A stretch of DNA of 62,601 bases, the filler included. It is 12 parts of 12 records of this genome, joined end to end, with 100 filler letters (N's around TTAATTAATTAA, not from the genome) between each part and the next. Parts side by side here need not be neighbours in the genome. Positions count along the whole stretch, not along the records: positions 34,270 to 40,732 come from SRR7504441_15803; 11 more parts are not named here. One strand, written 5' to 3'. The translations under genes were made by a program, and so were the position numbers. Below the pieces are notes generated by a model. That model was not told where the DNA came from and ran no database searches. It worked only from the letters and a program-made list of their open reading frames with translations. Of this stretch, positions 1 to 62,601 are shown in pieces. Within the stretch, counting starts at the first letter, position 1. The number at the start of each line of letters is the position of its first letter.

Positions 1-1859
1 CGAACTCTGCAGTGTTTGATCAACTGATGCAACTCTGCATATCGCAGATGGACACCATGCTCGACAAGGCACCCCATTCTACTAGCATTGCTGAATGGTT
101 TGGCGCCAGTTGTTAGGCATCCAGAGCTGTACGAAGGACGGGACGCCGTCAAAGGACTCAGCCACCAAGTCGAAAGCTTGGCCCAGCGTGGAGAGTGCTG
201 TCAAGCGATTCCTGAACAGCGTAAGGCCCAGGCCGGCCAGGCCGAGTGGAGGTTAGGTGTCCTACTTCTTGAGTGAGCTCGCTGATAACTCGATGATCCA
301 ATTCGTGCTTCAGCATCTAGCTCGCTGTTCGATATACCTTGTGCCATTCCAGGGTCCTACAAAAAAGATGCTCAAGGTAGAACTTGGGGCTCTCTTATGT
401 ATCTCAGCTCGCATATGGCAGGTCTTGATTGGATTGTGGACTCGCAGCGAAGACAAGCAAGTGAGATTTGGCGCTTATCACAACCTACGCAGGCTGGCCA
501 CAGTGCTGAGTCCAGACATGTTAGAGCTGCTCATGAAAGGTGCTGCTGTCTCTTCGGTGACCAGACTAATTTATTCTGGACACAGGACTGTATCTTGCCT
601 ATGCCAGGAACGCAAAATTCCTCTCGATCCGCACGGCCAAACGAATTGGGTTCATGCAGCTGTGTGTGGTGGAGATCTATTCCATGGACCTGGTCGCCGC
701 ATACCAGCATGCGTTTGTGTATATTCGACAGCTGGCTGTTGACCTCCGGCAAGCGATGAGCAAGAAGACGAAGCAACTGTTCCAACGGATATACAATTGG
801 CAATATGTCAACTGCCTTCAACTGTGGACCAGTCTGCTGGTGGCGCATGCAGCAAGCTCTAAGGCAAGCCGGCTAACGGCTCCATCTCACGCACTTACAG
901 GTGCTCAAACCACTCGTATACCCACTGGTTCAGATTATCATCGGTACTATCCAGCTCCTGCCAACTGCCAGCTTCTTCCCGATGCGACTGCATCTATGTC
1001 AGCTTATGAACCAGATAGCTGCCTCCACAGGAGTGTTTATTCCTATTGCACCGCTCATTGTAGAAGTATTTCAATGGTCGGCGCTATCCAAGGTGCCCCG
1101 TTAGCCAGTCATCTCGAGTTTTCCTTGCAGGCTCCCAAGATGTCCTCTGAAAAGCCTCCAGACCTGCGATTCCAGCTGAGGCTTGCCAAAGGCCTGCTTA
1201 GCACGAAACCGGGCCAGGATGCCATCCTGACCCAGGCTGTCAATCTGCTTGCTACAGTTCTTGCTACCCAATCACGACTTGTGGGCTTTCCCGAATTGGC
1301 TATCCCCATCTGTCTGGCGCTCAGGACGTTAATTAAGAGCACTAGCATTCAGAGGCTCAAGGCCACAATCAAGCGGCTGCTAGAAAAGGTCCAACTAGGA
1401 CAGTGTGGTCGTACTTGAGCGGAGGGGCAGGTGGATCAAAACTCTCAGTTTATTATTAAGCACAGGAATGAGCTCAAATGTGGACCTAATGACACGGATA
1501 AGGTGTGTACTTTTGGTTTTAAGCTCTGCGTGGGTTGAGTCCGAGGTCAGGTTAATAATTTCTTGGCGGATGATCCTGACACTCCATTGACCACCTATGT
1601 CAAGACGATGGGAATGGGTCTTTCGCTAGGAGGCGACATGAAATTTGACGAAAGCGACGACGAGGACGCGGAAGAGGAACCTGAAGCAGAAGAAGCTGAG
1701 CAGGAGAACACAAAGAAGAAGAAGAAGAAGGGGCGTAAGCAAAAAGAGCTCCCGGTGCCCAAGCGAAGAAAGCTGGCGGAAGCAGACCAGGGTGTACATG
1801 AAGAGGACATCGTAGAGGCATTCGAAGGGTTCTCTGATGATGACGATGCAGAAGAGTGA
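1..1859 (+). CDS. NOC2: Nucleolar complex protein 2 (Noc2p family), 5'-truncated, about 8 short introns
   Basis: Spliced ORF pieces give AYQHAFVYIRQLAVDLR...IYNWQYVNCLQLW and LKPLVYPLVQIIIG...FFPMRLH, typical of Noc2/NOC2L. Acidic/basic C-terminal tail ends at TGA 1857-1859. Introns include 69-109 and 864-900 (both GC-AG). Confidence 0.9.
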
Positions 1860-2340
1860 TTGTCGGCATTTTCAAGCTTTACGAGTACATGTTTATTTTG
1901 TACAGCATGTACATGATTGTACGGTACGGTACGTACTCGTACTAACTCGTGCGTTGCTCGTGAGCAGTACATGTAGCTGGTTGCCCAGGTACTAATACTG
2001 ATACTGCACTGTGTTCAAAACTCTAATAAAGTCTTGTACAATCATCCAATTATATATCCAAAAATCACGTTTTGTACACAATCGTGTGTACATGATACGA
2101 GTAGAACTGTACGCTTACTACGTGCTAGATTTTTAAAATAACATTCTTTTTTATGTTTCAACCGGTTACGATGAGCATACATAGTTGAAGTTGCATCTAG
2201 AGGATGCAATGCAATGTAATAGGTACATTCAAAAAGCATGGAAGATGGGCGAGTTCACCTCGGGCAAACCACTCGAGATCACATAGGAGGGCTTTTCATG
2301 TGACCCTTTTGAGCTAGACCATCACTTGAAAATTTCATCA

Positions 2341-4511
2341 TTAATCTTCCATGAAAAAGTAATTCCCGCTCTCCTTCTGCTCCCGATCTTGCACGGAAAG
2401 CATCTTGTTAATCCGTGGTCTAAAGTTGCTCGGGTCCCTTCGGAACGTGATCTCCAGATGGGCAAGGAATTTGTTCATTCCCGAGACGAGAGGCTCCGGC
2501 TCGTTGGCACAGCAATCCAAGCCCGGTGCACCGTCATACACAATGACCCGGTCGGCCATGTACGTGGCCATGATAAAGTCGTGCTCGACGCAAAAGCCAG
2601 TCTTGCGCGAGTGCAGGATGAAGCGCTTAATCACCTTGGCGGCAATAATCCGCTGCTCCGAGTCGAGATAAGCTGAGGGCTCATCGATCAAGTACACGTT
2701 AGCAGGCACACCGAGCGCCAGCACCAGCGCGACCCGCTGCAGCTCGCCACCGGAGAGATGTTTCACTTCCTGGTCTAGAAGCTCCTCCACCCGCATAGGC
2801 TTGGCCACATCTGACTGGAATTGAGGGTGCATCCACGACTCCTGGATCTTCTTCAATAAGAGCCCCCTCACCGTCCCCTGGAACTTTGGGCTGATCTTCT
2901 GTGGCTTATAAGACACAGCGAGCTTGTCTGGTTTGTCGCCCTCGTCAGGTTCAAGAAGCCCGGCAAGCAAACGAATGAATGTGGTCTTACCAGTTCCGTT
3001 CTGGCCAAGCAGCACAATTATTTCCGACTCCGAGAAATGGCCAGACTTGACCTCCAGATTGAATATCCCAAGCGTTTTCCTCATATCCGGGTATTGCCAT
3101 GTGCCTTGATCCCGTCCCTCGCCATCCGCACCGTCGTCACCCCCATCCGAAACCTTGAAGCTGAGAGCGTCTTCACGGAAGCGAAGGTTCTCAGTAGGGA
3201 CAAAGCCAGCCAGGAAGATGTTGATGCCTTCCCTCACTCCGAAAGGCATGGTGACCACTCCGTAGGCGCCAGGTACGCCATACAGGCAGCAGATGAAATC
3301 AGACAAGTAGTCGAGCACGGCTAAATCATGCTCGACAGCTATCACATATTTCTCGATGTCGAGCAATTCTCGAATCACTTGGGCAGCCTTGAGCCTCTGC
3401 TTCACATCCAGGTACGAGGACGGCTCGTCAAACATGTAAACCGTCGCGTTCTGGACAAAGACAATCCCGATTGCAAACCGTTGCAGCTCTCCACCAGACA
3501 AATCCTCAATGTTTCTGTCGAGAACATTCTCTAGTTCCAGAGCCTCGATGATGAAGTCTTTCTGCTCTCGGCCGTCTTTCTTGTCCAGCAGCTCGGCGAC
3601 GGTGCCCTTGACGGCCTTTGGGATCTGCAGGCGGCGGTGAGCATTGGCAGCTGGTGGGAAGAGTGCCTGGTCAACATACTGAGGCTTGATGATTGCTTTG
3701 ATTTCGTCCTCCAAGATGCGAGTGAAGTAATTCTGCCAGTCACCCACCACTCAGCACTCCACACGCTATTCGCAGCACCTGCAGCTCTGACCCTCGGAAA
3801 TAGACCAGAATGTCCGCCCAGTCTGACCACAGCGGATCAGCACCTCTCGCAGTAGCTTGGCTCACCAGGTGGGTCGTCGTACCGCCCCAGATTGGGCTTC
3901 TGTTTGCCAGCCAGCACCTTGAGCGCGGTGGACTTGCCGATGCCGTTGGTGCCCACTAGCCCGAGCACTTGGCCTGGTCGCGGGATCGGAAGCCTGTAGG
4001 GCTGGTGAGCACTGCTGTGCGGCCCAGCAGTGGCACCGATGCAGCTTGAAGGTGTTGGAGCCGTAGCGGTGGGTGGTGTCCTTCTCCAGGTTGGCAGGCA
4101 GGTTGATGATCTGGATCGCCTCGAACGGGCACTTTTTAACGCAGATGCCGCACCCAATGCACAGCTCCTCTGAGAGCTGGGCCGTCTTATTTTGGGGAGT
4201 TATCTGAACGCAGCGAATCAGGCAATGGGTGTCGCAGCCCAGCCCGGGCAGTCCGACAGCCACTAAACCGGCTGGGCGCGACAAATTGCGCCGGTCTAGG
4301 CAGCTGTCGACGCCGCCGGGTGGGCAGTGGGCATAGCGCTGGGTGGGAGGCCCAGAAGTGGGCGAACCGAGCTAGGTTTTATGGGTCGGGTGGGAGGCAG
4401 TACCTCGATGCAAAGCTTGCCCATGCGGACCACCTGCAGCCACAGTGAGCGCCGCGGCGGGAAGCAGCGCCAGGGCTGGGTCACCGGGCACGCTTTCTTG
4501 CACTCGTGTTT
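2341..4511 (-). CDS. ABCE1: ABC-E ATPase (RNase L inhibitor / ribosome recycling factor), 5'-truncated at contig end
   Basis: Fe-S domain [16 protein letters not shown]...[13 protein letters not shown], two Walker A motifs ([18 protein letters not shown]), LSGGELQR twice, C-terminal [23 protein letters not shown]. Five GT-AG introns, all in the 5' part. Confidence 0.97.
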
Positions 4512-4611
4512 NNNNNNNNNNNNNNNNNNNNNNNNNNNNNNNNNNNNNNNNNNNNTTAATTAATTAANNNNNNNNNNNNNNNNNNNNNNNNNNNNNNNNN
4601 NNNNNNNNNNN
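4512..4611. other. Artificial contig spacer (N run with TTAATTAATTAA). Identical spacers at 9519-9618, 15671-15770, 20547-20646, 24659-24758, 29159-29258, 34170-34269, 40733-40832, 52330-52429, 55508-55607, 58973-59072
   Basis: Eleven identical 100-nt N blocks, each with a six-frame-stop insert. Genes are truncated at these blocks. Confidence 0.99.
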
Positions 4612-4655
4612 AATTAAACGCCTATTGCTTCAAAAAAAAGTGTGTCCGGTTTATT

Positions 4656-4736
4656 CTGACCGAAGCGCTTCCCCCGTCACGAACACTTGTAACCGCAGGC
4701 CGCTGTGTTCGTTGACGGGGGAAGCGCTTCGGTCAG
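4656..4736. repeat. Near-perfect 31/32-bp inverted repeat with an 18-nt loop
   Basis: CTGACCGAAGCGCTTCCCCCGTCACGAACAC (4656-4686) pairs with GTGTTCGTTGACGGGGGAAGCGCTTCGGTCAG (4705-4736), with one bulged base. Confidence 0.95.
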
Positions 4737-4760
4737 GGTGCCGCAGCCGCCAGGGCGAGG

Positions 4761-5585
4761 ATGGGGTGTGGCGACTCCAAGGCGATCGAGGATAACAACA
4801 CCAAGAAGAAGTCGCTGACAGACGCTCCCGAGGAGCGACCTGCTCGCAGTAGCAGTCGCGCGGACCCAGCGGCCTCAGAGCCTGCACCGGCCTCACCTCC
4901 ACCTCCACCCGACAGCGATGGAGCGGATCAGCGGCAGAGAGCATTGGACGCTGACCTGGCGCAAATCCAGGCCCAGGAGCTGTCCGATGAACCGGTGGAG
5001 TGTCTGTGCTACATCGACGACCTGAGGCCGGACCTGAGGCAAGCGAGCCAGACCAACCCGGCGCTGTGCAAGGAGATGGACCTGGCCTCGATAGACGGGC
5101 AGGACTGCAGTCGGTCCAACCTGGAAGAGGTGTACCACATGCTCACCACCGACAAGCGCCCGCTGGAGGTGCACTTTTTTCACCCGGAAACCCGCCAGAA
5201 GGTGGTGTACCGGTTTGAGCAGCAAGGCCCGCTCGGGATCAAGGTGGCCCAACGGCCCGAGCCGCCGCCGCCCCCGACCGAGAGCTACGAGCTGATTGAG
5301 ACGGTGGAGGGCGCGGATATGCTGGTCCAGCCGACTACGCTGTACACTGACATGACTGGGCTGCCCATTGGCACGTGGGATCCACCCGCGTCCGGTGAGC
5401 CGGAAGCCTGGGCGCGCGCCGAGCATCCGGTGCCAGGTAAGCCTGCCCCACCGGCACCAGAGGCCGACGACATCTTCAACGAGGAGGTCGCGCAGCGCGG
5501 CAGTGGTCGACGGGAAGTGGTGCGCCGGCCTACACGCGGTGACCACCTGCAGCCACGGCGCCTGAGCCACCCGGGCAGGGACTAG
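4761..5585 (+). CDS. Hypothetical N-acylated protein with a PDZ-like domain
   Basis: Starts MGCGDSK (myristoylation/palmitoylation-like). PDZ-like elements DLASIDGQD...RPLEVHF and GPLGIKV. The 3' end is uncertain. Confidence 0.6.
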   Translation: MGCGDSKAIEDNNTKKKSLTDAPEERPARSSSRADPAASEPAPASPPPPPDSDGADQRQRALDADLAQIQAQELSDEPVECLCYIDDLRPDLRQASQTNPALCKEMDLASIDGQDCSRSNLEEVYHMLTTDKRPLEVHFFHPETRQKVVYRFEQQGPLGIKVAQRPEPPPPPTESYELIETVEGADMLVQPTTLYTDMTGLPIGTWDPPASGEPEAWARAEHPVPGKPAPPAPEADDIFNEEVAQRGSGRREVVRRPTRGDHLQPRRLSHPGRD

Positions 5586-5655
5586 CAGAAGGAAGGAGGA
5601 AAACGAGTCAAGTTAATGAAGACACCCAGCCAAAGTCTAATTCTTGCTGCCAAGC

Positions 5656-5740
5656 CAGTCAGTGCTCAGTCAGTGCTCAGCGGCTCAGCGGGCATCCTGC
5701 TGTTGCTAGGCGCCCAGCGGGCATCCTGCTGCTGCTAGGG
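5656..5740. repeat. Short tandem duplications in intergenic DNA
   Basis: CAGTCAGTGCT twice, followed by CAGCGGGCATCCTGCTGYTGCTAGG twice. Confidence 0.7.
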
Positions 5741-6096
5741 CGTGCCGTGTCAATCTCGATATAATTATCTAGCGCTAAGTGGCTAGTTAGCAACTTCCAG
5801 GGCGCCCTACCCTTCGACCCTTGACTAGATATCCGACCATGATTCCGACCTCTGTATTCAGTTGTGTGGCAGATTGGATGCTAATCGGTAGTAGTATTCC
5901 ACAAGGGTTGTATTCGACTCCGCAACGTTAGCTCGTACTAAGCTCGAACACAACCGCGAGTTGTGCCGTAATCATGGCCGTAATGCGCGACTGCGCGCTG
6001 CATGATGAGCCTGATGATGAGTCGTGGCAACAACGGAAGCTCTCAGCCGGGCGTGCCGTCGACGGAAGGGCCCGTCGAGAGGGTCGGAGCTCTGGG

Positions 6097-9000
6097 ATGG
6101 CGGAAGAGTTCGACAGCGAGACCATCGCCCACCTCGAGAATGTGGTGCGTCCCCACAGCAACCCCGCTCGGCACGCCGCCCCGGGTTGACGGATTTGGTT
6201 TGCAGCGGGAGCAAGACCTGCTGTACGAGGAGGACGTTCTGCGCAATCCGTTCTACCTCAAAAGCTGGCTGCGGTACATCGAGGTGCGCTGTCCTGCATC
6301 TGTGCAATACTGACGCGGCTCTGTGTCATCCCAGGCCAAATCAAACGATGAGGCCAGTATTCGCAACACGCTGAACGAGCGCGCAGTGAAGGAGCTGCCG
6401 GGCAGCTACAAGCTTTGGTATCAATACCTGATGGACCGGAAGGAGCAGGTGTCCGAGACAGACCAGGGGCCCAATGTCTGAGCCGGGTGGGCAGGTGGGC
6501 GACAGCTGTCCGCTCGACCAGTGCTGGGACCAGCTCAATAACGTGTTTGAGCGCGCGCTGGTTTTTCTGCACAAGGTGCGCCCGGCGGCGAGGCAGCGGG
6601 GCTGAGTGCGCTGGGGAAAGATGCCCAAAATCTGGAAGGAGTACCTGGACTTTCGGATGCGCCAGAAGTGGGACGTGACCAAGACGAGGCACACTTTTGA
6701 TAGGGCACTGCGCGCGCTACCGATCACGCAGCACGAGCAGATCTGGCCGCTGTACCGGCAGTTTATCCTGGACAGCAGCGTCAAAGAGACAGCGCAGCGC
6801 GTCTGGAGGTGCGAACGCGAGTAGCTGCTGGTCTGAGCCTGGCTGGCAGACGATACTTGATGCTGCAGCCTGAGCAGACAGAGGAGTACGTCAAGTGGCT
6901 GGTGCAAGTCGGGCTGCTGGACGAGGCCGCCCGCCGGCTGGCCGACCTGGTGAACAATGAGGAGTTCGAGTCGATTCAAGGCAAGAGTAAGCACGAGCTG
7001 TGGTTTGAGCTGTGCGACTTGATTGCCAAGAACCCAGACAAGGTGCCTCGGATACCGAGCCAAAACCGACAGTCCGGGCAGGTCAAGGGATTGCGGGTCG
7101 AGCCAATCATCCGGCAAGGGCTCCGGCGGTTTACATCTGAGGTCTCAACAGAGCTGGGATAGGCCGAGCCAGGTTAGGTGGGTCGGCTCTGGTGTGCACT
7201 GGCCGATTACTTCATTCGCTCGGGCCATTTCGAGAAGGCTCGCGACATATACGAGGAAGCGATGACCACGGTGAGCATAACCGACCGAGTGGGTGTTCTG
7301 ACTGATCTGCAGGTGGTGACTGCACGCGACTTCTCGATGATCTTTGATGCGTACGCACAGTTTGAGGAGTCGCTGATCACAGCCAAGATGGAGATGGAAG
7401 ACGACGACGATGATGACAGCGATGCCGAAGATGGAGACGAGGTGGAGCTTGAGATGCGGCTGGCACGGCTCGAACATCTAATGGATCGTCGGCCTGAGCT
7501 GTTCTCTTCCGTCAAGTGGCTGGCTGGATTGGCTGCTCAGCTGATTCCCCTGGGTGCCAGGCTGCGCCAGAACCCGAACGATGTACAGGAATGGCGCAAG
7601 CGCATCAAATTATTTGAGGGCGACGATGCCAAGACTGTGCAGACTTTCACTGCAGCTGTGAAGACAATAAAGCCAAAGGAGGCAGATGGCAACTTAGCGA
7701 TGCTGTGGGTAGCATTTGCCCACTTTTACGAGATGAATGAAGACTTGGGCAATGCAAGGGTGATCATGGAGATGGCGACAAAGGTGCCTACTGGCTGCGT
7801 GACACTTGAACTGATCGCGGTCCATAGGTGGATTTCAAGAGGGTGGAGGATCTTGCCACTGTATGGTGCATGTGGGTCGAGATGGAGCTGCAGCACCACA
7901 ACCACAACCAGGCAGTCGACCTGTGCCGCCGCGCCACCACAGAGACCAAGCGGAAGCGCAAAAGAGGCACTACTGACGAACCGCTCACTGTAAGCCGCTC
8001 CAATCTTGATTGGTGCTCTGACCTTAGGCGCAGGTGCATCAGAGGCTACACAAATCGACCAGGCTTTGGATGCTCTATGCAGATATGGAGGAGAGCTTTG
8101 GTAGCTTTTCGACCACAAAGGCTGTATATGAGCGAGTGCTTGAGCTCAAAGTGGCAACGCCACAGCTTGTTATCAACTATGCGGCGTTCTTGGAGGAAAA
8201 CAAGTACTTCGAGGAGTCATTCAAGGCCTATGAGCGGGGCGTGCACATGTTCAATTTCCCATATGTGCATGATATCTGGATCATGTATCTCACCAAATTT
8301 GTCGAGAGGTACGGAGGGTCCAAACTGGAGCGTGCTCGAGACATGTTTGAGCAAGTGCTCGCTAAGGTCCGCTGCCGCTCACAGCTTTGATCCCAACCAA
8401 CTGATTGTCAGGTCGGGAAGGAACAAGCCCGGGTATTTTACCTGCTGTTTGCTCGTCTAGAGGAGGACTACGGATTAGCGCGGCATGCAATGCACATATA
8501 TGACCGTGCCTGCAAAGAACTCCCGAGCGAAGAACGGTTTGATATGTACCTGATATACTTGAGTCGCGCCCAAGACTTTTTTGGAGTGATGCAAACCCGC
8601 GAGATCTATGAATCGGCGATCGAAGCACTTCCAGATCCGCAGGCGGCTATAATGTGTCTCAAGTTTAGCAAGGTGGAACTCACCCTGGGTGAAGTGGATC
8701 GCGCTCGAGAGGTGTTCATGCATGGAGCTCAATTCTGTGACCCTCGCGGCCAAGACGCGACTGCAAAGCAGTACTGGGAGACATGGCACAGTTTCGAGGT
8801 CAATCATGGCAACGAAGACACGTTCAGAGAAATGCTCCGGGTGAGAATTGATTGTTGCAACCCGTAGTGATATTCCGAGGCTAAGCAGGATTCGCAGGTG
8901 AAGCGGTCAGTGCAGCTGCAATACACTGAAGTGAGCTTCCAAGCCACTGACGTAGCTGTGGCAGCGGCAGAGGCAGATCAGGCCGCTGCTAGCAACATGG

Positions 9001-9287
9001 AGAAGCTGGAGCAAGAGGCAATGGAGGAGGCTCCCCCGAGTCAACCCGATGCTCCGGAGCCCGAGGTAATGGCAAATCCAGAAGAGCTCGACATTGACAT
9101 GGACGGTGCCTTAGCACATAGATCTGGCACTAGCTTATTGGGTGACTGATCATATCTATTCTGTCTTGCAGATGATGGCGAGGAGGAAGACGAGATCCAG
9201 CAGAAGGAAGTACCTGCAGCTGTGTTTGGTGATGCGAAGGAGCAGCAGATGGGAGCCTTGGAGCGGTTGAAGCGAGGCACCAAATGA
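6097..9287 (+). CDS. SYF1: Pre-mRNA splicing factor SYF1 (XAB2), HAT repeats, about 14 introns
   Basis: DLLYEEDVLRNPFYLKSWLRYIE, LPGSYKLW, RHTFDRALRALPITQHEQIW, LRQNPNDVQEW, ATPQLVINYAAFLEENKYFEESFKAYERG, FEVNHGNEDTFREMLR, C-terminal QQKEVPAAVFG...GALERLKR. Frame switches coincide with GT-AG introns of about 36-65 nt. Confidence 0.96.
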
Positions 9288-9734
9288 AGTATGCAGTAAT
9301 GTTCAGATACAAATATTGCTTACCATAGCCATGGCAAGTCAGATGCACGTTCACCACGGTAGTAACTTAGTAGTAACTTACTTTGTATTGGAGTTTGACT
9401 TTGGCTACATTCGTCATACTCCTTGACTTGTAGATCACGGTTCAGATTTTAAAAACTTAAAATGATCTTATGTACGCAATACTACGAGTATGATTTTACC
9501 GGCTAGTACATCAGTTGGNNNNNNNNNNNNNNNNNNNNNNNNNNNNNNNNNNNNNNNNNNNNTTAATTAATTAANNNNNNNNNNNNNNNNNNNNNNNNNN
9601 NNNNNNNNNNNNNNNNNNTTAACCCTTCTGTGATTAACTGGAATTAATTCAAGGATACTACTACTACTACTACATGAACTCTACGTAACAAGTAATCAAT
9701 AGTCCCGATCGGGATTCATAATACATATCTACAT

Positions 9735-12700
9735 TCACAAAAAGTTTTCTATGTTCTCCTTGTCGAACACAGCACGTGTCGCGCTCTTTGGTTGGTACTC
9801 GGAATACCCCTTCGTGGGTGATTTGACCTCGTCAAAGATCGGATTGGACTGGCATGTAGAGGTTGATTGCATTGCATCCAGCCCCTCCCTGACAGCTCGC
9901 TTGTAGCTATTATTGTCCAGATCGGCATTGAAGTGTTGGTTGAAGTGCTCGAGGAACGGATGGATGCAGTCATTCTTGAGCTGGATTTTGGATCGGTTGC
10001 CACTGCCCAACCAGACCACCCATACACATCCGGCGCTGGCTGGCTCAAGCTCACCACTTACAACTCGAGCTGGCCACCACCGCGATACTTGCTTGGCCCA
10101 AACAACCTGACCTTTGCCAGTTCCTGGCTTTGTGTTTGGTCTGCCCCGAGCGTGTGCTTTGTTTGCCCGTGACAGTCCAGGGTTCTTGTGAGTGCAGTTG
10201 ACATTCTGAGTGGGACTCTTCCCATGCAACCGTGCACTTGATATTCGAGACAACTGGCGCTCGGCCCGTTGCTTGGCATTCTGAGCTGTCTTGAGTTCGT
10301 CGCGCAGCGATGCCTTTTCCTGAGCCAGGTTGCCGTTGTGTTTATCAATCGTAAACTGTTCCATCACAACTTGCTGCCACAGAACCAACGCAATCCGCAG
10401 TGCCCCAACGTAATACATGCTGCACACGACATACGCTTGTCGTAGCGCATACTTGTGATGTGCAGTCGACAGCTCGAGCGCGAGTTTGGCTCGCGTAGTC
10501 TGGAACCGCCATCGCCACTGCCTCCAGCTGGCTGCCAGACCCCGCCAGTAGCACAAGAGCCGACCTGCTTTAAGTTGCCCATTCCGCAGGTGCAGCCTCG
10601 ACTCGACCGCCCGCTTACGACTCTCGAGCTGATCACAACTCTGTGACATCTCTTCACAGTGGGCCTTCCACCTGGCCAGCTCCGACTCATATAGTTGCTT
10701 GGCCTTGACATGCTCCTCCAGCTCACCGACCGCCTTTTTGAGCTGCCGGGTTTTGGTCTGTAACTGCCTATCCTTCTCAAGCAGCATCTCGTTCATTGCT
10801 TCGCTCCTGGTGGCCAACAGCTCGGCACCTTTGATCCGGACGGCATTCAATTCCTCCTCAAACTGTGCCTGGTTCTTGACGCCCTCTGCAGTCCCAACTG
10901 CCGCCATCCGCTCCAGCTGATCCTCTGCAGCCCGAGCTCGCTGTTCCACCTCTTCCAGGCAATGCTGAAATATCTTTTGAGTCTTCTGCAGCGCCTGACC
11001 CTTCTCAAACTCCATATCGGCTCGTAATTGACTCTCGCGCCTCTGGTACTCCTCGTGGGCCCGCTGGTGCTGCGCTGTAAACTCAGCAGCAAGATCGACC
11101 ATTGCTTGATCTTTTGTCTGACCAGAAGTATGGGATTGGACGGACATCAACCGCCGAGACAACGACGCTCGCCAGAGGTACAGCCCCCACAGCAGAGCCT
11201 GCTTTCTCCGCCAGCGGGCTGCCTCAACAGCTCGCGTATAAGGGACAATCATCTTCTGGTGGTGATGTTGTTGCTGACGCGACGAGGAGTAGCGCCACCT
11301 ACCAATCAGTCGGAGCTGATGCATCCACAGCCGGCGCAGCTCCAGTGCAATCACTGCAGCGTAAAGTCGCACTGCAGCCATCTCCTTTTTCGCTGTCGAG
11401 AGCTGCATGCTGATTGAATGTGTCTTTGCCGCAGAGGCTCGAAGGTGAGCTGTCAGCCCTACCACTTGCCCCTCGGTTGTAGTTAGGGCTTGCTGGGCTT
11501 GAGTGAGCTCGGTACTCACAGTCGCATGGTCGGCCTGCAGAGCTTCCAGTCGAGACTTGAGTCTTTCGAGCTTGAACCGCTCCACAGTCAGTGCTGCGAG
11601 GCACTGGTTGGCCCAGCTCCATACCACCCGGCGCAGCCGAGTCACGTGCCGGCTAGCCCAGACTGCGCCAATCGCTGTCGACAGCATGTACGGTGTTCGT
11701 GCTTCGACAGCCTTGCGCACAGCCCGCTCGGCCTTTGACTGATAGTGCTCGCGGATCGCAGTGATGTCGGTGGCAGCCTGGGCAGTGAGGCTCCACCTCT
11801 GGAGCAGCAGGCTGAGCGGCACTCGGCGCAGAGCAGTGTAGGTGTGTCGCATGAGTTGGACAGCCTGGTGCTTCCGCAGCACGACGCCTTGTTGCTTCGC
11901 ATGAGCTCGGCTCTGATCCGCCTGCACCACCAATCAGTCTAGCGCGAAGGCAGGCTCACCAGTCGACTGATCTCGTGCCTCGCAACAGAGTTGACCTGCC
12001 CCACCCTCGAGCGAAGCGCCTCCTCCATCGACCGCTGCACCAGACGGCAGACTGCCCGGTGCATTGCGCGCAGCTCGAGCTGTTTGGTCAGCGAGTGAAT
12101 CAGCCGGAAGCCCTGCCGGTGCTTCAGCAGCCACAGCTCCGCCTGCGCCTCCTCCAGCTGCTCGTCCGCTTCCTCCTGTCCATTGGCCGCCGCGCGCCGC
12201 TGGTCGGCTCGCAGCTGGTCGGTCTCCCGTTCGAGCCGGTCGCGGGCCACCTGCTGCTCGGCCAGCTTCTGCACGTCCTCCCGCTCCTTGGCCTGAGCCA
12301 TCTCGACCGCCCGGCGCAGGTCGGCCACCTCCCGCTCCCGCTCGGCCTCCCGCGCGCTGCTGGCGGTCCGCAGCTCGCGCAGCTCGGTTTGGAGCTCGGC
12401 CGCCCGCCGCTCAGCCGGCTCGAGCTCCTCGGTGCGATCCATCAGAAGGTAGAGCTCGTCCTCCAGTTCGGACTGCTTGGCCTCGGCATCGGCCCGCGCC
12501 TGGCGCAGCTGGCCGTCCAGCGAGTCGCGCTCGGCCTCCAGGGTAGCCAGCAGGCGGCTGGCCGAGGCGGCCGCCCACCGGCGCATCGCCCAGGCGAGCG
12601 CGGTGAGCTGGAGCCGCTCGGCGAACTGGCGGAGCGACTGCTCGGCGCAGAGGTACTGGGCCTCGAGGGTGACCTCGTCCAGGCAGCGCTGCGCCACCGC

Positions 12701-12751
12701 CAGCTGGCGCTCAAGGCCGGCGGCCCGGGCGGCTTCGGAGCCTGATGACAT
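9735..12751 (-). CDS. Long coiled-coil protein with a C-terminal PWWP-like domain (one intron, 11922-11959)
   Basis: ORFs 11939-13078 and 9735-11933 join through a GTGAG...CTGATTGGTGGTGCAG intron. E/Q/A/R-rich heptads with periodic Trp. C-terminal GQVVWAKQVSRWWPARVV...VWVVWLGSGNRSKI. Confidence 0.75.
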
Positions 12752-12824
12752 CAAATCGTATCCGGACGTTTTGCAGTAACGGATCGATCGACAGAGCCGC
12801 CAGCACACGGCACCCCCACCAGGC

Positions 12825-15670
12825 ATGGCTGCCGAGTCTGTGGGCGTGTCGGTGGTATGCCGGTGAACTGTGTGGGCCGCTGGTGTACTCAGCCGCTGAT
12901 GTGCAGCTTCCGGCCGCTCAACGCGATCGAAGCCACCGAGGCAGTGGAGCCGCCGTTCGAAATCTTGTCCAAGGCGGTGCACGACCGGCGCAAGCGGGTG
13001 TCCTACACGCTGTTCGACAAGATCCTGGGTGGCCGGGCTGGCTGGGCCGGGCTGACCGCCTGCAGCCGAGCAGTCCACTCAGGAGACCACATACCGCGAG
13101 GTGGCCGCCAAGTGCGTAGCCAACACGCTGGACGGGTTCAACTCAGGCGGCGCCCGGCCGCGCCCGCCCGCGATCCGGGGGCTGCAGGGCTGTTCGCCTA
13201 CGGCCAGTCCGGTGGTGGTAAGTCCTACTCGCTGCTAGGGCCGGAGACCCAGGACGATGGCTTCCGGGGGCCGCACAGAGGGATCATCCCGCGGGCGATG
13301 GAAGACCTTTTTGCCCAGGCGGACGCCCAGGCGGCAGAGATTGAAACAACGGTGCCGGCGGCGGGCCGAGTGGCTGTTGACTGTGCGGGCAGATCCGGGT
13401 GTCGTTCTTTGAGCTCTATCTAAACAACATCTACGATCTGATGCTGCAGGACGACGCCTTCTACCAGTGCGCAGCCCAGCTGCTGCAGACCGACCGACCG
13501 CAGGCCGGACGAGAACGGGATGGTCGGGTGCACCGAGCGGCTGCCGGGAAGGGAGGACAGGCATCTGCAGATGCTGCAGACCAACAAGGCAAGCTGCGGC
13601 CAGGCTCGACTGATGGTCTGGCCAGTGCAAGGTGGCAGAGGACGCGATCGGTGTTCTGTTCTTCTGTAGCAAGCGGCGGAGTGCGCCTGCAGCCGCTTGC
13701 TGCGCCGAGCCCAGCGCAGGGTTCCACGCCATGCCCGCCAACCCGGTCTCCTCTCGCTCGCACGCCATTTTCCGCGTTCAGGTGCTGGGAGCTCCCGCTA
13801 GGCGGTGCTGAGTGCCTGGCTGCAGGTGGAGCGCACCGCCAAGAAGGACGGCTCGCGCACCGTGTCGTACATGTATTTCGCCGACTTGATGGGCTCGGAA
13901 GCGCTGGCGACAGAGTATGCCCAGCTGGACGAGACTGCGCGGGTCAACGAGGTGGCTAGACTGTCGGTCGATCTGAACTGGCAGCAGGACTTGCTCACCC
14001 TAGGCCGGACGATCATCATGCTCTCGGACAAGAAGTCAATCGACGAGGAAGTGGCCCTCCCGATTCGCGAGTCGACGCTGACCTGGATCCTGCGGTCGGT
14101 GCTCGGCGGAGACAGCATCACAAGCGTGCTCATCACCTGCTCACCACACGCTCGGCAGTACAAGGCCACCGAGAACACGCTGCAGTTCGGCGAGCGGTGC
14201 AAGGGGGTCAAGCTCAAGGTCTCCCGGCAGGTGCGACCGGCTCCAGTGGCTAGGGTTGACCGAGGGGTGCAGATGAAACGAATGACTGCTGCCCAGCTCG
14301 AGGTGCTGGTTCTTAAGCTGAGGAACCAGATTACGCAGCTCAACCAGCAGAACGAGCGACTCGGGCATGGCCACGTGAAACTGCAGAGCAAGGCGAGCGC
14401 GCAGGGTGTCGTCTGTTGATGCTGCTGCCAGGTGAACGACCTCTCAGGGCTCCTGAGGACCAGCAGCACAGAGCTCAAGCACTTTGAGAACCAGCATGGG
14501 TCGATCTCTCGCGAGCTAGAAGAGACTAAGGTGACTCCACAGTAGGTCCACTATGGCTTATCGGGCGGTCACCAGACCAAGCTGCAAGAGACGCAGCAGT
14601 TGCAGTTTGTAGCAGTCCGAGAGCACGAGACCAAGTCAGATGTGCTGCAGCAATCACTGGACGGTGAGAAGAAACGGGCGGCTCAGCTCGAGGTGGAGCA
14701 GCTGCACTTGATGGGTTACGCTATTGCAGCTGAAGACGAGCACCAGTGGTAGCTACTCTAGGGTTGAACTATTGTGTCACTGTTAGGGCGTGCAGGAATG
14801 AAAAGATAACAGGCATCATGGATCGGATGAAGAATCGACACGACCAGCTGGAACTAGGCCCAGAAGAGGACAAGGCCCTCTCAGAGGCCGAGAAGACTTT
14901 TGAGCAGCACTGCAGACAACTCGTCTCAGCACGTCAGGACGCTGAAGCCCAGATTGCGGACCTTCAGCTGCAGTTGGCCGCAGCTCAGGCCCAGTGCGGC
15001 GAGGTAGACTCAAAACTCAACCTTCGGTCTTTGGAGCTAGTGGCGACCAAGACTCGGATGGGGTGACAGGCCTTCAAACACCTGACAAGCTTCTAACCCT
15101 GCCCTGTTTGCGATTGTTCAGGCTCACCAGGTCAGCAAAAGCAAAACTTGCGACTGAAAATGCTGCTTTGACCGAGCAATTGACAGCAGCCTCACGGGAC
15201 GCCAAGCTCCTGCCTCAAATCGAAGCTCAGCTGGAGCAAGCTAATTCGAGAGAAAATAAAGCCCTAGAGGCACTGCACCAGGCCAAAGTGCAAATACAGG
15301 TGAACCCATTGTAATAGTAGCTTTTGCATCACACATTCCCTCACCAGATTAGTATCGTCAACCATATCAAGTCGAGGATAGTGGAGGTGAAATTCTAAAG
15401 TTGTATGTTTTGTGTCAGGAGCTTGAGCATAAGCTATCAAACGAGGGCCTGCTTGAGTGCAGCTCTGCATTGGTTGAGGTGGCTACACGGGATCATCCTC
15501 TTAACCAGGTGCCAGTCGCTTATATGTGGAGAAGTCTATTGCTGAGCATGTGTTTGGGCTCTAGACATTTTCTGTGTTGGCGGAGGACCTTGGAGCGATA
15601 GAAGGAGAGCTGCGAAGCCAGGTTTGCTGGCTGTCGCTGGTGGCGTGCGATTCTGATTGGTGTGATGCTC
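12825..15670 (+). CDS. Kinesin motor protein (N-terminal motor plus coiled-coil stalk), intron-rich, 3'-truncated
   Basis: Spliced VVCRFRPLN, P-loop LFAYGQSGGGKSYS, VSFFELY, switch I SSRSHAIF, switch II FADLMGSE, PIRESTLTWILRSVLGG, TLQFGERCK. Confidence 0.9.
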
Positions 15671-15849
15671 NNNNNNNNNNNNNNNNNNNNNNNNNNNNNN
15701 NNNNNNNNNNNNNNTTAATTAATTAANNNNNNNNNNNNNNNNNNNNNNNNNNNNNNNNNNNNNNNNNNNNCAAACCAAGGTCCCAAGTTGTTGTCAATGG
15801 CACCGTGACCTACTCGACTCTACGCTTCACGAGAACATCAGGCGGTGCG

Positions 15850-18800
15850 ATGGGGAGGAAGCGGCGGCTGGTGGTGACACTCAGTTCCAGCGGGGACGAC
15901 TCGGGCCCCGAGCCGGACGCGTCGGCACAACCGGCCGGCCGCTCGGCCCAGGCCCCGATGATCATCTCGAGCGACGAAGACGAGCCCAAGGACAAGTCGG
16001 CGCCGGCTGTGGTCTCGGAGCCCGAGGAGCAGACGACGCGGCGGGAGACCCGTAGCGCCCGGCCGCGGAAGCGGCTGCGGCGGAAGGTGACGATCACCGA
16101 TGCTCCCCCGGTGGTTCTGGTGGATGCGCCCGGGCTGGGGCAAGTGGCGGTGCCGGCCCGGCTGGCCAGCTGGCTGCGTCCGCATCAGCTGGAGGGGGTC
16201 CGGTTTATCTGGCGAACAGTGATTTGGGACGAGGCAACAGACAGGCTCCGGCCGCATGAGGCCTCCAATGGCTGCGTGCTGGCCCACTGCATGGGGCTCG
16301 GTAAGACAATTCAGCTGATCGCGCTGTCCGCCGCGGTGATCGGGGCGCCGGCGCTCGGGCTGGCACGGCTGATGGTGCTGGCGCCGGTGAACACGCTCCA
16401 GAATTGGAAGCGCGAGGTGCAGAAATGGGCTGGGCAGGATGCAGAGCCGCTGTTCCCTGTGTTTTGTATGGACGATACTGGCCCGTCCAATACTAAGCGG
16501 GCTGCGCTGCTAAAGGACTGGCAGGCAGCGGGTGGGATGTTGTTAATAGGATATGAGGGATTTAGAAACATGGTGAACGGCAAGTCTGTCCGGAGCCAGG
16601 AGCACGCCGAGCTGTTCCGGCAGGCGCTCCTGGAGGGTGCTGACATGATGGCGTGTGATGAGGCCCACATATTGAAAAACAGCGAGTCTGCATTGAGCAA
16701 GGCAGTGCAACAGGTGGCATGTACGCGGCGGGTGCTGCTCACTGGCACTCCGATGCAGAATAATCTGATGGAGTACCACACCATGGTCGAGCTGATCAGA
16801 CCCGGCCTGCTCGGAAGTAAATCTGAATTCGATAAAATATTTGTCCAACCTATCCGAGCCGGCCAGTGCAAGGACTCGTCAGCGGAGCAGGTGAATAAGA
16901 TGAAGCAAGTGGCCCACGTGCTACACCGCAAGCTGGCCCCCATAGTGCACAGGAAGGACTACAACGTGCTGGCTGAGATGTTGCCTCAGAAACACGAGTA
17001 TGTGATCTCAGTTAGACTTACGCCGCTGCAAGTGCAGCTCTACAGGGCATACCTGAGCTCCCAGCTGGCTAACGCGGCCCGCACCAGCGGGGCGGGGGTC
17101 TTTGGGGCCTACCATGAGCTGGCAAGGGTGTGGACTCACCCTTGCCTGCTAGAAGGGCTCGAGAAACAGGAGCGGGATAAGAGGGCGTACGACAGCATTG
17201 ACGACTTCGTTGTCGACTCTAGCGACGAGGAATGGGACGGGAAGCTCCGGCCGGGGCAGAGTGCGGTGGATCGTGGAGACGGGAAGAAGAAGCCGGCTGC
17301 AGCCAAGAAGGAGGGCTGGTGGGGTGGGTTGTTGGAGGAAGTCGGGTTGCATTCGGGACTGGACCAAGTCAGTGGCAAGCTGGTGATTCTGCTCATGCTG
17401 TTGGATGAGGTGGCCAAGACCGGGGATAAGATGCTGGTCTTTTCACAGAGCATAGACGTTTTGGAGGCGATTGAGCAAGTGCTCGAGAGTGACATAGGCG
17501 GACGATGGCAGCTAGGCCGGGACTATTTTAGAATCGACGGGAGCACGAGCACCAAGGTCCGTCAAGGCTGGGTGGAGAGATTCAACGACAAAATGAACGC
17601 CAGGGCCCGGCTGTTTCTAGTCTCAACCAAGGCCGGAGCGTTGGGGATTAATCTGGTCGGGGCAAACCGGGTGTGCTTGTTTGATGCCGCTTGGAATCCG
17701 AGCTACGACTTGCAGGCGATATTCCGAGCGTACCGTCTCACCCAGACCAAACCGGTCTACGTCTACCGGCTGCTAGCGCAAGGCACCATGGAGGAGAAGA
17801 TATACGAACGGCAGGTGACCAAACAGGCGCTCGCCTCGCGCGTTGTGGACCACGAGCAAAAGGTGCGCAGCTACACCACTGCCGAGCTGGCCGAACTATT
17901 CTCTTTCGATCCGCAGACCAATCCCAGCCAACCAGGCGCGGCAGGCGCAGCCGGGCTAGCTGGGTATGAGACGAGCGGGCCACCGGCTGATCGGGTGCTT
18001 GCGCGTGTTTTGCTGCAGCTGTCGCCTCGCTGGATATGTGGGTACCACCAGCACGATTCGCTGCTCCAAGAGGACGAGGAGGCCCACCTGTCCGAGGAGG
18101 AGCAACAGGCAGCCTGGCAACGGTTTGAGCACGAGCTGCAGAGAGAGCAACAGGCTGCCGACCATCTGAGACAAGAGCTGGAACGGCAACAGGCCGAACG
18201 ACAGGCAGCGGCCAAGCGAAGGGAGGAGGCGAGCAGGAATCCACCTCAACATCAGGCGTTTGTTGGGCCTGCTGCGACTCTGTTCAAAGTCCAGCAGGCG
18301 GCGCAGCAGAATGCACAGCGGGAGAGCCTGAGGCTCGCTGCCCAGCTGCCGCCCAATCTGCTCGGCCATCTCGGCAAGAGGGTGGAGCTCAAAGGGCTGA
18401 CCAAGGATACAACACTCAACGGACAGCATGGCACGATTGTGTCCTTCGATGTAGAGACCAGTCGATGGTCAGTCATGCTCGATTCTCAGCCCAAACGGAG
18501 TTTCCGACTTAAAGGGGAGAACCTGCAGGTGATGATGGAGCAGCAAGGGTCTGCCAGCCAGCAGGCCTGGAGCCGGACCTGTCAACAGCAAGGAAGGAGC
18601 TACTCGAGTGCAGTCGACCCAAGCAGGGCCTACGTGCAGTCCGCCACCTGGGAGCAGCAGGCGGCTCAGATGAGAGCACAGATGGAGGCGGCGGCTCAGG
18701 CCCGAGCGCGAGCGGCGGCGCAGCAGCGAGCGGCGGCCGGCTGGCGGCAGCAGGTACGGGCTTGCGAGATGCTAGGGTTGGCAGGACTACCCGGCTCGGT

Positions 18801-18942
18801 ATCGCAACTCAAAGAGGCGTTCAAGGCGGCGGCGAAGCGGACGCATCCGGATAGGAACATCGGAGACCCCGAGGCTGAGGCCAATTTCAAGAATGTCAAC
18901 GAGGCATACACCCAGCTGAAGTTGCTTTTCATGGCCAAATGA
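15850..18942 (+). CDS. SNF2-family helicase (ATRX/RAD54L2-like) with a C-terminal J-domain; intronless
   Basis: LRPHQLEGVRFIW, GCVLAHCMGLGKT, CDEAH, LLTGTPMQNNLMEY, STKAGALGINLVGANRV, WNPSYDLQAIFRAYR. C-terminal AAKRTHPDRNIGDPEAEANFKNVNEAY. Confidence 0.92.
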   Translation: MGRKRRLVVTLSSSGDDSGPEPDASAQPAGRSAQAPMIISSDEDEPKDKSAPAVVSEPEEQTTRRETRSARPRKRLRRKVTITDAPPVVLVDAPGLGQVAVPARLASWLRPHQLEGVRFIWRTVIWDEATDRLRPHEASNGCVLAHCMGLGKTIQLIALSAAVIGAPALGLARLMVLAPVNTLQNWKREVQKWAGQDAEPLFPVFCMDDTGPSNTKRAALLKDWQAAGGMLLIGYEGFRNMVNGKSVRSQEHAELFRQALLEGADMMACDEAHILKNSESALSKAVQQVACTRRVLLTGTPMQNNLMEYHTMVELIRPGLLGSKSEFDKIFVQPIRAGQCKDSSAEQVNKMKQVAHVLHRKLAPIVHRKDYNVLAEMLPQKHEYVISVRLTPLQVQLYRAYLSSQLANAARTSGAGVFGAYHELARVWTHPCLLEGLEKQERDKRAYDSIDDFVVDSSDEEWDGKLRPGQSAVDRGDGKKKPAAAKKEGWWGGLLEEVGLHSGLDQVSGKLVILLMLLDEVAKTGDKMLVFSQSIDVLEAIEQVLESDIGGRWQLGRDYFRIDGSTSTKVRQGWVERFNDKMNARARLFLVSTKAGALGINLVGANRVCLFDAAWNPSYDLQAIFRAYRLTQTKPVYVYRLLAQGTMEEKIYERQVTKQALASRVVDHEQKVRSYTTAELAELFSFDPQTNPSQPGAAGAAGLAGYETSGPPADRVLARVLLQLSPRWICGYHQHDSLLQEDEEAHLSEEEQQAAWQRFEHELQREQQAADHLRQELERQQAERQAAAKRREEASRNPPQHQAFVGPAATLFKVQQAAQQNAQRESLRLAAQLPPNLLGHLGKRVELKGLTKDTTLNGQHGTIVSFDVETSRWSVMLDSQPKRSFRLKGENLQVMMEQQGSASQQAWSRTCQQQGRSYSSAVDPSRAYVQSATWEQQAAQMRAQMEAAAQARARAAAQQRAAAGWRQQVRACEMLGLAGLPGSVSQLKEAFKAAAKRTHPDRNIGDPEAEANFKNVNEAYTQLKLLFMAK

Positions 18943-19444
18943 GGCATACAACAAGGCACGCCAGTACTAAGGTTGCTAAGTAGCCTGCACTTACAAGCAG
19001 CTACACACTTACAGGCGTGCTCGTTCTCTGTGTGTGCGTACAACTGAAGTACGAGTAGTCAACCTAGAACAGGCACTGCAGCTGATAGAGGATAGTGAGC
19101 ACTCGGGCTGGGGAGTCTGAGACGGGACCGGTGCCACTCACTATGACCGAAGGGCAAGAGCTCGAGGTGGATGTCAAGTTTTCGAATGATAGCGTGCTCT
19201 TGTGCTTTGGTACGTATTCGTAAGATGCATTTGTGCGCAATGGATGACAACTAAGCATAAACTAAACATGCTACAATCATGTACTTAAGCATAAATTAAA
19301 GAGGGGAGAGTCCGTTGCACATGGAGCTGAGGCAGGGGTGGCGATTGGGGCGGGAGGGGTCTCCTCCCGGCGATCTGTCAGCCGGATTAGACGCGTTGCT
19401 TCGTATTCAATAAACGACTTTAATTAACTCTCTTGACTTTCTTT

Positions 19445-20440
19445 TTAATTCACAATACAATTAAAACATCGTGAGTCTCCCTTATTCGAAGCCCGCGTTA
19501 CCTTAGGTTTGACAAGCCCGCCGGTTTCCCCCCTATCAGCCGCCGTCAGCAGCTGCTGCTCCTGTTGATACAATAGCCCACGGACCATCCCCCGCACCGC
19601 CACGTCAGGGTCACAGGGCTCCTCCGGCCTAGAACCAGTCGGACTCAACTGACTCTCTGGAAACTTATGCTCCATGAACATCACAGCAGTCCGGCCCCGG
19701 TGCTCGGCCAACGACACGTCTGCCTTGCTCGCCAGGAGTAGCTCCACGAATGGCAGGCTCACGCTATGCTCGCGACAAGCCCAGTGCAGCGCCGTGTTTC
19801 CGCGTGAGTCAGAGGCATTGGCGTCGGCCGAACTGTCGAGCAGCAGCCTCGCCTTGGCCACACCCTGCACTGAGCTCGAGAGCGCGGCCAAGTGCAACGG
19901 GACTAGCCCGCTGCCGTTAGCGGCCTCCAGATCTGCCTTGCTCTCCACCAGCAATCCGACCAACCGCTCCGACCCCTGCTGCACAGCCCGATGCAGCGCC
20001 GTCACCCCCTGCCAGCGGGATTGGCCCGGCGATGGCCACGCCGCACCTTCTTATCTGCCAGATTTAAATCGCACCGGGCTCCTATCAGGTACTTTGCTGC
20101 GTCAATTGAGCCCGCCGCCTGCCCCACGGTTGGCCGCCAGGTTAGGCCGGGGGAGCACCGCGGCTGTATGCAAAGCGGTCTGGCCCGAACTATCCTGGTA
20201 GTCGACCTGGACCCCCTCCAAGACCAGCTCACCCTGTCCCCGGTGCGCAGCTGCCATGACTACCCGCACCATTCTCTCCACGGCCTGGTGCTGGTCCGCA
20301 GGAGCTGCCGCCGCCGCTCGGAGGAACCTCGCCCCGCAAACTCGCGCAGGCCGAGCCGGTGCGCACTCCTGGGCCCGCTCCTGTGCCGCTGACGCCTCTG
20401 CAGTCGGTTCCTCGGCAGCCTCGCCCGCCTCGATGAGCAT
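19445..20440 (-). CDS. Ankyrin-repeat protein
   Basis: GQTALHTAA, VTALHRAV, GLVPLHLAA, GNTALHWAC, GRTAVM repeats across short introns. Ends CIVN (CaaX-like). Confidence 0.85.
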
Positions 20441-20777
20441 TGACCGGTATTCGAGTAGACTACGCGTATTTTCAAGTACACATAATTATAGACTTACCGG
20501 TATTCGCACAAGGCATTTTTTAAAACAAGAGATTCAGGGATCGATTNNNNNNNNNNNNNNNNNNNNNNNNNNNNNNNNNNNNNNNNNNNNTTAATTAATT
20601 AANNNNNNNNNNNNNNNNNNNNNNNNNNNNNNNNNNNNNNNNNNNNGTACAAGCGAGCGTCAAGTACAAAGCAAACTTGTAAGCATGTCGAATGAAGTGT
20701 ATGCGTACAACAAGAAAGAATGGTACGATACATATCCCAATTCATTAAATTTCATTGGTTCCCGCAATTGAATTGTG

Positions 20778-22080
20778 TTATAAATCGCCTGCCAACCGTG
20801 ACGAGCCTAGTAAAGGAGGAATTGTTCTGACCGATGTCCTTGCCACCCGGTCCACACATGGCACCCGCTCGTCGCCCTGGCGCCTTCTCTCCTGGCTGCC
20901 GCGCCCTAACGCGGGCTGAGGCTGGTTATTGCTCTGATTCCTGACCACCCCAACGAGTCGCAACCGTTCCATCTCCGCGTCCGAAACGCGCTGGGTCAGG
21001 AAGTGGCACTCGCTCTCCAACAGCTGCTCCCGCGCCGACGCCTGGCAGCTGGTGGCTTGCTTGGTGAGGCAGTGCGAGAGTTGCGCGACCGCCGCCACCA
21101 CAGGTCGGCATTGCTCCTGTGCAGAACCGGGCAGAGCCAGGATTGGGCCAAGCATCTCGGCACAGATGGCCAGGCACTCGCGACGTGCTCCATCGCTCAG
21201 CGGCCGCCGCTGCCCAGCCCGTCATCTCGATTCGGCCGGCCGCTCACCTGGCTGAGACAGTCGCATCGCCAGCGGAAAAAGCAGCGCATCAATAGCAGCT
21301 CTAGGCATTGCCCCCCGGCCGGCCTGCCCTGCTGAAGTTGCCGGATCGTCGCGTCCTGGCCAGACGGTCAACCATCCGGCTGGGTGCAATCGCCTTGAGT
21401 TCGAGCTGCAGCTTGGCCTCAGCCAGCAGCGCACCCAACTGCTTCAGCCTGTGTCTATGCGGCACGCTTACCGTCATCATGTTCCGCCGCATTTGCCCCA
21501 GCGCCCACCCCAACTACCCCCCTGCTCTCGCGGCCGGCCCACCCGGCTCCGCTGCCTGCATCCGGCCGTTCACTCTCGCCCTCAGACTCATCAGCCGGGC
21601 CGCTTGCCGATCGGCCGGCCGGCGTCGCTCGCCAGCCCGCTGGCGCCACACCCGGAGCGCACGCTCGGCTGCTAAATCCGAGCACTGCTGCTGGCCCCGA
21701 GAGCGAGCTCCTAGCATGGCCGAAGCGGCGGCCACGCATCGGCGGAGGCAGGCCTGTCCGGTGTCGGCCGGGCAAACGGGCGGGGTTACTTCAAATTGGG
21801 TCTGGTCGAGCCGGCCGCGGCTGCTTTCTAGGTCAAATACCACCTGACGGGGCTGGCCAGCGCTGATGCGGGCCGGTGGTCACCCGCACTGTGGGCTGAG
21901 AAAGCAGCTGGGGACTCAGCTCGAGCTCCTGGCTGAATCGCACGAATCCGGCCCAGTCGACCAGCCCAGCCCGACTGTATCGCTGGAATAACTGCCCGCC
22001 GCTGAATTCCACCGCGCGCAGCCTAGCCTCACCTCACTGACCGAACTCTCCTCCCCGAGCACCCGTCGGAGAGCCGCCAT
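20778..22080 (-). CDS. Hypothetical protein (multi-exon, function unknown)
   Basis: GC-rich coding-like minus-strand segments separated by intron-like GT..CAG stretches, between AT-rich intergenic regions. No recognisable motif. Confidence 0.4.
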
Positions 22081-22268
22081 GGAGCCCGAGGTTTGGAAGC
22101 CGCGGATGTGAAGGTTGCGACTATTCAGACTACCAACAATACCAAGCACCGTAGCCTACTGATTGTACAGGAACTATTCGTACTTAGGTTGCCTATTCAT
22201 CAAAAACATGTAGCACCACCTCAAGCACCGAGCCCGCTTACGATATCAAACCTTGTACATCGAGCGCT

Positions 22269-23375
22269 TCAATCGGGCGAGCTTGGCACTAGCAGCGCCT
22301 CAAAGTCTGCCTTTAGCGCCTTTTCGTCTAGGTCTGCCCCGATCAGCACAAGCTTGGAGCCGGTCGGCGGCTCCTCGGATGCGACCGTCTCGAACGGGTT
22401 TGTCCGGCTCCCGACTAGGTGGAAGATCACCGTCCGTGGGACTCCCGCAAACCAGACCATCCCCTTGGCCCGCACCACCCCAGCCGTCAGCCGATTGGCG
22501 ATATACTCCTCGAACCGCTCCGGGCAGAATGGCTGAGCCGCCTCGAACACAACTGCCTCAATCCCACTATGAACAGGTTGCTTGCCCGGTGCAGGCCCCG
22601 GCCCGGCGCTGGGCTGGCGCTGATGATCGAGCACCAGCGAGACCGGAACTTCGCCCTGCCGCATCCGGGTGATGTGCACCGGCGCCGGGTGCAGCTGTCG
22701 GATCAGCCGCTCGGTCTGGTCTATCTCGATTGGCGAGGCCAGATCGACCTTGCTGAGCAGCACCAGGTCGCACCCCTGCAGCTGGGCCCGGACTAGCGCC
22801 GGGAACCGAGCTAGGGCGTGCTTGAAGTTGAGAGGGTCGGCCACGAGCACCTGACGCCCGATCAGCGCCGGCGAGCGGTCGGGCCACCAGGGCGTGGATG
22901 TGGGTGCGGAAGGCCAGGTCGGTGGAGGCGAAGCTCTCGAGCACGGGGGCGGGGTCGGCCACCCCGGTGGTCTCGATGAAGATGTGGTCCACCCCGCCCT
23001 TATCGAGCACCCGGCCGACGTTGGCCACCAAATCTCGGTTGATCGTGCAGCACACGCAGCCGTCGTCCAGCGTGATGATGTCGGTGTCGTCCACCCGCCG
23101 GCGCATCAGCACATCCCCGTCCACGTCCACCGCCCCGAGCTCATTCACGAACACCTGCCCGCGCTCCCCCACTCGCCTCCGCGGGGCGGCACCGCGATCC
23201 GGAGCTCTCCCTTGTGCTTGAGCAGGCTGTTCAGCAAGGTGGTCTTGCCGGCCCCGAGGAACCCGGTGAGCACCGTCACTCCAATCCCGGGCCGCCCGTC
23301 TACTGGACGGTCGGTCTCCGGGCGCGGGCGCTTGTTGGGGCGCCGCGTGGATACTGGAGTGATTGCAGTGGGCAT
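22269..23375 (-). CDS. CobW/COG0523 (ZNG1-like) zinc metallochaperone GTPase, 2 introns
   Basis: VTVLTGFLGAGKTTLLN, VNELGAVDVDG, GCVCCT (CxCC), IETTGVADPAP, C-terminal VVRAKGMVWF...SKLVLIG. Confidence 0.93.
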
Positions 23376-23599
23376 GCCCCTCTCGACCCCCTGGTTCGGG
23401 CCGAGCTCCAACGGACAGACAGCGTGCTTTTGTGCTTGGCTGCTTGCTGCGTGCATACTGTACGCAGTACGTACATAGATCTTTGTTAGTGTAGAAGTAG
23501 GACATTCGGATTTAGAAAACTCTAGATTTATATTCTGAATCTTATCCTCAAAAGAGTATAAAAAGAGTAGAGGCTTGCCTTAATTCACAAACTCACTTG

Positions 23600-24658
23600 A
23601 ATCTCCCGTAGCCAAAATGTGGATATTCATCTGCAACAACTCAATATGTCAGAGTGGCAGTCTGATATTGGCAATGTCCACCGGTGCCGCCATGCTGCCT
23701 CAAAAGCTCAGTCATCGCTGTGTGCCCTTGGAATGTTGCATAATACAACGGAGTTCTGCGAGCGCTTGCTCCTCCAAATCTGAACACTTCAGGTGCCTGC
23801 GCCCCAGCCGCATCAGCACCCACTGCACTCCTACCCAGCACACATAATTCTTTGCATTCACGTCCGCCCCATGCTCCAACAGAACCTCAGCCACCGCTGT
23901 GTGCCCAGCCCCAGCCGCGTAGTGCAGTGGCGTGTTCCCAAGCTGCCCCCCGCCATCAAGCACCACACTGCAACTCCCATCGAGCGCTCACCGCGTTTGG
24001 TCCAGCGTAAACATTCAAGTCCGCCCCATACCCCACTAGAACCTCGGCAATAGCTGCGTTTCCCCTTCCGGCTGCAATGTGCAGTGCAGTTTTGCCAGCA
24101 AACTGCTTGGCATTGACGGGCGCCCGGTGCTGCAGCAGGAACTCGACCACCGCTGTTTGCCCGTGATAGGCCGCGGTATGCAGTGGAGTGCGCGCCCCCG
24201 CCGAGGCCTCGTTCAGTCTGTCCGGTGCATACCGCATCACTAACTTCATCTTCAACAGGTCGCCGTCCATTGCTGCCCTCCATACTGGAATGTACAATGC
24301 CTGCATTTCTTCTATGCTCTGGCCGCCCGTCCCCTCCACTACCAGCCTCGCCCCCTGCCGACCGCAGTCAGTTCCCTCTACCCCCTCCCAAACGCGCCGT
24401 TCGGATGGCTTGACTCTCCAGCGTGGCTCCCATCTCCAGCAGCGCAGTCCCCGAAAACACCAGCTGAAGTCTCTCCTCCGGCAGCTCCCACTGCAATCCC
24501 CCCAGCTGCGTTGCCGTCTTCCTCCGCAGCGCCCCCACGCTCTCGAGCGCCCGGACCTGCAGCTCCAGTGGCGCCCCCAGCCCAGCGTCCAGCTCCAGAT
24601 CCAGCAGCTCGGACTGCTGGAAACGCTGCTCCCGGGCGATCCGCTCCAGGTCGGCCTC
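23600..24658 (-). CDS. Ankyrin-repeat protein, 5'-truncated; 3' end approximate
   Basis: RTPLHTAAYHG, KTALHIAAGRG, NTPLHYAAGAG, RTPLYYATFQG, separated by short introns. Confidence 0.8.
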
Positions 24659-24758
24659 NNNNNNNNNNNNNNNNNNNNNNNNNNNNNNNNNNNNNNNNNN
24701 NNTTAATTAATTAANNNNNNNNNNNNNNNNNNNNNNNNNNNNNNNNNNNNNNNNNNNN

Positions 24759-27334
24759 CAGGTCTAGTCAGCTCAGCCAGGCCCAGCTCCAGGACGGGCG
24801 CACCGCCTTCCAGCGGCTGCTCGACGGCCGGACCGGTGTGCCGGTGCCAGAGGTGGCCGGGCTGGTCGGGTCGATCGGGGGCGCTTCACTCGGGCCGCTG
24901 GTCCGGCCGGCGGTCGGCGGGGATCTGGTCGAGGAGCCGCAGTGGCTCGAGCTGCTGTCGGGGGTCAAGGCTAACCACGGCGAGCGCGAGCTGAACCGCG
25001 GGCTGGCTCGGTGGCTGCAGCAGGTGACGCAGGCTATGGCCGACAAGCGCCCGCCACAGGGGCTCCACCGGGACGACGGGGCCGCCGGGTTCGTGCCGCA
25101 GGTGGCCGAGCGGCCGGCCAGTCGAGTGGTGCTGGCGGATGACCAGCAGCTGACAAAGCTGTCCGACGCCGAGCGGGAGGCGTCGATCGCGGCGTTCCGG
25201 GCGATGGACCAGGATGGCGACTATCGGGTCACTCGGGCCCAGCTGGCCGTGCTCTGCAGCCCGCCAACTGACGACCCCGAGGTGGCCGAGCTGGAGAAGC
25301 GGATGGCCCAGGCGGAGACGGGGCTGGTCCTGCTCCGACAGCAGGCGGCCGGCTCGAATGCCCCGGACCGAGGGGCTGAATCGGCAGCTAAGTTGGCGGC
25401 TGCTGAGCATGAGCTGGTGGAAATGAAAGAGGAACTCGAGGCAAGGACAGGTCGACTGGACGAGGCAGAGAGGATGCTCAAGGCGGTAGGTGACGATAAC
25501 GGCTCGCTGGACCAGACCGAATGGCTCCAGCTCTGCCGGACAGTCAAACAGTACCGTGGCGCCAAGGGGCACGCACGCTGGCTGGGGGCAGTACGCACAA
25601 AGGCCGAGCGTGGACTGGGAACCAAGGAAGAGCATTCTGGCAAGACATTTGTGCCAGCGGCAGCAGGCCGGCCAGCGAGCCATGTGCTCGAGGTGGAAAC
25701 TGCTAAGTTGCTGCCGGTGGACCGAGAGGCTGTAGAGAGAGTGTTTAGCAAACTAGATAAGGATGGCTCCATGCAGCTCGGTGTGCGGGAACTGACCGCC
25801 ACCTGCTCTGGCCAGCTGGTGGAGAACGGTAAGATGGCCAAATTGCAGTGGGGGTTGGAAAAAATGACTGAAAGCAACCCTGAGGGTAATCGGATGGCCC
25901 AGAGCCAGGATTGTAGCAGTCAAGTGGCCGCTGCCTGGAATCTCAAGACAGAGCCGGTCACCATTAGTGCCGAGTTCGTCAGTAAGCGAGTCACAAAGCA
26001 ACCTAAACTCAACCCGCCAGAAGAAAAGGCTGCCAAGGACCTTTTTCGACTCCTTGACTCCAATAAGGCACAGCAGCTGTCCCTGAAAGACATGGAGCGA
26101 GCGGATATGCTTCGGGCAGCAAAGGCACGAGATCAAGCTCAGTTTGACAAGCGAATGGAGGTGGCTGCAGGTCAGCTTGACCCTCAAGTGCTGAACCGCA
26201 TAGATGCAAAGCCAAAGTTCCGCATTCCTACTAAGCAGGAGGTAATGGAGCAGAAAGGCGTGCGTAGCTTGGGTCAAGGGAGTAGAGAGCATTCCTCGGC
26301 ATTGGTTAATTTTAAAAGACAAAGCCGACTGCATTAATTTCCTGCTAGACCAGAAGAAATTGCTGAGAAACATTTACCTTAAAGCGTCAGGGACCGGGAT
26401 TGATGCTGCCGAGAAAGCATTTAAGCTGCAAAAGCAGCAATGGCTCAAGTTTGGAAAGGATGCCGGCATAATGAAAGGCCTCAGCAACCCAGAACTTGAG
26501 AAGGTGTTCACAGCGTGCAAGCAGAAGCTGCGCAATGAAGAGAAAAAGGCGACTAAGAAGAAGAGTGAACGGGCAGATCGCGGGAAGAAGAAAGCAGGTG
26601 AGAAGGACGAGGCCGAAGATCTGCAGCTCGATGAATTTGTGGAGTCCCTGCTGAGATTGGCAGTGCTCAAGATGAAATCAACTGGCGTCAATGACAGTGG
26701 GGCCACGGTGGTGCTGACAACATCAGAAAGACTCAAAACAATGTTCGAAGGGCACCTAGTTCCCTATCTGGCAGATCAGGACTACGAAAACTCTACAATC
26801 GAAGGGAGGGACACTGAGGAGGTTGCCTGCTCTGAGTGCTCACAGCCTGACCTGAAATTGTATAGGTCGAGCAAGTGCTCAAGATTGTGCTACCGAGGCT
26901 GAAGAAGTTTTATAGGAAGTATGGCGGCGCAAATAAGCAGGGGGATTCTGATATTGATGTAATCGAGCTGATGCTGGCATTTAAGGTGCGGTCTAGTCTG
27001 AGGGGCCTTTCGACGCTGCCCATGCAGGATGCATCACTGTTTGACACCACATTGAGCTTTTCAAAAGCGTTGGAATTCTTTGTCAAAGCAAATCATGAAG
27101 AGGTGGAAGAGTACCTCAATGACATGCCCGACTATAACAGGGTCACTGACATGAGCTTAGAATTCGATGAGTTTGTGGAGGTCCTGGTTGGCTGCGCTTC
27201 GGTGAGTGCATCCATCTTGCAAGAGCTTTGTGATATGGGTGACGCAGGTGCAAAAGAAAAAGAAGGCGGATGAACCGCTGCACCTTCGCTTAGAGGCGTT
27301 CTTTGATAGAATGCTAACTAATGTGCGCATGTGA
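24759..27334 (+). CDS. Multi-EF-hand protein, 5'-truncated, several introns
   Basis: FRAMDQDGDYRV, DDNGSLDQTEW, FSKLDKDGSMQL, FRLLDSNKAQQL loops. Internal repeat VPxxAxRPAS(R/H)V. C-terminal LQLDEFVESL / LEFDEFVE. Confidence 0.7.
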
Positions 27335-27533
27335 CATACATCCATACATCAATAATACATCCAAGGTTTTGGCATTAATAATGTGTATTCCATGGCATAA
27401 TTATAATTATTCCTTGAACCTCTCGATGCGTACTCGACATAACGATACAAGGATACACTATATGGTGCGAACCGGTAGGCGAACCGGTTAACCGGCACTC
27501 ACGAGTGCGATTTACTTGAGAGAGCTCCTTGCG

Positions 27534-29072
27534 CTAATTGCACGGTTGAGTACCGAAGGCAGATGGAACCAATCCACCACAATTGCATCCACCAGTGCCA
27601 TCCTCCACACGCCCGTGCTCGTACAGCGGTGGGTAGCAGTTTTGGCACTCAGTAGCTGCAAGTGGGCACCCTGGGCCCTCCGTGACGGCACCGTTGCTCC
27701 ATCTGATGACGCCCTTGTTGTTCGTGTGATTAAAGACCACTGTCGTGACTGATCTCTGCCCAAATGTCCTAGTCGAGATGCCTGCGCTCTCGTCGTACTG
27801 AGCCAGGCCTTGAGCCTCCCCAAGCGGCCAGTCAAACTCCGGCAGCCACCGCTTTTTTACGTCGTTGATCCCAAGCGGATCCCAGCAGCTCTGCGTGATC
27901 TGCCAGCCGAAGGGGCCGCTGAAGTAGGCCATTGGGCCTGTGCCGAGCAGAAAGGCGGCCAGCGAGTCACGCACGTCGGCGTTGGTCTTGTGTGGGCCTG
28001 AGCCGTACATATTGGCGTGGACTTGGACTACTTGTCCTGCTCGCACGGCTGCCTGAATGGCCCCGTATTGGCCGACAGTGAAGGTCTCGAGCATGAAACC
28101 GTTGGTGTACTTGTTCTGGCCACCGTTGGCCACGAGCGTTCCGTTGGCGAGCGCAGTCGTGAGTGACTTGAGAGCATGCTGGTGCCCGTTCACCCAAGCA
28201 CTGGCCTTGTCCTTGGTCAGATTCCACGCCTTCATCACGCCTTGCACTCCAATCGAAGCCGGTTGGCCAGGGGCTGCGGGGTCATCGCCACCCATTGCAG
28301 CATAGTCTGCAAAGCAGCCATCGGCCATACCGTCACGAGTAGCGTTCAGGCATATCTCAGCCCACACCTGCTGCACCGCCGGCTGCGCATGGTCATAAAT
28401 GTGATTGTTGGCATAAGAATCAAAGACGAACCCTCCCGAGGAGTTGCGCAGGCACCAGTCCGGATTGTCTCGCACAATCGCGTTGTCCGCCCGGTACACT
28501 GTCCGCGAGTGCTCTCATGGCCCGGGCGCCTAGGCCAGCGCACCTGTTGGGTTCCACAGCTTTGTCTGCTGGGGCCCCACTCGGCCCATGGCGTCCGGCT
28601 GGTCGTTGGTCCACATCCGGCCAGAGTCGTGGTAGAATATGGCCGCCAGCCCGGGACTGTGCTGCTTGAGCTGCCGGATCGCTGCGAGCGTGTGATCCTC
28701 CACGAACAGCCCAGCTGCGTCAGCCGTCGCCCCCTCCGGTGCCTCTTCGCAGCTGCAGTTGCACCCTGCAAGGTGCGGCCCGGCTGCGTCGGTGGGGCAG
28801 GCTGGGTTGCCGTGAGTGCTGTTGAGCCAGCACCCAGGAGGTCCCCACTGAGCCCGGTGCCGGGCAAAGCACCGCTGGTGCTGACCCATGAAACGTTCGA
28901 TGTTCACCATCGGGAATCGGCCGAGCACCTCCAGCGCCGCTGGACTCCATGGCCCGCTGGTGTTGCACGTGTGCGTGAACGCCATCTGTCCGACCGTCTC
29001 CCACGACCAGGACGGCCTGATCGGCTCGGCGCGCCCCGCGGCCAGTAGCAATGCAAGCAGCGCAGCGTACAT
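27534..29072 (-). CDS. Secreted putative glycoside hydrolase (GHL15-like TIM barrel), one intron (28499-28543)
   Basis: Signal peptide MYAALLALLLAAGRA. PSWSWET..AFTH.CN, RFPMVNIER, IYDHAQPAVQQVW, DGCFAD, LAAFLLG, PEFDWPLGE resemble the hypothetical GH family seen in protists and bacteria (recalled, not searched). Confidence 0.65.
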
Positions 29073-29293
29073 GCTCCGGCGGTGAGCTACCGGGTGTGCT
29101 GGGGGGGGGTGGTGGGGCTGTGCGTGGCGAAGAGCGTGGAGGAGGTGGCCGGGATGGTNNNNNNNNNNNNNNNNNNNNNNNNNNNNNNNNNNNNNNNNNN
29201 NNTTAATTAATTAANNNNNNNNNNNNNNNNNNNNNNNNNNNNNNNNNNNNNNNNNNNNTAGGTTGGTGGTTGACACCGGGATCCACGCAAAGC

Positions 29294-30880
29294 ATGTTGC
29301 GGTGGGCTGCAGTGGCTCTGTGCGCCGCCGCGGCGTTGGCGGCCGGGTCGCGGCCCAAGGCGATAGTCACCATCCTGATCGACGACCTCGGCAGCTATGA
29401 CACGGCGGTAAACAACCCGGCGCTGGTGAATATCACGCCCGAGCTGTACAGCCTGTCGCACCAGCACGGCATGAGGCTCTCCCGCTTCTACACCTTCAAA
29501 TATTGCAGCCCTACCCGACGGGCGATGCTCTCCGGCCGGTTCCCGGTGCATGTGAGCGGGATGCAGGCCCAACCGTGCGACAACACGCTGCCGGTGGAGC
29601 TCACTCTGCTGTCCCAGAAGCTCAAGCAAGCCCCGAGCCCGTGGGCCTGCCACTTCGTGGGTAAGGGGCACCTTGGCTACCCGACCACCGACCACCTGCC
29701 CATCAACAGAGGGTTTGATTCGCACGTCGGGTACCTGGCTGGGGCCGAGGACTACGACCATGGCTTCAACTACGGTCCGTCGCACGACTGCGGCGGGACA
29801 CCCAAATCGTGCGTGCACGACTTTTGGCACGACCACAAGCCAGGGGACGACCTGGTGGACCAGATATACTATTCGACCAACTACTACACTGAGCGGGCCC
29901 AGCAGCTAGTCCTGGCGCACGCAGCAAACCACACCGGCTCTCCGCTGTGGCTGCATCTGACTTATCAGGGGGTGCACTCGCCGTATGTGTCACCGCCTGC
30001 GTGGGAGCAGATCAGTCCGGAGCAAGACAAGGCCATATGGGACCACACGTTCGGGAGCATGCTGGCTGTTGTGGATCGCGGGATCGCCAACTTGACTGCA
30101 ACGATCAAGCAAGCAGGGCTCTGGGAAGACACTCTTCTGATAATTACCAGCGACAATGGAGGGATCGGGCCTGGCAATAATTACCCGCTGCGCGGCTGCA
30201 AGGCCACTCCGTGGGAAGGCGGGGTCCGAGTGATGGGCTTTATGACCGGTGGTTTCCTGCCAAGATCGCTGGTCGGAACGAGCTATGATCAGGCCATCTC
30301 AGTCGCGGACTGGTACCCCACCATTTGCGGGCTAGCTGGGGTGCCAGACTGCACCGATAATGTGGATATTCAAGGCCGGGTGCGAGGGATCGATGGGATT
30401 GATGTTTGGCCGAGCATCACAGCAGCGGCCAGCCAGGTCGGGCCTCAGTACAATCACGAGTACCTACCACTTACTCCGGAAGCCATCATTTACCAAGATC
30501 GCTGGAAGCTCATCACCAACGCGCAGCCGACCTGGTGGTATGACCCAGCCACCAGCCAGCATTTGAACGACAATCGGACCGGGTGGCCTTGCAGGAACAG
30601 TGACAACCCAACCCATTGCAACATATGCACGGGCCAGTCCCCGTGCCTATTCGACGTTCAGAACGACCCGGGCGAAAGGACCGACCTTTCCAGTCAGCGG
30701 CCGGAGCTCGTGCAGCAGCTCAAGACCAAGATGGCCGAGTATCAGCCTTACATTCCGAACCCAGCGTGGGACCCGATCAAGAATGCGACAATCCGGGCCA
30801 AGTATGAGTGTGTCACCGACATCCGCCCGTGGTGGGGCAACTTCAGTGGGCCGTGCTGCAAGCCAAAGTCCGTACCCTGA
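29294..30880 (+). CDS. Secreted formylglycine-dependent sulfatase (arylsulfatase B-like); intronless
   Basis: Signal peptide, ILIDDLG, CSPTRRAMLSGR, GKGHLG, PINRGFD, TSDNGG, NNYPLRGCK..WEGGVR. Confidence 0.95.
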   Translation: MLRWAAVALCAAAALAAGSRPKAIVTILIDDLGSYDTAVNNPALVNITPELYSLSHQHGMRLSRFYTFKYCSPTRRAMLSGRFPVHVSGMQAQPCDNTLPVELTLLSQKLKQAPSPWACHFVGKGHLGYPTTDHLPINRGFDSHVGYLAGAEDYDHGFNYGPSHDCGGTPKSCVHDFWHDHKPGDDLVDQIYYSTNYYTERAQQLVLAHAANHTGSPLWLHLTYQGVHSPYVSPPAWEQISPEQDKAIWDHTFGSMLAVVDRGIANLTATIKQAGLWEDTLLIITSDNGGIGPGNNYPLRGCKATPWEGGVRVMGFMTGGFLPRSLVGTSYDQAISVADWYPTICGLAGVPDCTDNVDIQGRVRGIDGIDVWPSITAAASQVGPQYNHEYLPLTPEAIIYQDRWKLITNAQPTWWYDPATSQHLNDNRTGWPCRNSDNPTHCNICTGQSPCLFDVQNDPGERTDLSSQRPELVQQLKTKMAEYQPYIPNPAWDPIKNATIRAKYECVTDIRPWWGNFSGPCCKPKSVP

Positions 30881-31069
30881 TGGCCTGATAGCAAGATTAA
30901 TTATCCATCGATCAGTTCAAATTAATTATAAACATGTATATTTATTTGTGATCTATAATACTATCAAGTACATGTACAAGTAATGTACAAACTTGTAGCT
31001 AACACTAAACCTACAAGACTTCAAGAATTGCTGGCAGCACAATCATGATTGTGAGTAACAACTGAGCGC

Positions 31070-32834
31070 TTACAACAACGACGCGAGCCACTGGAGAATA
31101 AACTTGAGCCATGGAGCGCACCAGCGGTAAGCTGGCGTAAACTTGAGCACCAGCAGCACCAGCAGCACCCGTAGGACTTGAATCGTTCGCTTTGAGAAAG
31201 GATAGGTCAGTGAGCCAACTAGCAGCTGCTTCCATTTCCGGTCGTACGGAGGGAACCGAGCAGGGATCTCGAAATATGGATGCCGCTTGAGCACACCCTT
31301 CTCGTGAGAGAAAGTCTCGAACGACCACTTGCCGTGGTATGATCCCATCCCTGAATTGCCAACACCTCCGAACGGAATCGGAGCACAGAACTGGAGCAAA
31401 ATGTCGTTGACCACCGCGTGCCCGGCCGTGGTCTCGCGCAGGAGCCGTTCACTCACAGCGCTGTCGTTGCTAAAAATGTACCTGGGCCGCCGCTCAGTGG
31501 GCTGGCGGCTCTGAGGCGCACATGGCAAGAGGTTTGTCGTTGGCGTTGATACGATTAATGACATCATCGAGCTCCTTGTAGTGCAGGATCGGCAGGATCG
31601 GCCCTGCCCGGCTATCACCAGCCAGCGGCCGGGCCGCCCACCGAAGATCTCGTCTGCCATCGATTCCGACTGTTCGAACGCCGCTGAGTCCAAATGAAAG
31701 TCCATCAAAGTAGGTGCCATGTACAGCTTGTCGCGGTCCGAACTCCCGCCGACCACTGTGTACTTGCGCCCGTCGGCCAGCACCTGCTCCAGGCGGTCGA
31801 ACGCCCGCGCATTGACGATCCTGGCCAGGTCTGCCGAGCTCTGTCCCTAATGTCAGTCTGAGCAGCTCGCAAGACTCGCCTCGGGCTCAGAGCCATAGAA
31901 GTCGTAAAGCACGTCCTTGCACAGGTCCACAAACCGGGCGGCCACCTCGTGGTGCACGAACACGTGGTCGGCCGAGACGCACGTCTGGCCTGCGTTGGTG
32001 AACTTGCCTGCCGGAGCCAGTGACCGGCGCTCGCTGGCCAGCCCGCACCCCAAAGGAGCCTCCTGGCCGCAACGGCCAGGTCGCAGTTCTTGTCCACAAT
32101 CACCGGGCTCTTGCCCCCGAGCTCGAGCACGGTAGGGCACAGATGCCTGGCTGCGGCCTCGGCCACCATCTTGCCGACCCTCATCCCGCCTGTGAAGAAG
32201 ATGTGGTCAAACTTGGGCTTGAGCACAGCCTGGGTGCCCTCGGCCCCGCCCTCGACCACCTGGACAGCCTGCAGGTACTTGGGCACCAGCTCGGCGATCA
32301 GCCTGGCCGTGTGCCCCCCGTACTTGGGCGAGGAGGTCTTGATCATCACCGCGTTCCCAGCTGCGATCGCGCCCACCACTGGGAGCAGAGTCAGGTGCAG
32401 CGGGTAGTTCCAGGCCCCGATGATCAGACAGACCCCGAGCGGGTCGTGGTACAGCGCCGCCTTGCCGTGCCCGGTCATCGAGATCACCAGGTGCTCCAGA
32501 GGGTCCATGGCCACCCCAGTCGGCCGGGCCCAATCCTCCAAGTGGTCCAGGTGGTGCTGCAGCTCGTGCTCCACCGGGTTCACCTCCATGTTGTACCCCT
32601 CAAACTCGCTCTTCCGGAGGTCCTTCTTCAGCGCCTCGGTCCAGCGGTTCCGGTTCTGCCCCGCCGGTTGGGCGTGGCGGCCGTGCGGCGCACCTCGCGC
32701 ATCATGGCCATGAAACTGCGGAGCTGGGCCAGCCGGAACGGGATCGGGCGGGTCTCGCCCGCATTGAACTGCCGCCGCAGGTCGTCCGCCAGCGACTGCG
32801 CGTGCTTGTCCAGGTCAGCTTGCTTGTCCCCCAT
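31070..32834 (-). CDS. ALDH3: Aldehyde dehydrogenase family 3 (fatty aldehyde DH) with C-terminal membrane anchor, about 5 introns
   Basis: PLGVCLIIGAWNYP, FDHIFFTGG, LELGGKSP, KFTNAGQTCVSAD, EIFGPILP, PFGGVGNSGMGSYHG, hydrophobic tail. Confidence 0.93.
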
Positions 32835-32920
32835 CCTTGTCCCTTGTCGGATGAAGAGACCCCGCACGTGTACACCTCGAGGGTGGCGCGTCCGTTGGAA
32901 ACTGCGCTGATCAAGATCCT

Positions 32921-33396
32921 ATGGATATCAGGCACCTCCTGGCCCTGGCGGGGCTCCTGGCGGCGGTGAGCGCCAACTCGATGATCGAGGGCACCGGGAC
33001 GGACGGGGCGGCCCAGAACAAATGCTGCGGGGACGTGGGGAACCAGTTCACCGGCAGACTCTTGCACGCGGACAAGAACAGCGCCTGCCCGAGCGGCACC
33101 CTGCAGGGGGTCCAGCCGGTGCTCATCAAAGACACGAACTCCGACGTGGTCACATGTGAGGCCCGCCCCGCGCTGGCCGCCCCCTGGGGCTGCCGGCCAC
33201 TCTGGATGTGACGTAGGCCAAGAGCGCTGACCGGTTGCGCTTGGCAGGTGACTGCGGCATGGCGCAGACTGGCTGCCGCAGCTCTGGGATCGCGCCCAAC
33301 AACGACGGGACATCGGCAACGAAAGCGCCCGGAGGCCACTACACGACGAGAGACCTCGACGAGAATAAGCCAAGTCTCAAGAGTAGGAGGTACTAG
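32921..33396 (+). CDS. Small secreted Cys-rich protein (about 128 aa), probable intron 33156-33247
   Basis: Signal peptide MDIRHLLALAGLLAAVSA. Splicing GTGAG...CTGAC...GGCAG gives ...NKCC...SAC...VVTCDCGMAQTGC...RRY-stop (6 Cys). Confidence 0.6.
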
Positions 33397-33680
33397 TAAG
33401 CTTACTAAGTTGGCCGGTCGGCTATTATAGCGAAGCCTAAGCGAAGCCGCCCGGCGACAAAGTCTCTTGTCGCCGTTCTAACCAAAAATCAATCAATTTG
33501 ATGCACACTCAGTTTCTCTGATCTCATTACAGCTTTATTCAAGGAAAGATCCTAATTAACTCGTCCACACTGGGTCGCATAGGTCCCTGATCTCATTACG
33601 TACGTATTCTAGACTTGATTAGAGGCCCGCTCCTTTTGGAAGCAGGGCTTACAAATTAATTAATAATCAAGTACGCCCAC

Positions 33681-34169
33681 TTAGTATCTACCGGGCGGAA
33701 CTCTCCTCCTCGGCGAGGGGAATCTATGGGCCCGTGCCTCCCCTCTTTTACTGTTAGGCGACCCGCCAACAGAAGATCGCGGAGGCGATCCAACCACTCG
33801 ATCTAGTGTAGCGGGTAGGCTGGCGCTGTTTGCTGTCCTCCGGAATCGCTCGCCCATGGAGACAATAACATGATCACCATGTTTCAGCTGACCAGTGGAG
33901 AACAGCTCTCGGCCTGCCGGGTCGAAAATTCGCCGAGCCTGCCGGTCCAGGTTTAGCTTTTTAGTCGCCTCGTCAAGAAGCTGGCCGAGGTTTAAAGCTC
34001 GGATCTGCACTGCGCTATACGCGCCCTTATTTGGGAAAACCCTCACCACTGGCCGGACAGCATGCATAAGCTCTGCCGGAGTGTAGGCACAGAACCTCGC
34101 ACGGGATGATGGAGGCACCCAATGGTCGCAACACGATTCCTCTTCCTGCAGCTGGTCTGGTAAGCTAGG
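33681..34169 (-). CDS. Doublecortin (DCX) domain protein, 3' fragment
   Basis: VRVFPN...LGQLLDEATKKLNLDRQARRIFDPAGREL...HVIVSMGERF matches the DCX consensus. Followed by a Ser/Pro-rich tail. Confidence 0.8.
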   Translation of the reverse strand, partial: PSLPDQLQEEESCCDHWVPPSSRARFCAYTPAELMHAVRPVVRVFPNKGAYSAVQIRALNLGQLLDEATKKLNLDRQARRIFDPAGRELFSTGQLKHGDHVIVSMGERFRRTANSASLPATLDRVVGSPPRSSVGGSPNSKRGEARAHRFPSPRRRVPPGRY

Positions 34170-34269
34170 NNNNNNNNNNNNNNNNNNNNNNNNNNNNNNN
34201 NNNNNNNNNNNNNTTAATTAATTAANNNNNNNNNNNNNNNNNNNNNNNNNNNNNNNNNNNNNNNNNNNN

Positions 34270-37200
34270 ACAAGTCTCTACTGGAGCGGGTGCTACAATG
34301 TTCACTACAACACTTGCAGCATTCCAAGTCTTGCTGTGCAAGTCTGCCCGCCAGGACAGCGTTGTGGTGGGGATACCCTATCATGGTCGTGAAAGCGCTG
34401 ACTTTGATAACATGATTGGCTTTTTTGTCAACACGTTGGCATTCTACTCGGAAGTTCAGTGGGACAGCTCATTCATGAGCTTCTTGAAAGCCACACAGCC
34501 TAGAATGGAGCAGGCCTTGCTGCATGGTCAGGTGAATTTCAAGGACGTAGTGCAGGCCCTTGGGCTACCATCAGATCCCTCCCGAAACCCGATTTTCCAG
34601 GTAATGTTCCTGTGGGTGGAGGCTAGAACACAGCCAAAGCTGGGCGAGATGCCAATGGTGCCGTTCATGGTGGACAATGGGACGTCCAAATTTGATCTTA
34701 CTCTTGATCTTGAAGTCGGACCTTCAGGAGAGCTGCATGGTTTCCTGGAGTATTGTACAGAGCTGTACGAGCAAGGCAGCATTGAACGCATGGCAGATCA
34801 TCTACGTGTGCTACTGCAAAGCATTGGAACTCAACCAGAGACGCCAATGTCGCATCTAAGTATGCTTCATGAACAAGAACAGGCCATACTAAACGAATGG
34901 AACGGCGCGGCTGAGTACGATTGCGAGCTGGAGGGGCTGCCCAAGCAGTGCGTTCACGAGATGATCGGAAAGCAAGTCGACCGGAGCCCGTCCAGCGTCG
35001 CCCTGCGGTACGAATGGACCGACCGGAGCTACGCACAGCTGTGGCAGGCAGCCTCGCAGGTGGCCGTGGCGCTGCGGGCGAATGGGTGCAGTGTGGGGAG
35101 CTTTGTTCCTCTGATGGTGGATCGGAGCATAGAGATGATGGTCGGCATGGTTGGGATTCTGATGGCCGGATGTAGCTACTCTCCTTTTGCGCCGTACATG
35201 CCTGCAGAGCGGCTGGAGTTCATGGCGAGCGACCTGGATGCCAGTGTAGTGCTCACAGTGGAGAAGCACCAGAAGCTGGCTGGCTCGATAGGGGTGGGCT
35301 GCGTGCTTCGACTGGACAAGGACATTGATCAGGCCGCGGTCAAGAAGTACCAGCTGCCTGAGATGGGGCCGACTCAGAACATGATGTGCCTGTATACTTC
35401 AGGTTCGACTGGCACGCCAAAGGCAGTGGCACTGAGCCACCAGGCCGTGATGAGTCACCTATGGTATATTGTGAAGGAGTACGATTACACCTCGGCCGAC
35501 CGGTACCTGCAGAGCGTGTCATTCACATTTGTGGCGTCGCTGCCTGAGCTGTTTGGGGTGTTGCTGGTGGGCGGATGCGTGGTGTTGGCGCAGCCGGATG
35601 CGCTGATGGACATGGAGGCACTGGGCGAGTACATGGCAACCCAGGAGGTGACATTGGCGCAGTTCATCCCATCTGTGATGAGCGCGTTCCTTGAGCTGTC
35701 CAGTCTGAGCTGCAAGAAGCTCCGTGCGGTGGTGCTGACTGGTGAGCCGCTGCCACTGGCGCTTCTGGAGAAGGTGACCAACCATCGACCAGATGTGCTG
35801 TATTTGAATCACTATGGCTGTACCGAAGTGACCGACACTACCACGGTGTTCAAGATCCGCGGTCCGCCCAAGGCGCAGTACAAATGCGTACCAGTGGGCA
35901 AGCCGGTGCCTTACCGGATCACGCTGGTGCTTGATCCTCAAAGGCAGCCTGTGCCGATCGGGGTGCCTGGTGAGCTGTTCGCGGTCGGGGTCGGGCTTGC
36001 GACTGAGTACTTGAAGCGGCCTGAGCTGACAGCTGAGAAGTTTGTGACGGGGCTGTGTGGATATGACAGGGCATATGCGACAGGCGACTTGGTGCGCTGG
36101 AAGCACAATGGCGAGATGGAGTGTTTGGGTCGGATGGACTTCCAGGTGAAGGTGAACGGACTGCGGATTGAGTTAGGCGAGATCGAGGGCGCGGTTTCCA
36201 AGCACCCTGCAGTGAACGAGGCAGCAGTGTTGCTGCAGGATCTTCAGCTGATTGCTTATGTATCGCCACCCCCAGAAGACGGCGGTGCGGGTCTGCTGGA
36301 GCATTGCCGGAGTCTGCTACCTGGGTACATGGTGCCCGTGGCGGTGATTGGGATGTCGGAGTGGCCTCGCAACGCGAATGGCAAGCTTGACCGCAAGGTA
36401 CTGCCTAAATATGAAAAGCCTGCTGCTGTCTCAATGAGTTCATATGAGGCTCCGTTGTCTGGAGAACTTGCTGCTCCTTATGTCGCGTTTGTGGCCAAAG
36501 TTGTTTCCGGGATCGTGGGATCACCTGTGGCAGCTCTGAGCAACACTGTGTTCCAGCTCGGTGGTACTTCCTTATCTGTTGCTCGCATCACCTCAGAGCT
36601 CAGGAAGGTGTCGCCAGGGATCACTCTGCGACAGATCTATGCAAATCCCTCCATTGGGGCAATCGCAGAGCTCATCAAAGATGACTTCATCGCTGCTCAA
36701 GGTTGCGGTGATGCAGCAGCCCCGGCTGACAAGCGAGACCCATCTCGGCCACGCATAATCAACTATCAGCACAGGCTATTCTGCCTTGGCTGGGTTGTCT
36801 TCTTCTTGGTAATCCTGCTCGATGCTGCAATAACAGCGTGTGTCAATATGATTCCATGGTTCTGGCTGGTCTTGGCCGTCACAGATCGGTCAGATGCGGC
36901 TGTGCACAATGGTGTGAATGTCTTGGGACTCAAGCTAGTCCTCGCGACAGGCTGGGATCTGGTCGCCATCCTGATTATCTTCTCGCTTGTGGCTACCTAT
37001 GTACCTGGGCTGGTGTTTATGATTCTGCACATGCTGTTCAAGTGGTTACTGATGGGCAAGTACGAGCCTGGGCAGCACCCAGTGTATGGCTTCTACTACT
37101 TGCGCTGGTGGTTTGTGCATCGCCAGTCACTCAAAGTGCGCTACGCGCATTATTGGCTCAACATTTTTGCTCGGACACCTTTGCTGGTTGGCTATCTGCG

Positions 37201-39640
37201 CATGCTGGGAGCTAGCATTGGGCGTGGTGTGTACATAGACGGAATGAACATCGGCGATGGCATTTCAATGCACGAGCCCGATCTAGTGGTTGTGGGCGAT
37301 GCCACCATCTTCAACAATCAAGCCACCGTCTTGACTCACAGTATCCGCGATGGGTATCTCTCACTGGATGGTGTTCTAGTCGGGTCCTACTGCCAGGTTG
37401 GTGCTCTCAGCCACATGCGCTTGTTTGATCCCTCTGTGCAGGTAGGGTGTCGGACACTGCTGATGCCTGGCGCTGTGATGGGTGACCATGTTACTCTATG
37501 CGAGCACTCGGTTCTACAGCAAGAACAGGTATGCCTCCTGCTGCCCTCGAACTCCTGACCGGCCAACTAGGTTGCTGTCAGTGGCTCCACCCTGAAAGGG
37601 TCGCCTGCCCAGATCTCAGAAAGCAGCTACTATAGTGAATATTTGAACCGAAAGGTACCTATCTCACACATGGAACGAGAGCAGCCTGGCCTGGAAGCCC
37701 TGGGCCTACCCCTCCTCGGGGATACAGTGGGCCGTTATCCAGCTTTCAATTTCACTTCTGGGAAGAGCGCCACTGTAATTGCTACGATTTTGCTATTCAT
37801 GCCACTGATCAAGCTGTCAATTGTGGCGCCTCCCATCTATGTGTTCTACAAGCTTTTGGAGGGCTTTGGCTTTGAGTGGGAAATCGCACCCTCTGACTTG
37901 CGGATTCAGACCATCGTGTTCCTGCCAGCTTGCTTTCTAGCTTGGTGTGCTGGGCACATACTTCTCATTCCGATATACAAGCGGCTGATACTTCCAGGAG
38001 GACTGACACCGGGAGTCGTGCCGTTGGTGAGCTGGCAGTACGTAAGGATGTGGCTAGGAATGAATGTGCTGAAACTCACCGCTCCAATCGATGACTTCTT
38101 ATACGGCACAATGATGATCCCGATCTGGATCAAGCTGCTTGGTGGCAACATCCCAATGAACGCCGAGTGCGCGGCGCACCTCAATACTCTGACCTTCGTC
38201 CCAGAATTGGTCAGCTGCACCCGCGGCTGCGTTCCCTGAGCCTCTGTATCGCAGGTGATGTTTGAAAACGAGTCGTTTGTGGCGTCGCACGTGGATGTTG
38301 GATCGATGCTTGTCAATAAAGGGCATGTGATCCTTAGCGAGGTGACTTGACTAGCTGCGACCTAGCCAGCGGGGAATGCTCAGATAACTCTGGGAGAGCG
38401 GAGTATGCTCGGCAACCACTCGTGGCTTTCACCTGGGACTACGATTGGCCACTCTGCATTGATTGGTACGTACGAGCGGGCTACAGTCTGCTGACGCCCA
38501 AATCCAGGTGCTTACACTGTCAATCCGATTATGAAGGTACCAGACGGCACAACCTGGTATCTTTTCCTGCCTCTGTATCTCGAAATGAGTCTTGTTGCAG
38601 GTTTGGTGCACCAGCAATTGAACTGCCAAAGCGCTTTGTGGACGATAGCAGCGCAGATGCATACAATCCGAGCTGTGGCCAGAAGCTTTTGAGGGCAGTG
38701 ACGGAGTTTTTCAATGCCATCACCGATTCGATGCTCATGTCTGGGATCTGGCTCTACTATGGGCTCGCGCTTGTTGTCACAGTGCTGTATCTGCGACCGA
38801 TCTGGTGGCCGTTGGCCTGCGTAGCCACACCTGTGCTGCTTTGGCTGCTTTGTATCGCTACGGTCAAGTGCTGCAAGCTGCTTCTCATTCGTGGCGACGG
38901 CACATCCAGAATGCTCCCACTGGTGCGATCTCTCCAATTGCAGCTGACTCACCTCTGTCTGGCAGTGGGGGCAGCCGCTCAACTTGATGATGTGGTTCAA
39001 GCGGTGTGAAGATATTCTGGACCGTGACATCGTCCACCAGTTCAGTGGTAGTCCCTTTGCAGGTCGATTGCAGCCGCTGCCAGAAACTGACTCTTTGGCA
39101 GGATCGATGCTCCGGTTGTTAGGAGCATCGGTTGGCAAGCACGGGTTCTTCCATGGCATGTGGGCCTGCGAGTGGGACATGTTCAGCTGTGGAGATAACG
39201 TCTCAATCCACTACTGCGACATTCAAACTCACCTCTTCGAGGATCGGGTCTTCAAATGCAACCCAGTCCAACTAGGCCACGATGTCACCTTGCTGCCTCT
39301 CTCGCTGGCTCTGCCCCGGGTCCAGATCGAGGACGGGGTCACCATTGGTGCCAAATCGTGCGTGATGCAGGGCGAGACGGTCCCTGCCGATACATACTGG
39401 CAAGGTGCCCCGATGGCTATGGTTAAGCAGACCAAAACAGCTGGAGGGGCCAAGAACCCAGCCTCGCAGCCTGTCAGCTCGAGGCGGCTCGTCAGTAGGC
39501 GCTCACAACAGCGCACAGCCAAGACTTTGAGATCTGGCCGGGCCCGCCCGAGGCAGCAGGTTCCCGCTGCCGCTCAAGACCAAAACATTACAATCGGAAG
39601 CAGTCAGCTCTCCTCCAAGATGATGCCCGATTTTGTGTGA
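34270..39640 (+). CDS. Non-ribosomal peptide synthetase: partial C - A - PCP - Pls-type terminal module (3x transmembrane plus beta-helix repeats); 5'-truncated; 8 introns
   Basis: C-domain half (IGFFVNTL, SRNPIFQVMF, SKFDLTL), A motifs (YTSGSTGTPKA, NHYGCTE, GELF..GVGLATEY, YATGDL, GRMDFQVKVNGLRIELGEIE, LPGYMVP, NGKLDR), PCP QLGGTSL, then KWLLMGKYEPGQHPVYG..YLRWW / LRMLGASIG / GSPA, WFGAPAIELPKR, QTHLFEDRVFK, WQGAP. Introns: 37397-37441, 37529-37570, 38210-38254, 38342-38383, 38466-38507, 38557-38600, 38923-38965, 39063-39101 (first and last are in-frame and inferred). Confidence 0.93.
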
Positions 39641-39884
39641 GTGGTCGTGCTGGCTCGTTTTTGACTTACTTGTACTCGTAATTGGTACTCATGATTGTGC
39701 TACGTACGGTGTACGAGTAATTGTGCAAAGAAATTTCGAGTACATATACGAGTAGTCGTTTATGTAGTCGTTTATGAATGATTGAAGTAAAAAGATTTAT
39801 TATAGACTACCGGCATGCCGAAGCCACACGACATTCCTTTACTTCTTTAGCTTGGATTTGAGACTATTTACCTGATTTTCCATC

Positions 39885-40503
39885 TCAATCCGCGCCTGTC
39901 TTTCGTGAGCAACTTGCTTCTCCAGTAGCGCCATTTTCTTTAAGACCTGATAGTCGCTGCTCATTCCTGCGCCCGATAGTCGGCCTACTCACACGCCCCA
40001 GCCACGATCTCACCGGCCGCGCGCGTGCTGTGCTGCCTATTGCATCGGTGGCTATCAGCGCACTGTGATGAAACTCCTGTCGCGAACGAGGCCATGCTGC
40101 CACACCGTCGCGCCTAGCGCGGCAGCTCCAGCGCCACCTGTTCGCAGTCCCCGGGCGCTCCGTCTGGGCCGTCCCCGGCCGGCTCTGGGCGGTACCGGGC
40201 CTGCTGCCCAGCGGCTGGGTCCGGCCGTTGTTGTCTAGTCTATCGGGCTGCCCTCCGCTCAGCCCGGCCCGGGGCCGTATTCGAATGCCTCCGTGTCGAC
40301 AGCGAATGGCGCCGAGTGATGCGTCGGGGCCCGGCTCTCCCGGTTGGACGGGCGCGAGAACGACAGGCCCTCGAGCACCTGGGCTCCCTGCTGGGACCCC
40401 GGCAGCACCGGGGGGGTACCTTGCGGTTCTCCTTGTCGATGCGGCGCTTCCAGGCCGTAGACATCTGCGCGGGCCCACTCGGCCCCCGGCCCGGGCGGCT
40501 CAT
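39885..40503 (-). CDS. Small basic hypothetical protein with RPGTA repeats (possibly ciliary)
   Basis: MSTAWKRRIDKENRK followed by SRPGTAQSRPGTAQTERPGTANR. Exon structure uncertain. Confidence 0.45.
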
Positions 40504-40832
40504 GTCACCGCATTGCTGTACATGGTCATCCTCGACTGCCAAGCGCGCCACCCTGTGGCGTAGCGGTGTTGTGATTCCAATTTGGTCAGAATTTTGCGCG
40601 TCCAATTTCTCGATCGCGATTTCAGGCAGTCCGCGCAGCCCTCAGGAACAGACCGTACATGCGGGCCTACAGCAGGTGTGAGATGGTGTCAACGCTCACG
40701 GTCAACTACTGCATGTTTGGGTGGCCGCTGTTNNNNNNNNNNNNNNNNNNNNNNNNNNNNNNNNNNNNNNNNNNNNTTAATTAATTAANNNNNNNNNNNN
40801 NNNNNNNNNNNNNNNNNNNNNNNNNNNNNNNN

Positions 40833-40994
40833 TAGATTGTCCCACCTGGCGCGCAGCTCGGGCTCGGCGAGCGCCAGCAGCTCGGGCAGGTGGAGCGGCT
40901 GGCAGTCGGAGCAGCAGAGCAGGTGCTCGGTGCTGAACTCGAACCGGGCAAAGTAACGCTCCAGCACGAACTCCTGCCCCTTAAAGTGCTCCAT
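40833..40994 (-). CDS. PLP-dependent aminotransferase class I/II, N-terminal fragment
   Basis: FVLERYFARFEF..HLLCCSDCQPL...ELLALA...WDNL resembles the N-terminus of the capreomycidine-synthase-like aminotransferase family. Cut by the spacer. Confidence 0.7.
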
Positions 40995-41061
40995 CTTCTT
41001 CTTTGGGGCACCCGGACCGGTCGATCCGTTAGAGACAAGCGGCCGCCGCCAAGTGAAGCGT

Positions 41062-42297
41062 ATGGGGAAAGCGTATGGGTGCGAGCACTGCGGGGAAATC
41101 TTCGATGAGTATGACCAGGCGGCTGCCTGCGAGGCCCAATGCGAACTCACACTCGAGGAGGAGGCCGAGGAGGAGCACGAGGGACTGGTCGGGGCCGGCG
41201 CGCTGCCCGAGGGGGCGGTGACGGCCTCGCTGAGCTGCGACATGCCGGAGGATATCATCGCGCTCGAAAAGCTGCGGGCGGGTGAGCTGGCCGAGGCCCA
41301 CGAGATTCTGGCCGAGGTTGGGTACAAGTACCGATACAGCGACGCCGTGCTGGCCGCGGGGCTCGGGACGACGCAGCTGGCTAACAAGAAGCACAAAGTG
41401 CCGGGCTGCAAGCACGCCAGAGTGCTCGACGGGGCGCTGCCAGACGGCCAGCTGGACCTGATGAAAGAGGTGTTCTGCTCGTGGGGTCAGGCAGGAGATT
41501 ACTGGTCCGCCAATAGATACCACGAGGCTACCCGGTTTATAAGCTGGGCGCATAAGCTGGGGCGCCCCCCGCAGAACTGCGTGGAGCAAGTGCTGTCGCG
41601 CATCTATAGGATTGCGCAGCAGCAGTTCCCCGATCGGATGAAGCAAGTAGGGGCGGTGGAATGGTGGGCCCATTCGAGGCCACCAAAGAGTGAGCACTCA
41701 CCGAGGGCATCGCCAGGCTCACCCCGGGGTGCAGGCGGGCATTGGATGCACTTTGACAGCGCTAACGACAATCAAGGCGGCCGGGCCACCCCGTGCATGA
41801 GTTCAGTCCTTTTCCTGTCCGAAGGGCCGTTCCCGCCCACGCTGGTAACAGATGAATTCCACGAGGCCCACGACTCCACCTCGGACATGGACCCGTCTTC
41901 CAAGGCCTGGGTGGTCCATCCCAAGCAGAATCGGCTGCTGCTGTTCGATGGGACTGCCATGCACGCAGTGGTGCCTGGCGATGCGCACGCTGCCCGGGAT
42001 GCTGGCCGGCGTGTTACTTTTATGTGTGTATTCTGGCCTCAGGGCGAGTTTTGTGCTGAGCAGAGCGATGGAACTGAGCGCAGGCCACTGCCTAAGGCTG
42101 GTGGCTGGGCTGGCATCCTCGGCCGGCGCCTCGGGAAACGTAAGAGGGATGAGGAGCGGCTGCCGGAGCCCGGGCCTGAGCCTGTGTACACGGGCAAGCT
42201 GTGGGTGCCTGTCGGGGAGATGAAGCCTGCAGGCAAGCGCAAGAAGCGCATACCATACGGGACGTTCTTTCAGGGGATTGCTAATTGGCGCGAGTGA
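41062..42297 (+). CDS. Fe(II)/2-oxoglutarate oxygenase-like protein with an N-terminal Cys motif
   Basis: EWWAHSR, MHFDS (HxD), SSVLFL..PTLVT, PKQNRLLLFDGTAMHAV, RRVTFM. N-terminal CEHC...CEAQC. Probable in-frame 45-nt intron near 41690-41734. Confidence 0.7.
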   Translation: MGKAYGCEHCGEIFDEYDQAAACEAQCELTLEEEAEEEHEGLVGAGALPEGAVTASLSCDMPEDIIALEKLRAGELAEAHEILAEVGYKYRYSDAVLAAGLGTTQLANKKHKVPGCKHARVLDGALPDGQLDLMKEVFCSWGQAGDYWSANRYHEATRFISWAHKLGRPPQNCVEQVLSRIYRIAQQQFPDRMKQVGAVEWWAHSRPPKSEHSPRASPGSPRGAGGHWMHFDSANDNQGGRATPCMSSVLFLSEGPFPPTLVTDEFHEAHDSTSDMDPSSKAWVVHPKQNRLLLFDGTAMHAVVPGDAHAARDAGRRVTFMCVFWPQGEFCAEQSDGTERRPLPKAGGWAGILGRRLGKRKRDEERLPEPGPEPVYTGKLWVPVGEMKPAGKRKKRIPYGTFFQGIANWRE

Positions 42298-42570
42298 TAC
42301 TGACGTGTACGGTAGACATCGAGTCGCTATAATGTACGTACCGTCGGTACCGAATATCTAAATTCGATCAAGCCTATACACGTAATTAGGGGGTGCCCTG
42401 GAGTTTGAAAGCTATACCCGTGTGTCGAGCCATTAATCACTTGCGCTGCGCCGGTTCCCGGGTTCCTGCGACGCGGGATGATTGTGCGCTGGCTGCAAAA
42501 AGAAAAAGAAATAGAAAGGCAGGTCTCACTCAAGTCGTCTCGGGCACTCCGCTCACTCCGGCTTCGAACC

Positions 42571-45143
<2,573 letters not shown>

Positions 45144-45449
45144 AGCTGCTGCCGTTCTGCGAGAGGCCCTCGCCGTATATCTCAAGTCTAGGACACGAGT
45201 GGCCTCTTTGTCAATCAGGTTGTCGATATTCTACTGATCAAAGTCGATTCACGACAAGTGCATTTACGTAGAGCTCTTAGTGCTAGCCTAGCAAGTATAG
45301 AGCAACAATAAAGCATATACATAAGATTCACGTTATAAATCTGATGCATGTGAGTAATAGTCATAATTAAACTATATCTAAACGGTTACTAAATGGTAGT
45401 ACGACTCATGGTATACAATTCATGATTGTATTCACCGGGTAATAATATA

Positions 45450-46269
45450 ATTATTCACCGAGGGCCTACCAAGGGCCTTGCTCAATTGGTCCACTGTCGG
45501 TGGCTTTGCTTGCACGCTCGATCTTTTCATCCCTCTCAGAAACCACGAGCTGCTCTCTTTCCTCGGCTTCGGCTAGACTTCTTCGGAGCGTTCCTGATTC
45601 AGGCACCTGGCTGCCGGGCTCTCGACTTAGCTCCGTGTGCAGCGGAGCTCGCGTGACGGGCTGCCGCTGACAAGGGACGAACTAGACCTAGCCCAGAACC
45701 GCAGGCAGGCCGCAGAGGCCTCTACACCGTGAGTTGTTGGTGTCGCCAGGAAGAAGACTCGAGCTCCGTTCCAGAGCCGTAAGCATGTGGCGATCCTGCT
45801 GGACGGCTTATGCGAGACAGTCCCCATGCGACATAGCTCAAGCACGGTCTCTCACTTAGAAGCGTACTGCGAGGAGCTCGTGCAGACCAGCCACTGTGGT
45901 GCTCAGCTCCGTCCATGAGGACATCGACTCCAGCTGCAGCCCCATCTCCTCGACTGTGGTGCGGCAGGCGGCGCATCGGCCGCCACCAGCCTCTTCCAGC
46001 AGCAGGGCCAGCGCCCGGGCTGAGCTGGCCGGCGGCGGGGTGCCCATCTGCTTGGTGAGGAAGCGGACAGCCACCGCAGTGAGGTTGTCCCCAGGCCGAC
46101 CGAACAGCTCGGCGAGCGAGCTGTTGGTCTGGTCGAGCAGCGTCACACCGAACCGGCCGTCCGCCGTGCTGAAGCTGCTGTACGCCACCGCAGTCTCCGG
46201 GCTCCCCGCACTCCAGCCAGCCAGCCAGGCTACCACGACCACCACCAGCGCAGCCTGCTGCGGCTTCAT
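45450..46269 (-). CDS. Secreted hypothetical protein, possible saposin-like CxxC; 3' end approximate
   Basis: Signal peptide MKPQQAALVVVVVAWLAGWSAG and CAACRTTVEEM. Downstream exons unresolved. Confidence 0.4.
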
Positions 46270-46348
46270 CCAGGGAGCACTTTTTTTTTTCCGGAGGATT
46301 CAGTTCAGGTCGGGCAGCCCGCACTGGACAGCGGCGGCACCAAAGACT

Positions 46349-48185
46349 ATGCCGAGCGGCGTGTGGTCCGGATCCGGGAGGGCCACGGGCCAGCGGCGCG
46401 GGGCAGGTATCAGGACCAGGACCAGCAGAAGCTGCTCGAAGTGATCATCCTGTGCATCCTGATCGTGATCGCCATCGTCTTCGAGACGGTCCATCACTTG
46501 GTCGAACACGGGATGGACCGATCGCTCTCCCCGCTGGCCGAGGCGCCCCCCGGCGCGGGCCCGGTGGCCAGCCTGGGCAGGCGCTCGGGCAGCACCAGGA
46601 GCACAAAGAGGTCGAATCGATGCGGCACAAGATCACCCACCAGAACGGGTTTGTCCTCGGTGAGCTGCCCGTCTGCACCGGCTCACAGGCAGCGGGCAGG
46701 GCACAACACACACGTGCACCAGCTGTTCAACCGGTTTATGGTGCTGGCTGGTGCCCCGGCGCGGTGAGCGGTGCGACGCAGGGTGAGTTGATGGTGCTAG
46801 GGTTCATGTCGTTTGTGGTCTGGATCTGCTACGAGGTGCCGCCACCGCGCTGACCAGAGCTGAGCTCGTCGCAGGCCGAGATGTTTGACAGCATCGCTAC
46901 CTCGCTTAAGAAGCAGTACAAATATTACCCGAGCTCGTACAACCTCTCTAATACGGTGCGCGCGGCCGGACTGCTCGGTGTGAGGGCTGCTCCAGACACA
47001 TGTGGTGCACATGTGGTTGTTTATCAGCATGTGCCTGCACTTCCTGCTGGCTCTCTGGGCGCTGCACTCAGTCAGCTCCAAGCAGTTCAAATACGTGAGC
47101 TTTGAGAGAGCCATTGAGGGGAAACTGCGTGGGGCCGACAGAGAGGAACTCCTCACTAAAGAATCGTTCAGGCGCTTTGAGAAGTTGAGGAAAATGTTCA
47201 TTGCCAACGAAATCCGGCTCGCGTGCAAGCAGTCTGATTGCACGGAAGACTGCTTCAGCACTGGGGTTGGACTGGCAATGCTTAAAGGGTTGGAGCGCAA
47301 GCACTCGTGTGTGGAACATATGCCTGCAGAGGAGCAGAGCGACAGCGACGACGAGTCAGATCCGGAATGCTGCCGGGGCAGCCAATGCGTGAAGGCAGTC
47401 GAGAACATGGATGCTGGGTTTAATTTTGCGCTGTACATTGCGCTGAATTGCGATAGGCTGATGGAAGATTATTATACTTTCCACTACTCGACTTGGTTCA
47501 TGGTCTTAGGGATCGAGGGAGTGGCAGGCTGTATATGGACAGCGATTGTGACCACTCAGACGTACTATTGGTGGGTCTCGATAGTGTGGAGCTTCTCAAT
47601 CATGGCGCTCAGCCCGTTGATGAATGTGACTGTGTTTTATCACCTACACGGGATGGTCAAGAAGGTTATAGAACAGGATAAGTTTGTCTCCGGCGGGTTT
47701 GGCAATCTGATTGGAGTCTACAGTGTGGATTACGAGATGTGGTTCACGCGCGCTCTTCAGGGGCTCGCCTTCTTCCTTAACTACGAGAGCATCACCTTCA
47801 TCGCGTCCAAGTACTTCTGGCAAGGCAAGTACTTTGAAGGCTATCCACTCACAGAGGCCTCTTGGTTTGCCATTACACTGGCTGTGGTGGTTATTTGCCT
47901 CGTCACCAATCTGTACTATATCCCCAAGGCAATCAAGGTCATCGCGCTCCGGTTTGCGCTGCCCCCCTACATCGACAAGGTGCGGACCTGCCCAGGTGTA
48001 ACGACTGAGGTGTGTGGCAGGAAAATCTAGTATTAATGAAAGCTGTCATGAGGCGCGGCGACGTCTGGACCTCGGAGAAAACACTGATTTCTTCGGCTAG
48101 AAGGCTGCTGTGGACCCGAGTTCACGGCGCTAAGACCCGGATAGACATCTGGCGAGCGCGGGCCTGTGAGGGCGCGCAGCTCTGA
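46349..48185 (+). CDS. MLO-like multi-pass membrane protein
   Basis: Spliced product has ILIVIAIVFETVHH (TM1 Glu), GELMVLGFMSF (MLO ELMLLGFISL), VHMWLF, FNFALYI...EDYYTFHYSTW (MLO F.F.KYI...DF...IS...W) and further TM segments. Confidence 0.7.
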
Positions 48186-48544
48186 TGATTGTCTACCTAA
48201 AAAGCCGCCCAAACATTTCCCATGTTGCTTTCTATCGAAAAACATCATGGGGGAAATTTGGGTGATTTTTACTTGCACTTAGAAAGTTCTGCGAATTCGT
48301 GGACTCGCGATGGTAACATGTAACTATTATAGGTAGTTTAATTGTAGTTTAATTGAAAGCAATGAACCTTACAAGACTTAGTATTTTAAGTACGTACTCG
48401 TGTAGCCACGTACTGACTGATTGTATTGACCAGTGGTGCTAGATCATGCTTGGATTGATTTCGTACATTATTCGTACATGTAGTCACCCATGCACAATCC
48501 TAACATGCCAATCCATGCATGCAATTAAGCGAATCGTGATTTTG

Positions 48545-50209
48545 CTACAACTTTTGTGGCATGTTCTTGATTGCTTGCTTGATCGACAAGTCTAGCATGA
48601 TCTGTGACCACAGCAGTCAGTCAGAATTCAGGAACACGTTGAAGATCAGGCAGCGCATTACCTCCTCTGAACCGCCTGGGATTGCGTAAGCTCGCACATC
48701 ACGGTAGAGACGCTCAATCTTCTCGCCTTGGCCTCCACGGACGTAGCTGGCTCCACCAAATATCTGTGCCGCCTCCCGCGCACAGTACTCGAATGTCTTG
48801 GTGGCTTGAACCTTGATCAATGCGCATGTGCCTGCGAGAGCTCTGTTGGCCTCTTCCTTTGAGAGATTGTTCAGCTGGAATGTGATGGATTCGAGCATTG
48901 CATGAGTGCACTCGATCTGGCGAGCCATCTCCGCCAGCTTCCAGCTGCAAACCCCCAATTTAGTCACTCGGGTGCAACTACGAGCTGTCACCGGATTACA
49001 GGGTGCTCTACCAGTGTTTTGCCGAAGGTCTTGCGCTTCAGAGCGTACCGGAATGCCTCCTCTAGGCAAACTCGGGCAAACCGGTTGGCCTGCGCAATGA
49101 AGCCAAACCGCTCGTGGCTGCAGACACGGCACCAGCGCTCAGTGCCGTGGGGGTTTGGGGCTGGCGCACTTGAAGTTGGTGACGATGCACTTGAAGCCTT
49201 GGTTCTCCTGGCCGATCAGGTTGCAAGCCGGTACTTTGACATCGTCGAACGTGACATACGTGGTCCCACTAGACCAGACGCCCATGCACTGCAGCACAGT
49301 CAGGCTACGGCGGCACCGCCCTATTGACGCGCCTTCATTTGGCGGCATTCGAGTCCGTCCATTCCCTTCTGCAGCAGGAGCAGCGAGATGCCGCCCATAC
49401 CTCCATCGCCTAGGCCATCTGATCAGAGCTGCAATGGCCAATCAGAGGGCACACCTGTCCTGACGGCAGTGGTGAAGTAGTCGGCAAAGATCCCGTTCGT
49501 AATCCATTTCTTCTCGCCATTGACGACGTAGAAATCGCCCGAAGCGTCCTTCACCGCAGAGGTCTTAATATTTGCAACATCAGACCCAGCAGTTGGCTCT
49601 GTGATGGCCAGGCAAGGCACCGCCTTCCCCTGCAAGCAGTCCTGCGCACCAGCAAAGCAGTCAGTAGCCTGGGCCAAGCTGCTGGCACACCGCAGCGCAC
49701 ATGTCTTTGAGGTATTTGCTGCCGAAGTTGAGCACAGGCGGCAGCCCGATTTGGAGGCCTTCGAACAGCCCCCAGAGCACGCCGCCCGCGGCACAGCGCG
49801 CCACCTCATCGATCGCCACGAGCTCGTGGAAGTAGTCATAGTCCTCGGGAGGATCCAGATCCCCGGTGTACTCGCGCGGCCACGGCGCACCGACCACGCA
49901 TGGTAGCCAGCCTGGAACGGCCGGCTTAGCTCAATCGCGAGCCAGCCCGGCCGGTCACCAGCCGCGAAGGCCTTCTGGAAGATCTCCGGCGGCATCTTCT
50001 TGGCCTCGTCCCACTCACCAGCGTACGGCATCAGCTGGATCGATCCGTTCAACCGCTGGCCCGGCGGGAGGGGGCGCCTCTTCATCGACGAACTTGCGCA
50101 CTTTGGCTCGGAAGACATGGTGGGTCTTCTTGTAGTACGGCGAGCTCCAGCCTTGGTACCAGTTGGGGTCGCCGAACGGGAGCCGCTCTCCGAACTCGGG
50201 CTGCGCCAT
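48545..50209 (-). CDS. Acyl-CoA dehydrogenase, about 8 introns, C-terminal QKL (PTS1-like)
   Basis: PFGDPNWYQGWSSPYY, IGLPPVLNFGS, CLAITEPTAGSDVANI, VNGEKKWITNGIFADYF, REAAQIFGG, YRDVRAYAIPGGSEE. Last exon IMLDLSIKQAIKNMPQKL. Confidence 0.94.
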
Positions 50210-50376
50210 CTGTTACCTATCGAGTGTGGGACTCTCCGTCAATATTGCCGTTGTACAAGTACGTACATGTACCTGGTACCAGGTACCAGGTACTTAAATA
50301 CCTGGTATATATTCTCGTGAATAAATTATTTATATTCAAAGGTACCTGGTACGGTACTAATTAAGCTTAACTTAGC

Positions 50377-52329
50377 TTAGCTCTTGATGCAGCTCGCAGG
50401 GATCTTAAGGAGGTCCGTACGCTCACCCTCGGCTTGACTCCGTGCCAATGTAAATACGCTTCCATCTCGGCCGATAGCAATGCTGCACATGCACCACTTA
50501 AATAAACCGATGCTATAATTATTGCAGTGGCATTGCAAGGACGTACCTGTTGCAGTAGCTTGGCACGGATCCGTCTTGGAACGCCACCCGCCCGTGATCA
50601 GTATACCGCCGACTCGCAATGTCAAATGTGATCAGGTGCAGGTCTTCTGCCCCCTTGCTCTCGCCTTTGAGAGTGTTTGTGGCCGTCTGGCCGATGTAAC
50701 CACCAGTCAGATAGTAAATTCTGCTGTTGACCAGAGCGAATCCAAGATAACCATAAGAGAACATGTCCTCTGCTCCGTGCTCTTGGGAGGGAGCCGATGT
50801 GATTCGTTCGACCAGCTGCAATCTCTTCTCCCGTGGGTCGTAAACAAACACATAACCAGAATTGCCATGTACACCATAGAATCTACGCTCAGATGTACAC
50901 CACCACACCTGCCGCCAGTGGTACCCGAAAGTCCCTCCTTGCGATGTTTCAAATCTCCCAAAATATGGACGCTTGAGATCTAAACCCTCGACAATTTGAA
51001 TGCATTCGTGGTCGTAACTGTAACTGTACAAGTCTCCTTCCACAGTGGTCATGTATACAGACCCATCAGTCGGGCAGACAGCCAGACACCGGCAGAGGAC
51101 GCGATAGTCGCCGGAAGAAGGATGGCATGCCTCACCTTCGCCTGTTCCAAACAGGCTTACAATTTTGACTTCGCCACCCAAGTCCAGGCTTACAAAGTAG
51201 CCCCTGGGCCATGTCAGCGCGTACATGCGATTCCTTGAGACGTCCATGGTAAATGCAACAGCGCCTTCCTTGCCCCATGGCGTTTCTATCACACCAAGGT
51301 CCTCAAAGCACTCGCGCTTGATATCATAACAGAGAAAATGACCTCCAGGGTAGCCTTGCTTGCCATCTGGAGGATCTGGAAATGTCTCGAGCCCCCCTCT
51401 CATTGTATAGTATCCAACATGTGTCGCAAAGTAGAGCTTCAACTCGCTGGCTTCTACGAAGCAGCAATGAATCTTGCCTTGTGAGACCACGCCGGTTGGA
51501 TCTTCACCGCACGCAGCAGACAGGTCACCGACCCACTCCACAGCATCCCTTTGTGCACACCAACGGTACATCTGGCCTGCCACATCATGCTGAGTGCTAC
51601 ATAGAACATAATAAACATCTCCGGTGGATACTGCAGTACAGCCATTGTATGTGTCATGTGCGATATCAAATCCGGAGCCGTATCGTATGGCCCGCAGCTC
51701 AGCTCTGGAGATATCCGAATCCAACCGTTCGCGAGTCTTCCGAGCCTCAGCTAGGATCAGGCCTTCGCTGCAAGGGTGTACATTTCGAATATGGCCATAC
51801 ACTGAAAATGACAGTCATCAGAGCTCAACCGGCACATAACGATACCTTTGTGTGAATGAACGGTTTCGTAACCGCCTTCAAGATAGGCACTCGAGGTTGC
51901 AAAGTAGCCCTGCAAATGCCTCAGCAGTCAAAATAACCGAACAGGTGCGCGCAGGTGTCACACCTGGCAGCCATTAGCATACCCAACCAGTAAAGTAAAG
52001 CGGTCGTCGCCCTCGATGCCGTCTTGCTCTTCCAGATGCATTGCATATTCGTAAAACATCTCGCCCTCGAGTGCTAATAAAGTGATATCTCCAATCCTCA
52101 GCCCCTGCACTTCGAACCTGCGCGTGTTCTCGCCATCTTGTATATCCCTAGGCTTCCCCTGAACTGCTGCAAGTTGACGGTGGCTCCAGTCCACCATGGC
52201 GGCGTACATTGGCGTCTGCACGTTGGCTTCCGCTTTCCATTGTTGCATCTCAGCCACGCACGTTGCAGCGCAATCAATCCCTGGTAGAGGTTGCAATGGC
52301 AGATCAATAACTGAGCTACAAGTTCGAAT
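50377..52329 (-). CDS. Fusion of a neutral-ceramidase-like C-terminal region and a bacterial-type beta-propeller; 5'-truncated; 3 introns
   Basis: LRIGDITLLALEGEMF..LVGYANG|GYFATSSAYLEGGYE splices (introns 51910-51963, 51802-51845) into AHDTYNG..QGKIH..LYFATHVGYY..YPGGHFLCYD..ALTWPRG..GYHWRQ..FSYGYLGF..YYLTGG..SIAIGRDG. Confidence 0.7.
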
Positions 52330-52447
52330 NNNNNNNNNNNNNNNNNNNNNNNNNNNNNNNNNNNNNNNNNNNNTTAATTAATTAANNNNNNNNNNNNNNN
52401 NNNNNNNNNNNNNNNNNNNNNNNNNNNNNCGCCTGCACGAGCAACAC

Positions 52448-53026
52448 ATGGCGCTGCGGCAGCTTCTTCTCGTGCTGGTGCTGGTCACGCTACGAGTGTC
52501 TGTATTCGGCTTCCCGGCGCCCGAGTGGCAGACTGGGAACCCCGAGGCACATGCATGAGTTTGCACAGCAGCATCTGTTCTCAAAGATAGGCCTTGCATA
52601 CCCCCAGAAGGGCGTCAAGTGGTACAAGGATGACGTGGGACACGCGATTGCATACGATGGAATTCAGCTCAGCTGCAGGACATTTGCACGGATGGGCTTT
52701 CTGCTTTTGAACAACGGTAGCTGGGCAGGAGAACAGGTGGTGTCAAAGAAGTATGTGCAAGAAACAGTGCGTTCATCAACTAATTTAAACCTGGACATTG
52801 GGTCGCGCCACCTGATGCCACTGGTCGAAAGGAGGGCAACGGCAACAGCCCGTTTTTTCTGCGTGACCAAACCGACGTGTTTGGTATGCTTGGAGGTCAA
52901 GGTCAAGTGGCAATTGTGGAGCCGAGTCGAAATGCAGTCTACGTGCGACAAGGGGATTCAGCCCCTTTAGGTGACGACGAGTTCCAATTAGCACAGTTGA
53001 AAATGATTCGTGATGCATACAATTAA
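52448..53026 (+). pseudogene. Internally deleted, frameshifted secreted serine hydrolase (beta-lactamase class C-like)
   Basis: Signal peptide plus FPAPEWQTGNPEAH, then a stop. In another frame FAQQHLFSKIG...FARMGFLLLNNGSWAGEQVVSKKYV. In a further frame GMLGGQGQVAIVEPSRNAVYVRQG. No SxxK region, and no intron explains the shifts. Confidence 0.7.
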
Positions 53027-53121
53027 ATCGTCACATGTCGGTGACGTTAGCCAAGTTCAACTGGAACGTGCACGGCAGTTTTCTCGATCTACGAGTAAGT
53101 CTAGGTATGTGACATTTAAGC

Positions 53122-55344
53122 TTAGTTAGCATCTAGTCTGCGCTTACTCAGAAAGTCTGCTATTGTGTTAATCCGGACCAAAAGACCGGATTGCGCCAGG
53201 TAAGGGAGCTCGTTGGGCGCTCTACCCATGATACTGATTTCATAATATCGGCGCAGCTCATCCTCGTCACAACTATCTTGCTGAGACCGCATCAAAAGGT
53301 CACGAGAAGCCATGTGAGTCGAGAGGCTGACAATCTTCTTTTCGAGCAAAAACGCGTTGTCGTGCGTCTTATGGCCCGAGCAAAGCATCTCGTATTTCTG
53401 TTTCCAGTTCTGAAAGCCGCAATTGGCGTAATGGAGTACCACAGGGGCGCCTACCCCCTCAGCATCCATCGTCGGCAAGCCTCCGGTGGGTGTAGGATTG
53501 GCACAGAAGACATGCACCCCGCCTGGCATGACACAACTGTGCGTGGCGAGCACCACATACGCATGTGGTTCCAGACCACACCGAACCCGAGCAGCGCACT
53601 TGCCTATATTATATGCGTTGAAGTAGCTTGCCAACGGCTGGCCGTACCGGTTGAGCTTGATCCGAGCTTGATTGATCTGCTGCTCCTGCTGGTGCAGCGC
53701 TGGGGCCAGCACATCCAACAGCCGGCTATCTGCATCCGACTCGGCGCCCTTGGCAAGAGACTGCCGGAGAGTGTTGAAGGTTGGAGCTCTCAACAGATTG
53801 CGCCGCCTATGCATAGGGTCGTGATTGACCACAGGCCGGCCTTTGAGCAGGTGCGAGTTTAGCTTGAATAGACTGGCCTGCTCAAAGCAGTCGACCACAT
53901 CCAAGCTTTCAGGCACCACCTCCAGGTTGTGGAACCGGATCTGCATGGTCTCTTCGGGCACCCGACCAAAGTAGCTACGCGCATCCTGGCAGTGCGGGGT
54001 GTAGAGAAGCTCGTCGGAGTCGATGTGCAGGATCCAGTCGAGCCCATCCTCGTGCGCAGCCCGACAAGCGTGCTCGATTACCAGCTGCTGCCGGGCCTGC
54101 ACATCGTGGATGTGCTCATGCATTTCAATCAGTTCGTCGCACGCACTCCACGGCTGATCTCTCGCCATCCGCTTCATCTCCGGCACACCAGCCGCTCCCT
54201 GCTGCTTCCGCTGATGCTCATCCATCCATTTTCGGCATCGCTCCCTGCCGTGCGCGGTGGCCTCCCTGAAGAACCGGCTGTGCTGCTCTTCAACGGCCCA
54301 CCAGCGCTCGTCGCATCTGTGGACCTCTGCCCTACATGCAAGACCATCCGGCCCGAGCGGTGCGCCTTGGCCAAAGCTCTCAGCCATGGCTATCGTCTCA
54401 TGCTCTGCCGGGTCGGAAGGCGCGTCAAAATACACGAAAATGCGCTCAAACCCACAGCCAAAGTGCCACAGTAGGAAGCTCTCCATGGCCTGAGGCCGCA
54501 TACCCCTGGTCAGCATTCCGAGGGCCAGTCGCGGGTCTCCCCGAGTCGGCGCGGTGGCCAGCACGGCCTTCGGTGGGTGTGGTCGGTAGTCCGCCGGCGT
54601 ATCCTCCTCGTCAGGCTCGCACATGTAGGCCTTGCCGAGCATTCGCCCCGGTCCAAAGTCACCCGGTCTGTCGGCCCAGCCACTCAGCTCCGGCAGCGGC
54701 CTTTGCACTGGTCGGAGTGCACTCGGCACCTCCCTCAATCCCTGGCCCCGGCACGCGCGCTCTGTCTGCCAGTGCACGCCCAGCCGGCCGGCAGCCTCCA
54801 GGCTATCCGCAAAGCTCCACTGGCTGATGTCCGCAGCCTCGCACAGCTCCACCGTCAGCCCCGGCGGTCCGTCAGGCACAGGCAGCCAGCAGTGCCCGCT
54901 GGCCAAAGGGAGTCCGGTGTCGTCCCGTGCGGCCCACGAGTCGATGTGGCTCACCCGCAGGCACGGCCCCTCGTCGTACTCCTCGGGGTCAGCCAGTAGC
55001 ACGTCGCCGACCCAGCGGACGCCGCACTCGCTGGCCGAAGGCCCAGGCCCGGTACGCACCGTCATGGTCGGCTGGTCGGCCTGCTCCTCCCACCATTCCG
55101 GGTCGTAGCAGATCCGGAACAGCCTGAGCCGCCCAGCGGTTACTGCCGCCTGCAGCTCGCGAAGCAGTTCCGAGGCCAATGGAGGATCCTGCTGCGGCTG
55201 GAGCTCGGCTGGCGGAACGCTGGACTCGTTCGCCTCAGCCTCAGCCGGCAGCTGTGGGGGTGGGACCGGCTGGCATTTGGCCTGGTGGGCGCGTAGCAGC
55301 ATCGGGTTGGCCAGGGCCGCCCCGCAGAGGCTGCACCGCGGCAT
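53122..55344 (-). CDS. Glycosyltransferase-like protein (GT-A fold, KOBITO1/Glyco_tranf_2_4-like); intronless
   Basis: FLLWHFGCGFERIFVYFD, ARQQL, DWILHIDSDELL (DxD), FHNLEVVPE, YFNAYNIGKCAARV, VLHYANCGF..WKQKY. Confidence 0.8.
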   Translation of the reverse strand: MPRCSLCGAALANPMLLRAHQAKCQPVPPPQLPAEAEANESSVPPAELQPQQDPPLASELLRELQAAVTAGRLRLFRICYDPEWWEEQADQPTMTVRTGPGPSASECGVRWVGDVLLADPEEYDEGPCLRVSHIDSWAARDDTGLPLASGHCWLPVPDGPPGLTVELCEAADISQWSFADSLEAAGRLGVHWQTERACRGQGLREVPSALRPVQRPLPELSGWADRPGDFGPGRMLGKAYMCEPDEEDTPADYRPHPPKAVLATAPTRGDPRLALGMLTRGMRPQAMESFLLWHFGCGFERIFVYFDAPSDPAEHETIAMAESFGQGAPLGPDGLACRAEVHRCDERWWAVEEQHSRFFREATAHGRERCRKWMDEHQRKQQGAAGVPEMKRMARDQPWSACDELIEMHEHIHDVQARQQLVIEHACRAAHEDGLDWILHIDSDELLYTPHCQDARSYFGRVPEETMQIRFHNLEVVPESLDVVDCFEQASLFKLNSHLLKGRPVVNHDPMHRRRNLLRAPTFNTLRQSLAKGAESDADSRLLDVLAPALHQQEQQINQARIKLNRYGQPLASYFNAYNIGKCAARVRCGLEPHAYVVLATHSCVMPGGVHVFCANPTPTGGLPTMDAEGVGAPVVLHYANCGFQNWKQKYEMLCSGHKTHDNAFLLEKKIVSLSTHMASRDLLMRSQQDSCDEDELRRYYEISIMGRAPNELPYLAQSGLLVRINTIADFLSKRRLDAN

Positions 55345-55949
55345 GTCCCCAGAACCACAAGCAGTGCCGTTATCACACGCACGCCTGACCGGACCGCAAA
55401 ACTCAAGTTCATCAAGCTACATAGGCAGTACCAGCTACAAAACTACTACAAAACCTCATTCTAGAAAAGTCGGTTACTCCATGCCGCTGTGGCGGGTAAG
55501 GCGGCGGNNNNNNNNNNNNNNNNNNNNNNNNNNNNNNNNNNNNNNNNNNNNTTAATTAATTAANNNNNNNNNNNNNNNNNNNNNNNNNNNNNNNNNNNNN
55601 NNNNNNNGAACCGGATTGTACAATAGAACTATACTAGCACTTTGACTTGAAACAAGGTGTACTCGTTTAGCGTAAATTGCGCTCTAGATTAGTTGTAGAT
55701 AGGTTGCGATAATCGAGTTTCATGATCACTCTTGAAATCTTCAGTTTATTCATATGTAAGTCTATACGGTATTCATTCCACATCCGGATACAAAGCACCA
55801 AGTCTTTGTATCTATCCATTGCTTCATGAACAAAGCGGGCGCCAGCCAGCCGGCGCCCATTGCAATCCCGCCTGTCTATAAGCTCGCATTAAGCTCGCAA
55901 TAGACCCACTGGATTGTGTCTAGCTAAGAAAGGAGGCAGCAGCCGTAAT

Positions 55950-58700
55950 TTACGACATGTCCACAACCTTGCGGCTGGTGTTGAACACGCCCTGCCCGTT
56001 GTTGATCCCGCAGAAGAAGTCGGCGAACACCAGTGAGATGATCGCCATCAGCTTCATCAGAATGTTGAGCGCAGGACCAGACGTGTCCTTGAGTGGGTCG
56101 CCAACAGTGTCGCCCACGACAGCGGACTTGTGCACCTCAGTCTTCTTGGCGTGCCTGTAGTAGTGCTCGTCGGCGTTCTGGCCAACAGAGTCCAGCTTGG
56201 CCAGGTGCGCGGCCTGGGCCTCGTGGGCCTCAACCTCGACAGCCTGGCCCATCGGGTCCTGGCTCTTGAGGATCACATTGCCCTTCTCCACGTACTTCTT
56301 GGCGTTGTCCCACGCGCCACCGGCGTTGGACTGGGAAATGGCCAGCTGGACCCCGGAGGTGAGTCCTCCTACCAGCAGACCGCAGACGGCCTCCACGCCA
56401 AAGAAGATCCCGGTGATGATTGGTGACAAGATCACGAGCAGACCGGGCAGGATCATCTCCCGGAGTGACGACTCTGTGGAGATCTTGATGCACTGGGTGT
56501 AGTCCGGCTTGTCCGGCGAGTTCTCCTGGATCAGGGACGGGTTGGCATCGAACTGACGCTTGACCTCCATCACCATCTCCTTAGCAGCCACACCGACCGA
56601 CTTCATAGTGAATGCAGTGAACGCGTACGGCAGCATCGCACCAATAAACAGGAAGGCGAATGTGATCGGCTGCAGAATGTCGATCACAATCGAGATGCTC
56701 TGCCCGTCCAGGGTCGGGAGCTGTGCCAGATGAGTCGACACGCGAGCCTGGAATCCGCCAAACAGCGCCAGGGACACAAGCGCAGCAGAGCCGATCGCGA
56801 AGCCCTTGCCAATCGCGGCGGTGGTGTTGCCAGCGGCATCGAGGGCGTCAGTCTTGTCGCGCACGTCCTCAGGGAAGCCAGCCATCTCGGCGAGCCCTCC
56901 AGCGTTGTCGCACACGGGGCCGTACACGTCAATCGACAGGCAGGTGGAGAGAGTGCCCAGGAACCCGAGGGCTGAGAGTGCCACGCCGTACATACCGGCG
57001 TACTTGAAGGCCACGAACACGTTGATGGCGATGATCGCGATCGGGATGATGCAAGACTTGTACCCAAGGGCGAGCCCGTAGATGATGTTGGTGGCGGCGC
57101 CAGTCTCACATGAGTAGGCCACGTCACGCACCGGGGTGTACGAGTGCGAGGTGTAGTACTCGGTGACGAACCCGATGATGCACCCGCCGAACAGACCGCA
57201 CGCGATGCACAGGAACGCGTCCCAGCGGGAGACGGCAGAGGTAACACCCTGGATCACGAACTCGGATGGGAGGAACGCGTAGCACATGGGGACCATCACG
57301 CCAGTCATCATGACGCAGGTGAGCCCGAGCTGCACCTTGAGCACGGTCTCGACGTCCTCCTCCTTCTTAACAGTCCAAATGTGAGTGGCCACAAACGAGC
57401 AGACCATGCACACGAAGATGGACACAGCTGAGATGAGCAGCGGGAACATGAGCGAAGCGAAGCCGGACTCGACCAGGAAGGGGGTCTTGGTGGCGCACTC
57501 GATCAGGTTCTCGGTGGTAGTGCAGGTGCACGAGATGAAGTCGTGCGCGTAGAGGAAGTCCATGGTCGGGTACTGGGTGGAGATCACCAGCGCAGCGCAG
57601 GTGGCCTCAGCAAAGGAGCCGAACAGGTCAGAGCCCATGCCAGCAACGTCACCGACGTTGTCGCCGACGTTGTCAGCGATGGTGGCTGGGTTGCGAGGAT
57701 CGTCCTCCGGGAGGTTGTTGACCACCTTGCCAGCAAGATCGGCACCAACATCAGCAGCCTTAGTGTAGATGCCACCACCGACGCGACCGAACAGGGCGAT
57801 GCAGGAGCCGCCAAGACCGTACCCGGCGATGCACTCCATCAGAGTGGTGACCTCGAGGGTTTGGCCGTTGTCATCGTAGGCGCTGGAGTTGTGCAGGTCA
57901 TAGTTCTTGTCGAACACAGTGGCAAAGATGTTGATCAGGATGAACAACACGCCCAGAGCCAGCCCGCACAGAGCGAAGCCCATCACGCTGCCCGCCTGGA
58001 AGGCGGTGTTGAAGCAAGAAGTCCAGGCGGCTGCCTCGTCCTTTTTGGCGGCCTGCATGGCGCAACGAGCATTGGCGAACACAGCCACGGTCATCCCAAT
58101 GTAGCCGGACAGGATCGAGGTGAGCCCACCCACGGCGAACGAGACGGCGGTGAGCCCGCCGACCGACCAGTTGAAGCTCTTTGCGGCCTCGTGGCCCATA
58201 AAGAGCTTGCCGACGGTGACGGTCGCGTTATGCGCGTCGAGGGTGGAGGTCGGATCGATGATGGCCCGTGGGTTGGTGTAGTCGCCGGCTGCGGTGTTGA
58301 CGTATGCAGTCAGGAAGAGCACGATCAGCCCGAACACCGCGATGAAGATGAAGCACAGGGTGTACTCGGCCAGGAGGAACGCGTTGGCGCCCTCCCGCAC
58401 CAGCTCGTAGATGTAGGCCAGCTCGGTGTACATGTTGGACGACATCTCGTCCATCAGGGGTTGGGTGTTGTCGCCCTCGCTCTTGGACGGCTCGTCCAGC
58501 GAGACCTTGGCGACCTGCATGAATTGGTAGATCGCGAACAGGATCCCGACCACAGAGGCCACCACGATCAGGATGGAAGCCGCGCTAGCGCTGGCGTTCA
58601 CATCCGCGCCAGTGGTCGCGGTCCAGGCTACAGTCGTGTTGACGTCGAACGCAAAGTTCTTGCACGCGCCTGCTGCGGCATCCAAGCTCGGGATCGACAT
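55950..58700 (-). CDS. Vacuolar/acidocalcisomal H+-translocating pyrophosphatase, K+-dependent type; intronless
   Basis: RVGGGIYTKAADVGADLAGKV..LPEDDPRNPATIADNVGDNVGDVAGMGSDLF, DALDAAGNTTAAIGKGFAIGSA (GNxxAA), GGAWDNAKKY, GDTVGDPLKDTSGP. Confidence 0.98.
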   Translation of the reverse strand: MSIPSLDAAAGACKNFAFDVNTTVAWTATTGADVNASASAASILIVVASVVGILFAIYQFMQVAKVSLDEPSKSEGDNTQPLMDEMSSNMYTELAYIYELVREGANAFLLAEYTLCFIFIAVFGLIVLFLTAYVNTAAGDYTNPRAIIDPTSTLDAHNATVTVGKLFMGHEAAKSFNWSVGGLTAVSFAVGGLTSILSGYIGMTVAVFANARCAMQAAKKDEAAAWTSCFNTAFQAGSVMGFALCGLALGVLFILINIFATVFDKNYDLHNSSAYDDNGQTLEVTTLMECIAGYGLGGSCIALFGRVGGGIYTKAADVGADLAGKVVNNLPEDDPRNPATIADNVGDNVGDVAGMGSDLFGSFAEATCAALVISTQYPTMDFLYAHDFISCTCTTTENLIECATKTPFLVESGFASLMFPLLISAVSIFVCMVCSFVATHIWTVKKEEDVETVLKVQLGLTCVMMTGVMVPMCYAFLPSEFVIQGVTSAVSRWDAFLCIACGLFGGCIIGFVTEYYTSHSYTPVRDVAYSCETGAATNIIYGLALGYKSCIIPIAIIAINVFVAFKYAGMYGVALSALGFLGTLSTCLSIDVYGPVCDNAGGLAEMAGFPEDVRDKTDALDAAGNTTAAIGKGFAIGSAALVSLALFGGFQARVSTHLAQLPTLDGQSISIVIDILQPITFAFLFIGAMLPYAFTAFTMKSVGVAAKEMVMEVKRQFDANPSLIQENSPDKPDYTQCIKISTESSLREMILPGLLVILSPIITGIFFGVEAVCGLLVGGLTSGVQLAISQSNAGGAWDNAKKYVEKGNVILKSQDPMGQAVEVEAHEAQAAHLAKLDSVGQNADEHYYRHAKKTEVHKSAVVGDTVGDPLKDTSGPALNILMKLMAIISLVFADFFCGINNGQGVFNTSRKVVDMS

Positions 58701-59072
58701 GCTCGCACGATCGAACCACACGAGCGAAACTCTACAGGACTCTGAGAGGCGTGCGTGAGACTATCAAAATGAGCTAAAAATAAACCAGCCCGAATGCAGG
58801 CTGCCGCGACGCACAGTAAACACTTTGATGCGTTTGATGTTGCCGCGTGTGGCTGGGAGGCGACGAATTATGATAGTCTCGAGTGCCGGACCCCGATCCA
58901 CGTTTATTAGACCCACGTGTGAGGTAGCCGCTATGAAGTGAGGAGAGTCCGTTAAAAATGGATCGGCCGGGGNNNNNNNNNNNNNNNNNNNNNNNNNNNN
59001 NNNNNNNNNNNNNNNNTTAATTAATTAANNNNNNNNNNNNNNNNNNNNNNNNNNNNNNNNNNNNNNNNNNNN

Positions 59073-59405
59073 AGCACAGTGAGCTGTGTAAGACTGCTCA
59101 GCACTGGCACCGTGCCACTCAGGCTGTTGGTGCTCAGGTCGAGCGCACTGAGCTGCGTGAGGCTGCTCAGCTCCGCGGGAACCGTGCCACTTAGGCTGTT
59201 GGCTTTCAGAAGGAGATAAGAGAGCCCCGTGATGCTGGCCAGTCCCAGTGGCACTATTCCACTCAACCTGTTGGTCCTCAGGGAGAAATATTTGAGCCCT
59301 GTGACGGTGGACAGCTCCGCGGGCACCGTGCCACTATCGGCCGCCTAGGTACAGCGCGGGCCTGGTCAGCACCGCCAGTGCCAGCAGGCCGGCGCGTCCA
59401 TACAT
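59073..59405 (-). pseudogene. Extracellular plant-type LRR protein fragment; signal peptide joined out of frame to the LRRs; 3'-truncated
   Basis: 24-aa repeats SGTVPAELSTVTGLKYFSLRTNRL / SGTVPAELSSLTQLSALDLSTNSL. Upstream MYGRAGLLALAVLTRPALYLGGR-stop is one frame off. Confidence 0.6.
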
Positions 59406-59795
59406 GTTGGCAGGGCGCCCGACCGTTGAGCAGGTTAGGAACTGCGGCAAAAAAACGGCCGCGTGAAAAACGGCGGGATGACCTTTCGGGCGAACAGAAG
59501 CTCAACCGTGCTTAAACCGTGCTCCGGGTCGTGCTAGGACCACCTTGGTCCTCGAGCTCGTATACACACTCGCAACGAATGTTGCACAGCTAAACACGAT
59601 ATAAACACGAGGGAAATTAAAAATCAGATGGGTCGTAGCTCAGTAGCATTATAATTGAAAGTCCTAGTTAGTTGTAGCCAAATGAGCCGGTCTGTAAGTG
59701 CAGTTACGATCAAAGTATCAGGCTGTCGTGAACGTGCTAGCGCTTAGCATTCGGTGTAGTTGAATACTTTCTTCAGTTTTTGGTGAAGTTGCAGC

Positions 59796-61115
59796 TCAGC
59801 AGCACGACACTTTCTTGTCCTTCTCCTTAGGCTCCTTTGCGGCAACAGCATTCAGCCTCTTGCTTGCGGCCTGCTCATTCTTCTCCCGCAGATCTTGGGC
59901 CGCGCGAGCTGCAGCGGCCTGCTCATCCTCGGTCCCCTTGGCGTCAGCCTGCTCTCCGGGTCGGGGCTCCGGGTCGGAAACAGCTGGGGCGTGGGCAGCC
60001 TGCTCCTCCTCCGCCTTCTCGGCGGCAGGTCTCGATGACTGAACGGCCTCGGCCGATTGGTTCCACTCCGGGTTGCTGAACTCTGTGGTCTGCCTGCCCA
60101 TCCTCTCGTGCTCCTTCGTATTGGTGTGCCACTCCGTGTTGCTGAACATTGTGGTCTGCCTGCCAATGGTACACGCACTCGACTGCTGCTTCCATGCCGC
60201 TAAAGCGCGCCCGGCTGAGCTGTCAAAAGAGGCAGACCGTCGGTATGCCCAGCGCATCAGAGTCAGTGCGTGCGCCTGCTCCGCAGCCACTCGTGCAGCC
60301 TCGGCAGCTGCTCGCGCTGCCTCAGCCTCGCGCGCCTCCTCCTCCGCATGCAGCCGTGCTGCTTCTTGCTCCGCCGCTTTGATCTCGGCTTCCATGCGCG
60401 CCTCCTCCTCTTCGGCTGCTCTGCGCTCGGCCGCGCCCCGTGCCTTTTGCTCCCTGGCTGCCCCATCCTCCGCTGCCTGCCGTGCGGCCACCTCCGCTGC
60501 AGCCTTGGTCTCGGCCTCGGCCCGAGCCACCTCGGCCTCCTTGATCAGCATCCTGTTCAGGAAGGCGGCTGTGGCTCTGTAGCCCCGCACCGCTTCTATG
60601 CTGTCAAAGTAGGTGCACCACTCGGTCACCGAGACCTGCCGGTTGTTGTCGAAGTCCAGATCCCCGAACAGCTGCTTGAGCTCTGCCCAGCGCCACCGAC
60701 CGGTCTCGTCATAGATCCGCATCATCTCGTCGTAGTCCACCTTCCTGTCCTTGTCCACGTCCAGCGCCATGAACAGCCGCCGGGCCAGATCGGGCACCGT
60801 CGGCACCTCACCCTCCTCCTCAGCCGCCCTCTTTGCAGCCGCCTCCTCCTCGGCCCTCTTTGCAGCCGCCTCCTCCTCGGCCTGCTTTGCCTTCTTTGCG
60901 GCCGCTGCCTCCTGCAACCACTCCTGGTCCTCGTGTGCAACCTCCACTAACTCAAGCTTCAGGCCCGCCGCCCTCTCGGCAGCCTCCCAGTCCGCGCGGG
61001 CCTGGTGAGCCCTCTCCGTCTCCTCGCGCTTCCTGGCCTGCTCCTCCTTCCGTGCGGTCTTGGCCTTCTCTTTGGCGTCCCAGTCCGCCATGAGCGGCCC
61101 AGTGGTGCGAGGCAT
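59796..61115 (-). CDS. EF-hand protein with Glu/Ala/Arg-rich helical regions and C-terminal CC
   Basis: FMALDVDKDRKVDYDE and FGDLDFDNNRQVSVTEW. EEEAAAKRA repeats, duplicated GRQTT.FSN.EW, ends KKVSCC. Start codon uncertain (61115 or 61091). Confidence 0.75.
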   Translation of the reverse strand: MPRTTGPLMADWDAKEKAKTARKEEQARKREETERAHQARADWEAAERAAGLKLELVEVAHEDQEWLQEAAAAKKAKQAEEEAAAKRAEEEAAAKRAAEEEGEVPTVPDLARRLFMALDVDKDRKVDYDEMMRIYDETGRWRWAELKQLFGDLDFDNNRQVSVTEWCTYFDSIEAVRGYRATAAFLNRMLIKEAEVARAEAETKAAAEVAARQAAEDGAAREQKARGAAERRAAEEEEARMEAEIKAAEQEAARLHAEEEAREAEAARAAAEAARVAAEQAHALTLMRWAYRRSASFDSSAGRALAAWKQQSSACTIGRQTTMFSNTEWHTNTKEHERMGRQTTEFSNPEWNQSAEAVQSSRPAAEKAEEEQAAHAPAVSDPEPRPGEQADAKGTEDEQAAAARAAQDLREKNEQAASKRLNAVAAKEPKEKDKKVSCC

Positions 61116-61223
61116 GGATGTCCAATCCAGTGCCAACCCGCCAAGCGCCAACAGACAACAGTTGTATGTCCGTTACAGCCCGGAACTCCTGGGGCTACCA
61201 GAAGGCACCCAAGGATCGACGAC

Positions 61224-62522
61224 ATGACCGGAATGCGGACAATTGGGCTCGTGGTGCTGATCATGACGCTCTCTGCGCGCGCACAGGCGCCCGGCCGGGG
61301 GATCTCCAAGACCACCATGGCCTGCAACGACCCGATCCCGGGCAAGGAGTGGATTGAAAAGTACTTCCCTGTCGCCACCCCCGGCGACGAATGCGCCAAC
61401 GACGTGTGCTACTGCACCGGGTGGGAGATCCAGCAGGGCCGGGTGTACGCCAAGACCTCCACCGAGGTGCCGGCCGGCAACGGATTCGGGATGCATCTGG
61501 TCAACGTCAGCAAGTCGGTCACCACCGGGGGAATGAGCGTTGCGGAGGTGGAGGCTCAGTTCACGAGCAAGCTTGGGGACATGTCGAGCTTCGACTCGTT
61601 CATGGACTACAACGCCATGTTCTACACCACTGGGCTCGCCGCCTACCAGACCCAGTTCAAAGCGGACGGTGTGAGTCACTACACATGCACCTGGAGCTAC
61701 AGCGGCAAGACCTGGACCTCGCTGTTTGTTCACGTGCCAAACAGCCAGCTGGTGATCGAGCTGGCCCAGGACACGGCGCTCGAGGGCAACCACCCGCACC
61801 TGGCCCACCCCAGGGCTTCGCCGGCTGCGATTGAGAGGGCTCTTGCCTCTGTAACGCCGATTGAGCCGTCCGTCCAGTGCGCCTATGGCGTGACCCCAGA
61901 GTGCCCCGCCGGTACCCACTGCGTCAGCGGCGTGTGCGTGGCCAACGCGCTGTCGAGCGTGGGGGCGATTATCAGTCCGTTGGCGGTGAACCGAGCCGTG
62001 TCCGAAGAGACAATGGCCAACGTCGAAGAGTTTTATGTGACAGGGATGGGCACGACCATGGTGGTCAACTCGACTGGCGGAGGCAAGTCGCCCGATTTCA
62101 AGCAGTACAAGTGCTTCCTCTGGCCCGGGGCCTCCGTGGATCTCTGCTACTATTCGCGGGACGAGAGTGCGACCAAGGGATCTTTCAAGGTGGCCGACTT
62201 TGAGAAGATGCTCAACACAGTCCACGCCAACATCATCAGTAAGTTCCCGTACTGCTCGCGCGACAAGTGGACCGACAATCACTACGCTATTGACTCGTTC
62301 TCAGCGGACACCTCCTCGATTGTCAAGTACATTGATGCGAACAATGTCCCGGTCTACTGCGAGGGGACATCTCCGCACTATGCGATTGATCCGACAGGCT
62401 GGGGAATCCAAATGGACCTCCGGTTCCAGACCAGCCCTCAGGCGTGCAGCGGGGGGCAGCCGGTTGGGCGGCGGCTGCTTCAGCACACCAATCCGGCGTG
62501 CAGTGATGGCACTTGCTCTTAG
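61224..62522 (+). CDS. Secreted Cys-rich protein of unknown function; intronless
   Basis: Signal peptide RTIGLVVLIMTLSARAQA, strong C/G-ending codon bias, many Cys, C-terminal GRRLLQ motif. Confidence 0.75.
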   Translation: MTGMRTIGLVVLIMTLSARAQAPGRGISKTTMACNDPIPGKEWIEKYFPVATPGDECANDVCYCTGWEIQQGRVYAKTSTEVPAGNGFGMHLVNVSKSVTTGGMSVAEVEAQFTSKLGDMSSFDSFMDYNAMFYTTGLAAYQTQFKADGVSHYTCTWSYSGKTWTSLFVHVPNSQLVIELAQDTALEGNHPHLAHPRASPAAIERALASVTPIEPSVQCAYGVTPECPAGTHCVSGVCVANALSSVGAIISPLAVNRAVSEETMANVEEFYVTGMGTTMVVNSTGGGKSPDFKQYKCFLWPGASVDLCYYSRDESATKGSFKVADFEKMLNTVHANIISKFPYCSRDKWTDNHYAIDSFSADTSSIVKYIDANNVPVYCEGTSPHYAIDPTGWGIQMDLRFQTSPQACSGGQPVGRRLLQHTNPACSDGTCS

Positions 62523-62601
62523 TGCAGTTGCATGAGGAGGCCGTGTCTTTCAAGATTGGTGATGATGTAATTGCAAGAGCAAGTGGCTAGCATTACGCAA
62601 A

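Follow-up and report, generated by a model that had tools for sequence, protein, structure and literature searches.

The DNA analysed here, called the window, is a stretch of 62,601 nucleotides made of 12 separate contigs joined together, and the NRPS gene under study is carried by one contig of 6463 bp (34270-40732). As this contig is flanked by N44-TTAATTAATTAA-N44 spacers, the flanking genes of the window have no physical linkage to the NRPS gene, which begins at the contig end rather than at a gene start. The long ORF (34271-37558) codes for four Pfam domains, namely Condensation, AMP-binding (E 3.9e-66), AMP-binding_C and PP-binding, and the removal of eight GT..AG introns yields a frame of 5028 nt whose sole stop is the terminal TGA. 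In the spliced frame, a fragment of a condensation (C) domain is followed by an adenylation (A) domain, a peptidyl carrier (PCP) domain and three repeats of a TM pair plus a left-handed beta-helix. The original prediction of one spliced gene coding for a partial C-A-PCP and a Pls-type terminal domain is in agreement with the Pfam and TIGR02353 matches in a single open frame, and all the motifs that it quoted were found (KWLLMGKYEPGQHPVYG, LRMLGASIG / LRLLGASVG, LKGSPA / TWFGAPA / YWQGAPM and QTHLFEDR).

34270-40732, no strand assigned: gene-bearing contig, with a spacer on either side
34271-39640, plus strand: 5'-truncated coding region of 9 exons and 8 introns, 1675 codons, TGA at 39638-39640
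34289-34888, plus strand: C-terminal lobe of the condensation domain (Pfam model positions 248-454 of 456; residues 7-206; E 2.1e-35)
34970-36385, plus strand: adenylation domain (AMP-binding and AMP-binding_C, core motifs present)
36491-36676, plus strand: peptidyl carrier (PP-binding) domain, with the attachment serine in LGGTSL (36557-36574)
36758-39427, plus strand: Pls/PosA-type terminal domain (TIGR02353 pieces, internal repeat cross-matches, hydropathy, model and Foldseek)

The eight junctions were aligned with P0050, a Telonema subtile transcript which is the closest relative of the protist gene (52% identity, 758 identities in 1449 ungapped columns).

37397-37441, plus strand: intron 1, 45 nt, GT..AG, in frame without stop codon; gapless collinearity with P0050
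37529-37570, plus strand: intron 2, 42 nt, GT..AG, in-frame TGA and TAG; P0050 collinearity
38210-38254, plus strand: intron 3, 45 nt, GT..AG; P0050 collinearity, no RNA contig across
38342-38383, plus strand: intron 4, 42 nt, GT..AG; P0050 collinearity, no RNA contig across
38466-38507, plus strand: intron 5, 42 nt, GT..AG; frame and P0050 collinearity
38557-38600, plus strand: intron 6, 44 nt, GT..AG; frame and P0050 collinearity
38923-38965, plus strand: intron 7, 43 nt, GT..AG; frame, P0050 collinearity and RNA junction
39063-39101, plus strand: intron 8, 39 nt, GT..AG; frame, P0050 collinearity and RNA contig end

All eight junctions are gapless against the transcript-derived P0050. For intron 4, the acceptor selected is the one that preserves the frame and fits P0050 without gap, and its exact position is a probable one, deduced from collinearity. 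Among the RNA contigs, which come from metatranscriptomes, two of the eight introns (7 and 8) were seen spliced and two others (1 and 2) were seen unspliced in contigs of another, oligo-dT run (X5). The spliced junction of intron 7 was present in one contig each of a polyA run (X7) and a cDNA run (X8) from different studies; for intron 8, the loose 9-letter end of record 14 of X8, before 39098, is identical to the last letters of the preceding exon. The site of intron 1 is where metagenome fragments P0052 and P0129 diverge, and the 15 residues encoded by this intron form the low-confidence loop of the predicted fold. The TWFGAPA motif arises through the splicing of intron 6. Other contigs of the window code for eukaryote-type domains (SNF2+DnaJ, PWWP, EF-hand). 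The claim that eight introns mark a nuclear gene and not bacterial contamination is borne out by the GT..AG borders, the restored frame and the RNA junctions in polyA/cDNA libraries, and these data support a transcribed, spliced, eukaryotic nuclear gene.

In the C fragment, IGFFVNTLAF is a canonical C5-like motif and SDPSRNPIF a C7-like one; IGFFVNTLAF and SDPSRNPIFQ represent the conserved C5-C7 motifs of the C-terminal lobe. The fragment matches the C domains of Txo2 (3.2e-38) and Txo1 (1.2e-36), and it is 69% identical to the intact C domain of an internal module of Telonema subtile, P0209, the corresponding value for the A domain being 66%. The catalytic half of the domain (HHxxxDG) lies upstream of the contig end; attempts to extend the contig in the 5' direction, towards this half and any upstream module, found no such sequence. 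The original prediction deduced a further module from a true C domain, a step that is not established. In each of the four Pls-terminal relatives with a protein start on record (P0199, P0113, P0143 and P0119), the C domain lacks its N-terminal part or bears a degenerate motif, whereas the present fragment is canonical and close to P0209. The intactness of its C domain is therefore contested, and by sequence comparison we consider it somewhat probable that the fragment belongs to an intact condensation domain.

The A domain scores 360.9 bits with TIGR01733 (cutoff 317.4), and LYTSGSTGTPKAV, NHYGCTE, YATGD, GRMDFQVKVNGLRIELGEIE, NGKLDRK and LGGTSL, visible in the A domain and PCP, are the core motifs of the former and, for LGGTSL, the site of the PCP serine. 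In the A-domain pocket, Asp235 binds the alpha-amino group of the substrate. The 10-residue specificity code, VAPQVTHDTK, has Val in the Asp235 column and no Glu at the third position, and it is identical in the protist gene, P0209 and P0199. A diamino-acid pocket (Asp235 and acidic residues, e.g. DAESIG... or DLEDIG...) was sought in this domain and not found, and no substrate could be named from the code. In 11 ordinary A-T-terminal relatives, the codes are DAESIG(T/S)V(V/I/A)K, DLESIGTVIK, DLEDIGSVVK or DLEDLGTVVK. Our mapping of the Methylobacterium/Microvirga relatives (DLEDLGTVVK, DLEDIGSVVK) reproduces the type published for them, DLEDIGTVxK (PMC10522769), with a difference at position 5 or 7. 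The code sets the pocket apart from the diamino-acid type found in Pls/PosA enzymes, a point that had escaped the original prediction and that makes it less likely that the gene is simply a homopoly(amino acid) synthetase.

The terminal domain consists of three repeats, each with two TM helices, short helices and a left-handed beta-helix, and hydropathy analysis revealed six hydrophobic segments arranged as three pairs.

36764-37057 (~36764-36868 and ~36938-37057), plus strand: TM pair 1, by hydropathy and model; ends in KWLLMGKYEPGQHPVYG
37766-37978 (~37766-37849 and ~37904-37978), plus strand: TM pair 2, by hydropathy
38728-38895 (~38728-38793 and ~38809-38895), plus strand: TM pair 3, by hydropathy
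39224-39247, plus strand: QTHLFEDR motif of repeat 3 (alignment A1)

TIGR02353 (NRPS_term_dom) was scanned on unspliced pieces, spanning model positions 251-377, 432-535 and 579/591-694. Pieces 36713-37528, 37571-38239, 38338-39009 and 38948-39640 gave 82.2, 32.1, 19.5 and 96 bits (E 1.9e-27 for the last), and these unspliced pieces sum to ~230 bits for a curated NCBI cutoff of 423.1, below which the orthologue P0199 (333.5) and P0119 (324.1) also fall. The AF2 model of repeat 1 (pLDDT 82, pTM 0.74) predicts long helices at 17-61 and 83-114 followed by a beta-helix, so that the TM and structure checks agree with the proposed terminal module; repeats 2 and 3 were defined by sequence repeat matches, the structural model being that of repeat 1. 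With Foldseek, the top match of this model was 4isx_B, a maltose O-acetyltransferase, with E 1.4e-3, prob 1.00 and TMt 0.53, no match being obtained at E <= 0.001. The best structural matches (4isx_B, 1ocx_A, 3srt_A; prob 0.99-1.00, TMt ~0.5) are hexapeptide (LbH) acyltransferases, a class comprising here maltose and galactoside O-acetyltransferases and serine acetyltransferase, with ~12% sequence identity to repeat 1. These LbH enzymes are soluble homotrimers using acyl-CoA. The protist domain, in contrast, has three unequal repeats in one TM-anchored chain and, unlike the acyl-CoA-using enzymes, would be fed by the PCP thioester. The His and Leu residues of QTHLFEDR are nearly invariant (>= 90%) in alignment A1, and by analogy with hexapeptide acyltransferases this His is a candidate catalytic base.

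Pls is the epsilon-poly-L-lysine synthetase of Streptomyces albulus and PosA the delta-poly-L-ornithine synthetase of Acinetobacter baumannii; the products of this enzyme type are epsilon-polylysine, delta-polyornithine and poly-Dap/Dab. To our knowledge, all characterised Pls/PosA-type enzymes consist of a single module and make cationic isopeptide polymers. As in this family, A and PCP lie directly N-terminal to the terminal domain in the protist gene. According to PMC10522769, Pls and PosA share with it the order A-PCP then a terminal domain of ~750 residues with three TM pairs and left-handed beta-helices, as well as the motifs KW..G.(Y).PG, LR.LGA.IG, WxG(S/A)P and QTHLFEDR. The protist gene differs by a condensation piece upstream of A (Pfam E 2.1e-35), and so is not a C-less single module, by a code devoid of Asp235 and of acidic side-chain-binding residues, and by being eukaryotic, with eight introns and TIGR02353 scores (on unspliced pieces) below the cutoff. 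The confinement of the family to bacteria and a few fungi was overstated: homologues are reported in Amoebozoa, Metazoa and Alveolata (PMC10522769), and an NRPS_term_dom gene family is noted across Symbiodiniaceae (bioRxiv 10.64898/2026.09.08.749829). Protist Pls-type genes and C-like A-T-terminal architectures are already in databases and partly in print, and none of these is characterised, as had been anticipated.

P0050 and P0199, both named Telonema subtile by their source (EukProt EP00656, Trinity DN3238), resemble the protist gene in domain order, A-domain code and collinearity at every intron site. They differ by a low-complexity insert of ~220 residues between repeats 1 and 2 and by a C domain reduced to a degenerate C-terminal half, 33% identical and without the C5 motif; P0199 (2033 aa, starting with Met) matches Pfam Condensation at positions 184-456 only, without HHxxxDG. 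P0209 (EukProt EP00656, Trinity DN5752), a transcript whose ends derive from adapter, shares the similarity in C and A given above and differs in being an internal module with an intact HHIVTDG (MHHIVTDGWS), followed by a PCP and the start of a further C domain, with no membrane domain there. This internal Telonema module thus bears the code of the protist terminal module. In P0119 (a Phalansterium solitarium transcript), P0113, P0143 and P0169, a condensation match also precedes A-T-Pls-terminal, and three of these four codes are devoid of Asp235. These proteins have C domains that are either cut short or degenerate in motif: P0113 and P0143 begin at the C-terminal lobe, and P0119 is full-length with HP...DN instead of HH...DG. 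The terminal domains of P0143 and P0169 are 27-32% identical to that of the protist gene, and these two proteins carry additional fused domains (COesterase and Acyl_transf_1, respectively). In P0098, weaker local-profile matches are confined to the C-terminal lobe.

Taken as a whole, the gene most plausibly represents the final NRPS module of a heterotrophic protist from a marine or other aquatic habitat, joined to a Pls/PosA-type terminal domain to which the chain is passed on, an explanation that we regard as fairly probable. The C domain would receive the chain from earlier modules and the A domain would load one building block onto the PCP, whose thioester would be handed on to the terminal domain. 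There, six TM helices would bear three packed left-handed beta-helices of hexapeptide-acyltransferase fold, and the chain may be released at the membrane by acyl transfer to a nucleophile, once or repeatedly (polymerisation). One unusual monomer would thereby be built into an oligomer, which the membrane domain would finish, polymerise or export.

The state of the C domain in the relatives is also compatible with a stand-alone single-module A-T-terminal enzyme, in which the C lobe would be a non-catalytic platform for A, as in P0199. The partial C match of P0199, the starts of P0113 and P0143, the local match of P0098 and the degenerate motif of P0119 all point in this direction. The protist fragment nevertheless keeps canonical C5-C7-like motifs and is at least as conserved towards P0209 as its A domain, whereas the P0199 remnant has drifted; moreover, the starts of P0199, P0113 and P0143 rest on a Trinity ORF and on gene calls that ignore introns, and may be false. 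We hold this reading to be possible but rather doubtful. The terminal-domain family, the A-T-terminal order and the homologues reported in lower eukaryotes (PMC10522769) would also suit a conventional synthetase of the epsilon-polylysine or delta-polyornithine type, which makes a cationic homopoly(amino acid); the condensation piece and a code without Asp235 and third-position Glu, unlike those of the 11 ordinary relatives, make such an enzyme very improbable.

Bacterial contamination, a bacterial contig put in the wrong bin, or a dead pseudogene could be evoked from the strong likeness of the C-A-T part to bacterial NRPS modules (LgrA 2e-186), the short contig standing alone and the unspliced introns 1 and 2 in one RNA run. 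Against this, splicing leaves no frame damage, spliced junctions exist in polyA/cDNA metatranscriptomes, and the best relatives are eukaryote transcripts (52-69% identity) while bacterial ones do not exceed 40%, so that such an origin is scarcely credible. Returning to the final-module explanation, a bolder form of it would be a hybrid, modular plus iterative line in a telonemid-like flagellate, in which several modules, all with the identical pocket VAPQVTHDTK devoid of Asp235, would string a monomer without alpha-amino group (e.g. an omega-amino acid or another acid linked through its side chain) and the Pls-type domain would polymerise or export the oligomer; we consider this form unlikely. 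If it were true, a eukaryote would make a non-lysine polyamide, and the enzymes with a C domain would form a branch of the Pls/PosA family with a function of its own.

The value of the gene is limited by its 5' truncation and by the protist homologues already noted in print. Together with a few uncharacterised relatives, it joins the Pls-type membrane domain to a C piece and to non-diamino-acid A pockets. Asp235 is lost in three C-bearing lineages (the Telonema-like group including the protist gene, P0113/P0143, and P0169), a pattern which suggests that the terminal domain is a membrane-bound device for chain release or polymerisation of more general use than its characterised members show. 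With this gene, a little-known lineage of marine heterotrophic flagellates also gains an expressed NRPS.

The original prediction, a protist NRPS that carries a Pls-type end, is borne out: the feature at 34271-39640 (+) is real and was correctly described, as judged from the domains, the TIGR02353 pieces and the spliced frame. The ORF 34271-37558 is matched in Pfam by Condensation, AMP-binding, AMP-binding_C and PP-binding, and by TIGR01733 above cutoff, and its C-A-T unit strongly resembles bacterial elongation modules (LgrA module 2, E 2e-186). Further downstream, TIGR02353, the model of the Pls/PosA terminal domain, is matched in four pieces. Removal of eight GT..AG introns joins the exons into a single 5028-nt frame of 1675 codons with a sole terminal TGA at 39638-39640.

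Introns removed from the gene
37397-37441, + strand, intron 1, 45 nt
37529-37570, + strand, intron 2, 42 nt
38210-38254, + strand, intron 3, 45 nt
38342-38383, + strand, intron 4, 42 nt
38466-38507, + strand, intron 5, 42 nt
38557-38600, + strand, intron 6, 44 nt
38923-38965, + strand, intron 7, 43 nt
39063-39101, + strand, intron 8, 39 nt

The spliceosomal nature of these eight introns, and with it the nuclear origin of the gene, was likewise upheld by the restored frame, by RNA and by alignment with the closest relative. The latter, P0050 and its cluster-mate P0199, is named in EukProt as Telonema subtile Trinity transcripts and is thus already spliced. In the alignment to P0050 (758 identities in 1449 ungapped columns), none of the eight junctions is gapped and our gene carries no insertion of at least 5 residues. 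Intron 7 (GT..AG) is spliced out in one polyA metatranscriptome contig (public run X7) and one cDNA metatranscriptome contig (public run X8). At intron 8, the X8 contig starting at 39098, placed there because four letters are common to both sides of the intron, bears nine loose letters which are the end of the preceding exon. Intron 1 behaves as an insert: the 15 residues that it encodes disrupt the six-residue period of the beta-helix and coincide with a drop in the confidence of the model (block 231-240, pLDDT 57; flanking blocks 95-97), the metagenome fragments P0052 (69% identical) and P0129 (77%) diverge exactly at its site, and P0054 (61%) and the Telonema transcripts continue straight across it. 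Contigs from an oligo-dT run (X5), covering 37344-37853 with two C>T differences (37390 and 37486), extend unspliced across intron 1 and across either end of intron 2, and could be pre-mRNA, intron retention, DNA carry-over or a close strain. Intron 1 contains no stop, so that the frame is kept if it is retained; the lengths of six of the eight introns are multiples of three. RNA contigs do not cover introns 3-6 and are neutral for splicing there, and the acceptor of intron 4 is set solely by the frame and by collinearity with P0050, to which the 42-nt form is gapless. Shorter forms of intron 4 were rejected, 28 nt (38342-38369) for breaking the frame and 24 nt for adding 6 residues relative to P0050, as was a 73-nt GT..AG candidate at 37655-37727, which shifts the frame in which both of its flanks are open. 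Three RNA records (the long X7 record 8, X7 record 9 and record 2 of run X4) overlap the gene by 19-33 letters only; they were set aside and treated as other genes or paralogues. The eight introns are confined to the final 2.2 kb of the gene (37397-39101), the first 3126 coding nt being free of them, a clustering with a chance of about 4e-4, by our own arithmetic, under random placement along the 5028-nt CDS.

The terminal domain consists of three repeats, each a pair of membrane segments and a left-handed beta-helix (LbH). Hydropathy revealed three pairs of hydrophobic segments, six in all, and in tblastn with six Pls-type homologues every repeat cross-matches the others; PMC10522769 models the terminal domain with three LbH repeats on six helices. 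The AlphaFold model of 36713-37528, built from a 42-row alignment (pLDDT 82, pTM 0.74), contains a beta-helix in addition to two long and three short helices. Foldseek against the PDB with this repeat-1 model gave no match at E <= 0.001; the best ones were hexapeptide acetyltransferases, headed by maltose O-acetyltransferase 4isx_B (E 1.4e-3, probability 1.00, TMt 0.53) and followed by serine and galactoside acetyltransferases. Searched by sequence against the PDB, the terminal piece returned three chance-level rows (E ~0.9) and no resembling solved structure. The histidine of QTHLFEDR in repeat 3 is nearly invariant in alignment A1, and our gene has (T/S)H at the equivalent positions of repeats 1 and 2. 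In P0050/P0199, the stretch from repeat 1 to TM pair 2 contains about 220 residues of Pro/Ser/Arg-rich low-complexity sequence (residues ~1280-1500 of P0199), which is missing from our gene (gaps of 19, 10, 59 and 134 columns).

The ten specificity positions of the A domain were read from its alignment with relatives, at their offsets to the core motifs. This mapping reproduces the DLEDIGTV(T/V/I)K-type code reported for Methylobacterium/Rhizobia-type homologues in PMC10522769. Eleven ordinary A-T-terminal relatives gave DAESIG(T/S)V(V/I/A)K, DLESIGTVIK, DLEDIGSVVK or DLEDLGTVVK. Our gene, P0199 and P0209 (an internal module from a second Telonema subtile transcript) have the common code VAPQVTHDTK, with Val at the alpha-amino-binding Asp235 site and a third position that is not Glu. 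Other C-bearing relatives also have atypical codes: GIWTICLM-K (P0113 and P0143), VMRVQAGAHK (P0169) and DVSDVAIVTK (P0119). Our A domain has its catalytic core motifs intact and, the code being atypical and devoid of Asp235, the substrate is unlikely to be Lys, Orn, Dab or Dap. The monomer may have no free alpha-amino group, and the Asp at position 330 could be the residue that binds a distal amine. As a single code is found in an internal module (P0209) and in terminal modules, the sequences suggest that the product would be an oligomer of one monomer. The enzyme is best filed as an uncharacterised Pls/PosA variant and not as a polylysine-type synthetase.

The original inference of an extra module turns on the C domain. 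From sequence comparison, we lean towards a C domain that is intact and working, with at least one module upstream. The Condensation match spans residues 7-206 but only positions 248-454 of the 456 of the model; since the contig begins at model position 248, the HHxxxDG catalytic motif, in the N-terminal lobe, is outside the view. The visible fragment is of canonical type (3.2e-38 against the Txo2 C domain) and has kept IGFFVNTLAF. It is 69% identical to P0209, in which MHHIVTDGWS is present and the PCP is followed by the start of another C domain, and this conservation matches that of the A domain (66%); the C remnant of P0199 has drifted to 33%. That our C piece is itself the remnant of a lobe is a reading we hold as a tentative second, compatible with the state of this domain in several relatives. 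The terminal-type P0199 (2033 aa, Met start) is matched at Condensation positions 184-456 only, without HHxxxDG and with a degenerate C5 motif; P0113 and P0143 start at the C-terminal lobe; the Phalansterium solitarium transcript P0119 has a near-full C domain in which HP...DN replaces HH...DG; and P0098, found with a local profile, shows the C-terminal lobe only. The four relatives with a start on record thus all have a domain that is either shortened or degenerate, the true protein starts being uncertain. The ORFs of P0209 and P0050 begin (one also ends) with peptides that we assume to be typical of translated sequencing adapters, so that their ends are presumably those of the assemblies and not of the proteins.

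An extension of the gene towards 5' was sought in two ways and none was obtained. A metagenome-contig scan with the C fragment gave 132 pattern matches and, from these, one locus at 31% identity, which was left unused. A word-index search with the terminal region among proteins of 1918-5000 aa retained none of 2610 candidates, a null of little weight since it also missed the known longer relatives P0143 and P0169. The deepest RNA contig (X4, 174 nt) matches only 34361-34393 (33 bases, 3 differences), differs from our contig on both sides and is possibly a paralogous C-domain module of the same community.

By analogy with Pls/PosA and with hexapeptide acyltransferases, from which we infer all steps after loading, the enzyme could work as follows. 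The A domain would adenylate the monomer and load the PCP, and the C domain, if intact, would join the upstream chain to it. The thioester on the PCP would then reach the LbH bundle anchored in the membrane, where a conserved histidine, the candidate being that of QTHLFEDR in repeat 3, would act as the base for the attack of an acceptor nucleophile. Product release by this attack, as a single or a repeated event, would take place at the membrane or across it.

The repeat-1 piece, searched exhaustively and without a profile, gave 1466 representative proteins at E <= 1e-3. Among the 150 of these matches listed, the A domain is at the very N-terminus in 74 and an A-domain match is absent in 52, mostly fragments. 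Pfam analysis, run on 11 of the 150 and on P0199, established a condensation domain in P0113, P0119, P0143, P0169 and P0199. A local C-domain profile trained on our gene, P0209, P0199, P0119, P0113, P0143, P0169 and P0210 matched nine of the 150, of which five, given this training set, do so by construction or as cluster-mates; P0098 (7.3e-11) is the only clear new one, P0051, P0063 and P0102 being weak. Fusions after the terminal domain were seen with COesterase/carboxylesterase (P0143), Acyl_transf_1 (P0169) and a 4'-phosphopantetheinyl transferase (P0051), and in P0110 an ODP/metallo-beta-lactamase domain precedes the A domain. An Atlas look-alike (score 0.92) belongs to a cluster of 53, 94% eukaryote and most commonly Bacillariophyta, and is taken as a lead only.

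Our gene is a new, uncharacterised member of the Pls/PosA kind, of which protist homologues are already in print: PMC10522769 reports homologues in Amoebozoa, Metazoa and Alveolata, and bioRxiv 10.64898/2026.09.08.749829 mentions an NRPS_term_dom gene family across Symbiodiniaceae. The article texts searched contained no account of a branch with a C domain or without Asp235, nor any Telonemia NRPS, solved Pls terminal domain or protist polylysine synthetase.

The window contains 22 runs of 44 N, that is 11 spacers (N44-TTAATTAATTAA-N44) between 12 contigs of 3-11.5 kb each.

Spacers and other features of the window
Spacers 1-6: 4512-4611, 9519-9618, 15671-15770, 20547-20646, 24659-24758, 29159-29258
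Spacers 7-11: 34170-34269, 40733-40832, 52330-52429, 55508-55607, 58973-59072
9735-11933, - strand, PWWP-domain protein
15772-18942, + strand, SNF2 helicase with a C-terminal DnaJ domain
55950-58760, - strand, H+-pyrophosphatase, 747.6 bits

The contigs being separate, apparent gene neighbours across a spacer are unlinked; our gene overruns the 5' end of its own contig (34270-40732, 6463 bp, GC 0.557), and nothing beyond the latter is usable as gene neighbourhood. Eukaryote-type domains on the other contigs (SNF2 helicase and DnaJ, PWWP, EF-hands, H+-pyrophosphatase, sulfatase) were detected, and the H+-pyrophosphatase, SNF2/DnaJ and PWWP contigs are consistent with a eukaryotic bin. The top protein relatives of our gene are eukaryote transcripts, no bacterial protein exceeding 40% identity in the C fragment, and we conclude that it is a protist nuclear gene. 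The best guess for the host would be a telonemid or a relative. The stretch is partly present in runs labelled aquatic, marine or estuary metagenome, with shares of 0.05-0.26 (largest 0.26) that indicate no habitat beyond the 'aquatic/marine' labels. After the stop codon, the stretch 39641-40732 is first AT-richer; a short, coiled-coil-like ORF on the minus strand, which starts MSSDYQVLKK and ends at 39839, comes next, and the sequence is then, at ~40000-40700, very GC-rich with long low-complexity frames on both strands.
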